From positions 1 through 47,967 of the forward strand of contig JAQTVW010000001.1 of assembly GCA_028706655.1 (NCBI GenBank): a stretch of DNA of 47,967 bases, given 5' to 3'. Source of the stretch: Dehalococcoidales bacterium. GTDB lineage: Bacteria; Chloroflexota; Dehalococcoidia; Dehalococcoidales; RBG-16-60-22. Shown here piece by piece: positions 1 through 47,967 of this stretch (position 1 is the stretch's first letter; each line of letters starts with the position of its first letter). The notes beneath the pieces were generated by a model. The model worked only from the letters and a program-made list of their open reading frames with translations. It did no database searches and was not told the DNA's origin. The translations under genes were made by a program, and so were the position numbers.

Positions 1-78
1 CAAAAAACACGCAAAATCGGAACCAAAAAGTAGACATCACTTTTTTAAGAAGTGTGGTATAATATTTATGTGAAAATA

Positions 79-270
79 ATGCATGTCCTGGGGATTGTCC
101 TGAGCGGGTTGGCGCTGGCGGTGCCTACTTATCTTGTCGGAACCTGTGCTACGCCGACCATGGTCTGCAACACCGTCATGAAGCCGGCGCTGCTGGCGCT
201 GGGCGGTGTGGGAATGGTAACCAGTATCGGGGCAGTCTTTGCCGCCCGGAAGATAAAAGAGGAAATTTAG
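79..270 (+). CDS. small 2-TM membrane protein, DUF4418-like (half-size)
   Basis: ORF 52..270. The ATG at 79 lies just downstream of a TGgTATAAT extended -10 at 55-63, so the GTG at 52 is unlikely to be the start. Two hydrophobic helices flank a C-x6-C motif (GTCATPTMVC), as I recall for DUF4418 proteins found next to FtsX/MacB-type ABC genes. In-frame stops upstream show it is not truncated by the window edge. Confidence 0.5.
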   Translation: MHVLGIVLSGLALAVPTYLVGTCATPTMVCNTVMKPALLALGGVGMVTSIGAVFAARKIKEEI

Positions 271-275
271 AAACC

Positions 276-1469
276 ATGAGTATTTTTGGGCTAGCCATCA
301 GGAATATCAAGGGCAGCGCCGCGCGGAGCCTGACTATTTTTCTCTGCGTATTGGGGATAGCCAGTTTCTTCGTGTGCACCACACTCGTCGTGCAGGGCGC
401 GCAGAACAGTCTGGAAAAGGGCATCCAGAGACTCGGCGCCGATATCCTGGTCGTCCCGGAAGGCGCAGAACAGAAGGTGGAGACTGCCCTGCTGATGGGC
501 AAGCCGACCCAGGTCTGGATGTCTACCGATTATCTCAAGAAGGTTTCCGCGGTGCCCGGCGTGGCGAGGGTTTCGCCGCAGATTTACCTGCAATCGCTTT
601 ACGGCGCTTCTTGCTGCGCCGTCAATGAAATGTTCCTGGTGGTCTACGACCCGGCGACTGATTTTGCCGTTACACCCTGGCTGGAACGCAATTTGCACCG
701 CAGCCTGACTGCCGGCGAGGTAATCGGCGGCAGCTACATTTTCGTCCCGCCCGGAGAGAAGGATATCAAGCTTTACGGGATAGGGCTGACTCTGCGCGGC
801 AACCTGGAGCCGACCGGCACCGGCATCGACCAGACGATGTTCATGCCGATTGAAACCGCGCGGATGATGGCGCAGGGTTCCTTAACGTCTGCGGTAGAAC
901 CGCTGGTGATACCGGATGATACAATATCTTCTATTATGGTCGAAGTAGCGCCGGATGCGGACCCACACAAGGTGTCGCTCAAAATGCTGCTGGATGTCGT
1001 CGGGGTGACGCCCATCGAAAGTCCGAACCTCTTCGGGAAATTCCGCGAACAGATGCTCGGGCTGCTCTGGGGATTTGTTACCCTCCTTAGCTTTGCCTGG
1101 ATCCTGTCCATGGTGCTCATCGGACTGATTTTCTCGATGGCTGCCAACGAGCGCCGCCGTGAGATGGCAGTGCTGCGGGCGCTCGGTGCGACGCGCTACT
1201 TTATTTTCCGGTCGGTCCTGACTGAAGCCGGAATTATTGCGATTATTGCCGGAATACTTGGCATCGCCGTTTCTTCCATGCTGGTCTATACTTTCAAAGA
1301 CTATGTGGCGGGTTCCCTGAGAATGCCGTTCCTGTTCCCGTCCTTGAGCTCATTCATGGGCATGGCGTTGATTGGCGTAGCCTTGTCACTGGCGACCATG
1401 GGTCTGGCGACATTCTTGCCCGCCCTGAGAATCAGCCGGCAGGAGCCAGCCGTGGCGATGAGGGAGTAA
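276..1469 (+). CDS. ABC transporter permease, FtsX/MacB-like
   Basis: 397-aa ORF. It has an N-terminal TM helix, a large extracytoplasmic domain and a C-terminal FtsX-type 3-TM bundle (ANERRREMAVLRALGATR motif). It sits 5 nt after the upstream gene and 1 nt before the ATPase. Confidence 0.85.
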   Translation: MSIFGLAIRNIKGSAARSLTIFLCVLGIASFFVCTTLVVQGAQNSLEKGIQRLGADILVVPEGAEQKVETALLMGKPTQVWMSTDYLKKVSAVPGVARVSPQIYLQSLYGASCCAVNEMFLVVYDPATDFAVTPWLERNLHRSLTAGEVIGGSYIFVPPGEKDIKLYGIGLTLRGNLEPTGTGIDQTMFMPIETARMMAQGSLTSAVEPLVIPDDTISSIMVEVAPDADPHKVSLKMLLDVVGVTPIESPNLFGKFREQMLGLLWGFVTLLSFAWILSMVLIGLIFSMAANERRREMAVLRALGATRYFIFRSVLTEAGIIAIIAGILGIAVSSMLVYTFKDYVAGSLRMPFLFPSLSSFMGMALIGVALSLATMGLATFLPALRISRQEPAVAMRE

Positions 1470-1470
1470 G

Positions 1471-2211
1471 ATGATTAAATTTACCGATGTCACCAGAGAC
1501 TACCGCCTGGATGAAGAGACCGTGGTCACTCCGGTGAACAATATCAACCTGGATATTAAGGGCGGCGAATTCATCCTTATTATCGGCAGGTCAGGCTCAG
1601 GCAAAACTACTCTACTCAACCTGGCAGCCGGTCTTATTAAGCCTACCAGGGGCAAGGTCTTTATCGGCGGCATCGACCTGTGGGGCATGACAGACGAGCA
1701 ACTGGCATCTTTTCGTAATCAAAAGATAGGCTTCTCTTTCCAGTTTCCCAGCCTGCTCCCGTCACTTACGGCAGTACAGAATGTAATAGTGCCGACATTG
1801 TTCGCCGCCAAAGACAAGCGGGATGGCGTCCAGAAGCGCGCGACCGATATCCTCGGAATGCTGGGGCTCGGCGAAAAAGTAAACGTCTATCCCAAGCAGC
1901 TTTCTGCCGGAGAACAAAAGAGGGTGGTTATCGCACGGGCGTTAATCAATCACCCCGGACTGTTGCTGGCGGACGAACCAACGAGCGACCTGGATGCCCA
2001 GACGGAACAGGAAATAATGTCGCTTTTCCGCAGTATCCAGGCGAGCGGCATCACTATCATGATGGTTACCCATAGCCTGGAACTGATACCTTACGCGACC
2101 CGGGCATTCCGTATGGAAAACGGACATTTAAAAGATGTTGCGGAGAAAGACGCGCAGTCTCCGGCAGGGCAACTGCTGAATTACAACGTCAGATATATCT
2201 ACGGCAGCTAG
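1471..2211 (+). CDS. ABC transporter ATP-binding protein (LolD/MacB ATPase family)
   Basis: Walker A GRSGSGKTT, Q-loop, signature LSAGEQKR and Walker B LLLADEPTSDLD. A GGGAG SD lies upstream of the ATG. Confidence 0.9.
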   Translation: MIKFTDVTRDYRLDEETVVTPVNNINLDIKGGEFILIIGRSGSGKTTLLNLAAGLIKPTRGKVFIGGIDLWGMTDEQLASFRNQKIGFSFQFPSLLPSLTAVQNVIVPTLFAAKDKRDGVQKRATDILGMLGLGEKVNVYPKQLSAGEQKRVVIARALINHPGLLLADEPTSDLDAQTEQEIMSLFRSIQASGITIMMVTHSLELIPYATRAFRMENGHLKDVAEKDAQSPAGQLLNYNVRYIYGS

Positions 2212-2443
2212 ATTGCGGGGTATTTAGCATAGCTAACGTTTTCCCGGGTGGAAGAGCGTCTTAAATTCCTTAATAGTTTATCACCCACATTACGTGGATT
2301 TACCTGGTAAATTTAAGTAGGTTTACGTATACCTTATCCGGCGCCGGCATGCCATACTGAGGATAAGAAAAAGAACCATTTTTAGACTAACCGGTCTATA
2401 GCTAAAAATTAACCCGGAATAATAGAGTGCAGGGAAGTAGAGG

Positions 2444-4777
2444 ATGAAAGTTTACCGGTTTCTCCTGGTGACGATTGTTGCTGTTGCCGCGATGCTGCAA
2501 CTGGCATGGCAGGCACCGGCTAGCGCCGCGGTGGGAGTAATTGAGCTCGATATCCGCAGCGGTCCGGTCGGGACGGTAGTGGCAGTCACCGGTACCGGCT
2601 TTACCCCCGGTGTGACCTATACGGTGCAATTTGCCACCGCCGCGGTAGAGAGCGGTACGACAGACGCCGCGGGTGACATCAATACCTATTTTACCGTGCC
2701 TGCTTATCCCCGCGGGCAGCAGAGTATTACCGTGACCACCAGCGCCGGTGATACCAGCAATAATGTCGTTTTCAGCGTGCAGCCGGCTATTACCACCAGC
2801 CTCACCTCCGGGCGAATCGGGGATTCCTTTATCGTGACCGGCACGGGATTTAAGGCGGCTTCCAGCATTACCATCTATTTCGATGCTATCAGTGTGGGTA
2901 CCGTATATGCCAGCGCCGCCGGGACTTTTGCCAGTTCGGTGGTAGTCGTCCCCGCCGGTGTGACGAAGGGTGCTCATTCCATCACTGCAAGGGACATCAT
3001 CGGGGCATCCTCGCCGGTAACATTCAACGTCCAGGAACCGCAGATTGTCCTGAGTGCGACTTCCGGTCGCGTGGGAGATAAGTTTAATATTACCGGCTCC
3101 GGTTTCCGCCCCAGTTCCGGCGTGACGATTTATTTTGACAGCTTGAGTCTGGGTTCCTCAGTCACGGATGCGACTGGCGCGTTTGCCAGCTCTACAGTCT
3201 CGGTACCTCCGGCGGCGAACGGGAGTCACGCCATCACCGCGCGGGATGCTGTAGCGGTCACGCCTGCCGCCAGCTTTAACGTGCTGCAAAATTTCACAGC
3301 TAATCCGGCATCAGGAGTGGTCGATGACCGTATTTCCGTCAGCGGCTCCGGTTTTGCCCGCAGTTCCAGCATGATTTTCACACTGGATGCCTTTGTCATA
3401 AGCGGAGTTGCTATCACCACCGATGCCAACGGCAGCTTTACCGGCAATATTGATATTCCGCCCTGCAGCAGCGGCTCTCACCAGTTGCAGGCGAAGGATG
3501 CCCAGGGTAATTCCGCTGCGGCAGCAATCACCGTTGGTCAGAAAGTCGCCATCACGCCTACCGCAGTCGCTACCGGTGAACAGCTTACGGTCAGCGGCAG
3601 CGGGTTCGCCAGCAATTCCAACCTGACCCTCAGTATCGATGGCAAGAACCTGAGCAGCGGCGTGACCGTCGCCGCCAACGGTAGTTTCACCGATAGTCTG
3701 TCCATTCCGCAGTTCCCCGGCGGGCGCCACGAATTGCAGGTCAAAGACGCCCTGGGGAACACTGCTACGGCGGCTTTCACCGTAGGACAGAAAATGTCGA
3801 TAGAGCCGGTGTCCGGTGTAGGCGGCGCGATGGTCAGCATCAGCGGCAGCGGCTTTGCGGCGGGGAAGGCAATCAGCATCAAGTGCAACGGCACTAATGC
3901 AATCACCAACCCGGCTACGATTGTTGCGGACAGCACCGGCAGCTTCAGCGGCAGCTTCCAATCGCCGCCGGGCGTCATCGGTAATTACACGGTCAAGGTT
4001 GACGACGGCACCAACAGCGCCAGCGCCAGCTTCACGGCGAGTTTCCAGGCGGAAATCAGCCCGGTGACAAGCGTTGCCTCGCCGGGGCGGGTCGGCATGC
4101 CGCTTACGGTTACCGGCTCCGGTTTCCGGGCGAAAGCCGAAATTACAATAAAAAATTCTTCGGCGGCGGATTCCACGATACTGGCAATCACTTCATCTGA
4201 TTCGGCGGGTTGCTTTTTTGCCGCCTTCAATGCCCCATCGGCGAAAAGCGGCACGCACACGATAATCGCCACCGACGGCACGAACACCAAGCAGCTTAGT
4301 TTTGTCATGGAAGCGAACGCACCGCAGACGCCGGTCCCGGTGCTGCCGGAACTGCTTGCCAAGTCGGCGCAGCCGGTATCGTTCGACTGGTCTAAAGCAG
4401 ACGACCCCAGCGGCATCACTTACACGCTCCAGATTGCCGGCGATCGAGAGTTCCGCAACGTCATGGTGGAAAAGAAGGGACTGACGACGCCCGGCTACAC
4501 CATGCTCAAGAAAGACAAGCTGCGACCTGTGCCCAAAGAGAATCCCTACTTCTGGCGGGTCAAGGCAATTGACGGGACGGGCAGCGAAAGCGCGTGGTCC
4601 GAGACGATGGCGTTCTACGTCGGATTTGTGGTCAGCCTGACCGATGATGGAGTCATCTCGTTCGACGGACTGGCGACCTTGCCGCTCAACCTGCTGTATG
4701 CGGCAGTGGGTGTCGTCCTCTTCCTCGTCGCGCTTTTCAGCTTCATGCTGGGCAGGCGGAGCGCCCGCCGAGACTAG
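2444..4777 (+). CDS. secreted, C-terminally anchored cell-surface protein with seven tandem Ig-like (IPT/TIG-type) repeats plus an Fn3-like module
   Basis: Signal peptide MKVYRFLLVTIVAVAAMLQLAWQAPASA. Seven repeats of about 85 aa (roughly nt 2531-4318) each carry a (T/S)G(T/S)GF core: VAVTGTGF, IVTGTGF, NITGSGF, SVSGSGF, TVSGSGF, SISGSGF, TVTGSGF. A module FDWSKADDPSGITYTLQIA...YFWRVKAIDGTGSESAWSE follows, then a C-terminal TM helix and a basic RRSARRD tail. Confidence 0.8.
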   Translation: MKVYRFLLVTIVAVAAMLQLAWQAPASAAVGVIELDIRSGPVGTVVAVTGTGFTPGVTYTVQFATAAVESGTTDAAGDINTYFTVPAYPRGQQSITVTTSAGDTSNNVVFSVQPAITTSLTSGRIGDSFIVTGTGFKAASSITIYFDAISVGTVYASAAGTFASSVVVVPAGVTKGAHSITARDIIGASSPVTFNVQEPQIVLSATSGRVGDKFNITGSGFRPSSGVTIYFDSLSLGSSVTDATGAFASSTVSVPPAANGSHAITARDAVAVTPAASFNVLQNFTANPASGVVDDRISVSGSGFARSSSMIFTLDAFVISGVAITTDANGSFTGNIDIPPCSSGSHQLQAKDAQGNSAAAAITVGQKVAITPTAVATGEQLTVSGSGFASNSNLTLSIDGKNLSSGVTVAANGSFTDSLSIPQFPGGRHELQVKDALGNTATAAFTVGQKMSIEPVSGVGGAMVSISGSGFAAGKAISIKCNGTNAITNPATIVADSTGSFSGSFQSPPGVIGNYTVKVDDGTNSASASFTASFQAEISPVTSVASPGRVGMPLTVTGSGFRAKAEITIKNSSAADSTILAITSSDSAGCFFAAFNAPSAKSGTHTIIATDGTNTKQLSFVMEANAPQTPVPVLPELLAKSAQPVSFDWSKADDPSGITYTLQIAGDREFRNVMVEKKGLTTPGYTMLKKDKLRPVPKENPYFWRVKAIDGTGSESAWSETMAFYVGFVVSLTDDGVISFDGLATLPLNLLYAAVGVVLFLVALFSFMLGRRSARRD

Positions 4778-4792
4778 ATGTACTCTTGGTGT

Positions 4793-4927
4793 TTGTCATA
4801 GCTGGGCTTTGCCTCGACTATCCAGGCGAGTCTTACCTGGATTCCCGCTTTGTGTGGGAATGACTAAAAACCGCAAAGATTATAATATTGATTGAGATTG
4901 CTTCGTCGCGGGCACTCCTCGCAATAA
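4793..4927. repeat. REP-like hairpin elements (GGATTC-N13-GAATGAC type plus ATTGC..GCAAT type) in a convergent 3'-3' gap
   Basis: ggattcccgctttgtgtgggaatgac (stem ATTCCCGC/GTGGGAAT) lies at about 4849-4866 and attgcttcgtcgcgggcactcctcgcaat at 4897-4925. The same GGATTC..GAATGAC architecture recurs at 22775-22800. Confidence 0.5.
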
Positions 4928-4940
4928 CAGGAACATCACA

Positions 4941-6551
4941 TTACAAAATCTTGTATTTCGGTCCGTCGCCGCCTTCGGGCACATGCCATCGTATTGTCTG
5001 GTGCGGGCACTTGGTACGGCAGGTCTGGCAGTGTACGCAATTGGACGGACTCAGCGCGATATCATCGCCCTCCAGCTTGTAGACCTCGGCGGGGCAGAAG
5101 TACAGGCAGGGATGACAGCCGAAGTCCTCTTTGCAGCGATGGCAATTTGCCGGGTCTGAAAAAGAAATGTGGGATGGCTCGTCCTCACGGTGCAGCGTGC
5201 CGGAGAGGCTCACCGCCGTCAGCCGGTCGATGCCGCCGGTATAGCTGCGGTTGAGTTTAGTTCTCCTCATGCCCTGGTAATCGGGTTCAGTCTTCAGTTT
5301 GAAAGGCAGCCAGCTCTGGATGAGCGAGAACGGCGCGCCTAGATACAGTCCGCCCCGGGCAAAGACCTGCCGGTAGTTCCGCGCCGCCTGCAGGTCCTTC
5401 ATCACGAAACTATCAGCCAGCTTGGTCTCGTACGATTTCAGCGAATCTTTCGAGAAATCGTTCTTTTCAATCGACTGGAAAATTGCTTCCGCCGCGAGGA
5501 TGCCGGACTTGATGGCATAGTGCAGTCCCTTGAGCTTGCGGACATTGGTCAGACCGGCGTCATCGCCGATTATCAGAGCGCCGTCGGCAACCAGCCCGGT
5601 GACCGAATAGAAACCGCCTTCCGGCAATGTTTTAGCACCGTAAGCGATGGTCTCGCCGCCTTCTAAAAGTTTACTGACGAACGGGTGCGATTTGAAAATC
5701 TGCAACTCCCGCTGCGGGTCGAGGTCGCAGTAGCGCCAGTCCAGTCCCAGCACAACGGCGACCGCCACGGTATTTTTGCTCATGCTGTACAGCGTGCCCC
5801 CGCCGAAGACGTCGGACTTGTTGGGGAAGCCCAGCGTATGAATGACATGATTAGTGCCGAAATTATTCTTTTCCGGCAGGCGGATAATCTCTTTAATGCC
5901 GAGGGAGCTAATCTGCGGATTTTTGCCTTTGTCCAGGTTGTTTCTCTTGATGAGGTCTTCGGCGAGTTGCCCCAGCGAACCTTCGCCAAGCACGGTCACC
6001 TTCGCTTCCAGGACTTCGCCGGGCAGGTAGTTGGGCTGCTTTTCTCCTTCCTTGTTCAGTCCCTTCTCGCCGAGGCGGATGCCCTTGACCGCGCCGTTTT
6101 CCATAACTAGTTCCCGCGCGGCAAATCCGGTGTAAATTTCCACGCCCAGCCCGCGCGCCAGGTCGCTCAGCCAGTTGACCATCTCGCTGATGGAGAGGGT
6201 GTAATCACCCTTATGGTGCATGCCTGCGGGGACAACGGCGGAGGGTACTTTCACTGCAGTCTTGCCGCCCATCAGGAAGACCAGTTCGTCCCGTTCCACC
6301 TTGTTGCCCAGCATCTTCGTAATAAAAGCGTCCTTGCTATCCTGCCAGTTCGGTATAAGCTCGGTGAGGACATCCGTTTCAAAGACCGCCCCGGAAAGAT
6401 TGTGCTGTCCGGGCTTGTCCGCTTTTTCAATGACTATCACGGACTCCTTGCGTCCCGCCAGATTCAGCATCTGCTTGAGTTTGATGGCACCCGCCAGGCT
6501 CGCCGGCCCGGCGCCGACAAAAAGCACATCCATCCTGTTCTGTTCCGTCAC
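4941..6551 (-). CDS. electron-transfer flavoprotein:quinone oxidoreductase (ETF-QO; FixC-FixX-type fusion with C-terminal 4Fe-4S ferredoxin-like domain)
   Basis: N-terminal FAD fold VLFVGAGPASLAGAIKL. The C-terminal tail has Cys clusters (CHRCKEDFGCHPCLYFCP ... CVHCQTCRTKCP) and ends in the typical EGGDGPKY motif. Its start overlaps the stop of the upstream ETF gene by 4 nt. Confidence 0.9.
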   Translation of the reverse strand: MTEQNRMDVLFVGAGPASLAGAIKLKQMLNLAGRKESVIVIEKADKPGQHNLSGAVFETDVLTELIPNWQDSKDAFITKMLGNKVERDELVFLMGGKTAVKVPSAVVPAGMHHKGDYTLSISEMVNWLSDLARGLGVEIYTGFAARELVMENGAVKGIRLGEKGLNKEGEKQPNYLPGEVLEAKVTVLGEGSLGQLAEDLIKRNNLDKGKNPQISSLGIKEIIRLPEKNNFGTNHVIHTLGFPNKSDVFGGGTLYSMSKNTVAVAVVLGLDWRYCDLDPQRELQIFKSHPFVSKLLEGGETIAYGAKTLPEGGFYSVTGLVADGALIIGDDAGLTNVRKLKGLHYAIKSGILAAEAIFQSIEKNDFSKDSLKSYETKLADSFVMKDLQAARNYRQVFARGGLYLGAPFSLIQSWLPFKLKTEPDYQGMRRTKLNRSYTGGIDRLTAVSLSGTLHREDEPSHISFSDPANCHRCKEDFGCHPCLYFCPAEVYKLEGDDIALSPSNCVHCQTCRTKCPHQTIRWHVPEGGDGPKYKIL

Positions 6552-8464
6552 GGCTTTGCACCTACCTTTCCGGCGGCTTCCAGCGCCTGGATTAACTGCG
6601 GTACGACCTCTTCCAGGTTGCCCACCACGCCGAAATCGGCGGCTTTGAAAATGGGCGCTTTCGCCTCCTTGTTCACGGCGACGATAATATCCGCATTCTG
6701 CATGCCGGTCAGGTGCTGTACCGCCCCGGAAATGCCCACCGCCACGTAAACCCGCGGTTTGACGGTATACCCCGTTTGACCGACCTGGTGGGTGCGTTCG
6801 ATGAAGCCCATTTCCACGGCAGGTCTGGTTGCGCCGACCATCGCTTTTTCCCCGAGGAATCTGCCCAGGCTTTCGGCAAGCGGCACGATGTATTTATCGA
6901 AATTATCTCTCGTCTTGCAGCCCGCGCCACCGCAGGCGATAGCGCCCGCCTCGGCGATGTCCGAGGTAAGTTCGCGGCGTTCCGCTGATATAATCCGCGC
7001 TCCCAAATCAGCTTCGGTCAGCGCCGGATGATACTCGATTAGCTCGCCGTTCCGCGTATTGTCCGGTTCGAGGGCGCGCATCACGCCTGGTCGTGCGGTG
7101 GACATCTGCACCAGCGAATTCTGGGTGATGATAGCCGCCATGATGTTGCCGCCCAGCGCGGGACGGGTCTGCCGCATGACGGCGGTAAAGTCCTGCTTGC
7201 CCCGCTGGAAGTCTACGATATCCAGCGCCGTGCAGTCCGCGGTCAGCCCCGATTTGGCGCGGTAGGCGACCCGCGGCCCCAGTTCTCTGCCCGCCGGGGT
7301 AGCGCTGAACAGCAGGATTTGCGGCTTGTACTGGAAAATAATATCCGCGACGACTTTGGTGTAGGGCACGGGCAGGAAATTCTCCAGCAGGTCGTGTTCC
7401 GCGAGGTAGACTTTATCCGCGCCGCGCACCATCAGTTCATGCGATAGTCCTTTGACGTCCTTGCCCACCAGCACCGCGCCGACCTTCTCGTTAAAGGGCT
7501 GCGCCAGTTCGCGGGCTTTACCGAGCAGTTCAAAGACGGCGGGATGCACCTCGCCGCCTTCCTGTTCGGCGTAGACCCAGACCTCGCCGGTGTGGCTCGG
7601 CGTCTTGCCCGGCGGTAACTTGTAGGCGGGTTCTTTCACTTCTTCCTGCGCCGCCTGCGACCGCTTCAGGTAGGCTTCTTTTATCATTTGTACCAGTTTG
7701 GCGATATCGTTTTCAAAGATGCACTTGCGCTTGCTCACTTCCTTCGGGGAAAAGATACGGTAGACTGTCGTCCGCGAGCCTGCCAGCCCGATGTGCGCGT
7801 CCTGCGCGGCGACATCGGCGGCGCTCCACTGGTATAATTTTTGGCGATACGCCCAGCGCGTGCGGCTGAACGAGGCATTGAGCGGCTCCGTCCACTTGGT
7901 GACGGTAAGCAGGCAGGGGAACGTATCGGGGGCGACCCGTTCTTTGCCTTGCCGGGTGATGCGGTCGACGACCAGTTTATCACCGTTAAAATCGAAAGCC
8001 GTAGCGTAGGCAATTTGCACGATGCCCAGTTCCTCGGCGATTTGCGCCGGCACCTGCGCGGTATCGCCATCAACGGACTGCATGCCGGTAATCACGATAT
8101 AGTTTCGGTCGCCGCTCAGTATTTCCTTTTCAATTCTGCGGATAGCCTGACCCAGCGGGTAAGCCGTGGCGGCGGTATCAGCGCCGCCGAGCTTGCGGTC
8201 GGTGAGCAGGACCGCTTCATCCGCGCCGAGAGACAGGGCGTATCGGAGAACTTCATCGGCGAAGATCGGACCCATCGTCAGCGCGATGATTTTGCCGTCT
8301 TTTTGTTCCCGCATCCGCACGGCGAAAGCCATCGCCTGCTTGTCCAATTCGTTGCAGACGTTTTCCAGCATGCCCCTTTTCAGAATGCCTTTTTCCCAGT
8401 CCCAGGCTTCGTTGGGGATGTTCTTGATATCCGGTACCTGCTTGACCAGCACGATGTAATTCAT
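6548..8464 (-). CDS. fused electron-transfer flavoprotein beta-alpha subunit (EtfB-EtfA single polypeptide)
   Basis: 638 aa. The N-terminal part (MNYIVLVKQVPDIKNIP...) is EtfB-like. After a roughly 45-aa charged linker the C-terminal part (VWVYAEQEGGEVHPAVFELLGKARELA ... VAVGISGAVQHLTGM ... IVAVNKEAKAPIF) is EtfA-like. Confidence 0.85.
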   Translation of the reverse strand: MNYIVLVKQVPDIKNIPNEAWDWEKGILKRGMLENVCNELDKQAMAFAVRMREQKDGKIIALTMGPIFADEVLRYALSLGADEAVLLTDRKLGGADTAATAYPLGQAIRRIEKEILSGDRNYIVITGMQSVDGDTAQVPAQIAEELGIVQIAYATAFDFNGDKLVVDRITRQGKERVAPDTFPCLLTVTKWTEPLNASFSRTRWAYRQKLYQWSAADVAAQDAHIGLAGSRTTVYRIFSPKEVSKRKCIFENDIAKLVQMIKEAYLKRSQAAQEEVKEPAYKLPPGKTPSHTGEVWVYAEQEGGEVHPAVFELLGKARELAQPFNEKVGAVLVGKDVKGLSHELMVRGADKVYLAEHDLLENFLPVPYTKVVADIIFQYKPQILLFSATPAGRELGPRVAYRAKSGLTADCTALDIVDFQRGKQDFTAVMRQTRPALGGNIMAAIITQNSLVQMSTARPGVMRALEPDNTRNGELIEYHPALTEADLGARIISAERRELTSDIAEAGAIACGGAGCKTRDNFDKYIVPLAESLGRFLGEKAMVGATRPAVEMGFIERTHQVGQTGYTVKPRVYVAVGISGAVQHLTGMQNADIIVAVNKEAKAPIFKAADFGVVGNLEEVVPQLIQALEAAGKVGAKP

Positions 8465-8548
8465 TTTGCACTCCCTATATTAGAGTGTATACAGATAAAG
8501 GGCGGATTAGCAATAGGTATGTTTATTTGAGAAAAAATCAAGACAATC

Positions 8549-8649
8549 CTCTCGTGGTGAGCCTGTCGAACCACAAGCTCAGAATGCTCGGACAAGAAAG
8601 CCGCTCATGGTGAGCTTGCCGAACCACAAGCTCAGGGCGAGCGAACAAA
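8549..8649. repeat. two tandem copies of a roughly 50-nt REP-like intergenic repeat (family 1)
   Basis: Copy A is ctcgtggtgagcctgtcgaaccacaagctcag... (8551-) and copy B is ctcatggtgagcttgccgaaccacaagctcag... (8603-). Related copies occur at 20891-20912 and 25651-25733. Confidence 0.75.
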
Positions 8650-8668
8650 TCTTAAGCTTGTACATATA

Positions 8669-8971
8669 TCAGTATCTATGCGACATGAAAACAATGGTCT
8701 CCAACCATCCTATAAGTGCAGCGATACCCAATAAAACAGAAATAAATTTTATTAGCTTTGACTTAAAAGAAAACAAAAATCCCAGGAAAGCGGAAACACA
8801 AATTACTATTAAATATCCGGTTAATAGCGCCTTGACGAAAGCTGGTGAAAAGTCTGTTAAAGGGACAAAACTAATTACACTATATAATAGTACGCTAAAA
8901 CCTAATACTATCGAGAATGCTGTAAAGAATAGTAATCCTGCAATAATCCCCTGCTGCTTTTCTCTCTTCAT
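8669..8971 (-). CDS. hypothetical small membrane protein (3 predicted TM helices)
   Basis: 100-aa ORF in a conspicuously AT-rich stretch directly downstream of nrdJ. It is strongly hydrophobic, has no recognisable SD and matches no family I recognise. Confidence 0.45.
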   Translation of the reverse strand: MKREKQQGIIAGLLFFTAFSIVLGFSVLLYSVISFVPLTDFSPAFVKALLTGYLIVICVSAFLGFLFSFKSKLIKFISVLLGIAALIGWLETIVFMSHRY

Positions 8972-9007
8972 ATCAATAGTCTAAAATGCCAATCGGTTTT
9001 GAGTCCC

Positions 9008-11131
9008 CTAGAACGGGCAAGCCCCCGTGGGGCAGCCGCCGGCGTATTCCGATTCCACCGTAATATAGTGTGCCGGCTCGGCGGCTTCTTTCGGCGTTTG
9101 CCCGGCGAGGTTGAGCACCTGCTGTTTCTTGCTGCCGTAGCGGTAGATGGTGATACCCTTGCACTTGAGCTGATGCGCCATGGTATAGATGCGGGCGATG
9201 TCCTCGGGTGTGGCTTCCGCAGGCAGGTTGACCGTCTTGGACACCGAGTTATCCACGTATCTCTGGAAAATGGACTGCATGCGGACATGCCACTCCGGCA
9301 CGATGTCCCAATCGGTGACAAAGACCTTTTTGATATCATCGGGAATGCCGGAAATTCCATGCAGCGTTCCCTTTTGTGCCACCTGCTCCATCAGGTCGGC
9401 GGAGTAGAAGCCGCGTTCTCGGGCGACCTGCTCGAAGTAGGGATTAATTTCTAATAAGCGTGTGCCTTCCATCACATTGCGGACATAAGCCAGCGCAAAA
9501 AGCGGCTCGATGCCGCTGGAGCATCCGGCGATGATGCTGATAGTGCCCGTCGGCGCGATGGAAAGGACGGTGGCGTTCCGCATCCGGTTGCCGTTGGGCA
9601 GGTCGTAGATACTGCCCTTGAAGTAGGGAAAAACGCCCCGTTTCGCGGCGAGCTTCACCGAGGCTTCCGCGGCTTTTTCATACATAAATTCGATGATTTT
9701 TTCGCCGGTATGCAGGGCTTCCTCCGAGTTGTAGGGAATGCCCATCTGAACCAGCGCATCGGCGAAACCCATCACGCCCAGTCCGATTTTGCGGTTGCCC
9801 TGGCGGGTGATTTTTTCAATCTGCGGCAGGGGGAAAACGTTCGCTTCAATCACGTTGTCGAGGAAGTGGACGGTAATGCCGACCAGCCGCTCCAGCTTCT
9901 GCCAATCGAGCCTGCCGTCAATCACCAGCCGGGCGAGGTTGATGGAGCCCAGGTTGCAGCTTTCGTAGGGCAGCAGGGGCAGCTCGCCGCAGGGGTTGGT
10001 CGCCTCGAACTTGCCCAGTTGGGGCGTGGGATTGCTTCGGTTAATCTCATCCAGGAAAATGAGTCCGGGGTCGCCGGTGCGCCAGGCGTTATTGACAACA
10101 ACGTTGAAAAGCTCGCGGGCATTGATGGAGCGCACTTCCTTGCGGGTGTGAGGATTTATCAGCGGCCAGCTTTCGCCTTTTGCCGCCGCCGCCATAAACG
10201 CGTCAGTCGCACCGACGGAAATGTTGAAATTGGATAGCGCCGTTTCATCGCTTTTGACCACGGCAAATTCCATGATGTCGGGATGGTCGGCATTGAGGAT
10301 GCCCATATTGGCGCCCCGCCGCTTGCCGCCCTGCTTCATCACGCCGGTCGCCGTATCGAAGACTTTCATGAAGGAGACCGGTCCTGAAGCTACTCCTTTC
10401 GTGGAGCGCACCATGTCCCCTTTGGGACGCAGGCGGCTGAAGGAGAAGCCGGTGCCCCCGCCCGATTGGTGGATGATTGCCATGTCCTTGAGGGTTTCAA
10501 AGATGCCGCTGATGGAGTCCTCGACGGGAAGGACGAAGCAGGCGGAGAGCTGCCCCAGCGGCGCTCCCGCGTTCATCAGGGTGGGGGTATTGGGCATGAA
10601 TTCCAGCCGGTTCATCAGGTTGAAAAACTCTTCTTCCAGAGCCTTGACGTCCGCCCCCGCATCGAATCTGGTTTCCACCGCGGCGATGGCTCGGGCGACC
10701 CGCCGGAACAGTCCGGCAGGAGTCTCGACGATGTTGCCTTCGTTGTCTTTAAGCAGATAGCGGCGCTCCAGCACTTTGACGGCATTGACGGTGAGCTTGA
10801 GGTCGTCCCGAACGCCGATTACCTGTTTCAAACGCCGCACCTCGGCGCGCTGCTGGCGGTAAAGGATATAGGCGCGGGCAACTTCCGGGTAGCCGCCGGT
10901 CATCAGGGTATTTTCCACGATGTTCTGGATATCCTCTATACCCGGTGTCTTCCCTGCGAATTTCTCAGTAGCGGCATTGACGACAATCTGCGCCATATCC
11001 CGCGCGGAGTCCGGACTGCCCATTTTAGTCGCCGCCATTGCTTTGCCGATGGCGACTTCGATTTTGACCGGCTCAAACGGGACAATAGTGCCATCACGCT
11101 TGCGAATCTGCTTAATGCTGGTCTCAGGCAT
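9008..11131 (-). CDS. nrdJ: adenosylcobalamin-dependent (class II) ribonucleotide reductase
   Basis: 707 aa with an N-terminal ATP-cone-like segment and class II motifs (NPCGE active-site loop context TNPCGELPL, SACFVLPV). The C-terminal redox tail is GGCPTGACPF. Confidence 0.9.
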   Translation of the reverse strand: MPETSIKQIRKRDGTIVPFEPVKIEVAIGKAMAATKMGSPDSARDMAQIVVNAATEKFAGKTPGIEDIQNIVENTLMTGGYPEVARAYILYRQQRAEVRRLKQVIGVRDDLKLTVNAVKVLERRYLLKDNEGNIVETPAGLFRRVARAIAAVETRFDAGADVKALEEEFFNLMNRLEFMPNTPTLMNAGAPLGQLSACFVLPVEDSISGIFETLKDMAIIHQSGGGTGFSFSRLRPKGDMVRSTKGVASGPVSFMKVFDTATGVMKQGGKRRGANMGILNADHPDIMEFAVVKSDETALSNFNISVGATDAFMAAAAKGESWPLINPHTRKEVRSINARELFNVVVNNAWRTGDPGLIFLDEINRSNPTPQLGKFEATNPCGELPLLPYESCNLGSINLARLVIDGRLDWQKLERLVGITVHFLDNVIEANVFPLPQIEKITRQGNRKIGLGVMGFADALVQMGIPYNSEEALHTGEKIIEFMYEKAAEASVKLAAKRGVFPYFKGSIYDLPNGNRMRNATVLSIAPTGTISIIAGCSSGIEPLFALAYVRNVMEGTRLLEINPYFEQVARERGFYSADLMEQVAQKGTLHGISGIPDDIKKVFVTDWDIVPEWHVRMQSIFQRYVDNSVSKTVNLPAEATPEDIARIYTMAHQLKCKGITIYRYGSKKQQVLNLAGQTPKEAAEPAHYITVESEYAGGCPTGACPF

Positions 11132-11218
11132 AGCGCCTCCTCAACAGGCTACTATTAGTGGGAACCGTGTAGGAAGACAAAGCATATCACGGATTATTTT
11201 ACAAAGACGATGGTGGCA

Positions 11219-11263
11219 AAGTCATAAAATGCCCATGAGAATAGTTACAAATTTGTGACATTT
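11219..11263 (-). promoter_or_regulatory. putative nrdJ promoter with embedded ACAAATTTGT palindrome; near-duplicate of the encapsulin-operon promoter
   Basis: The minus-strand sequence is aaatgtcacaaatttgtaactattctcatgggcattttatgactt. It reads as TTGTAA-17 nt-TTATGA, with the 10-bp perfect palindrome overlapping the -35. It matches 12979-13023 at 37 of 45 positions by hand alignment. Confidence 0.5.
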
Positions 11264-11283
11264 GGAATCAAGATGAAGTGGAA

Positions 11284-11322
11284 AGAAAAAAAGTAGTGCC
11301 CTCAGCACTGGCTGAGGGCACT
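11284..11322 (-). terminator. rho-independent terminator of the thiolase gene
   Basis: A perfect 12-bp stem agtgccctcagc/gctgagggcact with a 4-nt loop lies at 11295-11322. On the minus strand it is followed by a T7 run. Confidence 0.85.
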
Positions 11323-11349
11323 AAAATCGGTTTATTGTTTTAAGATGTT

Positions 11350-12558
11350 TTACGGCCGCTCGATGATGAACGCGCCGCCCATACCGCCGCCCGCGCAGGC
11401 TGTCGCCATACCGCGCTTGAGGTCGCGTCTTTCCATTTCGTGGAGAAGGGTGACGATGAGGCGAACGCCAGTGCAGCCGACCGGATGCCCCAGTGCGATG
11501 CCGCTGCCGTTGACATTGATGTGATCGGTGCGCTTGAGACCCTGCTTCTTCCAATCGCGGATACAGGCAATCGCCTGTGAAGCAAACGCTTCATTCAGTT
11601 CGATGAGATCGATGTCGTCCCAGGTCAGACCGGCTTTCTTCAATGCCTTGGCGGCCGCCGGTACCGGGCCGATGCCCATGTAGCGCGGGTCGACGCCGGC
11701 GACGCAATAGGTCACCAGGCTGGCGCGAATCTTCTTGCCCATTTTTTTCGCTTTGGATTCGCTCATCAGCGCGATGAGCGCGGCGCCGTCGTTCATGCCG
11801 CAGGAGTTGCCGGCGGTGATGATGCCGCCCTTCTTGGGCGTGATGCACGGCAGTTTGCCCAGCGATTCAACGGTCGTTTCACGCCGCGGATGCTCGTCGG
11901 TATCGAAGATAATAGTCTGCTTCTTCTGTTTGACTTCCATCGGGACGATTTCCGCCTTGAATTTGCCGGCGTCCTGCGCGGCGACGGCTTTCCGGTGACT
12001 TTCCACGGCATACTCGTCTAGTTCCTGGCGGGTGAGGCCGTATTTTTCCGCTACATTTTCGGCGGTTACCGGCATCGGCGCATAGCCGAACATCTCTTCC
12101 GGTCCGCTGACGGTCGTCGAACCCTGTGTCCACTGGTCCAGCAGTTTGGCGTTGCCGAGCTTGTAGCCCCAGCGCGCGCCGGTGATGTAATAGACCAGCC
12201 CGCTCAGGTTTTCCGCGCCGCCCGCAAAGACGGTTTCCATGTCGCCGCATTCGATGGCGCGCTTTCCCATTACGGCAGCTTCGAACCCGGAGATGCACTG
12301 GCGGTCAACGGTCGTGCCGGTGACTTCCAGGGGGAAGCCGGCGCGGAAGACCGCCTGTCTGCCCAGGTTAGGAAATTCGCCGGACTGGAGGCAGGAACCC
12401 ATGAACACGTCTTCAATGGACGACGGGTCAATCTCGTAACGTTTCGCCATTTCTTTCAAAAGAACGCCCTGCATTTCGCAGGTCTTCACATCGGCGAGGG
12501 TGCCGCCGTATCTGCCGATAGCGGTCCTCAGGGCGCCTACAATAACTGCTTTTTCCAT
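11350..12558 (-). CDS. acetyl-CoA C-acetyltransferase (thiolase II)
   Basis: 402 aa. It carries the active-site Cys context VDRQCISG, NVNGSGIALGHPVGCTG and the C-terminal CAGGGMGGA motif. Confidence 0.9.
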   Translation of the reverse strand: MEKAVIVGALRTAIGRYGGTLADVKTCEMQGVLLKEMAKRYEIDPSSIEDVFMGSCLQSGEFPNLGRQAVFRAGFPLEVTGTTVDRQCISGFEAAVMGKRAIECGDMETVFAGGAENLSGLVYYITGARWGYKLGNAKLLDQWTQGSTTVSGPEEMFGYAPMPVTAENVAEKYGLTRQELDEYAVESHRKAVAAQDAGKFKAEIVPMEVKQKKQTIIFDTDEHPRRETTVESLGKLPCITPKKGGIITAGNSCGMNDGAALIALMSESKAKKMGKKIRASLVTYCVAGVDPRYMGIGPVPAAAKALKKAGLTWDDIDLIELNEAFASQAIACIRDWKKQGLKRTDHINVNGSGIALGHPVGCTGVRLIVTLLHEMERRDLKRGMATACAGGGMGGAFIIERP

Positions 12559-12865
12559 TATTAAAATCCACCTCTCTTTGCAATATAATTACTGCCTTTT
12601 AATTATAGCATCTGTTTACGCTCTAATTCAAAACCGGAACAGACAAAAAAGAAGCAGGCTTCCTGAACAATCATCTGAAACCGGTCGGTTGATTGCTCAG
12701 GAGGTCTGCTCCTGACTTCGTTCCACTACTCCTTCTTTCTGGTTTCCTTCGCCAGATGGCTCATTTGCCCGAGGGCAATAGCCTCTTCCAAGTTTTCAAG
12801 GAGCTCGGGAACCTTCTACAGAATGCCTCTGTCGCAACATATTTTCTACAATTAGCGTATCACAT

Positions 12866-12921
12866 CCCTTTTCTTTCCTTTCCGCTCATTCTCTTTCTTC
12901 GCTCTCTTTCTTTCCCTCTTT
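12866..12921 (+). repeat. polypyrimidine (CT-rich) low-complexity tract
   Basis: The sequence ccttttctttcctttccgctcattctctttcttcgctctctttctttccctcttt is almost entirely C/T on the plus strand. It lies inside the 534-nt thiolase/encapsulin divergent intergenic region. Confidence 0.7.
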
Positions 12922-12978
12922 AGCTTATTACTATATACCCGGAATACGGAGTGCGTCTGCGACTTTTATCACACCGGT

Positions 12979-13023
12979 AAATGACACAAATTTGTAACTA
13001 TTTCCCCCGCCATTTTATAACTT
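12979..13023 (+). promoter_or_regulatory. putative encapsulin-operon promoter with embedded ACAAATTTGT palindrome
   Basis: The sequence is aaatgacacaaatttgtaactatttcccccgccattttataactt. It reads as TTGTAA-17 nt-TTATAA and is 37/45 identical to the nrdJ upstream module in the same orientation relative to the gene. Confidence 0.5.
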
Positions 13024-13043
13024 CTCCATTGCGGGGTTGCTAA

Positions 13044-13068
13044 GATAATCAGTCAGATAATAGCTATC
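13044..13068 (+). promoter_or_regulatory. possible Fur-family box in the encapsulin 5' leader
   Basis: GATAATcagtcaGATAATaGCTATC has two GATAAT hexamers. The second forms a 6-1-6 imperfect inverted repeat resembling GATAAT-n-ATTATC. It sits between the putative -10 and the SD. Confidence 0.3.
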
Positions 13069-13092
13069 AATTGAATTTAAGAGGAGGTCAAC

Positions 13093-13455
13093 ATGCCCGA
13101 TTTTGCCAATCCCTTTGCCGGGAAGGTGCCTGCGGGTAAGCTCACGAGGGGTGAACTGGTGCGGGCGATACGCCTCGACCTGGCGGCGGAAGAAGAGGCA
13201 ATTCATCTCTACCTCGCGCAGGCGGACGCGACCGAAGACGCTCTGAGTAAAGCCGTGTTGACGGATGTCGCTAACGAGGAACGGCAACATGCCGGAGAAT
13301 TTGCGCGGCTCATCCAGCTTCTGACCGGCGACGAGGACAAGTGGCTGGCGGCGGGTGCTGCCGAAGTGGACGCCGCGGCTGCCGGGCTAAGTACAGCGGA
13401 GAAAGCTGCCCCGCCGGTTAAGGAAACACCGACTATCGGCACGTTGAAACAATAA
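13093..13455 (+). CDS. encapsulated ferritin-like cargo protein (EncFtn type) with C-terminal encapsulin targeting peptide
   Basis: 120 aa preceded by a strong GAGGAGG SD. It has ferritin-like helices with EEEAIH and NEERQH (ExxH) ligand motifs. An Ala/Pro-rich linker leads to the terminal ...KETPTIGTLKQ, which matches the family-1 targeting-peptide pattern (cf. LTVGSLRR / SLGIGSLK). Confidence 0.85.
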   Translation: MPDFANPFAGKVPAGKLTRGELVRAIRLDLAAEEEAIHLYLAQADATEDALSKAVLTDVANEERQHAGEFARLIQLLTGDEDKWLAAGAAEVDAAAAGLSTAEKAAPPVKETPTIGTLKQ

Positions 13456-13472
13456 AGAAGGAGGATGATACT

Positions 13473-14264
13473 GTGACTAATAAATTTCTCACCCGCGAGG
13501 ATGCTCCGATTGAAACCAAGACCTGGGAGGCGCTCGATACGACGATGATGGAAGCCGCCAGGAGTGTCCTGAGCGGGCGGCGTATCCTGGCTATCGAAGG
13601 TCCCTATGGGCTGGGTTTGAAAGCGATTGCCCTGAGCGACCCGGAGACCGACGACAGTCCGGCAGTCAGTCCTGTCCTGCCGCTGGCGCTGATTCACCGG
13701 AACTTCACCGTCGCCAAGCGCGACCTCGCGGCATTTGAACGCGACGGCATTCTGCTGGACACGAAACAGGTGGCGGAAGCGGCACTCGCCTGCGCGGCTG
13801 CGGAAGACGCTCTCGTCTTCAAAGGCACCCGTGAAGTGCGCGGACTGTTGAATGCCAGGGGCAGCAATAGTATCAAGTTGAGCGATTGGGAGCAGGTGGG
13901 CACTGCCGCCGGGGACGTTATCAATGCGGTGACGACGCTGGACAATGCCGGTTTCCACGGTCCCTACGTACTGGCGTTGACGCCCGAGCGCTACAACCTT
14001 TTACTGCGCTACTATCCTTCCGGGAATTTGAGCGAACTGGAGCATATTAAAAAGATTACCGCCGAGGGGGTCATCAAGGCGCCGGCGCTGGAAAGCGGGG
14101 GCGTGCTGCTGGCGGCGGGACGCCAGTTTGCGTCTATCATCGTCGGGCAGGATATGGCGGTCGGCTTCATCGGTCCCGCCGGAGAAAGCCTGGAGTTCTC
14201 GGTATCAGAGAGCCTGTCGCCGTATATCCGCGTTCCGCAGGCGGTCTGCATCCTCGAAGGCTGA
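13473..14264 (+). CDS. family-1 encapsulin shell protein (Linocin M18 / HK97 fold)
   Basis: 263 aa with a GTG start 8 nt after AGGAGG. The N-terminus MTNKFLTREDAPIETKTWEALD and the overall length are typical of T=1 encapsulins. It lies directly downstream of the TP-bearing cargo. Confidence 0.85.
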   Translation: MTNKFLTREDAPIETKTWEALDTTMMEAARSVLSGRRILAIEGPYGLGLKAIALSDPETDDSPAVSPVLPLALIHRNFTVAKRDLAAFERDGILLDTKQVAEAALACAAAEDALVFKGTREVRGLLNARGSNSIKLSDWEQVGTAAGDVINAVTTLDNAGFHGPYVLALTPERYNLLLRYYPSGNLSELEHIKKITAEGVIKAPALESGGVLLAAGRQFASIIVGQDMAVGFIGPAGESLEFSVSESLSPYIRVPQAVCILEG

Positions 14265-14301
14265 AATCCGTAGAAATTGAATAGTTTGGAGGTATCATCC
14301 C

Positions 14302-14787
14302 ATGATGGAAGAATCCCTGGGTAAAGAGTTCCTGGAGGTCGCTATTGAAGTCGAGCGCAACGGACGCGCTTTTTACGAGCGGGTCGCCGGCAAGACCAAA
14401 AGCAAAGAGGGCAGGAATGTCCTGCTGTTGCTGGCGGGTCGGGAGAAAGAGCACGAATCAAACTTCCAGCATATCCTCGGGCACCTGGGCGGCTATGCCG
14501 CTTCGGAGTACACCCGCCAGCGCGGCGATTTTATCCGGGACCTGGCCGGCTCCGTGATATTTATCAGCGAAAAGGCGATGGGCTTGTTGAATAACAAGAC
14601 TCTTACGGATATTGAGGCAGTGGAAGCGGGCATCGGCATGGAGAAGGACTCGATTTTGTTCTATTCGGAGATTATCGGCTTGTTGCCCAAAGCCGACCGT
14701 GACATCGTGGATATCATCATCGGCGAGGAAAAGAAGCACCTGAGCGAACTGGTAAACCTCGCGGACAAATTGCGCAGCGGGACTTAG
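14302..14787 (+). CDS. rubrerythrin/ferritin-like di-iron four-helix-bundle protein (no rubredoxin domain, no targeting peptide)
   Basis: 161 aa with a duplicated E...ExxH pattern (EVERNG...EKEH and GMEKDS...EEKKH). The C-terminus ...ADKLRSGT lacks a G-S/T-L-K/R tail. Confidence 0.7.
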   Translation: MMEESLGKEFLEVAIEVERNGRAFYERVAGKTKSKEGRNVLLLLAGREKEHESNFQHILGHLGGYAASEYTRQRGDFIRDLAGSVIFISEKAMGLLNNKTLTDIEAVEAGIGMEKDSILFYSEIIGLLPKADRDIVDIIIGEEKKHLSELVNLADKLRSGT

Positions 14788-14829
14788 AACAAAGCAGCTA
14801 ATTTTGGACAAATTAAAAGGTTGACGAAG

Positions 14830-14859
14830 AGGGCGGCAGGTTCATTTCTCTGCCGCCCT
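14830..14859. terminator. bidirectional GC-rich hairpin between convergent genes
   Basis: The stem agggcggcag/ctgccgccct is 10 bp with a 10-nt loop. T-rich sequence follows on the plus strand. Confidence 0.7.
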
Positions 14860-14863
14860 TTAC

Positions 14864-15025
14864 TTACTTGTTTTTAACTTCGTCTTCAGGCTTTATCGCT
14901 TCACAGCAACCGCACTGGCACTGACTGCTGGCAGCGCAGGGTTTGCAGCAATACTTCACTCCCTGCTTTACGTAAGAATCGGCACCGACGGAACAACCAC
15001 AGGTAGGACAGATTTGTTCTGCCAT
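14864..15025 (-). CDS. 53-aa cysteine-rich metal-binding miniprotein (TRASH/YHS-like zinc-ribbon plus CxCxCC tail; metallothionein-like)
   Basis: Not in the supplied ORF track because it is under 60 aa. My hand translation is MAEQICPTCGCSVGADSYVKQGVKYCCKPCAASSQCQCGCCEAIKPEDEVKNK, with 10 Cys. A GAGGTGA SD lies 6 nt upstream of the ATG, and the hairpin terminator lies just downstream. Confidence 0.7.
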   Translation of the reverse strand: MAEQICPTCGCSVGADSYVKQGVKYCCKPCAASSQCQCGCCEAIKPEDEVKNK

Positions 15026-15185
15026 TAGATTCACCTCACATTTCAGAATTTGCCTTACATTCCTATCAAATCATTAAAGTAATAGCTTGTAAATACGTAG
15101 TCCAACGTAAGTTGGGATAATTGACATACCCGATTGTCACCTGTCCAGATTGCGGCATCTGCCAGGTAGGAGTAGAATAAAACAT

Positions 15186-16370
15186 ATGCATCCTGATAAA
15201 AGAGGCTACTTCGGAAGCTACGGCGGCAGGTTTGTCCCGGAAACTCTGATGCCGGCATTGCAGGAATTGTCAGAAGCCTATCAGAAAGTAAAGTCAGATA
15301 GCTCTTTCTGGGCAGAATTTGAACAGTGGTCGCGGGACTATTCCGGAAGACCGACGCCGCTCTATCCCGCGGAACGTTTGACCGCGCACTGCGGCGGCGC
15401 CCGGATTTTTCTCAAGCGTGAGGACTTAGCCCATACCGGCGCACATAAAATCAACAACGCCCTGGGGCAGGGACTTCTGGCGCAGCGGATGGGCAAACGC
15501 CGCATCATCGCCGAAACGGGCGCCGGTCAGCACGGTGTCGCTACGGCAGCGGTCTGCGCCCGGCTGGGGCTGGAATGTGTCATCTATATGGGTGCCGAGG
15601 ATATCGAGCGGCAGGCGCTGAACGTCTTCCGGATGAAACTGATGGGCGCCGAAGTCATGCCGGTAACCAGCGGCACCCGTACTTTGAAAGACGCCATCAA
15701 CGAAGCTATCCGCGATTGGGTGAGTCATCCGGACAGCCACTATTTACTCGGGTCGGTGGTGGGACCGCATCCGTATCCCGGCATGGTACGTGATTTCCAA
15801 TCGATTATCGGCAAAGAGGCGCGGGGACAAGCTCTGGCTAAGCTGGGACGCCTGCCGGACTATATCATCGCCTGTGTGGGCGGCGGCAGCAACGCCATGG
15901 GTATCTTCTATCCGTTTTTGAAAGACACCGGCGTAAAGCTCATCGGCGTAGAAGCTGCCGGCAAGGGACTGGCCACCGGAGAACACGCGGCGGCGCTGTT
16001 GGCAGGACGGAAGGGCGTATTGCACGGAGCCAAGTCTTACGTGCTCCAGGACGAGCAGGGACAAATCCGGGGGACGCACAGCATTTCAGCGGGACTGGAC
16101 TATCCCGGAGTGGGACCGGAGCATGCTTATTTGAAAGATACGGGGCGCGCCAGCTATGTCGGCGTAACGGATACCGAAGCGCTGGAGGGTTTCCAGCTCC
16201 TCAGCCGCACCGAAGGTATTCTGCCGGCGCTGGAGTCTTCCCATGCGGTGTATTATGCTTCGAAGTTCGCGCCCAAATTAAAAAAATCCGAAGTTATTAT
16301 CGTCAATCTGAGCGGGCGCGGCGATAAAGATATCAATACGGTAATGCAGGCGATGGGGGTACCGCGGTGA
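15186..16370 (+). CDS. trpB: tryptophan synthase beta chain
   Basis: It carries [18 protein letters not shown] (PLP lysine) and GGGSNAMG motifs. I prefer the ATG at 15186 ([10 protein letters not shown]) to the TTG at 15150 used by the ORF track. Confidence 0.92.
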
Positions 16371-17149
16371 GCCGGATAGACGCCGTCTTCATGCAGACCG
16401 GGCACAAAGCCCTGATACCGTATGTGACGCTCGGCTATCCGAGCATTGATGCCACCGTCAAAACGGTGCAGCAGCTCGCGGAAAACGGCGCGGATATTAT
16501 CGAACTGGGTATACCCTTTTCCGATCCGCTCGCTGATGGCGCGACCATCCAGCGTTCCAGCTACCAGGCGCTGCAAAACGGAGTGACCCCGCAGGTCTGT
16601 ATCGAGGTCGCGGCAAAATTACGCAAAAAGACTGCCGTCCCGCTGATGTTCATGACCTATTTCAATCCCGTCCTGAGTTATGGCGCGATGAAATTCTGCC
16701 AGGATGCCGCTGCCGCCGGCATCGACGGACTGATTATCCCGGACCTGCCTCCGGAAGAGGGTCTGGAACTGGAAAACGCCACGCGGCAAAGCGGGATCAG
16801 CCTGGTCTATCTGCTTGCTCCCACCAGCACCGATGCACGCATCCGGCTGGTCTCCCGCAGGTCGCGCGGCTTCATTTATACCGTGTCCGTAATCGGCGTG
16901 ACCGGCGCACGCAAGCAGCTTCCCGCGAACCTGGGGATATTTCTTAAGAGAGTCAAGCGGATTACCCGCCTTCCGGTCTGTGTCGGCTTCGGCATCTCGA
17001 CCGCCGCCCAGGCGAAACAGGTCGCCCGGATGGCGGACGGCGTGATTATCGGCAGCCGCATCATCCAGTTTATGGAAGCAGGCGATGCGCCCGCGCTGGT
17101 GAATTTCATCCGGGAAGTGCGCAGCGTACTGGACAACACCCGCGTTTAA
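16367..17149 (+). CDS. trpA: tryptophan synthase alpha chain
   Basis: 260 aa with the [13 protein letters not shown] motif. Its GTG start overlaps the trpB stop by 4 nt. Confidence 0.9.
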
Positions 17150-17243
17150 CCGCGTAAATTTCCCCACAAATATTCCTGCTTATTCACCTCAAATTCATCG
17201 CCAGTTCATTTCCGATTGCTAGAATTGATAATGCAAAGTAGCA

Positions 17244-17277
17244 GGTACTAAACTTTTAGTACCGGACACGCTATAAT
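17244..17277 (+). promoter_or_regulatory. 20-bp perfect palindrome (9-2-9) abutting a TATAAT -10 upstream of the efflux operon
   Basis: GGTACTAAA-ct-TTTAGTACC lies at 17244-17263, followed by ggacacgc and TATAAT at 17272-17277. No T-run follows, so an operator is more likely than a terminator. Confidence 0.45.
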
Positions 17278-17312
17278 TTAATAGACATTTAGCGCCTGTC
17301 TGAGGGAGAATT

Positions 17313-18962
17313 ATGAAAAAGCCGGTCATTATCGCTATTGTTGCCGTCCTGTTGCTTGCCGTGACTCTGATACCGCTCGGCTGTGCCTCTAAAGCAGGTT
17401 CGGAGGCGACTGCCACGACCCAGACTACCACTGTAAAGCTCGGTAACCTGACTATCGATATCACCGCCAGCGGCAACCTGGCGCTCACCCGCACGGCAGA
17501 CCTCGCTTTTGATATCGCCGGTACTGTGGAGAGTGTCGGGGTGGAAGTCGGTGACAATGTCACTGAGGGGCAGGAACTGGCGAAACTGGACACTACCGCC
17601 TGGGAAACCTCGATAACTAACCTGGAACGGCAGTTGACCGCGGCGCAGCGCAAGGTGACCACGACGCAGCGGGCAGTAACCACTGCGGAGCGCGCGCTGG
17701 TGACGGCGCAGAAGAACGCCGATAACACCGTCGAAGCCAAACACCTCGCTCTCAGCCAGCAGGAAATCACCCTTAAAAATGCCCAGATTGCGTTGGAAAA
17801 CGCTCAAAACACCTACACCGGGCCTACCATTGAAGCCGCCCAGGCGGCAGTCGACCGTGCCAAGGCTTATCTGCAATATGCCCTCGATGGGCGGGTCAAC
17901 TCAACCGGCAGTGCGACAACGATGTGGGACAGCGTAGTTTCACGCGCTCAAGCCGACCTCAATTCGGCGCAGGCGACGCTCGACCAGCGGCTCACCGGCG
18001 GCGACCCTGACGATATCGCGATTAAAAAGAAGCAACTGGAGATAGCTCAGAAAAACTATCAGGATGCCGTGGATGCCGTGCCCCAGGCGGTCGAAGATGG
18101 TAAAATCGCTGTTGAGAATGCGAAGATTGTGGTGGAAGATGCCAAGATTGCCGTGGAAGATGCCCAGACCGCATTAAAAGATGCTCAGAAGGCGCTGGAT
18201 GAAGGGAAGAAGGGGAACCCCGTTATCAAGGCGCCTTTTACCGGATTTGTGACTGCCGTAAACGTCAAGGGTGGCGATGAGGTGCTCAAAGGCAAGGTTG
18301 CCGTGCAGGTTGCCGACCCGAACCGTTTCGAGGCGAATATCATGGTGAATGAAATGGATATCCTGCAGGTCAAAACGGGCGGCATGGCATTTGTCCAGCC
18401 TACCGCGATGTCATCTGTGACCCTGCCGGCAACCGTGACCAAAATTTCCCCGACCGCCACAATTTCTCAGGGTGTGGTCAACTACCAGGTGACGGTGGAA
18501 GTGAAACCATTATCCGCCGCGACCGCCGGTCAGCTGCCTTCGGGACAGACTCCCACCGGGCAGCCGCGCACCGGACAATCCGGGACGGGTCAAAGTTCAA
18601 ACCGCACAACTACCGGTCAGGCGGTACGACCGCAGGCATCCGGCATCGCCACCGATTTTCAATTGCGGCAGGGTCTCACGGTAACCGTCAGTATACTGGT
18701 GCAGCAAAAGCAAGGGGTATTGCTGGTGCCCAACCAGACCATCACTAGACAGGGGCAGAACACCTATGTGCAGGTCATGGAAAACGGTGCGCCCGTCCAG
18801 CGGATGGTCAAGACCGGCATGAGCAACTGGCAGAGTACTGAAATCACCGAAGGACTGACTGAAGGCGAAACGGTAATCATACCCAGGTCCACCGGCACCT
18901 CATCGACCAGCTCCCAGGGCAACCAGATGAGAGCGCCGGTGTTTATCCCCGGAGTCCGCTAG
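17313..18962 (+). CDS. HlyD/MacA-family periplasmic adaptor lipoprotein with long coiled coil
   Basis: Lipobox LIPLGC. It has a biotinyl-lipoyl-like hairpin flanking an extended heptad-rich coiled coil, and a C-terminal beta-barrel/MP domain. A low-complexity xTGQ insert (nt 18528-18620) interrupts the C-terminal part. Confidence 0.85.
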   Translation: MKKPVIIAIVAVLLLAVTLIPLGCASKAGSEATATTQTTTVKLGNLTIDITASGNLALTRTADLAFDIAGTVESVGVEVGDNVTEGQELAKLDTTAWETSITNLERQLTAAQRKVTTTQRAVTTAERALVTAQKNADNTVEAKHLALSQQEITLKNAQIALENAQNTYTGPTIEAAQAAVDRAKAYLQYALDGRVNSTGSATTMWDSVVSRAQADLNSAQATLDQRLTGGDPDDIAIKKKQLEIAQKNYQDAVDAVPQAVEDGKIAVENAKIVVEDAKIAVEDAQTALKDAQKALDEGKKGNPVIKAPFTGFVTAVNVKGGDEVLKGKVAVQVADPNRFEANIMVNEMDILQVKTGGMAFVQPTAMSSVTLPATVTKISPTATISQGVVNYQVTVEVKPLSAATAGQLPSGQTPTGQPRTGQSGTGQSSNRTTTGQAVRPQASGIATDFQLRQGLTVTVSILVQQKQGVLLVPNQTITRQGQNTYVQVMENGAPVQRMVKTGMSNWQSTEITEGLTEGETVIIPRSTGTSSTSSQGNQMRAPVFIPGVR

Positions 18963-18963
18963 G

Positions 18964-19632
18964 ATGATTCAGTTAGAGGATATCACCAAAAGCTATGCCA
19001 TCGGGAAGCGGGAGCTTACCGTTCTGCGCGGCGTTAACCTGAATATTGCAAAGGGCGAGATGGTTGCCATCATGGGCCCATCCGGCTCCGGCAAATCGAC
19101 GCTGCTCAACCTGCTGGGCTGCCTCGACCGTCCCACGACGGGCAGCTACTTGCTGGATGGTAAAGACGTCAGCCGGCTGAACAGTGGCGACCTTGCCGAT
19201 ATCCGCGGTCAGAAAATCGGATTCGTGTTTCAGCAATTCAATTTACTGCCGAGGCTCTCCGCCATGGCGAATGTATCGCTGGGCATGAGGTATTCCGGCG
19301 GCAGTGATTCCCGCAAGGCGCTGGAAGCGCTCACCCGCGTGGGGCTGTCCGACCGCGCGTCCCACCGTCCCACCGAGCTCTCCGGCGGCGAACAGCAGCG
19401 GGTCGCCATCGCGCGGGCGATTGTGAAACAGCCGCCCATTATCCTTGCCGATGAACCCACCGGTAACCTGGATAGCCGCTCCGGCGATGAAATAATCTCC
19501 ATTCTCACTAAATTGCACGCCGAGCGCGGTATTACTCTCGTGATGATAACCCACGACCCGGACGTCGCCCATCACTGCCAGCGCATCATCCACATCAGGG
19601 ACGGGCAGATTGCCAGCGAGGAAAAACTATGA
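18964..19632 (+). CDS. ABC transporter ATP-binding protein (MacB-type ATPase)
   Basis: Walker A GPSGSGKST, signature LSGGEQQR and Walker B ILADEPTGNLD. Confidence 0.92.
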   Translation: MIQLEDITKSYAIGKRELTVLRGVNLNIAKGEMVAIMGPSGSGKSTLLNLLGCLDRPTTGSYLLDGKDVSRLNSGDLADIRGQKIGFVFQQFNLLPRLSAMANVSLGMRYSGGSDSRKALEALTRVGLSDRASHRPTELSGGEQQRVAIARAIVKQPPIILADEPTGNLDSRSGDEIISILTKLHAERGITLVMITHDPDVAHHCQRIIHIRDGQIASEEKL

Positions 19633-20864
19633 AGAAATGGTTTGAACCGATAGCCAGCGCCTGGGTCGGCGTGATTACGCATAAATTGCGCAGCTTCCTG
19701 ACTATCCTGGGTATTGTCATCGGCGTCGGCGCGGTCATCGCGCTGATGTCCATCGGCCGCGGCGCGCAGGCGGATATCCTTTCCCGGATTCAGACCCTCG
19801 GCGCGAACCTGGTCACTATCAGCCCGGGGGCGCTCAATTTCGGCGGAGTCCGCAGCGCCAGCGGCAGCGCCAGTACTCTCACCCTCGAAGATGCCGCCGC
19901 TATCTGGGAACAGGTGCCCGGTCTTTCTGCTATGGCGCCTACTTATTCCACCTCTCAACAACTGATTTTCGGCAGCGCCAATACACGTTCCCAGATTACC
20001 GGGACTTCTCCCGAATACCAGCAGGTCTATAGCCTGCAAATCAGTGAAGGCGCTTTCTTTTCCGATTATGATTACCAGTCCAGCGCCCGTGTCGCGGTAT
20101 TGGGTGCTAACGTAAGTGAGACTCTGTTCGGCACGACTACGAATCCCATTGGACAGACTATCCGCGTCGGCAGTAATGTGGTGCGGGTTATCGGCGTATT
20201 AGCGGAAAAAGGAGCGGGCATGGGTTCTCCGGATGACGCAGTTTACATTCCTCTGACCGCATCCCAGCAGATGTATGCCCAGCCGCGTACCAGCCAGGGC
20301 GGTCACGTGGTATCCGGTATTTCTCTCACTGTTGCTGATCAGAGCAGTTCCACCGTGATTGTTGAGGAAATTACCAGTCTGCTGCGTTACCGCCATCAAC
20401 TAAGCGCGGCGACGGAGAATGATTTTCGTATTACATCCATTGAAGATATTATCAAGACGATGACCGAAACGATGGGCACGATGACCTTACTGCTCGGTGC
20501 TATCGCCGCGATTTCCCTGCTGGTCGGCGGCATCGGCGTGATGAACATCATGCTGGTTTCCGTGCTGGAGCGCACCCGCGAAATCGGCATCCGCAAGGCG
20601 CTGGGGGCGCACGAGCGGGATATCTGGAGCCAGTTCCTCATTGAAGCGGCTTTCCTGACCTTTGCCGGGGGCATTGTCGGGGTACTGGTGGGTTGGGGGG
20701 CGTCTGCCATTGTGGGCAACATGGGCGTGGTCAAGACGCTGGTCTCGGCGGATATCGTGCTGCTGGCAGTCTCGGTTTCGGTGGGCATCGGGCTTTTCTT
20801 CGGCTTTTATCCGGCGTGGAGCGCTTCGCGTCTCGACCCGATTGAAGCGCTGCGTTCGGAATAG
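19629..20864 (+). CDS. ABC transporter permease, MacB/FtsX family
   Basis: 411 aa with a MacB-PCD-like periplasmic domain between TM1 and TM2 and a C-terminal FtsX bundle (ERTREIGIRKALGA). It overlaps the ATPase gene by 4 nt. Confidence 0.9.
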   Translation: MKKWFEPIASAWVGVITHKLRSFLTILGIVIGVGAVIALMSIGRGAQADILSRIQTLGANLVTISPGALNFGGVRSASGSASTLTLEDAAAIWEQVPGLSAMAPTYSTSQQLIFGSANTRSQITGTSPEYQQVYSLQISEGAFFSDYDYQSSARVAVLGANVSETLFGTTTNPIGQTIRVGSNVVRVIGVLAEKGAGMGSPDDAVYIPLTASQQMYAQPRTSQGGHVVSGISLTVADQSSSTVIVEEITSLLRYRHQLSAATENDFRITSIEDIIKTMTETMGTMTLLLGAIAAISLLVGGIGVMNIMLVSVLERTREIGIRKALGAHERDIWSQFLIEAAFLTFAGGIVGVLVGWGASAIVGNMGVVKTLVSADIVLLAVSVSVGIGLFFGFYPAWSASRLDPIEALRSE

Positions 20865-20890
20865 CGCCGGTTCACTTTAGATACAACGAG

Positions 20891-20912
20891 CCGCTCGTGG
20901 TGAGCTTGTCGA
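20891..20912. repeat. partial copy of REP-like family 1
   Basis: The sequence ccgctcgtggtgagcttgtcga lies between convergent genes. Confidence 0.6.
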
Positions 20913-20915
20913 TTG

Positions 20916-21683
20916 TCAGTCTTTGCGCGCCAGAATTGCCATGAAGAGGGGAAACTCCTGGCGGGCGCGGTTCTCCATTTTTGCCGCCTCGCCGACGCTG
21001 TGCTTATCGGAAATCCATTCCTCCAGCTTTTCAATGACGAAGCCGTTTTCCAGAAGCAGGCGGCTGTATTCAGCAAGCGGCAGGTGATAGGATAATGTCG
21101 TCGCCGATTTTACGCCGCGACCCGGGTGTGCGGTGATGGGAATGGTCAGGGGAGACAGGTAGCTGTTGATGCGGCGGTATTCGATTTTGTTCTGCCGGTC
21201 GATTTCCCATTTGGTTTGCCGGGGAATCCGGAAATAGGGATGGTTCAGCACAATAAGAAATCGTCCCTTCCTTCGGAGATGAATGCCGGCATTCTTAAAA
21301 ACGCCGCCGGCGTCCTGGATGTTCTGCAGCGCCAGGATGAGAGCGGCATGGCTGAAATCCCTCTTGATGAGCGGCATCGGGCGGCTGACGTCCGCCACCA
21401 TGTAGATATGGTTGCGCGCCTTGTCCAGTTGTTTCGCATGCCGGATGAGCGCCGGCGAAGCATCTACTCCGGTATAGTATACTTCTTCAGCCAGCAGCCG
21501 GGCGAGGACGCCCTGTCCGCAGGCCATGTCCAGCAGCGAAGAGTCTTCCTTCAAGTCCAGCAGTCGCAGGCTCTGCGGAAGTATCACGTGCTGGTGGTAG
21601 TAGTGACCTTCCAAACCCACCGCACGGCTGTACCAATCGCTGACATTCTGCCAGGAAGTTGCAGACTCCGGTTTTTTCTTCAC
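20916..21683 (-). CDS. class I SAM-dependent methyltransferase
   Basis: Motif I context LLDMACGQGVLA, followed by YTGVDAS. Confidence 0.75.
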   Translation of the reverse strand: MKKKPESATSWQNVSDWYSRAVGLEGHYYHQHVILPQSLRLLDLKEDSSLLDMACGQGVLARLLAEEVYYTGVDASPALIRHAKQLDKARNHIYMVADVSRPMPLIKRDFSHAALILALQNIQDAGGVFKNAGIHLRRKGRFLIVLNHPYFRIPRQTKWEIDRQNKIEYRRINSYLSPLTIPITAHPGRGVKSATTLSYHLPLAEYSRLLLENGFVIEKLEEWISDKHSVGEAAKMENRARQEFPLFMAILARKD

Positions 21684-21733
21684 AGCTAACTTTCATTCTA
21701 AGCCAGGGCGGTTGGTTTTACAAGGCAGTTATA

Positions 21734-21761
21734 TTGACAAGCCTGGTTTGTCAGGTATACT
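21734..21761 (+). promoter_or_regulatory. sigma-70-like promoter of the zinc-ribbon/OB-fold gene
   Basis: TTGACA (21734-21739), a 16-nt spacer and TATACT (21756-21761). A GGTGGAGG SD lies before the ATG. Confidence 0.55.
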
Positions 21762-21777
21762 TTAAAGGTGGAGGTGC

Positions 21778-22704
21778 ATGATGCAAAGATGCCCTAACTG
21801 TGATAGACCGACCGCCCGCACTATCGATTGGGCTTGCCAATGGTGCGGTTACCCCCTTTTGCACGGTAACTACCAGAAATTAACCAAGACATTTAAACAA
21901 TTACAGGAAGAAAGAAAAATCCCGGAGCATCAAGCTGTTCCGGAAGAAGAAGCGGAAGTCGAAGCCGAATTCGACCCCGGGGCGGAATACCGGATGAAAC
22001 CGCCGCCCAAGCCGGAACTCAGAATAAAACCGATAGAGAAGGCACCGCCGGTAGCCAGGCGCCCCGAGCCTGAACCGGTCGCGAGACCAAATCCGGTCAT
22101 GGCGGAAGCCCCTGTAGTAAAAGCAGAGCCGCCTCCGCCACCGGAGGAAATCGCCGAACCGGAACCGGTCAGACCGATGGTGAAACCGCAATTGATGGCG
22201 GAAGCGCAGCTTATCCCGGAAATCCCGGTCAAAGCGCCTAAACCGGAGCTTATGCCGGAAGCCGGTCCCGTCCCTGACGCCGGGAGCGAGCCAAAGAATG
22301 ATGTTGTTGCCGCGCCTTCGACACCACCGCCTCTTGCACCGGAACCTGCGCCACAGATAGACATCAAGGCACTTCTGGAGAAAGATACTTTTACCACCGA
22401 AGAGCTCGACCTGCTGTATCAGGCGGACCAGGAAGCTGCCGAAGCTAAGTTCGAGGGAAAAACACTTATCATTTCCGGAGCCGTCGACCGGGCGTTCAGC
22501 AATGACAGCCTCGGTATCTACTACCTGGTGATGGGCAATATGCAACGGAACGGCATCTGGAATGTGCGTTGCACCTTTGAACCGAGCTACAGCAGCGAGT
22601 TGAAGAAATTACAGCCGGGACAGATGGTGACTGTCCGGGGGAAATACGGCGGACACGGCAAGAACATCATCCTCAAAGAATGCATCATGTCCCCCGTCGC
22701 GTAG
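21778..22704 (+). CDS. hypothetical protein: N-terminal zinc ribbon, about 150-aa Pro/Glu-rich linker, C-terminal OB-fold (tRNA_anti-like)
   Basis: The N-terminus has CPNCDRP...CQWCGYP. A TonB-like P-E-P/K-P-E linker follows. The C-terminus FEGKTLIISGAVDR...VRCTF...GQMVTVRGKY follows the tRNA_anti-like OB pattern. Confidence 0.6.
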   Translation: MMQRCPNCDRPTARTIDWACQWCGYPLLHGNYQKLTKTFKQLQEERKIPEHQAVPEEEAEVEAEFDPGAEYRMKPPPKPELRIKPIEKAPPVARRPEPEPVARPNPVMAEAPVVKAEPPPPPEEIAEPEPVRPMVKPQLMAEAQLIPEIPVKAPKPELMPEAGPVPDAGSEPKNDVVAAPSTPPPLAPEPAPQIDIKALLEKDTFTTEELDLLYQADQEAAEAKFEGKTLIISGAVDRAFSNDSLGIYYLVMGNMQRNGIWNVRCTFEPSYSSELKKLQPGQMVTVRGKYGGHGKNIILKECIMSPVA

Positions 22705-22724
22705 CGGGGAAGTTGATCCAGGCG

Positions 22725-22799
22725 CATTCTGAGGAGTGGAATGACGAAGAATCCGTGCCTGTCACGAATAAGCCGGATTCTTTGCTTGCTCTCAGAATG
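22725..22799. repeat. 75-nt imperfect palindromic REP-like element (family 2)
   Basis: cattctgagg...gaagaatccg pairs with cggattcttt...ctcagaatg. It lies between convergent genes. Confidence 0.65.
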
Positions 22800-22845
22800 A
22801 CAGCAATAAAATACTGTTGATACGAAGTCTGTCGCGGAGTTGAGG

Positions 22846-23424
22846 TCAGCCCTTTTTTACGGCAGGCAAGCCGGCATAAATATCGAGAAACTGGTTCAGG
22901 ATACGGGCAGTAGCGCCCCAGATGACCTTGCCGTGATAATCGTAAAAATACGATGTCACCTTTTTACCGTTGAAGATGCGGTTCACTTCCCGCATATGGT
23001 GCCGGTCCATCAGGTGGTCCAGCGGGGTTTCGATAAGTTCCTCGGTCTCAAATTCGTTCAGCTTGAAATTGTATGAAGATGGAATAAAACCGACGAACGG
23101 CGAAATAACGAAGTTCGTTGTGGCGCTGTTAAAATCGTCCAGCTCCCCCAGCACCTCAACATCCTCTTCCTTCAGCCCGATTTCTTCGTGGGCTTCCCGC
23201 AGTGCCGTGTTCCGGAGCGAGTTATCGGCAGCTTCATAAGTGCCGCCCGGGAAACTAATCTGTCCCTTGTGAGTCCTTACCCTTTGGGTGCGCTTGGTAA
23301 ACAGAATATGGATTCTGCCGTCTTTACAATAGAGAGGCAACAATACCGCGGCGGGAATCCGTTTAACATCCATGATGCGCGACTTTTGCCGCTGAGCGAG
23401 GACTTTCTGTAGTTGCTGCTTCAT
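22846..23424 (-). CDS. NUDIX hydrolase, CoA pyrophosphatase type
   Basis: Nudix box GGTYEAADNSLRNTALREAHEEIGL. It is preceded by the CoA-pyrophosphatase-type signature LFTKRTQRVRTHKGQISFPGG. Confidence 0.8.
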   Translation of the reverse strand: MKQQLQKVLAQRQKSRIMDVKRIPAAVLLPLYCKDGRIHILFTKRTQRVRTHKGQISFPGGTYEAADNSLRNTALREAHEEIGLKEEDVEVLGELDDFNSATTNFVISPFVGFIPSSYNFKLNEFETEELIETPLDHLMDRHHMREVNRIFNGKKVTSYFYDYHGKVIWGATARILNQFLDIYAGLPAVKKG

Positions 23425-23554
23425 GCTATTTCTATTCTAATACTTGAGAGTGACTAAGACAAATTTTAAAGCGGAAGTGATGTTGACATAACATTATGCC
23501 GTTTGACTTTTAGTGCCTGAACACGTTAGGCTTTAACTGGCGGTATCTCAAAAA

Positions 23555-24451
23555 ATGAACGTATATGACCGGGCGGCAAATGAATCTCAAATCCGTGAGT
23601 TTTCCCGGATTAGGTATTTGTGGAATTATGTTGAAGTCCTGAAGCCGCTTCCCAGTCTGCTGCTTGCCTTCATCGGGGCGGGAGCGGCGATAATCGCTGG
23701 TGACGGGGTAATCTCCCCGCGGCTTCTGCTCATTACGGCAACCATCTTCATCGCCGCCGGCGCGGCAAACGGTCTCACCAACTACCTCGACCGCGAGCTT
23801 GACGCCCGCATGGCACGCACCAGGAACCGCGTGCTGCCGTCACGGCGCATCTACCCGGCGCAGAAGGTGCTGCCCTGGTTAATCAGCCTGATAATCGCCG
23901 GACTGGCGCTTGCCTTGTACCTGCATCCATTTGCTTTATTCGCCGATTTGTTCGGCACGCTTACCGCAGCGACCTGGCGCAAAAAAGTAACCTGTGTTTA
24001 TCCGCAGGGAGTTATCGCCAGCTGCGCGCCGGTCCTGATAGGCTGGTTTGCCGTGCGACCGGTATTCAACCCGGAAATCCTGCTGCTCTGCGCCCTGATT
24101 GCCGTCTGGCTGCCGCTGCATGTCTGGAGCGTGGTCATCGCGCACCAGGAAGACTACCGGCAGGCGGGACTGAACTATTTCCCCATCAATTACCCGGTGA
24201 AAAAATCGGTGAGGGTGCTGATGGTGTTTTCACTGGTGCTGTTCGTGATTTCCCTCAGCCTGTTTTACACCGGCAGTTTCGGATGGTTGTACCTGGTAGC
24301 GGCAGTTTTATTAGGGATATCGCTGGTCTTCGCCTGCTTGCGCCTCGTGACGACCGGCGCGGCAAAAGATGCCTGGAAGCTGTACAAACTATCCACCTTC
24401 CCGTACCTCGGCATTATCTTCCTGGTAATGTGCCTGGACATCTGGCTTTAG
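23555..24451 (+). CDS. UbiA-family prenyltransferase (heme O synthase CtaB/CyoE-like)
   Basis: 298 aa with about 8-9 TM helices. The first Asp-rich motif NYLDRELDARMARTRNRVLP resembles the CtaB N..DR..D..M.RT.NRP motif. Confidence 0.6.
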   Translation: MNVYDRAANESQIREFSRIRYLWNYVEVLKPLPSLLLAFIGAGAAIIAGDGVISPRLLLITATIFIAAGAANGLTNYLDRELDARMARTRNRVLPSRRIYPAQKVLPWLISLIIAGLALALYLHPFALFADLFGTLTAATWRKKVTCVYPQGVIASCAPVLIGWFAVRPVFNPEILLLCALIAVWLPLHVWSVVIAHQEDYRQAGLNYFPINYPVKKSVRVLMVFSLVLFVISLSLFYTGSFGWLYLVAAVLLGISLVFACLRLVTTGAAKDAWKLYKLSTFPYLGIIFLVMCLDIWL

Positions 24452-24454
24452 ACG

Positions 24455-25615
24455 ATGAGCTTCACTCTGCTGAAGTCCGACCTGCCCGGCGGCGCGCGTG
24501 CCGGAGAACTGATTACACCTCACGGCACAGTGCTCACGCCGGTCTTCATGCCGGTGGGCAGCCAGGCGACGGTCAAAACTCTGACTCCCGACGACATTCA
24601 TGCTATCGGCGCGAAGATGATTCTGGCGAATACTTATCATCTCTATCTGCGGCCCGGCATCGAAACCGTTGAAAAACTGGGCGGATTACACCGATTTATG
24701 GGCTGGGACGGCGCTATATTAACCGATAGCGGCGGCTACCAGGTCTTCAGCCTTTCGCCGCTGCGTCGCATCACCTACGAAGGGGTGACCTTCCGTTCCC
24801 ATATCGATGGCAGCGAGCATTTCCTTTCGCCGGAACTGGCCATCAAATACCAGGAGTCGCTGGGCGCGGATGTCATCATGGTTCTGGACGAGTGCCCGCC
24901 GCATGACGAGAGCGAAACGGTCATACGTGATGCGATGGCACGGACGCACCGCTGGGCGGAACGGTGCCGCAAGGTGCACCGCCATGAAGGGCAGGCGCTC
25001 TACGCCATCGTGCAGGGCGGAGTCTTTCCCGAATTGAGAAAACAATCGGCGGAATACCTGACCTCTCTGGACTTTGAAGGCTACGCCATCGGCGGTCTGA
25101 GCATCGGCGAACCGAAGTCGGACACCATGGCGGTACTGGACACGACCCTGCCGCTGCTGCCGGTAAACAAGCCGCGCTACCTGATGGGTGTCGGCTCTCC
25201 GGAAGACATCGTGGAAGGCGTGGCACGCGGTGTTGATATGTTCGATTGCGCTTTGCCCACACGTACCGCCCGCAACGGGGCGCTGCTGACCTGGGCAGGA
25301 CGGCGCAATATAGATAATGCGATTTTCAGTGAGATGTCAGCCCCGGTGATGCCTGGCTGCGCCTGTTACACCTGCCGCAACTTTTCCGCGGCTTATCTGC
25401 ATCACCTGTTCAAGGCGAAAGAACTGCTGGCTTACCGCCTGGCGACCCTCCATAACCTGAGCTTCATGCAGACCCTGATGGAGCGCATCCGGGCGGCGAT
25501 TCTGGACGGCGCGTTCGGAGAATTTCGCAGGGAGTTTCACGCTAAATACCAGCCTACCAACGAAGCGGTGAGGGTGACTCAGAAACAGAAGTGGCTCAAG
25601 GCAAAAAGAGGATAA
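24455..25615 (+). CDS. tgt: tRNA-guanine(34) transglycosylase (queuine tRNA-ribosyltransferase)
   Basis: It has TPVFMPVG, TDSGGYQ, LSIGEP and the zinc site CxCxxC...H (CACYTCRNFSAAYLHH). Confidence 0.93.
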   Translation: MSFTLLKSDLPGGARAGELITPHGTVLTPVFMPVGSQATVKTLTPDDIHAIGAKMILANTYHLYLRPGIETVEKLGGLHRFMGWDGAILTDSGGYQVFSLSPLRRITYEGVTFRSHIDGSEHFLSPELAIKYQESLGADVIMVLDECPPHDESETVIRDAMARTHRWAERCRKVHRHEGQALYAIVQGGVFPELRKQSAEYLTSLDFEGYAIGGLSIGEPKSDTMAVLDTTLPLLPVNKPRYLMGVGSPEDIVEGVARGVDMFDCALPTRTARNGALLTWAGRRNIDNAIFSEMSAPVMPGCACYTCRNFSAAYLHHLFKAKELLAYRLATLHNLSFMQTLMERIRAAILDGAFGEFRREFHAKYQPTNEAVRVTQKQKWLKAKRG

Positions 25616-25650
25616 ATTTCTGTTCACCCAGAGCCGTTAATGATGAGAGA

Positions 25651-25733
25651 AGTTCGCTTAAGGTTCGACAAGCTCGCCACGAGCGGAATCCGAGGGATTA
25701 AAATAACGCCGCTCACCCTGAGACTGTCGAATG
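25651..25733. repeat. inverted pair of REP-like family 1 copies
   Basis: 25651-25686 is the reverse complement of ccgctcgtggcgagcttgtcgaaccttaagcgaact. 25707-25733 is a diverged forward copy, ccgctcaccctgagactgtcgaatga. The pair lies between convergent tgt and cutA. Confidence 0.65.
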
Positions 25734-25741
25734 ATGAAAGT

Positions 25742-26068
25742 TCACTGTTTCGTGTTGTTTGCCAGCCACTGGAGATAGTCCGGGTTGCCGCCGATAATGG
25801 GCATCGCGATTATTTCCGGCACGCTGTAGCTGTGCATCTTCTTCACCGTTGATATTATTTCACCCAGCAGGGCAGCGCGGCTCTTGACTACCAGCAGACA
25901 TTCCTGGGCATTCTCAATCTTGTTCTGCCACCAGAAATGCGAGTCAACAGCCGGAATGATATTAACGCAGGCAGCCTGGTGAGCTTCCAGCAGCGCCCGG
26001 GAAATCTTCTGCGCTTCCGCTTTGGAGGAGGTCGTGACGAAAACGATGATAAAATCGGTCGTCGTCAT
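25742..26068 (-). CDS. cutA: divalent-cation tolerance protein CutA
   Basis: 108 aa. It shows the CutA1 pattern (VFVTTSSKAEAQKISRALLE...AACVNI...S.FWWQ...E..L..K...HSYSVPEI). Confidence 0.85.
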   Translation of the reverse strand: MTTTDFIIVFVTTSSKAEAQKISRALLEAHQAACVNIIPAVDSHFWWQNKIENAQECLLVVKSRAALLGEIISTVKKMHSYSVPEIIAMPIIGGNPDYLQWLANNTKQ

Positions 26069-26072
26069 TGGC

Positions 26073-26989
26073 TTAGACCAGCGCCAGCATTTTGTCTAAC
26101 GCCTGCTTCGCCCGGACGCGGATGTCTTCCGGTACTGTGATGCGCGGATCCAGTTCTTCCAGCGACCACAGGATTTTGGGCAGGGTAATCAGCTTCATAT
26201 TTGGGCAGACCGCCCGCTTTGAGACAGCATAGAACTTCTTATCGGGATTTTCTTTATCCAGCCGGTGGATGAGTCCGCTCTCGGTGCCGACAATCACTTC
26301 TGTGACGTCCGGTTGTTTGGCGTAACGGAGCATGCCGCCGGTGCTCAGTACTTCATCGGCAAGGGCGATAATTTCCGGGCGGCTTTCGGGATGGACGACG
26401 ACCTTCGCCTGCGGGTGCTCCTGCTTCAGTTTTGCAATGTCTTCGGGCAGGATGCGGGCGTGGGTGGGCAGTAGCCGGGCCAGAGGTGCATTTTTTTACC
26501 GGTCTTCGCCGCGACATATTGTCCCAGGAATTGGTCGGGGACAAACAGGATTTCCCGTTCGCCGAGGCTCTGTACCACTTTCACGGCGTTTGCCGAGGTG
26601 CAGCAGATGTCCGATTCCGCCTTGACGGCGGCAGAGGTATTGACATAGCAGACCACTGCGACGCCGGGAATCTGTTCTTTCATGCGCCTCAACTGTTCCG
26701 GGGTAATCATATCCGCCATCGGGCAGCCGGCGCGGGCATCGGGCAGCAGCACTATTCGTGAGGGATTGAGAATCGCCGCGGTTTCCGCCATGAAATGCAC
26801 GCCGCAGAAAACGATGACGTCCGCGGTGGTTTTTGCCGCCTGCTGACTCAGTTCCAGCGAATCGCCCACAAAATCGGCGATGTCCTGGACTTCGCCTAAC
26901 TGGTAGTTGTGCGCCAGGATGACGGCGTTTTTAGCTTTCTTGAGCTTGAGGATTTTGTCCTGGATGGTCAATTCCTGTTCCAGTGTCAT
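26073..26989 (-). pseudogene. nadA: quinolinate synthase NadA interrupted by a 1-nt deletion (frameshift near 26462-26470)
   Basis: The N-terminal 187-aa ORF (26426..26989) reads ...[17 protein letters not shown]. The true continuation [52 protein letters not shown]... is in another frame and joins ORF 26073..26333. The 917-nt span plus 1 nt gives 306 codons, a normal NadA length. Confidence 0.8.
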
Positions 26990-27429
26990 AATTTTTCCCC
27001 GATTTCTATTTTATCGCCGGGCTTTATCCTGCCGCCCTTTATCACGCGGGCAAATACGCCTTCCAATGGCATGATGCACTTGCCCACCTGTTTACGGATG
27101 GCGCAGGCGGTGTGGCATTCCTTGCCATGCTGGCTCATCTCCAGGATGACATCTTGACCCACGCGGAGCTTTGTACCGACGGGTATCGCGAGCAGGTCGA
27201 TGTCTTTCGTGGTAAGGTTCTCGCCGAAATCGCCGGGAACGAGCTTCAGTCCGCTGGCGCGCATTTTGTTGATGCTCTCTTCCGCTAGCAGGCTGACCTG
27301 CCGGTGCCATTCGCTGGAAGCGTGGGCATCGCCGACCATCCCGAAATTCTCCTTGAAGACTCCTTCGGGGACAGCTTCCTTGCGGACGCCCTTGATATCG
27401 CTCTTACATACGGCGATTACTGATGCCAC
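26986..27429 (-). CDS. MOSC domain-containing protein
   Basis: The pattern is MOSC beta-barrel (GDAHA...RQVSLL...[10 protein letters not shown]...G..L.VG...LE.SQ....C). I prefer the GTG at 27429, which has a GGAG SD 7 nt upstream. The ORF track start at 27507 would run deep into mnmA. The chosen start overlaps the mnmA 3' end by 26 nt. Confidence 0.7.
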
Positions 27430-28555
27430 CTGCAGACTCCTTCGCTTTGCTTGCGGCTTGTTCGATGGTGCCGCCGCCCAGCACCGTATCCCCGTCATAA
27501 AAGACAATCGATTGTCCCGGTGTAATTGCCATCTGCGGGGGCGCGAAAACCACGCTTACTCTATCGCCGTCAAGAGGTGTGACCAGAGCTTCTGCTCCGG
27601 GATGGCGGTATCTGATTTTAGCGTTTACGGTAATCGGTTGCTCCGGGCGCGCGATTGCACTCCAGGTCACACCGGCGGCAGTCAGCTCCCGCTCGTAAGT
27701 ATCGTCTTTGCCGCCGACCACGATGGCGTTGCGCTTGGCATCGATAGCGGTCACATATAGCGGCTCCGGTGCGGCGATACCGAGCCCTTGCCGCTGCCCG
27801 ACGGTATAGAACGGCAAGCCGCGATGCTGCCCCAGTATGTTCCCGTCCTTATCCAGGACCGGTCCAGGTCTGGCTTCCCCCTGCATCATTTCTGCGTAGT
27901 CCCCGGAGATGAAGTTCTGGCTGTCCGGCTTATCGGCAACCTGCAGCCCGAAGCGCGCTGCCATCGCCCTGACCTCGGTCTTGGTATAACCGCCCAGCGG
28001 CAGCATCAACCGGCTGAGTTGTTCCTGCGACAGCCGGTACAGAAAATAGGACTGGTCTTTGGACAGGTCTTTAGCCTGCTTCAAAAGGTAACGGTTCTGC
28101 GCCGGGTCATATTCCACGCGGGCGTAATGCCCGCTGGCGACGAAATCGAACTCCAGCCCGCTGTCCCTCGCCTTCTCTATCAGGGCGTGAAACTTGATTT
28201 GATGATTGCATTTCACGCAGGGATTGGGCGTCCGCCCGGAGAGGTACTCCTGGCAAAAATAGTCCAGGATGGTGGTCTTGTATTCTTTCGTCAGGTCGAT
28301 GACATGAAAGGGGATGTTTAACGATTCCGCGACCCTGCGGGCGTCTTCGATATCATAAGGTTCTTCCGGTCCGTAGCACCCGTGATGCGCGCCACCGCCG
28401 GATACTTCCGTCCCGTCCCATATCTTCATGGTGACGCCGGTGACCTGATAGCCCTGTTCTTTGAGCAGGGCTGCGGCGACTGAAGAATCGACGCCGCCGC
28501 TCATGGCGACGAGGACCCTGATGTTTTTATTTCCGGGGCTATTTTGAATCGCCAC
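27404..28555 (-). CDS. mnmA: tRNA-specific 2-thiouridylase (tRNA U34 2-thiolation)
   Basis: PP-loop [10 protein letters not shown] and catalytic Cys context NPCVKCN. I prefer the GTG at 28555 (GAGGA SD 5 nt upstream). The ORF-track TTG at 28576 is the alternative. The 5' end overlaps the cysE stop. Confidence 0.88.
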
Positions 28556-29258
28556 CGCTATCCTCGACTTCGGCAATAACTTCCTGGTGCTCTTCCGGGG
28601 CTTCTACAGGCGGTGTAACGCCGGCGACGCTCTCCAGTTTGCCCAGTCGGTCTTCGACCTTGTGCAGCTCCTGGTGCACCAGCCGGATAACTTCCGCCAC
28701 CGGGTCGGGCAGTTTGCCGTGCTCCAGGTCCTGGTAGGGCTTGAGGCGGTCACGGACAACTTTACCGGGGATGCCCACGACCGTCGCGCCCGGCGGCACA
28801 TCTTTGATGACCACCGAGCCGGAGCCGATGCGCGCGCCGTCCCCGATGGTGATTGCGCCGAGGGCAATGGAACCGCTACCCATCTCCACGTTGTTACCCA
28901 GCGTGGGATGGCGCTTCTTCTTTTCCAGCGTCGTGCCGCCCAGCACTACCCCCTGGTAGAGAAGGACATCATCGCCGATTTCCGCGGTCTCGCCGATAAC
29001 CACTCCCGAACCGTGGTCGATGAAGAAACGGCGCCCGATTTTCGCGCCCGGATGGATTTCGATGCCCGTGAAAAACCGGCTCCAGTGCGAATTCAATCGC
29101 GCGAAGAATTTCAGATTATGGTTCCACATCCAGTGGGAGCAACGATGAGACCACAGGGCATGCAGACCGGGATAGCAGCACAGCACTTCGAGGGTGCTGC
29201 GGGCTGCCGGGTCTTTGGTGAATACGGTGCGAATGTCTTCTCTGAGTGTCTTAAACAT
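28539..29258 (-). CDS. cysE: serine O-acetyltransferase
   Basis: It has the N-terminal SATase helical domain and hexapeptide repeats ([11 protein letters not shown]...[19 protein letters not shown]...). A roughly 45-aa C-terminal extension follows. Confidence 0.88.
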
Positions 29259-29353
29259 AGAGCCTCATCATTTGCCTTATGTCACTAACTGCCTATATTA
29301 TACCGCTTTTTACGTTCAATGCTGAAGTTGACTGCATGACATTCTCTTGATGA

Positions 29354-30334
29354 TTAAGGCTTTGCTTCCTGGAACAGCACTGTGGATAGGTAGCGTTCGC
29401 CGGTGTCAGGAAGCAGGGCGACGATGAGCTTGCCCTTGTTTTCAGCCCGGCGGGCGATTTCCACCGCCGCCCAAGCGACTGCCCCGGAGGATATCCCCGC
29501 CAAAATGCCTTCTTCTTTCGCCAGACGGCGCGCCATTCCTATCGCGTCATTGTCTGCTACTTGTAGGACTTCATCTATCAGGCTTCGATTCAGCACCTCG
29601 GGAACGAATCCCGCGCCGATGCCCTGGATTTTATGCGCCCCCGGTTTGCCGCCGGAAAGGATAGGCGAACCGGCCGGCTCGACGGCGATTGCACGGAAGC
29701 CGGGCTTCTTTGATTTGATTGCCTCGGCGACTCCGGTGATGGTCCCTCCCGTGCCGACTCCGGCAACAAAGCAATCTACTTTACCATTAGTATCGCGCCA
29801 GATTTCTTCGCCGGTGGTCAGGCGGTGGATTTCCGGATTAGCCGGATTTTTGAACTGTTGCGGCATGAAATACCGCGGGTCCTCAGCTACCAATTGTTCA
29901 GCCTTCTTGATAGCGCCCGGCATACCTTCGCTCCCCGGCGTGAGCACCACCCGCGCCCCCAGCGCCGCGAGCAGTTGCCGGCGCTCTACGGACATGGTCT
30001 CGGGCATGGTCAGGACGAGCTGATATCCCCGCGCGGCGCACACGAAGGCGAGTGCAATGCCGGTATTGCCGCTCGTCGGCTCGACTATGACCGTATCTTT
30101 CTTGATCAGACCTTTGGCTTCGGCATAGGCAATCATGGCGACTCCGATGCGGTCTTTGACGCTGCCGGCGGGATTGAATGATTCCAGCTTGGCGGCGACC
30201 TCCGCTACGGCGCCTTTTGTGACATGGTTCAGCCGGACCAGCGGCGTATTGCCGATGAGATGTGTCGTATCCGGAGCGATGCCCCGGGTCAACTTGAGGA
30301 TTTCCGTATTCCAGTATTTTACCGTTTCAGTCAC
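29354..30334 (-). CDS. cysK: cysteine synthase A (O-acetylserine sulfhydrylase)
   Basis: IGNTPLVRL, the PLP lysine in [15 protein letters not shown] and [10 protein letters not shown]. The GTG at 30334 lies 7 nt after an AAGGAG SD. The longer ORF-track N-terminus would overlap the Rrf2 gene. Confidence 0.9.
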
Positions 30335-30345
30335 TTTGCTGCTCC

Positions 30346-30789
30346 TTACACGTAGTACATTGCCTGTCCCGCGGACTCTTTGCTCTTCTGGCGCTCCGCT
30401 AAATCGTGCAGGGTTATCCCTTCGAGGAAATTCCGTACCACCATTTGCATATCGCACCAGACATCGCGGGTGGCGCACTCACGGAAGCGGTCGCATACCT
30501 CCGGTTTGTCCACGCATTCAACGGGCGTAAACGAGCCTTCGAGGAGCTCGATGATTTCAGCGAGGGTGATTTGTTCGGGGGCTTTTGCCAGCATCACGCC
30601 GCCCTTCGCTCCGCGGATACTCCTTACGATACCGGCATTGACCAGCGGTGTGATGAGGTGTTCGAGGTAGTGCAGGGAGATTTCCTGCCGCCGGGCAATG
30701 TCTTTGAGTTGAACGGGCTCGTCAGGCGGCTGGAGCGCCAGGTCGAGCAGCGCCCTTGTGCCGTACCTTGCCCTGGTCGATAGTTTCAT
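30346..30789 (-). CDS. Rrf2-family transcriptional regulator (IscR/CymR-like, three-Cys cluster motif)
   Basis: [18 protein letters not shown] wHTH, with [14 protein letters not shown] cysteines. The ATG at 30789 has a GGAG SD. Confidence 0.85.
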
Positions 30790-30934
30790 AACATTGTCTC
30801 CATTGTTGACCAAAATAATAGGGATTGTTTTAAATTTATCATGGCATCAATCAACATGTCAATAGCCGCTACGCTGGTCGTCAGGCTTGCTTAGGTGGTA
30901 TGATAAATACAAAATATACTCAGGAGGCGAATCC

Positions 30935-32341
30935 TTGTCGATAAAACTAACTTTCCTCGGCGCGGCGCAAAATGTCACCGGCTCGCAATACTTGCTGGAA
31001 GCGAATAATATCCGGCTGTTGATAGACTGCGGGCTGCACCAGGAAAGGGAGTTTAAGAGCCGGGACTGGGGTCCTTTCCACTATCCTCTGGACAGCATCG
31101 ATGTGGTGCTGCTGACTCATGCCCATCTAGATCACAGCGGTCTGCTGCCCAAGCTGGTGCGCGAAGGCTACCGCGGCAAGATTTACAGCACCACCGCCAC
31201 CGCGGAGATTGCCCAGATTATTTTGCAGGACTCCGCCAAGATTATGGAAGAAGACGCCGAGCAGAAGAAGAAAAGACACGAGCGCGAGGGCAGGCAAGCT
31301 CCTTTCCCGGAAATCCCGCTCTATACCGTCGCGGATGCACAGGCGGCGGCGCCCTATTTTGCGCCGGTAGATTATGAAAAACCGCTCAAGTTCGGCGAAA
31401 ATGTCGAGGTCTCTTTTCACGATGCCGGGCATGTTCTCGGTTCGGCGATGCTCAAAATTGTCGTGACTGAAGGTCAGGAGAAACGTACTATCGTCTTCTC
31501 CGGTGATGTCGGCGCGCGTAATAAACCGATACTGCGCGACCTGACGGTCTTTCCGCAGGCGGACTATGTCGTTATAGAGTCCACCTACGGCGACCGGCTG
31601 CATGAGCGTCCCGGAAACATCGCCGAGGACCTCGCCGATGTTATCAACTACACCGTTCAGGCGAGGGGCAACATCGTGGTGCCCAGTTTCGCGCTGGAGC
31701 GGTCGCAGGAGATGCTCTTTTACATGAACGGGTTACTCCGTGAGAACCGTATTCCGCATATCATCGTCTTTGCCGACAGCCCCATGGCAAACAATATTAC
31801 CGGTATTTTTGAACGCCATCCCGAGCTTTATGATAAAGAAATGACGGAACTCCTCCACCAGCACAAGAACCCATTCCGCTTTCCCGGGTTGGAATATGTC
31901 AATACTGTGGAGGAGTCCAAGGCAATCAACCATGTCGTCGGGACTGCGATGATAATTGCCGGCTCCGGTATGTGCAACGGCGGAAGGGTGAAACACCACC
32001 TCGTTTCTAATATTTCCCGGCGGGAAAGCACAATTCTGTTTATCGGATATCAGGCTCAGGGTACGCTGGGCAGACGCATCCTGGATGGGGATAAAATAGT
32101 GCGTATACTGGGGCAGAACTACCGGGTGCGCGCAAAAATCGCCCAGATACACGGCTTTTCCGGTCATGCGGACCGGGACGGGCTTTACCAATGGCTTACC
32201 GCACTGGGAAAACCGCCGCGCCGGGTTATCGTCACGCATGGTGAAATAGACTCAGCCCATCGCTTTGCCGATTTTGTGGCGAAAGGTACCGGCTGGCAGG
32301 TCGCCGTACCGGCGTATGGCGATACTCTGCAACTAAGCTAA
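30935..32341 (+). CDS. MBL-fold beta-CASP ribonuclease (RNase J/CPSF-like)
   Basis: HAHLDHSG motif, beta-CASP region and C-terminal GFSGHAD. I prefer the TTG at 30935, which follows an AGGAGG SD, to the upstream TTG/ATG of the ORF track. Confidence 0.8.
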   Translation: MSIKLTFLGAAQNVTGSQYLLEANNIRLLIDCGLHQEREFKSRDWGPFHYPLDSIDVVLLTHAHLDHSGLLPKLVREGYRGKIYSTTATAEIAQIILQDSAKIMEEDAEQKKKRHEREGRQAPFPEIPLYTVADAQAAAPYFAPVDYEKPLKFGENVEVSFHDAGHVLGSAMLKIVVTEGQEKRTIVFSGDVGARNKPILRDLTVFPQADYVVIESTYGDRLHERPGNIAEDLADVINYTVQARGNIVVPSFALERSQEMLFYMNGLLRENRIPHIIVFADSPMANNITGIFERHPELYDKEMTELLHQHKNPFRFPGLEYVNTVEESKAINHVVGTAMIIAGSGMCNGGRVKHHLVSNISRRESTILFIGYQAQGTLGRRILDGDKIVRILGQNYRVRAKIAQIHGFSGHADRDGLYQWLTALGKPPRRVIVTHGEIDSAHRFADFVAKGTGWQVAVPAYGDTLQLS

Positions 32342-32371
32342 GCCAGATTTCGGAATCGAAAACCGGACTGC

Positions 32372-32400
32372 TTTACAATTTGTGTCCCGTGTTGTATAAA
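32372..32400 (+). promoter_or_regulatory. sigma-70-like promoter of the sel operon
   Basis: TTTACA (32372-32377), a 17-nt spacer and TATAAA (32395-32400). It ends 9 nt before the selA ATG, so the mRNA may be near-leaderless. Confidence 0.45.
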
Positions 32401-32408
32401 GTACGTAC

Positions 32409-33770
32409 ATGACAAACGAATTCCGCAACCTGCCCGCCGTGGATAAAATTCTCTCCGATGAGCGAATCAGGTCGCTGGAGGGGACTTATCCCCATGAGCT
32501 AATCGTAGACCTCTCCAGAGAGCAGTCGGAGCAGGAGCGCCGCCGGATTGCCGGCGGGAAAAAGCCGCATACAGCGCAAGAGATTGCCGCGGCGGTCTTG
32601 GCGGAAGTGCAGGCTCTGGAAACGCCAAATTTGCGCCCGGTGATTAATGCCACCGGTGTTATCCTGCATACCAACCTGGGACGCGCTCCCCTGAGTCCTG
32701 GAGCGATTGCGGCGATGGATAGGGTCTGCCGTGGCTACTCCAACCTGGAGTTCGACCTGGAAAGCGGCAAGCGCGGCTCGCGGGACAGTCACATCGAGAC
32801 GCTGGTCTGTCGGTTGACCGGCGCCGAAGCGGCGATAGTCGTGAACAATAATGCCGCTGCCGTCCTGCTGGGGCTGAGCGGCCTGGCAAAACGCAAAGAG
32901 GTCATCGTCTCGCGGGGACAGGCGGTGGAAATCGGGGGCGGTTTCCGCATCCCGGATGTCATGCGTCAGAGCGGTGCGAAACTGATTGAAGTGGGGACGA
33001 CCAACTGCACCTACCCCGCCGATTATGAGCAAGCCATCACCGAACGCACTGCGGCACTGTTGCGGGTGCACTCCAGCAATTTCAAGGTCGTCGGCTTTAC
33101 GAATGAGGTTACTATCGAAGAACTGGCGGCGCTGGGCGAAGCGAAGAATGTGCCTGTTTTTGACGACCTCGGCAGCGGCTGTTTCCTGGATACGACAAAA
33201 TATGGTCTCGCTTATGAGCCGATGGTGTCGCAGAGTATTGCCTGCGGCGCGGCGCTGGCGTTTTTCTCCGGAGATAAGCTGGTGGGCGGCCCGCAGGCGG
33301 GCATTATCGCCGGGAAGAAAGAATATATCGATAAACTGCGCAAACACCCGCTGGTAAGGGCGATGCGGATTGACAAGATACGGCTGGCAGGTCTGGCGGC
33401 AACCCTGCTTCATTATTTGAAAGGCGAGGCGGAAAGCAAAGTGCCGGTCTGGCGTATGATTGCCTCACCGATTGCCGATATCGAAAGCCGGGCAAACCGG
33501 TGGGCGGATGCTTTGGGCAAGAGGGCTGAGGTCGTCAGCGGGGAAAGCATGGTGGGCGGCGGCAGCCTGCCCGGCGGGACGCTGCCGACGCGTCTGGTCG
33601 CCATCGGCAGGCAGGATGCCGCGCTGGCCCAGCGTTTGAGCCGGCAGTTGCGGCACCAGGAAGTGCCCGTCATCGGAAGGATTGAACAGGAGACCCTGCT
33701 CCTCGACCCGCGCTCGGTCCTCCCGGAAGAAGACGACATAATATTGCAGTTATTGCGTAATTTACAATAG
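32409..33770 (+). CDS. selA: L-seryl-tRNA(Sec) selenium transferase
   Basis: 453 aa. The N-terminus FRNLPAVDKIL is typical of SelA, followed by INATGVILHTNLGRAP and the PLP-Lys region FSGDKLVGGPQAG. Confidence 0.9.
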   Translation: MTNEFRNLPAVDKILSDERIRSLEGTYPHELIVDLSREQSEQERRRIAGGKKPHTAQEIAAAVLAEVQALETPNLRPVINATGVILHTNLGRAPLSPGAIAAMDRVCRGYSNLEFDLESGKRGSRDSHIETLVCRLTGAEAAIVVNNNAAAVLLGLSGLAKRKEVIVSRGQAVEIGGGFRIPDVMRQSGAKLIEVGTTNCTYPADYEQAITERTAALLRVHSSNFKVVGFTNEVTIEELAALGEAKNVPVFDDLGSGCFLDTTKYGLAYEPMVSQSIACGAALAFFSGDKLVGGPQAGIIAGKKEYIDKLRKHPLVRAMRIDKIRLAGLAATLLHYLKGEAESKVPVWRMIASPIADIESRANRWADALGKRAEVVSGESMVGGGSLPGGTLPTRLVAIGRQDAALAQRLSRQLRHQEVPVIGRIEQETLLLDPRSVLPEEDDIILQLLRNLQ

Positions 33771-33787
33771 CTGAGGAGCATCGCAAG

Positions 33788-34441
33788 ATGACCGGCAGCA
33801 TTAATAAATACTGGGTAAAATGGACCATTGCCTGCGGCGCCGGAGAATTAATTGGTATTGGTGCGGCGGCGGGAATCTGGGTGCTGCATTCGCGGTTCCT
33901 CGGCGAGCCGCAGACAGCGGGGCGGCGTCTGTTGCTGATTGTGATAATGATGCTGGCAGGAATTATCGAAGGGTCGGTTACCGGCGCTTTCCAGTGGGCG
34001 GTGTTGAAGATTAGATTTGCGGACATCAGGGCGCGGAACTGGCTTTTTTACACTGCGCTGGGCGCGGCTGTTGCCTGGCTGCTGGGGATGTTGCCGTCTA
34101 CTTTCATACCGCAGGACGGTGGAGGTATGGCGGATATCGCCGGCTGGCAAATGATATTACTTTCGGCAGCACTCGGCATATTTCTGGGGGCGCTTTTCGG
34201 GGCGGCGCAGTGGCTGGAGCTAAGGAAACATACCCCTGACGCCATTCGCTGGATTCCGGCGAATCTGCTGGCATGGATGGTTGGCTTAGCGGTTATCTTT
34301 GCCGGCGCGGCGATTCCCGGCGAGGAAACGGCTTTGTTTGTAACCATCATTATCGGTGCGGTCTCAGGTCTGCTGGGCGGGCTCTCTGTTGGGGCTGTTA
34401 CCGGGCTGTTTCTCATTAAATTAAATCCTGAGCGAGGTTAG
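33788..34441 (+). CDS. uncharacterised polytopic membrane protein (about 6 TM, internal repeat) embedded in the sel operon
   Basis: 217 aa. It lies 17 nt after the selA stop and 4 nt before the selB start. A Gly-rich helix motif ending in QW..L(K/R) recurs (GSVTGAFQWAVLK, GALFGAAQWLELRK). I recognise no family. Confidence 0.7.
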   Translation: MTGSINKYWVKWTIACGAGELIGIGAAAGIWVLHSRFLGEPQTAGRRLLLIVIMMLAGIIEGSVTGAFQWAVLKIRFADIRARNWLFYTALGAAVAWLLGMLPSTFIPQDGGGMADIAGWQMILLSAALGIFLGALFGAAQWLELRKHTPDAIRWIPANLLAWMVGLAVIFAGAAIPGEETALFVTIIIGAVSGLLGGLSVGAVTGLFLIKLNPERG

Positions 34442-34445
34442 CTTC

Positions 34446-36296
34446 ATGTTCGTTCTGGGTACCGCAGGGCATATCGACCACGGCAAATCGGCGCTGGTGC
34501 AGGCGCTGACTGGCATTGACCCTGACCGCCTCAAGGAAGAAAAAGAGCGCGGCATGACCATCGACCTCGGTTTTGCCTGGCTCAAGCTGCCCGGCGGCAA
34601 GGAAGTCGGCATCGTCGATGTTCCCGGACATGAGCGCTTCATCAAGAACATGCTGGCGGGGGTGGGCGGCATCGACCTGGCGCTGCTGGTGATTGCCGCC
34701 AACGAGGGTGTCATGCCGCAGACGCGCGAGCATCTTGCCATCCTCGATTTGCTCAAGGTTCGCCGTGGTATTATAGTCATTACCAAGAAAGATTTAGTTG
34801 ATGCCGATTTGCTCAGCCTGGTCAAGATGGAAATCGCCGAACTGATGGCGCCCACGACACTCGCGCAGGCGCCGGTCGTCGCCGTTTCCTCAATCACCGG
34901 AGAAGGTATCCCGGAACTGCTGGCGACTATCGATAATTTGTTGGAATCTACCGAGCCGCGCAAAGATTTGGGGAAACCCCGCCTGCCAATCGACCGGATT
35001 TTCACGATTACCGGCGCCGGTACCGTTGTGACCGGCACGCTGATAGACGGCTCTCTCTCGGTAGGACAGGAAGTCGAGATTGTCCCGGCGGGCTTGAAGT
35101 CCCGCCTGCGCGGCTTGCAGACCCACAAGTCCCGTGTCGATTCCGCCCAGCCGGGCACCCGCGTGGCGGCGAATATCGTCGGAGTGTCACTGGAACAATT
35201 AAAGCGCGGTGAAGTCCTCACCACGCCGGGGTGGCTCAAACCGGCGACCATGCTGACGGTAAAACTGCAACTGCTTGCCTACTTGCCACGCCCCTTGCGG
35301 CATAATACCAGTGTCAGCTTTCACAGCGGCGCTGCCGAGACCGTGGCGAAAGTGCGGCTCCTGGAAAGTGAGACACTGAAGCCCGGAGAAGCAGCGTGGG
35401 CTCAGATAGTTTTAGCCGAACCGGTAGCGCTGGTCGGCGGCGACCGCTTTATCATCCGTTCCCCGGTGGAAACGCTGGGCGGCGGCGAGATAATCGAACC
35501 GCATGCCGCGCGTCTGCGGCGTTTCCGCCCGGAGATATTCCGGAGCCTCGCAGCCAGGCAGGCGGGCACTGCCGAGGAAGCGGTACTGGCTTTGTTAGAA
35601 ACCAAGCAGCCGATGATTATCCCCGCTCTCCTGAGCCAGAGTCATCTGCCGGAAGGAGAAGCCCGCACTCTTGTCGATGCTCTCGTCGCGCAGGGAAAAA
35701 TCATCAGTATCGGGCAGGGAGAACAGAGTCTGCTGTTTACTGCGAACGGATGGAGCAACCTGGCAAAGCGGGTGGCTTCCTGGCTGCGGGACTACCACCA
35801 GAAGTTCCCGGCGCGCAGCGGTATGCCCCGCGTCGAGCTTGCCAGCAAGTTGAAACTAGGCGAACCTGCTTCGGCGGCGCTGGGGAAACTGGTAGGACAG
35901 GGTGTTATCGCGGAAGAAAACACGGTCATGCGCCTGCCGGAGCACACGGCGAAACTGACCTCCGCGCAGCAGACCAAAATAGATGCTTTTCTCAGGTCGC
36001 TGGCGCAGCAGCCTTATGCCCCGCCTTCCGACCTGATGCCGGAGCCGGATGTACTGAACCTGCTCATCAGCCAGCGCAAAGTGGTCAAAGTGAGCGACAG
36101 CATCGTCTTCAGCGCTTCTGCCTATGATGCCATGCTGGCGAAGCTGAAAACCTATATCAGGGAGCACGGCAAGGTCACGCTCGGCGAAGTCAGAGACCTT
36201 TTCCAAACGAGCCGCAAGTATGCCCAGGCGTTTTTAGAGTATGTAGACGCCCATAAAATCACCAAACGCGTCGGTGACGACCGGGTGCTGTATTAA
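34446..36296 (+). CDS. selB: selenocysteine-specific translation elongation factor
   Basis: G-domain GHIDHGKS, DVPGHERF and ITKKD. A long C-terminal winged-helix extension is typical of bacterial SelB. Confidence 0.92.
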   Translation: MFVLGTAGHIDHGKSALVQALTGIDPDRLKEEKERGMTIDLGFAWLKLPGGKEVGIVDVPGHERFIKNMLAGVGGIDLALLVIAANEGVMPQTREHLAILDLLKVRRGIIVITKKDLVDADLLSLVKMEIAELMAPTTLAQAPVVAVSSITGEGIPELLATIDNLLESTEPRKDLGKPRLPIDRIFTITGAGTVVTGTLIDGSLSVGQEVEIVPAGLKSRLRGLQTHKSRVDSAQPGTRVAANIVGVSLEQLKRGEVLTTPGWLKPATMLTVKLQLLAYLPRPLRHNTSVSFHSGAAETVAKVRLLESETLKPGEAAWAQIVLAEPVALVGGDRFIIRSPVETLGGGEIIEPHAARLRRFRPEIFRSLAARQAGTAEEAVLALLETKQPMIIPALLSQSHLPEGEARTLVDALVAQGKIISIGQGEQSLLFTANGWSNLAKRVASWLRDYHQKFPARSGMPRVELASKLKLGEPASAALGKLVGQGVIAEENTVMRLPEHTAKLTSAQQTKIDAFLRSLAQQPYAPPSDLMPEPDVLNLLISQRKVVKVSDSIVFSASAYDAMLAKLKTYIREHGKVTLGEVRDLFQTSRKYAQAFLEYVDAHKITKRVGDDRVLY

Positions 36297-36350
36297 TCAC
36301 CCTGTTCCGTTATTGTATAATATCGTTATCCCTTGCTTAAGGAGCGAATA

Positions 36351-37469
36351 ATGTGGGAATGGTTTATCGCCCATAGCACACTGGTAATGCTGGCTGCGGG
36401 CATCATGCTGGTTGCCTTGCTGGTTATCCGGGAACGGCCCCGGCGTAAAAAACCCGGTGGTGAGTTATTACCTCACAAGCACAGTAAATCCTGGTCATCC
36501 GTCTTCTGGATTACCGAAGTCATCCTGCTGGGTATTGTCGCGATGGGGTTGTGGGCAACCATCGTTTCGCGGGTGGGCATCGGTTCGGTGATTACTCCGG
36601 AGATGGCGAAAGGATGGCTATTGGAACACGGCAGCGCCATCCTGTTTATCTTTCTGTTCGGGGTAGCTATGTGGTACGCATTGATACGGTTTCTGCCGCC
36701 GCTCGTCATCAGCCTGATGGTGCATCCAATCAAGGGCGAAAGCCTGGAAGGCGTCAAAAAACGTACCGATACTCTGCTCGGCATTTTCCTGGGTGTAGGC
36801 AAGATACTGATTGTCATCATGATTGTCTTCATGATTCTCTCCGAGCTAACCATTCCTATCGCCCCTATCATGGCCGGTTTTGGTATCGTCGGTATCGCCG
36901 TCAGCTTCGGCGCCCAGTACCTGATACGGGACATCATCGCCGGTATTTTTATCCTGATGGAGAACCAGTACCGGGTCGGCGATGTGGTGAAGATAGCTGA
37001 TGTCTCCGGTCTGGTGGAGGAAGTGAACCTGCGCAAGACGGTATTGCGGGACCTTGACGGCATCGTGCACCATGTTCCGAACGGTGAAATAAGAGTTGCC
37101 AGCAACTTAACCCGCCACTACTCGCGGGTGAATTTGAATATCTCAGTATCGTATAATACTGACCTTGACCATGCCATCGATGTTATTAACCGTGTGTGCC
37201 GTGAGATGGCTGCCGAAGAAAAGTGGGCAAAGGTTATCCGGACTACGCCAAAGGTGCTGCGGGTAGACAAACTGGGGGATTCCGGTATTGAACTGAAAAT
37301 CATCGGGGATGTCAAGCCTATCGAGCAGTGGAACGTGATGGGGGAGATGCGACTCCGTTTGAAGAAGGCGTTTGACGCTGAAGGAATCGAGATACCCTTG
37401 CCGCGCACTAAGGTCTATTTCGGTAATTCACCGGATGATGTGAGGGAGACAGACCAGAAAAGCGGTTGA
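36351..37469 (+). CDS. mechanosensitive ion channel (MscS family)
   Basis: It has multiple N-terminal TM helices and the MscS pore/beta domain (ENQYRVGDVVKI...GLVEEVNLRKTVLRDLDG...VPNGEI). The ATG at 36351 lies 6 nt after AAGGAG. Confidence 0.85.
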   Translation: MWEWFIAHSTLVMLAAGIMLVALLVIRERPRRKKPGGELLPHKHSKSWSSVFWITEVILLGIVAMGLWATIVSRVGIGSVITPEMAKGWLLEHGSAILFIFLFGVAMWYALIRFLPPLVISLMVHPIKGESLEGVKKRTDTLLGIFLGVGKILIVIMIVFMILSELTIPIAPIMAGFGIVGIAVSFGAQYLIRDIIAGIFILMENQYRVGDVVKIADVSGLVEEVNLRKTVLRDLDGIVHHVPNGEIRVASNLTRHYSRVNLNISVSYNTDLDHAIDVINRVCREMAAEEKWAKVIRTTPKVLRVDKLGDSGIELKIIGDVKPIEQWNVMGEMRLRLKKAFDAEGIEIPLPRTKVYFGNSPDDVRETDQKSG

Positions 37470-37494
37470 CAATTAGCCTGCCACAGGATAAGAT
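37466..37494 (+). promoter_or_regulatory. sigma-70-like promoter of the GYD gene
   Basis: TTGACA overlaps the mscS stop codon. A 17-nt spacer and TAAGAT follow. Confidence 0.4.
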
Positions 37495-37529
37495 AACCGC
37501 ACGGGGTAGCTGATGCAAGGAGGTTCGCG

Positions 37530-37832
37530 ATGCCAGTCTACATGATGTTGACCACGCTGACACAGGAAGGCCGCAAGACCATCCGGGACAATCCGGAGCG
37601 AATCAGGGAAGTCGATAAGGAAGTCGAGATTATGGGCGTGAAAATATTGACGCAGTACGCTCTGCTCGGACCCTACGATTTTGTGAATATCATCGAAGCC
37701 CCCAGCGATGAAGTCGCGGCGAAGCTTGCCATCAACCTGAGCGCCCGCGGTACCGTCGGTGCGACGACGCTGCCGGCGATGCCTATCGACCACCTTGTTG
37801 AGATTCTGAAGAAGAAGACGGTGGACTGGTAG
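37530..37832 (+). CDS. GYD domain-containing protein
   Basis: 100 aa preceded by an AAGGAGG SD. It shows the GYD-family pattern (...LGPYDFVNIIEAPSDE...). Confidence 0.75.
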   Translation: MPVYMMLTTLTQEGRKTIRDNPERIREVDKEVEIMGVKILTQYALLGPYDFVNIIEAPSDEVAAKLAINLSARGTVGATTLPAMPIDHLVEILKKKTVDW

Positions 37833-38664
37833 CCGGCGGAGTGCTGTTCACCATCCGGTAATAATCGTCTATCCAGGCAAGGAACTCATCGGTGCCGGAA
37901 AACTCGCGGTAGTATTCCTCGGCAAACGCGATATAAATCTGGGAATTGTACATTCCGGAACGCTCCAGATTCATAAACCAGTGTGCCAGCGCCTGCGGGA
38001 ACGGCTGACTGCCGAAGCCGCCGAGATTCACAAACGGGGTGTAGTAACGTCCGGAAACATCAAAAACGGAGAGATGCCCTCCGTCCAGCGGGATGCCAAC
38101 CGCGACATGGGCTTTGGGTGTGGGCTCTTCCGTCCTGGCGCCGATAATCCAGATAGGATATTGTCTCTGGCTGTAATTCAGCAGCATACTTGCCAGCAGC
38201 GCGGAAATGTCTTCGCAGTCTCCCTGCCGGTCAATGATAGTCTCGATGGGCAGCCGCCAGAAATCGTTCTCCCACTGCAGGGCATCAGCACCGGATTCCA
38301 GGTTTTCGGGGAGGATGGGGGTGGGGCTGTCCTGGGTATACTCCACGTTCATCAGTACCCAGCGGTACATCTCGGTGTAGTCTTTCCAGAACGAGTCCGG
38401 ATGAAAACCGCCGGTAATATTATCAACCAGCGCCGCTACCGCCGGTTCGTCCGGTGTGATGAAAAGCCGGGCGTTCTGGCCGCTGCCCAGTCTCACATCC
38501 AGTTGCGCCCGGATTTGCTCGTAATTAGCCAGCATCTGCCCCTGCCGCGTCACCCGGTCGGATAGCTGCTCGAAGCGGTACAGCAGGCTGACGCTCAGCC
38601 CGAGCGAAGCTATCGCCACCACGGCGGAAACGAGAAACAACTTTTTCCGGAAATCGAAATTCAT
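37783..38664 (-). CDS. membrane-anchored transglutaminase-like cysteine protease-fold protein
   Basis: I prefer the ATG at 38664 (MNFDFRKKLFLVSAVVAIASLGL signal anchor). It has the GDCEDISALLASML catalytic-Cys context followed by an AHVAVG His. The 3' end overlaps the convergent GYD gene by 50 nt. Confidence 0.65.
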   Translation of the reverse strand: MNFDFRKKLFLVSAVVAIASLGLSVSLLYRFEQLSDRVTRQGQMLANYEQIRAQLDVRLGSGQNARLFITPDEPAVAALVDNITGGFHPDSFWKDYTEMYRWVLMNVEYTQDSPTPILPENLESGADALQWENDFWRLPIETIIDRQGDCEDISALLASMLLNYSQRQYPIWIIGARTEEPTPKAHVAVGIPLDGGHLSVFDVSGRYYTPFVNLGGFGSQPFPQALAHWFMNLERSGMYNSQIYIAFAEEYYREFSGTDEFLAWIDDYYRMVNSTPPATSPPSSSSESQQGGR

Positions 38665-38699
38665 TCTACTTTGATTATATAACCGGCGGGCGGAAAAGG

Positions 38700-39182
38700 C
38701 TAACGGCGGAACTGAAAGATGCAAAATTCCGCACCGCGGCACATGCGCTGCAGGTGCTGAAAGGACAATTTGCTGTCAAATTCCGCCGCCCATGCTGAAT
38801 GAACGCTGTTGCAGATGACATCGCCGATACGCGCGGAGAGGCTGCCCCGCCCCGAACGCACCTGGATTTCCAGGAACGGGCAACGGTCGATATGGAGCTC
38901 CAGGCTATCTTCTGATTTCCGCCAGTCCTTGAGGTGAAATCCTTCCATTGCCTGGCGTGTGGTCAAACACTCAAACAGGGCGTCAATAGGGTTATCTGTC
39001 TTGACCATGGACTTCAAGATGCGAGCCTGTATCTTGGGCAGGATTTTCCAGACGGCGTCATCAAGGGCAAGAGCCTCCTCGAAGCCGTATTTTTCTTCCA
39101 GCTTCATGAACCATAATCCATCGACGGCGGTATAGCTGCGGTGGAGGTATTCCGTAATTTGCTTGTCCGTTAGTTTAATCAT
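38700..39182 (-). CDS. hypothetical cytosolic protein (DGLWF motif; possibly DUF6125/ATC-hydrolase-like)
   Basis: 160-aa ORF co-directional with the HPP and transglutaminase-like genes. The family assignment is from memory only. Confidence 0.45.
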   Translation of the reverse strand: MIKLTDKQITEYLHRSYTAVDGLWFMKLEEKYGFEEALALDDAVWKILPKIQARILKSMVKTDNPIDALFECLTTRQAMEGFHLKDWRKSEDSLELHIDRCPFLEIQVRSGRGSLSARIGDVICNSVHSAWAAEFDSKLSFQHLQRMCRGAEFCIFQFRR

Positions 39183-39206
39183 ATTAGGAACTTTTCAGGC
39201 AATATG

Positions 39207-39773
39207 CTAGGTCAGGTTTCTCAGGTATTTATGCAGATAGCGGTGCGCCAGCGCCAGAAGGATGCTGGCAGTCAAGACGGTCAGAATAATCGCCGGAGAA
39301 AAACCGCTGATAGCGACGCCCAGCGCGGTGCCGCTTGCCGGGGGATGCTCAGCGTCCAGCGCCACCATGAGGAACATGGAAATGCCCACCGATGCGGAAT
39401 ATACAATTATGGAGGATGCAGTCGAGGCGTGCGGGAAAAGGAAGCAAAGAGAACCGATTATCAACCCTATTATATGCCCGCCAATAATACGCCGCGGCCT
39501 GGCAGTGCTCAAGCCCGGCATGGTGAATACGATGAAAGCTGTCGCGCCGATGGACGCCACAACAACAGCATGTTCGGCTCTCAGCACTGCGAGCACAATC
39601 GCCAGTACAACGGTCGCCAGCAAACTCTGGTAAACGTAATGCTTCCAGAGCAGGCGGAACTCGGCGGTGATGTGGGACCACCTGCGGTGCAAGTAGGTTG
39701 CCGGACGGGTGATTATCATTTTATCAGCAGCAGTATTTTGTTTATTATAGCTGCTGCCGCCGCCGGAAGGCAA
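39207..39773 (-). CDS. HPP-family membrane protein
   Basis: 4-5 TM helices and the signature EHPPASGTAL. The start is uncertain: TTG at 39773 or ATG at 39719. Confidence 0.7.
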   Translation of the reverse strand: MPSGGGSSYNKQNTAADKMIITRPATYLHRRWSHITAEFRLLWKHYVYQSLLATVVLAIVLAVLRAEHAVVVASIGATAFIVFTMPGLSTARPRRIIGGHIIGLIIGSLCFLFPHASTASSIIVYSASVGISMFLMVALDAEHPPASGTALGVAISGFSPAIILTVLTASILLALAHRYLHKYLRNLT

Positions 39774-39922
39774 AAATATCGATTGGACGGTCTTAGAGGT
39801 AACGCTTCAGGGAAACCTTGGACGACAACTGGGGGATGACACCGTAGAGCCGTAGAAACGGATATCGTATGATATCGTGAGTATAAGAAAGCGTTATTTC
39901 AGGTTATGTTTCAAGCTGACTT

Positions 39923-40243
39923 ATGAATTCGCTCAAGAGTTATTTTGCGGGCAGTTACCCCATAAGAATCATCCTGGGCGCGCTCGTTGCAGCCGTTGTC
40001 GCGGATGGCGTTATCACCCGTTTCCTGGTCTTCAACGGGCTGGCTTATGAGGGCAATCCGCTGCTGCGTTACTGGGTGTACCAGGATACCTTCCTGTTCC
40101 TGAAGCTGATGGGAGGACTGCTGGCCGCGATGTATCTCTGGAGCATCCACAAGCGGCATCCCCGGCTGGCGATTGGTTTCAGTTCCCTGTGTCTTTCGGT
40201 GTTTACCGGCATACTTATCTGGAATCTGTTGATAGCGCTCTGA
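39923..40243 (+). CDS. DUF5658-like small membrane protein
   Basis: 106 aa and 3-4 TM helices, with the motif ADGVITRFLV...GLAYEGNPLL. Confidence 0.6.
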   Translation: MNSLKSYFAGSYPIRIILGALVAAVVADGVITRFLVFNGLAYEGNPLLRYWVYQDTFLFLKLMGGLLAAMYLWSIHKRHPRLAIGFSSLCLSVFTGILIWNLLIAL

Positions 40244-40250
40244 GGACGTC

Positions 40251-40958
40251 CTAAAAGCCCAGGCTTTCACCAACCATCACGACGTGCGTGTGGGTTTCCG
40301 GATATATCCCCGGGTGTTCACCATCGATGATGACAATCTGGCGGCACATCTTCAACTCGCCGCGGCAGTTGTTGCAAAAGCCGGTCACTCCGCAGGGGTT
40401 GCGGAAGGTATGCCGCTTGGCATTCAGCGGCGCGGCGATTTCCTTGACCCGTTTTATCCCGTTTTCCGCATCGCTGACGATTTTATTGGCTCCGGCAGCG
40501 ATGATGACTTTTTTCGGTCCGAAGAGCAGCCCCGCGACACGGTTGCCTATCCCATCGATGTAGATGAGCTTGCCATCGAGCGTGACGGCGTTGGCGCCGG
40601 AAAGAAAAACATCCGCCGTCAGGGCTTTCCGCCGCCGCTCCATGCTTTCTTCACTGCTGACGCCCGGCTCCCACGGATCGATGAAATTGTACTTACTTGT
40701 TCTCAGTTCGGCAATAACGCCTATCTGGTGGAGCGTCACCGAATCGCCGTAGCCGATGACCGACCCCGGCGGGATGAGCTCCATCACCGTAGCGAAAGCG
40801 CTCTTGCGGTCGGGAGCATAGTAGCCCTTCATGTAGTTCTTTTCCAGGCACTCGATAGCTTTCTTGCAGCGCTGTTCGAAGTACCATGCCTCGGTATCCC
40901 GGTTGTACGTCCGGTCGATAGGCATGATGGTTTCCCAGAAACTTTTCTCCTCGGGCAT
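40251..40958 (-). CDS. LUD-domain (DUF162, LutC/YkgG-like) protein
   Basis: The ATG at 40958 lies 5 nt after AGGAGG. The pattern is typical (YGDSVTL...LSGANAVTLDGKLIYIDGIGNRVAGLLFGPKKVIIAAGANKIV). The longer ORF-track N-terminus would overlap tRNA-Sec. Confidence 0.8.
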   Translation of the reverse strand: MPEEKSFWETIMPIDRTYNRDTEAWYFEQRCKKAIECLEKNYMKGYYAPDRKSAFATVMELIPPGSVIGYGDSVTLHQIGVIAELRTSKYNFIDPWEPGVSSEESMERRRKALTADVFLSGANAVTLDGKLIYIDGIGNRVAGLLFGPKKVIIAAGANKIVSDAENGIKRVKEIAAPLNAKRHTFRNPCGVTGFCNNCRGELKMCRQIVIIDGEHPGIYPETHTHVVMVGESLGF

Positions 40959-40977
40959 GAATTCCTCCTGAATTATC

Positions 40978-41073
40978 TGGCGGGAGCGCATGGGAGTCGA
41001 ACCCACCGAAGACACTGACGTGCCCCCCAACGGATTTGAAGTCCGCGAAGTCCACCGGGGCTCATGCGCTCCC
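40978..41073 (-). tRNA. selC: tRNA-Sec (anticodon UCA), CCA encoded
   Basis: The hand fold of 96 nt gives an 8-bp acceptor stem (GGGAGCGC/GCGCTCCC) and a 5-bp T stem with a TTCGACT loop. It also gives a 6-bp D stem with a 4-nt loop and one mismatch, the anticodon loop CU-UCA-AA, a roughly 8-bp variable arm, discriminator G and CCA. Confidence 0.9.
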
Positions 41074-41088
41074 CTCGTTGGCGGTTCA

Positions 41089-41117
41089 AGTATAAAAGAT
41101 GGAGCGGTATTTGTAAA
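41089..41117 (-). promoter_or_regulatory. sigma-70-like promoter of tRNA-Sec
   Basis: The minus strand reads TTTACA, a 17-nt spacer and TATACT. The -10 ends 15 nt before the mature tRNA 5' end. Confidence 0.5.
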
Positions 41118-41122
41118 GAGTA

Positions 41123-41872
41123 TCAGCGCCCGGAATCCGGCGTGAGCGCGGTCTCGGTCACGGGGACGTCGCGGCGCTCGAACAGCTTTGCCAACCAGAT
41201 GCTCAGCTCGTAGAGGACAATCAGCGGTATGGCGACCAGAAGCTGGTTAAACGGGTCGAAGGTGGGGGTAATAATTGCCGCAAGGATGAAGGAGCCCAGC
41301 AGAGCGACCCGCCGTTTGCCTGCCAGCCAGCGCGCCTTGACGATGCCGATGCGGGCGAGGATGGTAGTCAGGACGGGCAGTTCGAAGACCAGCCCGATTG
41401 CCAGCAGTATGCGGGTAATCAGTGAGATGTAGTTGCCTATGCGGATTTGCGGTGTGACAACGTTGCTGCCCAGGCTGATTAAGAAATTTACCGCCGGTGG
41501 GATAAGGACAAAATAGCCGAAGACCACGCCGCCGGCGAACATGATGCCGATGAACGGCAGCGCGATATAGAGATATTTCTTTTCCCTTGAGGTCAGGGCG
41601 GGAGCGATGAACAGCACTATCTGTAAGATGACATAAGGTGCGGCGAGTACGATACCGCTCGCCAAGCAGACCTGCATCATCGTACCGAGCATCTCGGTGA
41701 GTTCAATGTAGACGAATTCCGTGTTCTGTGCCGGTCGAATCAGGATGCCGAAGAGGCGTTCCCAGAAGGCGAAGGAAATCATGGTGGTAATCGCCAGGGC
41801 AATGGCAATGCGGATGAGGCGCTTGCGGAGTTCGTTGAGGTGCCCGAGGACTGTCAGTTTGCCGTCAGTCAT
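41123..41872 (-). CDS. tatC: twin-arginine translocase subunit TatC
   Basis: 249 aa and 6 TM helices. The N-terminus LTVLGHLNELRKRLI is typical of TatC. Confidence 0.9.
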   Translation of the reverse strand: MTDGKLTVLGHLNELRKRLIRIAIALAITTMISFAFWERLFGILIRPAQNTEFVYIELTEMLGTMMQVCLASGIVLAAPYVILQIVLFIAPALTSREKKYLYIALPFIGIMFAGGVVFGYFVLIPPAVNFLISLGSNVVTPQIRIGNYISLITRILLAIGLVFELPVLTTILARIGIVKARWLAGKRRVALLGSFILAAIITPTFDPFNQLLVAIPLIVLYELSIWLAKLFERRDVPVTETALTPDSGR

Positions 41873-42101
41873 TTTGTTTGCCGTCGTCCTTTGGCTGGGT
41901 CGAGGCGGGTGGCTTCAGTTTCTCTTCTGTTTCGATTTCCCGGGTGATGGCTCCGGTAAAATCGGAGCTGGCTTTACGCAGGGCGCGAATAGTCTTGCCG
42001 ATAGTGCGGGCGATTTCCGGCAGCCTGCCCGGTCCCCAGATGATGAGGGCGATGACCAGGACGAGGAAAATCTCCCAGAAACCCATGCCGAAAAGTTCCA
42101 T
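41865..42101 (-). CDS. twin-arginine translocase TatA/TatB-family protein
   Basis: N-terminal TM helix, hinge and amphipathic helix (FWEIFLVLVIALIIWGPGRLPEIARTIGKTIRALRKA). It overlaps the tatC start by 8 nt. Confidence 0.85.
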   Translation of the reverse strand: MELFGMGFWEIFLVLVIALIIWGPGRLPEIARTIGKTIRALRKASSDFTGAITREIETEEKLKPPASTQPKDDGKQND

Positions 42102-42143
42102 ATTGTTATAACCACAGTCCCGCTGAAAGAGCGGAAACGTCAG

Positions 42144-42341
42144 CTAGCTTTTGACCGGCTTATCGGGAGTTTCCTTGGACTTGTCTTTTTCTTCTTCGTC
42201 CTCGCCGGTCTGTGCTTTCTTAAACAGCCGGATGCCCTTGCCGAGGGCACTGCCTACCTGCGGCAGTTTCCCGACGCCGAAGATAATAAGAATAATCACC
42301 AGGATGAGGGCAATTTCGGGGACTCCCAGACTCCTGAACAT
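42144..42341 (-). CDS. tatA: twin-arginine translocase TatA/E
   Basis: MFRSLGVPEIALILVIILIIFGVGKLPQVGSALGKGIRLFKKA. The ATG at 42341 lies 7 nt after AGGAGG. Confidence 0.88.
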   Translation of the reverse strand: MFRSLGVPEIALILVIILIIFGVGKLPQVGSALGKGIRLFKKAQTGEDEEEKDKSKETPDKPVKS

Positions 42342-42378
42342 GACGATCCCTCCTGATTTGTTGCCTAATGTTACCATA

Positions 42379-42408
42379 ATTATACCTTTGCTTTGCTGGA
42401 AAGTCTAA
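42379..42408 (-). promoter_or_regulatory. sigma-70-like promoter of the tat operon
   Basis: The minus strand reads TTAGAC, an 18-nt spacer and TATAAT. Confidence 0.45.
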
Positions 42409-42483
42409 CGGGTAAAGTAACCTCATGGGAATTGCTAGACTCTTTAATGTTTCAGAGATTGCAGGATTGTTAGCGTTTACCTA

Positions 42484-42512
42484 TAGACAAATGCAAAAAA
42501 CAGGGATATAAT
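42484..42512 (+). promoter_or_regulatory. sigma-70-like promoter of the tail-tube-like gene
   Basis: TAGACA (42484-42489), a 17-nt spacer and TATAAT (42507-42512). Confidence 0.55.
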
Positions 42513-42561
42513 CGCTATTGAATAATAACGCTAAGTGAGAAGTCATAAGGGAGAGAATGCC

Positions 42562-43122
42562 ATGACGAGGAAGTTATTGTCCACGAGAAAAGTATACATT
42601 ATCATAGCTGCGGTTGTGTTGTTGGTTTGTACTTCATTATTACTCCCGAAGTTCACTTCCCAGGAAGATATCGTCTATGCGGCAACGAAAGACGCTTCGC
42701 TGATTGATTATACTGTTGTTGTTAAAGATGAGCACAACGCTCTGCTGGGTACTTTCCTGACGGTCTCCAACATCAGCTCCGTAACCGATGTTATTGAATA
42801 CCAGGACGGCGAGGACAGAATACTCAGAAAAAGACCCGGCATGACGAGATATCCGAATGTTATCCTCGAGCGCGCTCTGTCCACCGAAAATGATGCAATG
42901 TGGGCGTGGCGACAGACTATTTTAATGGGCAAACCGGAACGGCACTCGCTGAGCATTGAGATTTATAGTAAAAAAGATTTAAATACCCCCCTGGTTAAGT
43001 ATATTCTCGAATACTGCTGGCCGAGTAAGGTTATTCTTCCTGAGTTAAGGTCAGATAGCAAGGGAATTCCGATTGAACAGTGGGAGATTGCCTGCGAAAG
43101 TTTCCAGCGGGTAGTCCCATAA
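42562..43122 (+). CDS. membrane-anchored phage tail tube-like protein (T4 gp19 / 'conserved hypothetical phage tail region protein' family domain)
   Basis: The ATG at 42562 follows an AAGGGAGAG SD. The N-terminal anchor is MTRKLLSTRKVYIIIAAVVLLVCTSLLL. The following domain is FLTVSNISSVTDVIEYQDGEDRILRKRPGMTRYPNVILERAL..NDAMWAWRQ...GKPERHSLSIEIY...ILEYCWPSKVILPEL...IEQWEIACESFQRV. It follows the gp19/Afp1/Pvc1-type tube pattern F.evsGL..e.evieYreG.....klPG...y.nvtLkRG....lw.W....G...r....i.l.....w.l.naWP.k...p.L....n.vaiE.lela.e. The gene is visibly more AT-rich than its flanks. Confidence 0.7.
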   Translation: MTRKLLSTRKVYIIIAAVVLLVCTSLLLPKFTSQEDIVYAATKDASLIDYTVVVKDEHNALLGTFLTVSNISSVTDVIEYQDGEDRILRKRPGMTRYPNVILERALSTENDAMWAWRQTILMGKPERHSLSIEIYSKKDLNTPLVKYILEYCWPSKVILPELRSDSKGIPIEQWEIACESFQRVVP

Positions 43123-43200
43123 GGTAATCGCACAACACGAGTTTCGGATTAGATAGTTGCGATGGCTCAGACTTTGATTTGAGTGTTTGCTCTGTGTAGT

Positions 43201-43671
43201 TTAGCTCTCTCTAGCCTCAATCTCTCGGAGCACCGCTTTTACTATCTCCGGCAGCTTCTCCTTGACTTCGGGGGAAAGCTCCATGCCCCAATCGATTTCC
43301 TTCGGCTCGACGCCGATGATGACAGTCTCTGCGGGCGCGGTCTTTGCCAGTCGCATCGTCTGGAGGCTCTCTTTGACGCCGAACTCGTGCAGTGAGAGCA
43401 GCCGGCCTGCCCGCGGGTCGAGGTCATCCGGCGTAAAACGGTAAATCGCCCCCGGCGCGCCGCCCGCCCGTGCCGCATCGATGATTATCAGTTTATCTCC
43501 CGCCCGCGAGAGGGCAATCAGGTCCGGCGAAGTACCGCCATCGATAATTGTGACTTCCTGCGGCAGAGCTAACTCCTGCAAGGCTTGAACGGCATGGATG
43601 CCCACGCCATCATCTTTCATGAGCAGGTTGCCCACGCCGATAACCACGCAGCGGTTGGCAGTCTTTTTCAT
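43201..43671 (-). CDS. [NiFe]-hydrogenase maturation endopeptidase (HyaD/HybD/HycI family)
   Basis: VIGVGNLLMKDDGVGIHAV ... IIDGGT ... LIIIDA ... SLHEFG. Confidence 0.88.
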   Translation of the reverse strand: MKKTANRCVVIGVGNLLMKDDGVGIHAVQALQELALPQEVTIIDGGTSPDLIALSRAGDKLIIIDAARAGGAPGAIYRFTPDDLDPRAGRLLSLHEFGVKESLQTMRLAKTAPAETVIIGVEPKEIDWGMELSPEVKEKLPEIVKAVLREIEARES

Positions 43672-43676
43672 CTCTG

Positions 43677-44667
43677 TCAGCAGATGCGCGGCAGCAGCTC
43701 GCCGACGGGCATATCGATGATTCGTGATGAGCCGAAGCGCGTCTGCATGACCACCCGCCCCGGGTGTTCCTTGACTACCTCGCCGATGACGAGGGCATCT
43801 TTACCATACTTGTGCTGCTTCATTTTCGCCAGTATCTTATCGGCATCCTGCGGCGCAGCCACGGCGACCAGCTTGCCCTCATTGGCGATGTGCAGCGGGT
43901 CGAAGCCGAGCAGTTCGCAGGCGGCGGCAACCGCTTTGGCGACCGGTATGCTGGTTTCCGCTATTCTGACGCCGACCTTTGATTGCAGGGCAAAATCGTT
44001 TAGTGTAGTCGCCAGACCGCCGCGGGTGGGGTCGCGCAGGCAGCGGATATTTTTCGAGACTGCCAGCATCTCTGACACCAGTCCGTTCAGCGGGGCGCAA
44101 TCACTTCTCACCGGCGATTCAAACCGCAAGCCTTCCCGCTGGCTCAGTACGGCGATGCCGTGGTCGCCGATATTGCCGCTGAGGATAATCTTGTCACCGG
44201 GACGGGCATTCGCCGCTGAAATATCGACTCCCTCAGGGACACTGCCCACGCCCGCGGTATTGATGAACAGCTTGTCCGCCTGTCCCTGGTTGACCACCTT
44301 GGTGTCTCCGGTGACAATCCTGACGCCGGCTTCTGATGCTGACGTGCAAATCGATTGGATTATATTTTTCAATTCAGCGAAGGACAACCCTTCTTCGATA
44401 ATCAGGGCAAGGCTCAGATATTTGGGGACAGCGCCGCTCATGGCGAGGTCGTTGACCGTGCCGCAGACCGCCAGCTTGCCGATATCGCCGCCGGGGAAGA
44501 AAATCGGCTTGACGACAAAGCTATCGGTGGTAAAGGCGAGCCGGCCGCCCATCTCGAACACCGCGCAGTCGTCCATCCGGTTCAGAATGGGATTGGCAAG
44601 GGGCGAGAGTAGTTCGACAATCAAATCATGGCTGAGCTTGCCGCCGCTGCCGTGCGCCAGCAGAATT

Positions 44668-44678
<11 letters not shown>
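43677..44678 (-). CDS. hypE: hydrogenase expression/formation protein HypE
   Basis: The ATG at 44678 (MEDKILLAHGSGG) overlaps the hypD stop by 11 nt. It has a PurM-like fold and the C-terminal PRIC motif. Confidence 0.92.
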
Positions 44679-45751
<1,073 letters not shown>

Positions 45752-45765
<14 letters not shown>

Positions 45766-45970
45766 TGAGCTCCTTCAGCAACCTTAGCGTTTCCGCCGCT
45801 TCCGCCGCATCGATAATGTTGATAGCGTAGCCGGTGTGCAGCAGGACATAATCGCCGGCTTGCGCTTCGGGCGTAAGCTGCAGGCTGACCTGCCGCACCA
45901 CGCCGTCGATATCCGCTTCCGCCATGAGTCCGTTGATGCTTTTAATTAATGCGGGAATCGCCAAACACAT
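45752..45970 (-). CDS. hypC: hydrogenase assembly chaperone HypC/HupF
   Basis: 72 aa beginning MCLAIPA. Confidence 0.92.
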
Positions 45971-45971
45971 A

Positions 45972-47967
45972 TCAGTTTATACCTTTGGTAAAATTCGCAA
46001 TCACCGCCTGCCCCAGGGATATGCCGCCGTCATTGCAGGGCACCATGCGATGAGTGTATACCTTGAAGCCGCCCGATTCAAGTAACGCGACGATCTTGCG
46101 CAGCAGCAGCCGGTTCTGGAAGACTCCGCCGCTCAATACTATCTGCTGGATTCCGGTTTCGATTGCCATTACGGCGCAGATGTCGTTGATTATCCGGGCT
46201 ATGGTATTGTGGAAACGGGCGGAAATCCGGGCGGCGGATGCGCTCTCCTTGATATCATCGATTATCGCTGACAGCAGGTCTTTTATCAAGATTACTTTCA
46301 TGCCATCCTGTTCATTGATATTGAACGGGTAGACCTCTTCTTCGTCATCGGCGGCAAGCATTTCCAGTTCGATGGCTGCCTGTGCGGAGTAATTGATTTC
46401 TCCTCTCACGCCGAGCAGGGCGGCAACGACATCGAAAAGCCGCCCGCAACTGGAAGTCAGCGGCGAATTTATCTTCCTGCTTAGCTGGTTTTCGATGATT
46501 GTCCTTTCCCCGGAAACGATTTTGTTCAGAGCAGGTAGATTCGTGTCCAGTCCCAGCGCCAGCAGGTAGCCCAGAGCGGCGCGGTAGGGCTTTTTGATTG
46601 CCAGCACACCGCCGGGCAGCGGCAGGTACTGGAAATGAACGGCGCGGGTGAACTGGCGGTAATCGGCAACCATGAACTCGCCGCCCCAGAGGTTGCCGTC
46701 CGTGCCGTAGCCGGTGCCGTCAAATGCCACGCCAATCACCGGCGTATCAATGCCGTTATCGACCATCCCGCTGACGATATGAGCGTGGTGGTGCTGAACC
46801 GGCACGAGCCGTAGGTTGCATGCTGCCACCTGTTCTCTTGCGTATTTAGTTGCCAGGTATTCCGGGTGCATATCACAGGCGATTGCTTCGGGTTCGATGC
46901 GGAACAATCGCTTGTACAGGTCGATAGTGTTTTCAAAATGTTCCAGTGTCTCCATATTTTCCAGGTCGCCGATATGCTGGCTTAAAAAAGCGTAATTGTC
47001 GCGGGTCAGGCAGAAGGTATTCTTTTCCTCGGCGCCACAGGCGAGAATCAAGCGGCTCTGATAGGGCAGGCGGATGGGATAGGGAGCATAGCCGCGGGCA
47101 CGGCGAAGCAGTTGCGGCACGCCACGCTCCACCATCACCACGCTGTCATCGTAGCGGGCATAAATATCCCGGTCGTGTATCAAAAAATAATCGGCGATGC
47201 CGCCCAGCCGTCGCAATGCCTCAGCGTTATCGCGGGCAATCGGTTCTTCGCTCAGGTTGCCGCTGGTCATAATAAGCGGGCGCTTCACTTCACGCATCAG
47301 CAGGTGGTGCAAGGGTGTGTAGGGGAGCATTATTCCGAGATATTTCAGGTCGGGCGCTTTAATCTGTGCAATAGAGGACTCTTTCCGCCAGCGCAGCAGG
47401 ACGATAGGGCTTTCCGGAGCGGCAAGCAGCCTGGCTTCCTCGTTATTGACATAACAATGTTTGTCGACTTCATCGAGGGACGGCAGCATCACGGCAAAAG
47501 GTTTCGACGGTCGGTGTTTGCGCTGTCGTAGAATGGTGACGGCGCTCTCATTCGTGGCATCACAGGCGAGCAGGAAGCCCCCCAAACCCTTAATGGCGAT
47601 AATCTTGCCCTGCCGGAGAAAATCTGCCGTCTTCTCGATGACATCAGGGCAGGGAAGGGATTTACCTGCCCCATCGGTGAGCGCGAGCGTGGGGCCGCAG
47701 CTCGGGCAGGCATTAGGCTGGGCGTGAAAGCGCCGGTTGAGCGGGTCGTCGTATTCCTTCCGGCAATCGGGACACATCTTAAAGCGGCGCATCGTGGTCG
47801 CGGGACGGTCGTAAGGAATATCTTCGATGATGGTAAATCGAGGCCCGCAGTTGGTGCAGTTGGTGAAAGCGTAACGGTAGCGGCGGTCGGCAGGATTGAA
47901 GATTTCCTCAAGGCATTGCGGACAGGTGGCGATATCCGGAGAGACCAGCTGGTATTTGCCTTCTTCG
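45972..47967 (-). CDS. hypF: carbamoyltransferase HypF (5'-partial; N-terminus lies beyond the window end)
   Basis: The reading frame is open to the window edge. My hand translation of 47793-47966 gives ...CPQCLEEIFNPADRRYRYAFTNCTNCGPRFTIIEDIPYDRPATTMRRFKMCPDCRKEYDDP, the two HypF zinc-finger motifs. YrdC-like and Kae1-like domains follow. Confidence 0.9.
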   Translation of the reverse strand, partial: EEGKYQLVSPDIATCPQCLEEIFNPADRRYRYAFTNCTNCGPRFTIIEDIPYDRPATTMRRFKMCPDCRKEYDDPLNRRFHAQPNACPSCGPTLALTDGAGKSLPCPDVIEKTADFLRQGKIIAIKGLGGFLLACDATNESAVTILRQRKHRPSKPFAVMLPSLDEVDKHCYVNNEEARLLAAPESPIVLLRWRKESSIAQIKAPDLKYLGIMLPYTPLHHLLMREVKRPLIMTSGNLSEEPIARDNAEALRRLGGIADYFLIHDRDIYARYDDSVVMVERGVPQLLRRARGYAPYPIRLPYQSRLILACGAEEKNTFCLTRDNYAFLSQHIGDLENMETLEHFENTIDLYKRLFRIEPEAIACDMHPEYLATKYAREQVAACNLRLVPVQHHHAHIVSGMVDNGIDTPVIGVAFDGTGYGTDGNLWGGEFMVADYRQFTRAVHFQYLPLPGGVLAIKKPYRAALGYLLALGLDTNLPALNKIVSGERTIIENQLSRKINSPLTSSCGRLFDVVAALLGVRGEINYSAQAAIELEMLAADDEEEVYPFNINEQDGMKVILIKDLLSAIIDDIKESASAARISARFHNTIARIINDICAVMAIETGIQQIVLSGGVFQNRLLLRKIVALLESGGFKVYTHRMVPCNDGGISLGQAVIANFTKGIN

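Follow-up and report, generated by a model that had tools for sequence, protein, structure and literature searches.

An EncFtn encapsulin system from a Dehalococcoidales bacterium and its probable place in a variable oxygen- and iron-defense gene neighborhood

Four clustered genes in a 47,967-nucleotide stretch of DNA from a Dehalococcoidales bacterium (hereafter the window) have at their core a known EncFtn encapsulin system, in which a ferritin-like cargo is encoded directly upstream of its shell; the two remaining genes encode a di-iron protein, Fer161, and a Cys-rich miniprotein, Cys53 (Table 1). All four ORFs were confirmed at the location given for them in the preliminary description. 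We propose that the four genes probably represent one lineage-specific permutation of a variable oxygen- and iron-defense neighborhood, and not a dedicated four-part machine. The core is a Dehalococcoidales addition to the well-known EncFtn encapsulins and brings no conceptual change; a literature search returned no paper naming encapsulin together with Dehalococcoid*. The cluster also flags two poorly characterized small families: the POR/ferredoxin-linked TM1526-like proteins and a putative metallothionein, about 50 aa long and free of His.

Table 1. Positions in the window of the genes and other features of the cluster.
Feature	Position	Strand	Remarks
EncFtn/EncB-family ferritin-like cargo	13093..13455	+	120 aa, two-helix half-ferritin with ferroxidase ligands
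C-terminal targeting peptide PTIGTLKQ	13429..13452	+	preceded by Ala/Pro-rich linker
Family 1 encapsulin shell protein	13473..14264	+	263 aa, GTG start
Fer161, stand-alone TM1526-like di-iron four-helix-bundle protein	14302..14787	+	161 aa
G+C-rich hairpin, likely bidirectional terminator	14828..14861	.	13-bp stem between convergent stop codons
Cys53, 10-Cys His-free miniprotein	14864..15025	-	53 aa, from ATG; separately transcribed, convergent

Shell and cargo

The 263-aa protein passes the cut-offs of both Pfam Linocin_M18 (PF04454; E = 9.8e-70, 235 bits, cut-off 24.3) and the NCBIfam equivalog encap_f1 (NF041155; 222 bits, cut-off 100), covering model positions 1-261 of 261 in the latter. 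In a phmmer search, it has full-length matches to 37 solved encapsulin shells, of which Myxococcus xanthus EncA (4PT2) is the best at 6.6e-35, and the Thermotoga maritima shell (3DKT) is found at 1.6e-18. These matches identify the 263-aa protein as an encapsulin shell of family 1, in agreement with the preliminary description, which had read it as a Linocin-M18-type protein and had suggested the profile search; by homology it would adopt the HK97 fold. The closest relatives of the shell outside its clade are from methanogens. In scans of viral contigs, neither the shell nor the 161-aa protein gave a match. An antisense ORF at 13209-13958(-) is regarded as a high-GC artifact.

The 120-aa protein carries the motifs EEEAIH and NEERQH and falls into the EncB family of NCBIfam (EncB_fam, NF058679; 101.3 bits, cut-off 90), while scoring under the cut-offs of TIGR04535 (69.9 bits, cut-off 125) and Pfam EncFtn-like (19.7, cut-off 27). 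Among solved structures its closest relative is M. xanthus EncC (7S8T), which aligns to residues 5-81 with E = 4.5e-13. The Glu/Tyr/Glu-x-x-His ferroxidase ligands E33, Y40, E63 and H66 are invariant among 10 relatives, and the tail motif TIG[ST][LM][KR] is kept in all of them behind a linker that varies in both length and sequence. The cargo tail matches two targeting peptides that have been published for family 1, SLGIGSLK and LTVGSL (PMC11202242, Table 2). The cargo gene lies directly 5' of the shell gene in every related locus that covers the shell-upstream region (16/16). In the window the gap between the pair measures 17 nt, and not the 18 nt first given. On the strength of family score, conserved ligands and tail, and the solved homolog, the earlier reading of this gene holds: the protein is, by its sequence, a cargo of the EncFtn/EncB family whose C-terminal targeting peptide is conserved.

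Family membership further suggests how this pair may work. The 263-aa protein would self-assemble into an icosahedral shell of HK97 fold, and the 120-aa EncFtn would be packaged through its C-terminal TIGTLKQ peptide. There it would oxidize Fe(II) at an inter-subunit di-iron site to yield a ferric mineral held in the shell, and in a strict anaerobe such mineralization may serve mainly to limit Fenton chemistry on exposure to O2 or H2O2.

Fer161 and Cys53

Fer161 scores 38 bits against Pfam Rubrerythrin (cut-off 22.8), and the ligands E18, E48, H51, E114, E143 and H146, which make up two E...ExxH motifs, are invariant among 34 homologs. An AF2 model is all-helical (pLDDT 80.7), and its fold matches are ferritin-like proteins, 1RYT among them. 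The best PDB match by both sequence (2.3e-6) and fold (Foldseek, 6e-4) is 1VJX, the T. maritima protein TM1526, a putative ferritin-like diiron-carboxylate protein of the COG1633-type stand-alone 'erythrin' class, which has a similar length and the same ExxH-twice ligands, but only about 25% identity to Fer161. The sequence of Fer161 contains no Cys and no C-terminal rubredoxin-like Cys4 domain, ending directly after helix 4, and we therefore class it as a TM1526-like stand-alone protein rather than a rubrerythrin proper; of the earlier label "rubrerythrin-type", the fold and the ligands stand and the implied family does not. TM1526 has, to our knowledge, no characterized function, so that the match names a fold and a metal site, not an activity, and a literature search on TM1526, erythrin and related terms returned nothing relevant.

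The preliminary description had called this protein an untargeted di-iron protein, which its invariant ligands, ferritin-like fold and termini support. A rival reading makes it a dedicated partner of the shell. It would then be a second cargo of a non-canonical kind, or else act from outside, at the shell surface, in iron delivery or release or in peroxide removal; the metallothionein would be a third component, as the preliminary description had proposed. Several ferritin-like cargos in one system have a precedent in M. xanthus EncB and EncC, and N-terminal targeting peptides occur on accessory ferredoxins (PMC8346489). However, neither terminus of Fer161 holds a TIGSLK-like peptide. Its C-terminal tail is indistinguishable from those of orthologs with no encapsulin nearby, the linked tails (LRSGT, LRGGM, LKMSG) resembling the unlinked ones (LRGGV, LKGG, IRSG) in length and sequence and being no less variable, and the N-terminal SxGKEFLE is the start of helix 1, conserved in unlinked orthologs too. 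The gene-neighborhood data presented below also bear on a dedicated partnership, which we consider very unlikely overall.

Cys53 is convergent to the other three genes, and a GAGGTG ribosome-binding site is found 7 nt 5' of its ATG. It was first described as unannotated; the public record of a Dehalococcoidales MAG does list it, under PHR56_00060, as a hypothetical protein. Its ten Cys residues are at positions 6, 9, 11, 26, 27, 30, 36, 38, 40 and 41. Searched alone, Cys53 has no significant match in Pfam, NCBIfam or PDB, and none in Pfam at E <= 1. Its homologs form a family with 48 cluster representatives at E <= 1e-3, in which C6, C9, C26 and C30 are invariant, and 34 of the 43 aligned members match Pfam Metallothio_Pro (PF02069), the best with E = 3e-6. 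The top PDB matches of the family profile are the metallothioneins 6GV7, 6GV6 and 6GRV at a weak 2e-3 to 3e-3, with 1JJD at 0.087, and hhalign against SmtA gives a probability of 65%, which is weak too. In the AF2 model, the N-terminal beta-hairpins and a short helix have pLDDT 80-88, and 6GRV and 6GV6 are the best, again weak, Foldseek matches (E ~0.3).

These family-level data support the placement of Cys53, a divergent and His-free protein, as a probable member of the SmtA/BmtA-type lineage of bacterial metallothioneins, and the suggestion that the protein is metallothionein-like is borne out at that level. Cys53 has in common with SmtA/BmtA and the Pseudomonas fluorescens Q2-87 metallothionein (PF02069; PDB 1JJD, 6GV6, 6GRV) the sequence pattern C-x2-C-x-C ... 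Y-C-x3-C-A, a putative zinc-finger-like core. It differs from them in lacking a His ligand, in an additional CC pair and in a C-terminal cluster of the form C-x-C-x-CC.

Transcription units and gene neighborhoods

Each gene is preceded by a GGAGG-type ribosome-binding site. The 37-nt spacer between the shell and Fer161 genes is unstructured (-2.2 kcal/mol) and contains no terminator, whereas a strong hairpin follows Fer161; the Fer161 gene is for this reason probably co-transcribed with the shell gene. The hairpin has a folding energy of -27.2 kcal/mol on one strand (z = -3.15) and of -20.6 kcal/mol on the other (z = -3.8); its U-tracts are weak in both directions, and it is a likely bidirectional terminator. 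In addition, a Fur-like box with three mismatches was considered too weak to count as evidence, and a mir-341 hairpin match in the 534-nt upstream region (Rfam; 24 bits, gathering score 90) was rejected as spurious.

We compared the neighborhoods of 17 related shell loci retrieved in two scans, a small sample made up mostly of metagenomic fragments, in which ferritin-like genes were located by an HMM scan of six-frame ORFs. The upstream flanks are missing from two loci (L009 and L021). Two further shell-containing contigs, L016 and L017, are shorter than 1 kb, and L017 has an upstream ORF of chimeric appearance.

Neither a Fer161 ortholog nor a true Cys53 homolog was found at any of the 17 shell loci (0/17 for each), and this comparison does not support the candidate "expanded metal-storage island" of the preliminary description as a conserved four-gene unit. 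The one match to the Cys53 profile among these loci, in L028, is a four-Cys, TRASH-like ORF devoid of the Cys cluster and was not counted as a metallothionein homolog. The postulated association of metallothionein with encapsulin is not supported either: the putative metallothionein gene accompanies the neighborhood of Fer161, not that of encapsulin, in L032, L034 and L006, and elsewhere Cys53 homologs adjoin Usp and SOD genes, sit in a POR/ferredoxin/Fer161 cluster, or lie 5' of acetyl-CoA synthetase. The Cys53 gene runs antiparallel to the shell gene, and none of the other shell loci scanned has it, which makes a third component of a shell-bound machine hard to see in Cys53.

Linkage of Fer161 to the shell is narrower than proposed, though real within one clade. 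In L016 and L017, which hold the two closest orthologs (66-69% identity), the Fer161 ortholog comes directly after the shell gene at gaps of 12-26 nt, and in L033 an ortholog is found 4.4 kb from the shell. Across the 10 ortholog lineages, however, the gene adjoins a shell gene in only three and lies within 5 kb of one in a fourth; in seven it is not adjoining. Orthologs of 51-57% identity come after 2-oxoacid:ferredoxin oxidoreductase or SOD genes. The genes that precede orthologs include those for POR alpha/beta (here AhpC, SOR and Usp are also near), SOD, and PFOR plus ferredoxin. That POR, ferredoxin or SOD genes accompany most orthologs argues against a dedicated partner of the shell, while the operon-like spacing kept in three lineages argues for one.

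The same data bear on whether the arrangement is a coincidence, that is, whether an EncFtn-shell module was inserted beside unrelated genes, leaving Fer161 and Cys53 with no regulatory or functional tie to it. Besides the 0/17 counts and the seven ortholog lineages with no adjacent shell, the flanks of the nearest full-length relatives, which are wholly different (prfA/prmC in L009, archease/RtcB in L021), point in this direction, as do the outer flanks of the cluster in the window (RNR, thiolase and trpBA, with no further stress genes). Against it stand the shell-Fer161 adjacency at gaps of 12-37 nt in three diverged lineages, the additional ortholog 4.4 kb from a shell, and the terminator-free spacer. 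Non-orthologous rubrerythrin-fold genes, moreover, are neighbors of the shell gene in three further bacterial sub-lineages (L022/L030, L023/L024 and L028) and in none of the nine archaeal-type loci (0/9). We regard coincidence as unlikely.

In the shell tree, the bacterial loci with rubrerythrin-fold neighbors form four separate sub-lineages, and in L028 and L023/L024 a second di-iron protein is encoded immediately after the shell, which would also be expected of a dedicated partner. A broader version of partnership is that, throughout the bacterial branch, an untargeted rubrerythrin-fold protein encoded after the shell acts as its functional partner, as a ferredoxin-driven peroxide/O2 reductase or by exterior iron hand-off, with different lineages recruiting different paralogs (Fer161, other ExxH-twice proteins, erythrin-VIT1) and the His-free metallothionein occasionally joining as a third partner. 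This we hold to be decidedly unlikely. The claim that a second ferritin-like gene is linked to the shell is upheld in part: for a narrow clade and, by non-orthologous genes, for the other three sub-lineages, but not for most Fer161 orthologs, which keep company with POR, ferredoxin, SOD or AhpC and have no adjacent encapsulin.

The 12-37 nt spacing in three lineages and the recurrence of a second rubrerythrin-fold gene would also be compatible with a functional tie more specific than the one proposed here.

We return to our preferred reading, a variable oxygen- and iron-defense neighborhood around a known EncFtn system. Fer161 would be made from the operon and its product would remain cytoplasmic; given the genes usually found with its orthologs (POR, ferredoxin, SOD, AhpC and SOR), it may be a peroxide- or oxygen-reducing, rubrerythrin-like protein or an iron-buffering protein, possibly fed by ferredoxin. 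Cys53 might buffer Zn, Cu or Cd through its thiolates, or serve as a redox sink. The Cys53 and Fer161 genes may stem from the same ancestral neighborhood, with the EncFtn-shell module having come to sit immediately upstream of the Fer161 gene in this clade.

Genes around the other encapsulin relatives encode SOR, flavodiiron protein, Dps, DJ-1, erythrin-VIT1 and other ExxH-twice proteins, and in the bacterial relatives the module is found repeatedly among genes for SOR, flavodiiron protein, Dps, erythrin-VIT1 and TM1526-like proteins. Such neighbors support a view of EncFtn encapsulins in strict anaerobes as an oxidative-stress response more than as bulk iron stores, and "metal-storage island" is in this respect a less fitting name than one that refers to oxygen/ROS defense and iron handling. 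Of the 10 matches listed in a literature search that paired encapsulin with SOR, flavodiiron or VIT1, none uses the word encapsulin.

Comparison with known encapsulin systems

Archaeal Flp-fusion encapsulin operons contain extra, non-encapsulated ferritin-like or rubrerythrin genes, which their authors read as a context of iron homeostasis and stress resistance (Andreas & Giessen 2021, PMC8346489). The statement that such an association was not described was therefore too strong. The system described here differs from the Flp-fusion operons in that its cargo is separate, peptide-targeted and bacterial, and in that its accessory protein is of the TM1526-like erythrin type; the archaeal-type relatives in our sample, unlike the published operons, have no such ferritin-like or rubrerythrin neighbors.

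The classical EncFtn-encapsulin systems of Rhodospirillum rubrum and Haliangium ochraceum share with ours a two-gene operon in the order cargo-then-shell, and their cargo is likewise a half-ferritin that has a Glu/Tyr/Glu-x-x-His ferroxidase site and a tail of GSLK type. In contrast to those cargos, the 120-aa protein, as judged by its scores under the EncFtn-like and TIGR04535 cut-offs, is nearer the EncB/EncC branch.

The M. xanthus iron-storage system, family 1 shell EncA with the ferritin-like cargos EncB/EncC (PDB 4PT2, 7S8T, 7S5C), provides the best solved matches to both shell and cargo, and there, as here, a flexible linker leads to a C-terminal targeting peptide of the form xxIG[ST]L. 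The two systems differ in that a single targeted cargo is encoded here in place of EncB and EncC, in that the shell protein has 263 aa compared with 287 aa in M. xanthus, and in that the host is an anaerobic member of the Dehalococcoidales.

Organization of the locus

The window is a Dehalococcoidales MAG contig of 47,967 bp, and an ORF check recovered all four genes where the preliminary description had placed them. Each carries a GGAGG-type ribosome-binding site, and the intergenic gaps are short: 17 nt between encFtn and enc, and 37 nt between enc and the 161-aa gene. Folding leaves the latter spacer without structure (-2.2 kcal/mol), and the hairpin folds on either strand (-27.2 and -20.6 kcal/mol; z = -3.15 and -3.8). 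Based on these gaps, ribosome-binding sites and folds, a single message probably carries encFtn, enc and the 161-aa gene, and the Cys-rich 53-aa gene probably forms a separate, convergent unit.

Features of the window (genes of the locus from the ORF check)
Feature	Coordinates	Strand	Remark
Thiolase gene-encFtn intergenic region	12559-13092		divergent; 534 nt
Inverted repeat	12650-12713		29-nt arms, 79% complementary
Direct repeats	12872-12919		CT-rich
Palindrome AGATAAT-A-GCTATCA	13055-13069	+	7-1-7; 3 mismatches
encFtn	13093-13455	+	120 aa
enc (shell)	13473-14264	+	263 aa
161-aa gene	14302-14787	+
Hairpin	14828-14861	both	G+C-rich, 13-bp stem; between convergent stop codons of 161-aa and 53-aa genes
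53-aa gene	14864-15025	-	10 Cys
tRNA-Sec gene	40982-41073	-	Rfam RF01852, 73.6 bits, E = 2.5e-13

The thiolase-encFtn region is unusually long and gave no credible Rfam match. The palindrome, roughly 25 nt ahead of the EncFtn start and preceded 12 nt upstream by a second GATAAT, is by resemblance a candidate Fur/PerR-family box; this is a weak lead, with five such matches in the window versus about one expected by chance. The outer flanks hold ribonucleotide reductase, thiolase, trpB, trpA and a MacAB-type ABC system, with no stress genes. The tRNA-Sec gene implies that the MAG would use selenocysteine.

The encapsulin pair and its two neighbors

Judged from sequence, the core pair makes up an ordinary EncFtn encapsulin of family 1. 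The shell matches Pfam Linocin_M18 (E = 9.8e-70), passes the NCBIfam family 1 equivalog (222 bits, cut-off 100), and matches 37 solved encapsulin shells, the best being M. xanthus EncA (6.6e-35). The 120-aa cargo passes NCBIfam EncB_fam (101 bits, cut-off 90) and falls under the cut-offs of TIGR04535 and Pfam EncFtn-like; its closest solved relative is M. xanthus EncC (7S8T, 4.5e-13). In ten relatives, residues E33, Y40, E63 and H66 are invariant and the tail TIG[ST][LM][KR] is kept behind a linker of variable length and sequence. Cargo precedes shell in 7 of 7 genome loci and in every metagenome locus covering the region.

In the genome collection, the closest relatives of the pair outside Dehalococcoidales are Methanotrichaceae and Methanomicrobiales MAGs (shell identity 55-60%; methanogen-related comparison set for 13093-14264: L010-L015 and L025-L027). 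This suggests that the two-gene module passed between domains in shared anoxic habitats, and because of these relationships we regard it as mobile.

The 161-aa protein has generic Pfam Rubrerythrin (38 bits) as its sole family match, and E18, E48, H51, E114, E143 and H146 are invariant in 34 homologues. Its AF2 model is all-helical (pLDDT 80.7), and TM1526 (1VJX) is the top match in both sequence and fold, followed by Dps-like proteins, bacterioferritins and rubrerythrin. Since the sequence contains neither Cys nor a rubredoxin domain, a rubrerythrin proper is ruled out. Compared with that of orthologues without an encapsulin nearby, the C-terminal tail is neither longer nor different in character; thus the protein has no recognizable targeting peptide by this comparison, and nothing in its sequence indicates encapsulation.

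The 53-aa protein alone has no match in Pfam, NCBIfam or the PDB. An exhaustive search yielded 48 cluster representatives of 45-60 aa, in which C6, C9, C26 and C30 (C-x2-C...C-x3-C) are invariant and C11, C27, C36 and C38 nearly so. Pfam Metallothio_Pro is matched by 34 of 43 family members (best E = 3e-6), and the family profile finds the bacterial metallothioneins 6GV7, 6GV6 and 6GRV first in the PDB (2e-3 to 3e-3), with SmtA (1JJD) at 0.087; hhalign to SmtA gave 65% probability over the zinc-finger core. The top fold matches of the AF2 model (pLDDT 80-88, residues 1-33) are 6GRV and 6GV6, non-significant, and then TRASH-type L24e and MYND fingers. With moderate confidence, these matches place the protein in the bacterial metallothionein lineage, as a divergent member that lacks His.

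Gene neighborhoods in related loci

Orthologues of the 161-aa protein directly adjoin a shell gene in 3 of 10 lineages and lie within 5 kb of one in a fourth. Two, P0002 and P0003 (69% and 66% identical to the window protein), follow the 3' ends of shell genes that share about 80% identity with the window's, at gaps of 26 and 12 nt; in L033 the shell gene (61% identical) is on the opposite strand, 4.4 kb away. The ORF preceding P0003 (L017 3-365, on a 953-bp contig) is shell-like in its last 28 residues only (82% identity), its first ~85 being unrelated to shell and without a Pfam match; either chimeric assembly or a genuine rearrangement may explain it.

Apart from P0002 and P0003, orthologues lie 3' of 2-oxoacid:ferredoxin oxidoreductase (POR) alpha/beta, with AhpC and acetyl-CoA synthetase upstream (L001/L002, 52%); 3' of POR, with AhpC, three universal stress protein (Usp) genes and superoxide reductase (SOR) close by (L003-L005, 53%); 3' of pyruvate:ferredoxin oxidoreductase (PFOR) and ferredoxin (L020, L032, L033, 51-56%); 3' of Fe/Mn-SOD (L018/L019, 56%); or 5' of acetyltransferase and PRPP-related genes (L031, 57%). 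The order POR/PFOR, 2x[4Fe-4S] ferredoxin, 161-aa orthologue, glyoxalase, phosphoribosyltransferase recurs in L001-L005, L020, L032 and L033, which hints at ferredoxin as a possible electron donor of this TM1526-like family. Between POR-beta and the orthologue, L001 (5717-5893) and L002 (3954-4130) encode a 58-aa ORF with a weak Rubrerythrin match (Pfam E = 0.005; HMM of the 161-aa family, 3e-4) that looks like a single-ExxH half-ferritin miniprotein.

Homologues of the 53-aa protein occur 3' of Usp and SOD (L006-L008), between POR and ferredoxin, with a 161-aa orthologue about 1 kb downstream (L032), and directly 5' of acetyl-CoA synthetase (L034), a gene found in the L001 cluster too; no true homologue was found in any other shell locus scanned. 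From these contexts, the putative metallothionein gene appears to share a neighborhood with the 161-aa gene irrespective of encapsulins.

Seen from the shell, a 161-aa orthologue is present in 0 of 17 loci (two shell scans). A profile scan found other rubrerythrin-fold genes beside the shell: a 156-aa protein 181 nt 3' of the shell (L028, 31% identical to the 161-aa protein); two ExxH-twice proteins less than 2 kb downstream, with a flavodiiron protein and SOR upstream (L022/L030); and an erythrin-VIT1 fusion (Pfam Rubrerythrin and VIT1) directly 3' (L023 1545-2420, L024 2535-3407). In the latter two metagenome loci, which are related, the fusion resembles an MbfA-type iron exporter, so that an iron-export gene adjoins an iron-sequestration module. 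The fullest oxygen/iron-defense neighborhood around this encapsulin clade is L028 1716-6661: TRASH-like zinc-ribbon ORF, DJ-1/PfpI, Dps-type ferritin, EncFtn, shell, 156-aa protein, flavodiiron protein. Elsewhere, SOR lies 27 nt upstream of EncFtn, with prfA and prmC downstream (L009), and archease and RtcB lie downstream (L021).

The shell tree sets four bacterial sub-lineages apart, each with at least one rubrerythrin-fold neighbor; such a neighbor occurs in 0 of 9 archaeal-type loci (L010-L015, L025, L026, and L027, which the tree does not include and which is grouped by its match to L026). Assuming that genomes carry few rubrerythrin-fold genes, chance recurrence is unlikely. The partners are non-orthologous, and the conserved element is a functional neighborhood of oxygen/ROS defense and iron handling, with no defined accessory subunit.

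Origin and standing of the locus

Most simply, the window's clade would already have had the 161-aa gene and its putative metallothionein neighbor when the EncFtn-shell module came to sit immediately 5' of the 161-aa gene. Co-transcription of the 161-aa gene with the encapsulin genes is plausible and would suit genes that respond together to O2, H2O2 or iron; we think it improbable that the compartment has the downstream di-iron protein as a specific partner. Of the expanded metal-storage system proposed in the preliminary description, the family 1 core pair stands; the linkage of the 161-aa and 53-aa genes is not conserved at shell loci, and these genes represent a variable oxidative-stress/iron neighborhood, not a new expanded system. 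A limited literature collection yielded no description of encapsulins in Dehalococcoidia, or beside SOR, flavodiiron or VIT1 genes. The core itself, whose cargo tail fits the published targeting peptides SLGIGSLK and LTVGSL (PMC11202242), is of an already known kind, to which the window adds another member.

Follow-up and report, generated by a model that had tools for sequence, protein, structure and literature searches.

The window analysed here is the entire 47,967-bp contig of a Dehalococcoidales MAG. On its forward strand, an ORF spanning 42535-43122 gives, from the ATG at 42562, a 186-aa product that carries the name 'phage tail protein' at NCBI. Upstream of this gene lie tatC and two tatA/B genes and downstream of it hycI, hypE, hypD and hypF, all on the reverse strand, in agreement with the location between tat and hydrogenase-maturation genes that an earlier, sequence-only reading of the same DNA had claimed. 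The features of the locus are listed in Table 1.

The tube gene, as we call it from here on, is real and expressible. It has a near-consensus promoter of its own, as the earlier reading proposed, and a well-placed Shine-Dalgarno sequence in front of the ATG. On inspection of the sequence, no ribosome-binding site precedes the alternative GTG at 42535, and the stretch from the hydrophobic segment to the tube domain is free of ATG, GTG and TTG. No later start call could therefore remove the N-terminus; the mis-called start that had been named as a possible refutation is thereby excluded. At the other end, an intrinsic terminator was not found and the 78-nt 3' spacer contains no significant hairpin (z = -0.6). 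The identical 186-aa protein came out of the assembly of an independent Logan run as well.

Table 1. Features of the tube gene and its immediate surroundings, with positions in the window.
Feature	Position	Strand	Basis or remark
tatA/E-type gene, flanking host gene	42144..42377	-	Pfam scan of neighbours
Low-GC (43%) segment, 823 bp, from tatA to hycI	42378..43200		~140-bp spacer in related contigs
Divergent promoter-like site for tatA, TAGACT-17-TATAAT	42379..42407	-	Context, outside the tube gene
Sigma-70-type promoter: -35 TAGACA (42484-42489), 17-nt spacer, -10 TATAAT (42507-42512)	42484..42512	+	11/12 consensus positions matched
Shine-Dalgarno GGGAGAG, 6-nt spacer to ATG	42549..42555	+	Read from sequence
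CDS, 186 aa + stop, putatively exported or anchored tube-fold protein	42562..43122	+	ORF, profile and structure evidence
Putative hydrophobic signal anchor VYIIIAAVVLLVCTSLLLP, residues 11-29, 19 uncharged residues	42592..42648	+	Charge count; AF2 helix
Complete tail-tube (gp19/Cis1-like) beta fold, residues 47-184	42700..43113	+	Pfam part 62-181 = 42745-43104
hycI-type hydrogenase maturation protease, flanking host gene, convergent with tube gene	43201..43671	-	

A complete tube domain behind a hydrophobic N-terminus

The 186-aa protein contains a bona fide, complete CIS-type tube domain. It matches PF06841 (Phage_T4_gp19, named by Pfam after gp19) over residues 62-181 with E = 4.8e-19 and 69 bits against a gathering score of 28.2, and TIGR02241 with 67.4 bits against a cut-off of 62.4, which bears out the claim of a gp19/Afp1/Pvc1-type domain. 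The Hcp family is absent among its Pfam and NCBIfam matches and PHROGs gave a marginal tail-tube match only. The two NCBIfam equivalogs for CIS tubes failed by far, with 27.3 bits against a cut-off of 220 for NF053769 (CIS1_fam) and 44.5 bits against 260 for NF053770 (CIS5_fam). The best sequence matches in the PDB are CIS tubes, namely Cis1 of the Algoriphagus AlgoCIS (7adz, 5.5e-13) and All3324 of Anabaena (7b5h, 1.6e-12), followed by Afp1 (6rao, 9e-7) and Pvc1 (6j0b, 3e-4). These four belong to the same Pfam and TIGRFAM family as the tube protein and share 18-27% identity with it.

Structure comparison leads to the same proteins. The AF2 model, a monomer computed from a 116-sequence alignment, has a mean pLDDT of 84.1, with values of 85-95 over the beta domain (residues 50-184), and places in front of this domain a helix at residues 8-26 and then a linker of low confidence that includes a short helix at 34-42. 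Foldseek against the PDB ranked the CIS tubes (Cis1, Pvc1, Afp1) first, with E ~1e-10, a target-normalised TM of 0.78-0.82 and a common fold over ~140 residues. Cyanophage and T4 tubes came next (9mkb, 8kee and others, E 1e-8 to 1e-6), in keeping with membership of the same superfamily and fold, though their matches are weaker than those of the CIS proteins and the gene has no phage context. Hcp proteins came last; they have a related ring-forming tube fold (TM 0.5-0.6) but no detectable sequence similarity, and the contig carries no T6SS genes. The fold comparison with gp19, Hcp and Pvc1 that the sequence-only reading had advised thus places the protein closest to the CIS tubes. The long conserved hairpin YQDGEDRILRKRPG is kept, this hairpin and the WP motif being common to the protein and to the CIS/eCIS tubes, and the residues that are near-invariant across the family are all present (E79, G83, G93, W116, W153, P154, E172 and E179).

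What sets the protein apart from CIS/eCIS tubes is a 45-residue N-terminal extension with a putative transmembrane anchor. Residues 1-10, MTRKLLSTRK (42562-42591), have a net charge of +4; they are followed by the 19-residue hydrophobic run, which the AF2 helix covers in large part, and by 15 residues that are net acidic, so the N-terminal hydrophobic anchor described previously holds up. The run ends in LLLP|KF, without the AXA-type cleavage motif found in most relatives, where it ends in AAA|K, VHA|A, AMA|S or AQA|Q. Because this motif is lacking, residues 11-29 look like an uncleaved signal anchor, for which the positive-inside rule would predict an N-in/C-out orientation. Hcp is secreted by the T6SS itself and not via Sec or Tat signals; Hcp proteins with C-terminal effector extensions set a precedent for fusing a tube domain with further modules.

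A low-GC segment in the hyp-hycI-tat block

The tube gene is a compositional outlier on its contig. Its GC content is 0.453, compared with 0.570 +/- 0.026 in the other 38 genes (z = -4.5), and its GC3 is 0.524, compared with 0.691 +/- 0.042 (z = -4.0), which bears out the AT-richness noticed at first sight. Metagenome contigs with HycI relatives were collected and the Hyp, HycI and Tat proteins of the window were mapped onto the matches. In three of them (L097, L100 and L103, HycI identity 61-65%), hypD-hypE-hycI-tatA-tatA-tatC form one unbroken, co-oriented block, in which the gap between hycI and tatA measures ~140 bp, has no tube gene and contains a tatA promoter, ATAGACA-N17-TATAAT. In the Dehalococcoidales contig the same gap measures 823 bp, and the extra DNA is made up of the tube gene, which runs on the opposite strand, together with its promoter. 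Among the 80 HycI loci that were mapped, not one has a tube gene. Given the difference in gap length, the tube gene is a one-gene horizontal insertion, with its own promoter, in the short spacer of a conserved hyp-hycI-tat block.

No scar of a mobile element was recognised at the insert: direct repeats are absent from its flanks and two weak inverted repeats are all that was seen there, the 823-bp segment has no Rfam match, and the contig scan revealed no integrase beside it. A functional link of the tube protein with the Tat system was considered and rejected. The protein has no S/T-R-R-x-F-L-K motif, its 19-mer is very hydrophobic compared with the moderate h-region of Tat substrates, and, as there is no RR pair in MTRKLLSTRK, adjacency to tatABC is no functional evidence. 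Since the related contigs have no tube gene, this adjacency stems from the site of insertion, which is incidental.

Pfam scans of the other large ORFs found no sheath, baseplate (gp25, Baseplate_J), spike (VgrG/PAAR), Pvc16/DUF4255, terminase or integrase gene in the 47,967 bp, and a search with local HMMs for sheath, Pvc16_N, gp25 and VgrG, derived from eCIS loci, gave no match in the window, so that the statement that nothing else phage- or eCIS-like is present in the 48 kb stands. The scanned ORFs are housekeeping genes, including those for ABC/MacB transporters, ETF/ETF-QO, ribonucleotide reductase, thiolase, trpBA, tgt, selA/selB and MscS. An encapsulin is the sole virus-related fold that the Pfam scans found on the contig. 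Whereas CIS/eCIS tubes have sheath, baseplate, spike or Pvc16 genes nearby, the tube gene is thus a single-gene insertion among housekeeping genes, and judged from sequence its product lacks three defining features of a working CIS tube, namely the equivalog score, the gene context (on this contig) and the cytoplasmic, signal-less state.

Signal-bearing relatives, their loci and their fusion partners

How isolated is this protein? A word-indexed search of 5.8 billion clusters recovered only the tube protein itself, and when 1.84 billion cluster representatives were searched exhaustively with phmmer, 1009 relatives were obtained at E <= 1e-3, none of which, besides the protein itself, exceeds 50% identity. 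Among the best 150 of these 1009 there are 125 single-domain proteins, and in 63 of them the tube domain is preceded by 20-60 additional residues that comprise a positive n-region and then a hydrophobic run. Most of these N-termini resemble classical cleavable signal peptides, many ending in AXA-type motifs, a few have anchor-like runs similar to that of the window protein, and RRxFLK-like Tat motifs were seen in three distant relatives (P0054, P0097 and P0113). The architecture of signal or anchor plus tube domain is therefore shared with gp19-like proteins such as P0181, P0251, P0233, the L084 protein, P0151, P0064, P0118 and P0115, which are probably exported; most of these appear to be cleaved, whereas the window protein looks anchored and uncleaved.

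The relatives with signals are distant from the tube protein (25-42% identity), and the nearest of them are all metagenome singletons. E79, G83, G93, W116, P154 and E172 are near-invariant in signal-bearing and signal-less sets alike. A rough neighbour-joining tree shows clustering of the signal trait, with 27 Fitch steps compared with ~57 when labels were shuffled, and the trait is not monophyletic; on the same tree the window protein sits on a long branch. Cysteine columns and counts did not differ clearly between the exported and the CIS-linked sets, and hence offered no disulfide signature as a marker of export. A full-text literature search of incomplete coverage returned no description of tube homologues with a signal or an anchor; the protein for which a secretome paper names Phage_T4_gp19 has no signal. 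Exported tube-like proteins would thus make up a widespread and apparently undescribed group.

Genomic context separates these relatives from the signal-less ones, which commonly occupy canonical eCIS operons. All 12 signal-bearing loci examined are stand-alone, with no match to sheath, Pvc16_N, gp25 or VgrG within their available flanks (up to 10 kb). They comprise L002 (P0181), L003 (P0231 plus a signal-bearing paralogue), L031 (Polyangiaceae), L070 (Endomicrobiales), L076 (Spirochaetota), L082 (Planctomycetia), L083 (Phycisphaerae, with two tube domains), L084 (Chloroflexota), L085 (Omnitrophota) and L167-L169. Unrelated genes of housekeeping or envelope-polysaccharide function surround them, and an all-against-all comparison of the ORFs around 10 signal-bearing loci found no conserved neighbour. 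In two Myxococcota loci (L003 and L031) lspA lies directly downstream, and a lipobox-like Cys occurs in just one of the two tube proteins. The signal-less P0161, on the other hand, belongs to a canonical eCIS operon (Pvc16_N, sheath, tube, DUF6760, sheath, tube, LysM-tube, VgrG, gp25, Baseplate_J), and a genome scan located a sheath gene ~1.1 kb upstream in 28 signal-less loci. The same is not true of ~35 signal-less 143-aa copies in Myxococcales MAGs, which have no sheath gene within 10 kb either, so that the lack of a nearby sheath is not exclusive to the exported forms. The survey of N-terminally anchored homologues and of their neighbourhoods that the sequence-only reading had suggested hence returned signals in about half of the 125 single-domain relatives among the best 150 and no CIS marker beside any of the 12 signal-bearing loci.

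Phage genomes gave little. A tblastn search of the tube protein against 50,697 phage records had no match, IMG/VR yielded two matches to the subfamily only, both signal-less, and PADLOC-DB profiles matched neither the 186-aa protein nor three exported relatives. From these searches the subfamily is essentially absent from phage genomes, and the idea that the gene is a phage moron was rejected for want of any phage-genome match.

Longer relatives show which modules the tube domain is combined with. P0064 has collagen triple-helix repeats followed by two tube domains; P0069 and P0118 join a tube domain to Kazal inhibitor domains; in P0115 a transmembrane-anchored tube domain is followed by Ig-like, invasin and DUF1573 domains; and P0142 combines a tube domain with FG-GAP repeats. 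Tandem tube-tube fusions with signals are found in P0004, P0005, P0014, P0108, P0144 and P0151. The giant proteins P0002 and P0009 were dropped from this set, as they contain repeats of the hairpin motif only and no whole domains. Collagen, Kazal, Ig-like and FG-GAP modules are typical of extracytoplasmic proteins, which is consistent with export of the domains fused to them. Collagen is trimeric, and a trimeric stalk with two tube domains per chain would bring together six domains, as a tube ring needs; this arithmetic is suggestive only. Altogether, the sequences point to a phylogenetically wide and sparsely sampled clade of CIS-type tube domains outside the contractile machine.

A possible envelope role and its alternatives

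From the observed fold, family, N-terminal architecture, insertion, gene context and fusions in relatives, we lean, with little to spare, towards the explanation that the gene encodes an exported, membrane-tethered, probably ring-forming protein of the tube fold that was acquired horizontally and serves as an envelope or surface scaffold outside any contractile machine. Most of the doubt concerns oligomeric state and role, which together with the topology are the parts that we infer. A single tube gene with its own promoter arrived by horizontal transfer in the hycI-tatA spacer. According to this model, its product would be inserted by an SRP/Sec-type route via the uncleaved N-terminal anchor, leaving the tube domain on the outer face of the cytoplasmic membrane. 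There the exported domain may self-assemble into hexameric rings, possibly short stacks, each ring being tethered by six transmembrane helices, and the rings would act as an envelope or surface scaffold and not as the inner tube of an injection device. Exaptation to an envelope role, proposed at the outset from the window alone, now has comparative backing in the Sec/Tat signals of relatives, in the stand-alone loci, in the fusions to extracellular modules and in the eCIS operons that signal-less relatives commonly occupy; the conduit, adhesin or S-layer ring named there would be candidate roles.

Could the protein instead be an ordinary inner-tube subunit of the Cis1/Afp1 kind, belonging to a CIS or prophage tail on another contig, with a hydrophobic N-terminus that is an artefact or irrelevant? 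The proteins that it matches best in sequence and structure are genuine CIS tubes, the analysis covers one 48-kb contig of the MAG, and the Myxococcales MAGs prove that extra tube copies can lie far from sheath genes. We nevertheless consider this very improbable, since no start codon separates the helix from the tube domain and a good Shine-Dalgarno sequence precedes the ATG at 42562, the equivalog scores fall far below both cut-offs, the gene is a single-gene low-GC insertion, and the same N-terminal architecture recurs in relatives across phyla, none of them beside CIS genes. Moreover, eCIS and T6SS assembly is cytoplasmic, and an exported or anchored subunit could not take part in it. A single horizontally acquired gene with a strong promoter of its own, sporadically distributed and in variable genomic positions, would also suit a surface decoy for superinfection exclusion, that is, an anchored tube mimic that disturbs incoming contractile phage tails or tailocins, for instance through capping or faulty engagement of the tube tip. 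The protein would be located where phage tails are expected to act, and the anchored or lipoprotein exclusion factors that are known, among them Ltp, Llp and T4 Imm/Sp, are small as well and work in the same place. However, the PADLOC and phage-genome searches were negative as described above, no defence island or prophage surrounds the gene on the contig or at the exported loci examined, and the collagen, Ig-like, FG-GAP and Kazal fusions point to a structural or adhesive role, all of which makes a decoy decidedly unlikely.

That the gene might be a decaying or neutral horizontally acquired fragment, without function in its host, is suggested by its strong compositional bias, by its lack of any close relative in 5.8 billion clusters, where it is a singleton, and by its absence from the syntenic site of related contigs; with a long branch and no relative above 50% identity, the protein could be drifting. 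Yet the reading frame is intact, every residue that is near-invariant in the family has been kept, the AF2 model is confident, the identical protein was recovered from the independent Logan run, and the gene retains a good Shine-Dalgarno sequence and a near-consensus promoter of the type found upstream of tatA in the related contigs, so that we rate decay as quite unlikely. Lastly, the exported domain may work as a monomeric binding or carrier module and not as a ring. Ig-like, FG-GAP and Kazal fusions are typical of monomeric surface proteins too, and the ring is deduced from the fold. Conservation of the entire tube fold, hairpin included, argues the other way, as do the tandem-domain and collagen-stalk versions, which fit a six-fold geometry, and the general behaviour of isolated tube and Hcp proteins, which are mostly hexameric; a monomer is in our view unlikely.

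At the level of the family, the tethered-scaffold explanation of the Dehalococcoidales protein can be extended to a broader reading, which we regard as possible but somewhat short of probable. It holds that tubes of the CIS lineage have been domesticated once again, as a sheath-independent family exported by Sec or Tat whose rings or short tubes would lie outside the cytoplasmic membrane or on the surface. These may occur alone or as the oligomerising base of surface proteins that bear collagen, Ig, FG-GAP or Kazal modules. With the same reserve, the family would extend across Chloroflexota, Planctomycetota, Spirochaetota, Omnitrophota, Endomicrobiales and Myxococcota, and the Dehalococcoidales gene would be a recently transferred, anchored member of it.

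What would such a family mean? Parts of phage tails are known to be reused as whole machines, in the T6SS, eCIS and tailocins. A tube subunit that leaves the machine, carries a general-secretion signal and spreads as a single gene would, if true, be a different kind of domestication, in which a self-assembling ring serves anew as a building block outside the cell. There is a practical side as well: exported tube genes are annotated as 'phage tail protein', a label that inflates prophage and eCIS calls in MAGs. The exported clade also provides a concrete and testable set of proteins with which to ask whether tube rings form after Sec transport and what their role in the envelope is. For the envelope biology of Dehalococcoidia the question matters too; the envelope of cultured Dehalococcoides is of the S-layer type and not a typical cell wall. 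Beyond the single Dehalococcoidales gene, it is the family-level observation of apparently exported, CIS-independent tube domains that we find of greater interest.

Signal-bearing and signal-less relatives of the tube protein

Among the metagenome relatives of the tube protein, those of Myxococcota occur both with and without an N-terminal export signal. On Myxococcota contigs, lspA, the gene for the lipoprotein signal peptidase (Peptidase_A8), comes immediately 3′ of a single signal-bearing tube gene or a pair of such paralogues. A possible lipobox (LAAGC) is found in the relative P0231; the signal-bearing tube protein of L031 has no Cys.

About 35 signal-less genes from Myxococcales-type MAGs (loci L011, L012, L019-L021, L024, L025, L028, L032-L034, L036, L037, L040-L042, L046-L051, L053, L056-L060), encode near-identical proteins of 143 aa (MPNRRxFDHIGNFNFK...). 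At times present in two copies per genome, they lie more than 10 kb from the nearest sheath gene, and no clearly conserved neighbour accompanies them in these MAGs. According to one paper, transcription in marine Myxococcota MAGs is highest for such tube genes (PMC11937823).

Two giant metagenome proteins, P0002 (5355 aa) and P0009 (5053 aa), carry the tube hairpin motif alone (EYQDGDDxILRKRPGRTKYSNITLKRG) in 5-6 repeats. P0002 also contains an EF-Tu-like stretch, KERGITINTSHVEY, and the metalloprotease-like motif HELAHVVQQ. Both look like odd mosaics built of conserved peptide segments.

Other loci of the window

The only virus-derived folds on the window contig are the tube gene and an encapsulin, whose shell gene matches Linocin_M18 (E = 1e-69). 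The rubrerythrin-like protein encoded directly 3′ of it is probably the encapsulin cargo.

The selenocysteine genes selA and selB flank an ORF of 217 aa that has neither an annotation nor a Pfam match; its N-terminal part includes a hydrophobic stretch. nadA appears to be in two pieces, either because a frameshift has made it a pseudogene or because the assembly is wrong here. The longest hypE ORF overlaps hypD by about 220 bp and, because its AIRS domains begin only near residue 104, the real start probably lies downstream of the TTG.

Coordinates of the features
Feature	Sequence	Positions	Strand
Encapsulin shell gene, rubrerythrin-like ORF	window	13473-14787	+
nadA, both pieces	window	26073-26989	-
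ORF matching NadA profile positions 2-166 of 295	window	26426-26989	-
ORF of C-terminal NadA part	window	26073-26333	-
selA and selB	window	32409-36296	+
217-aa ORF	window	33788-34441	+
hypE, longest ORF (TTG start)	window	43677-44885	-
TAGACA/TAGACT-N17-TATAAT	window	42379-42407; 42484-42512	
TAGACA/TAGACT-N17-TATAAT	L097	1700-1840	
TAGACA/TAGACT-N17-TATAAT	L100	6450-6590	
TAGACA/TAGACT-N17-TATAAT	L103	6450-6590	
Tube paralogue(s), then lspA	L003	1210-2825	
Tube paralogue(s), then lspA	L004	50-1665	
Tube paralogue(s), then lspA	L031	9806-10968	

Promoter form upstream of tatA and the tube gene

The TAGACA/TAGACT-N17-TATAAT form is found 5′ of the inserted tube gene and, in related Dehalococcoidia-like contigs, 5′ of tatA. 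Given this recurrence, TAGACA may be the usual -35 hexamer of this lineage.
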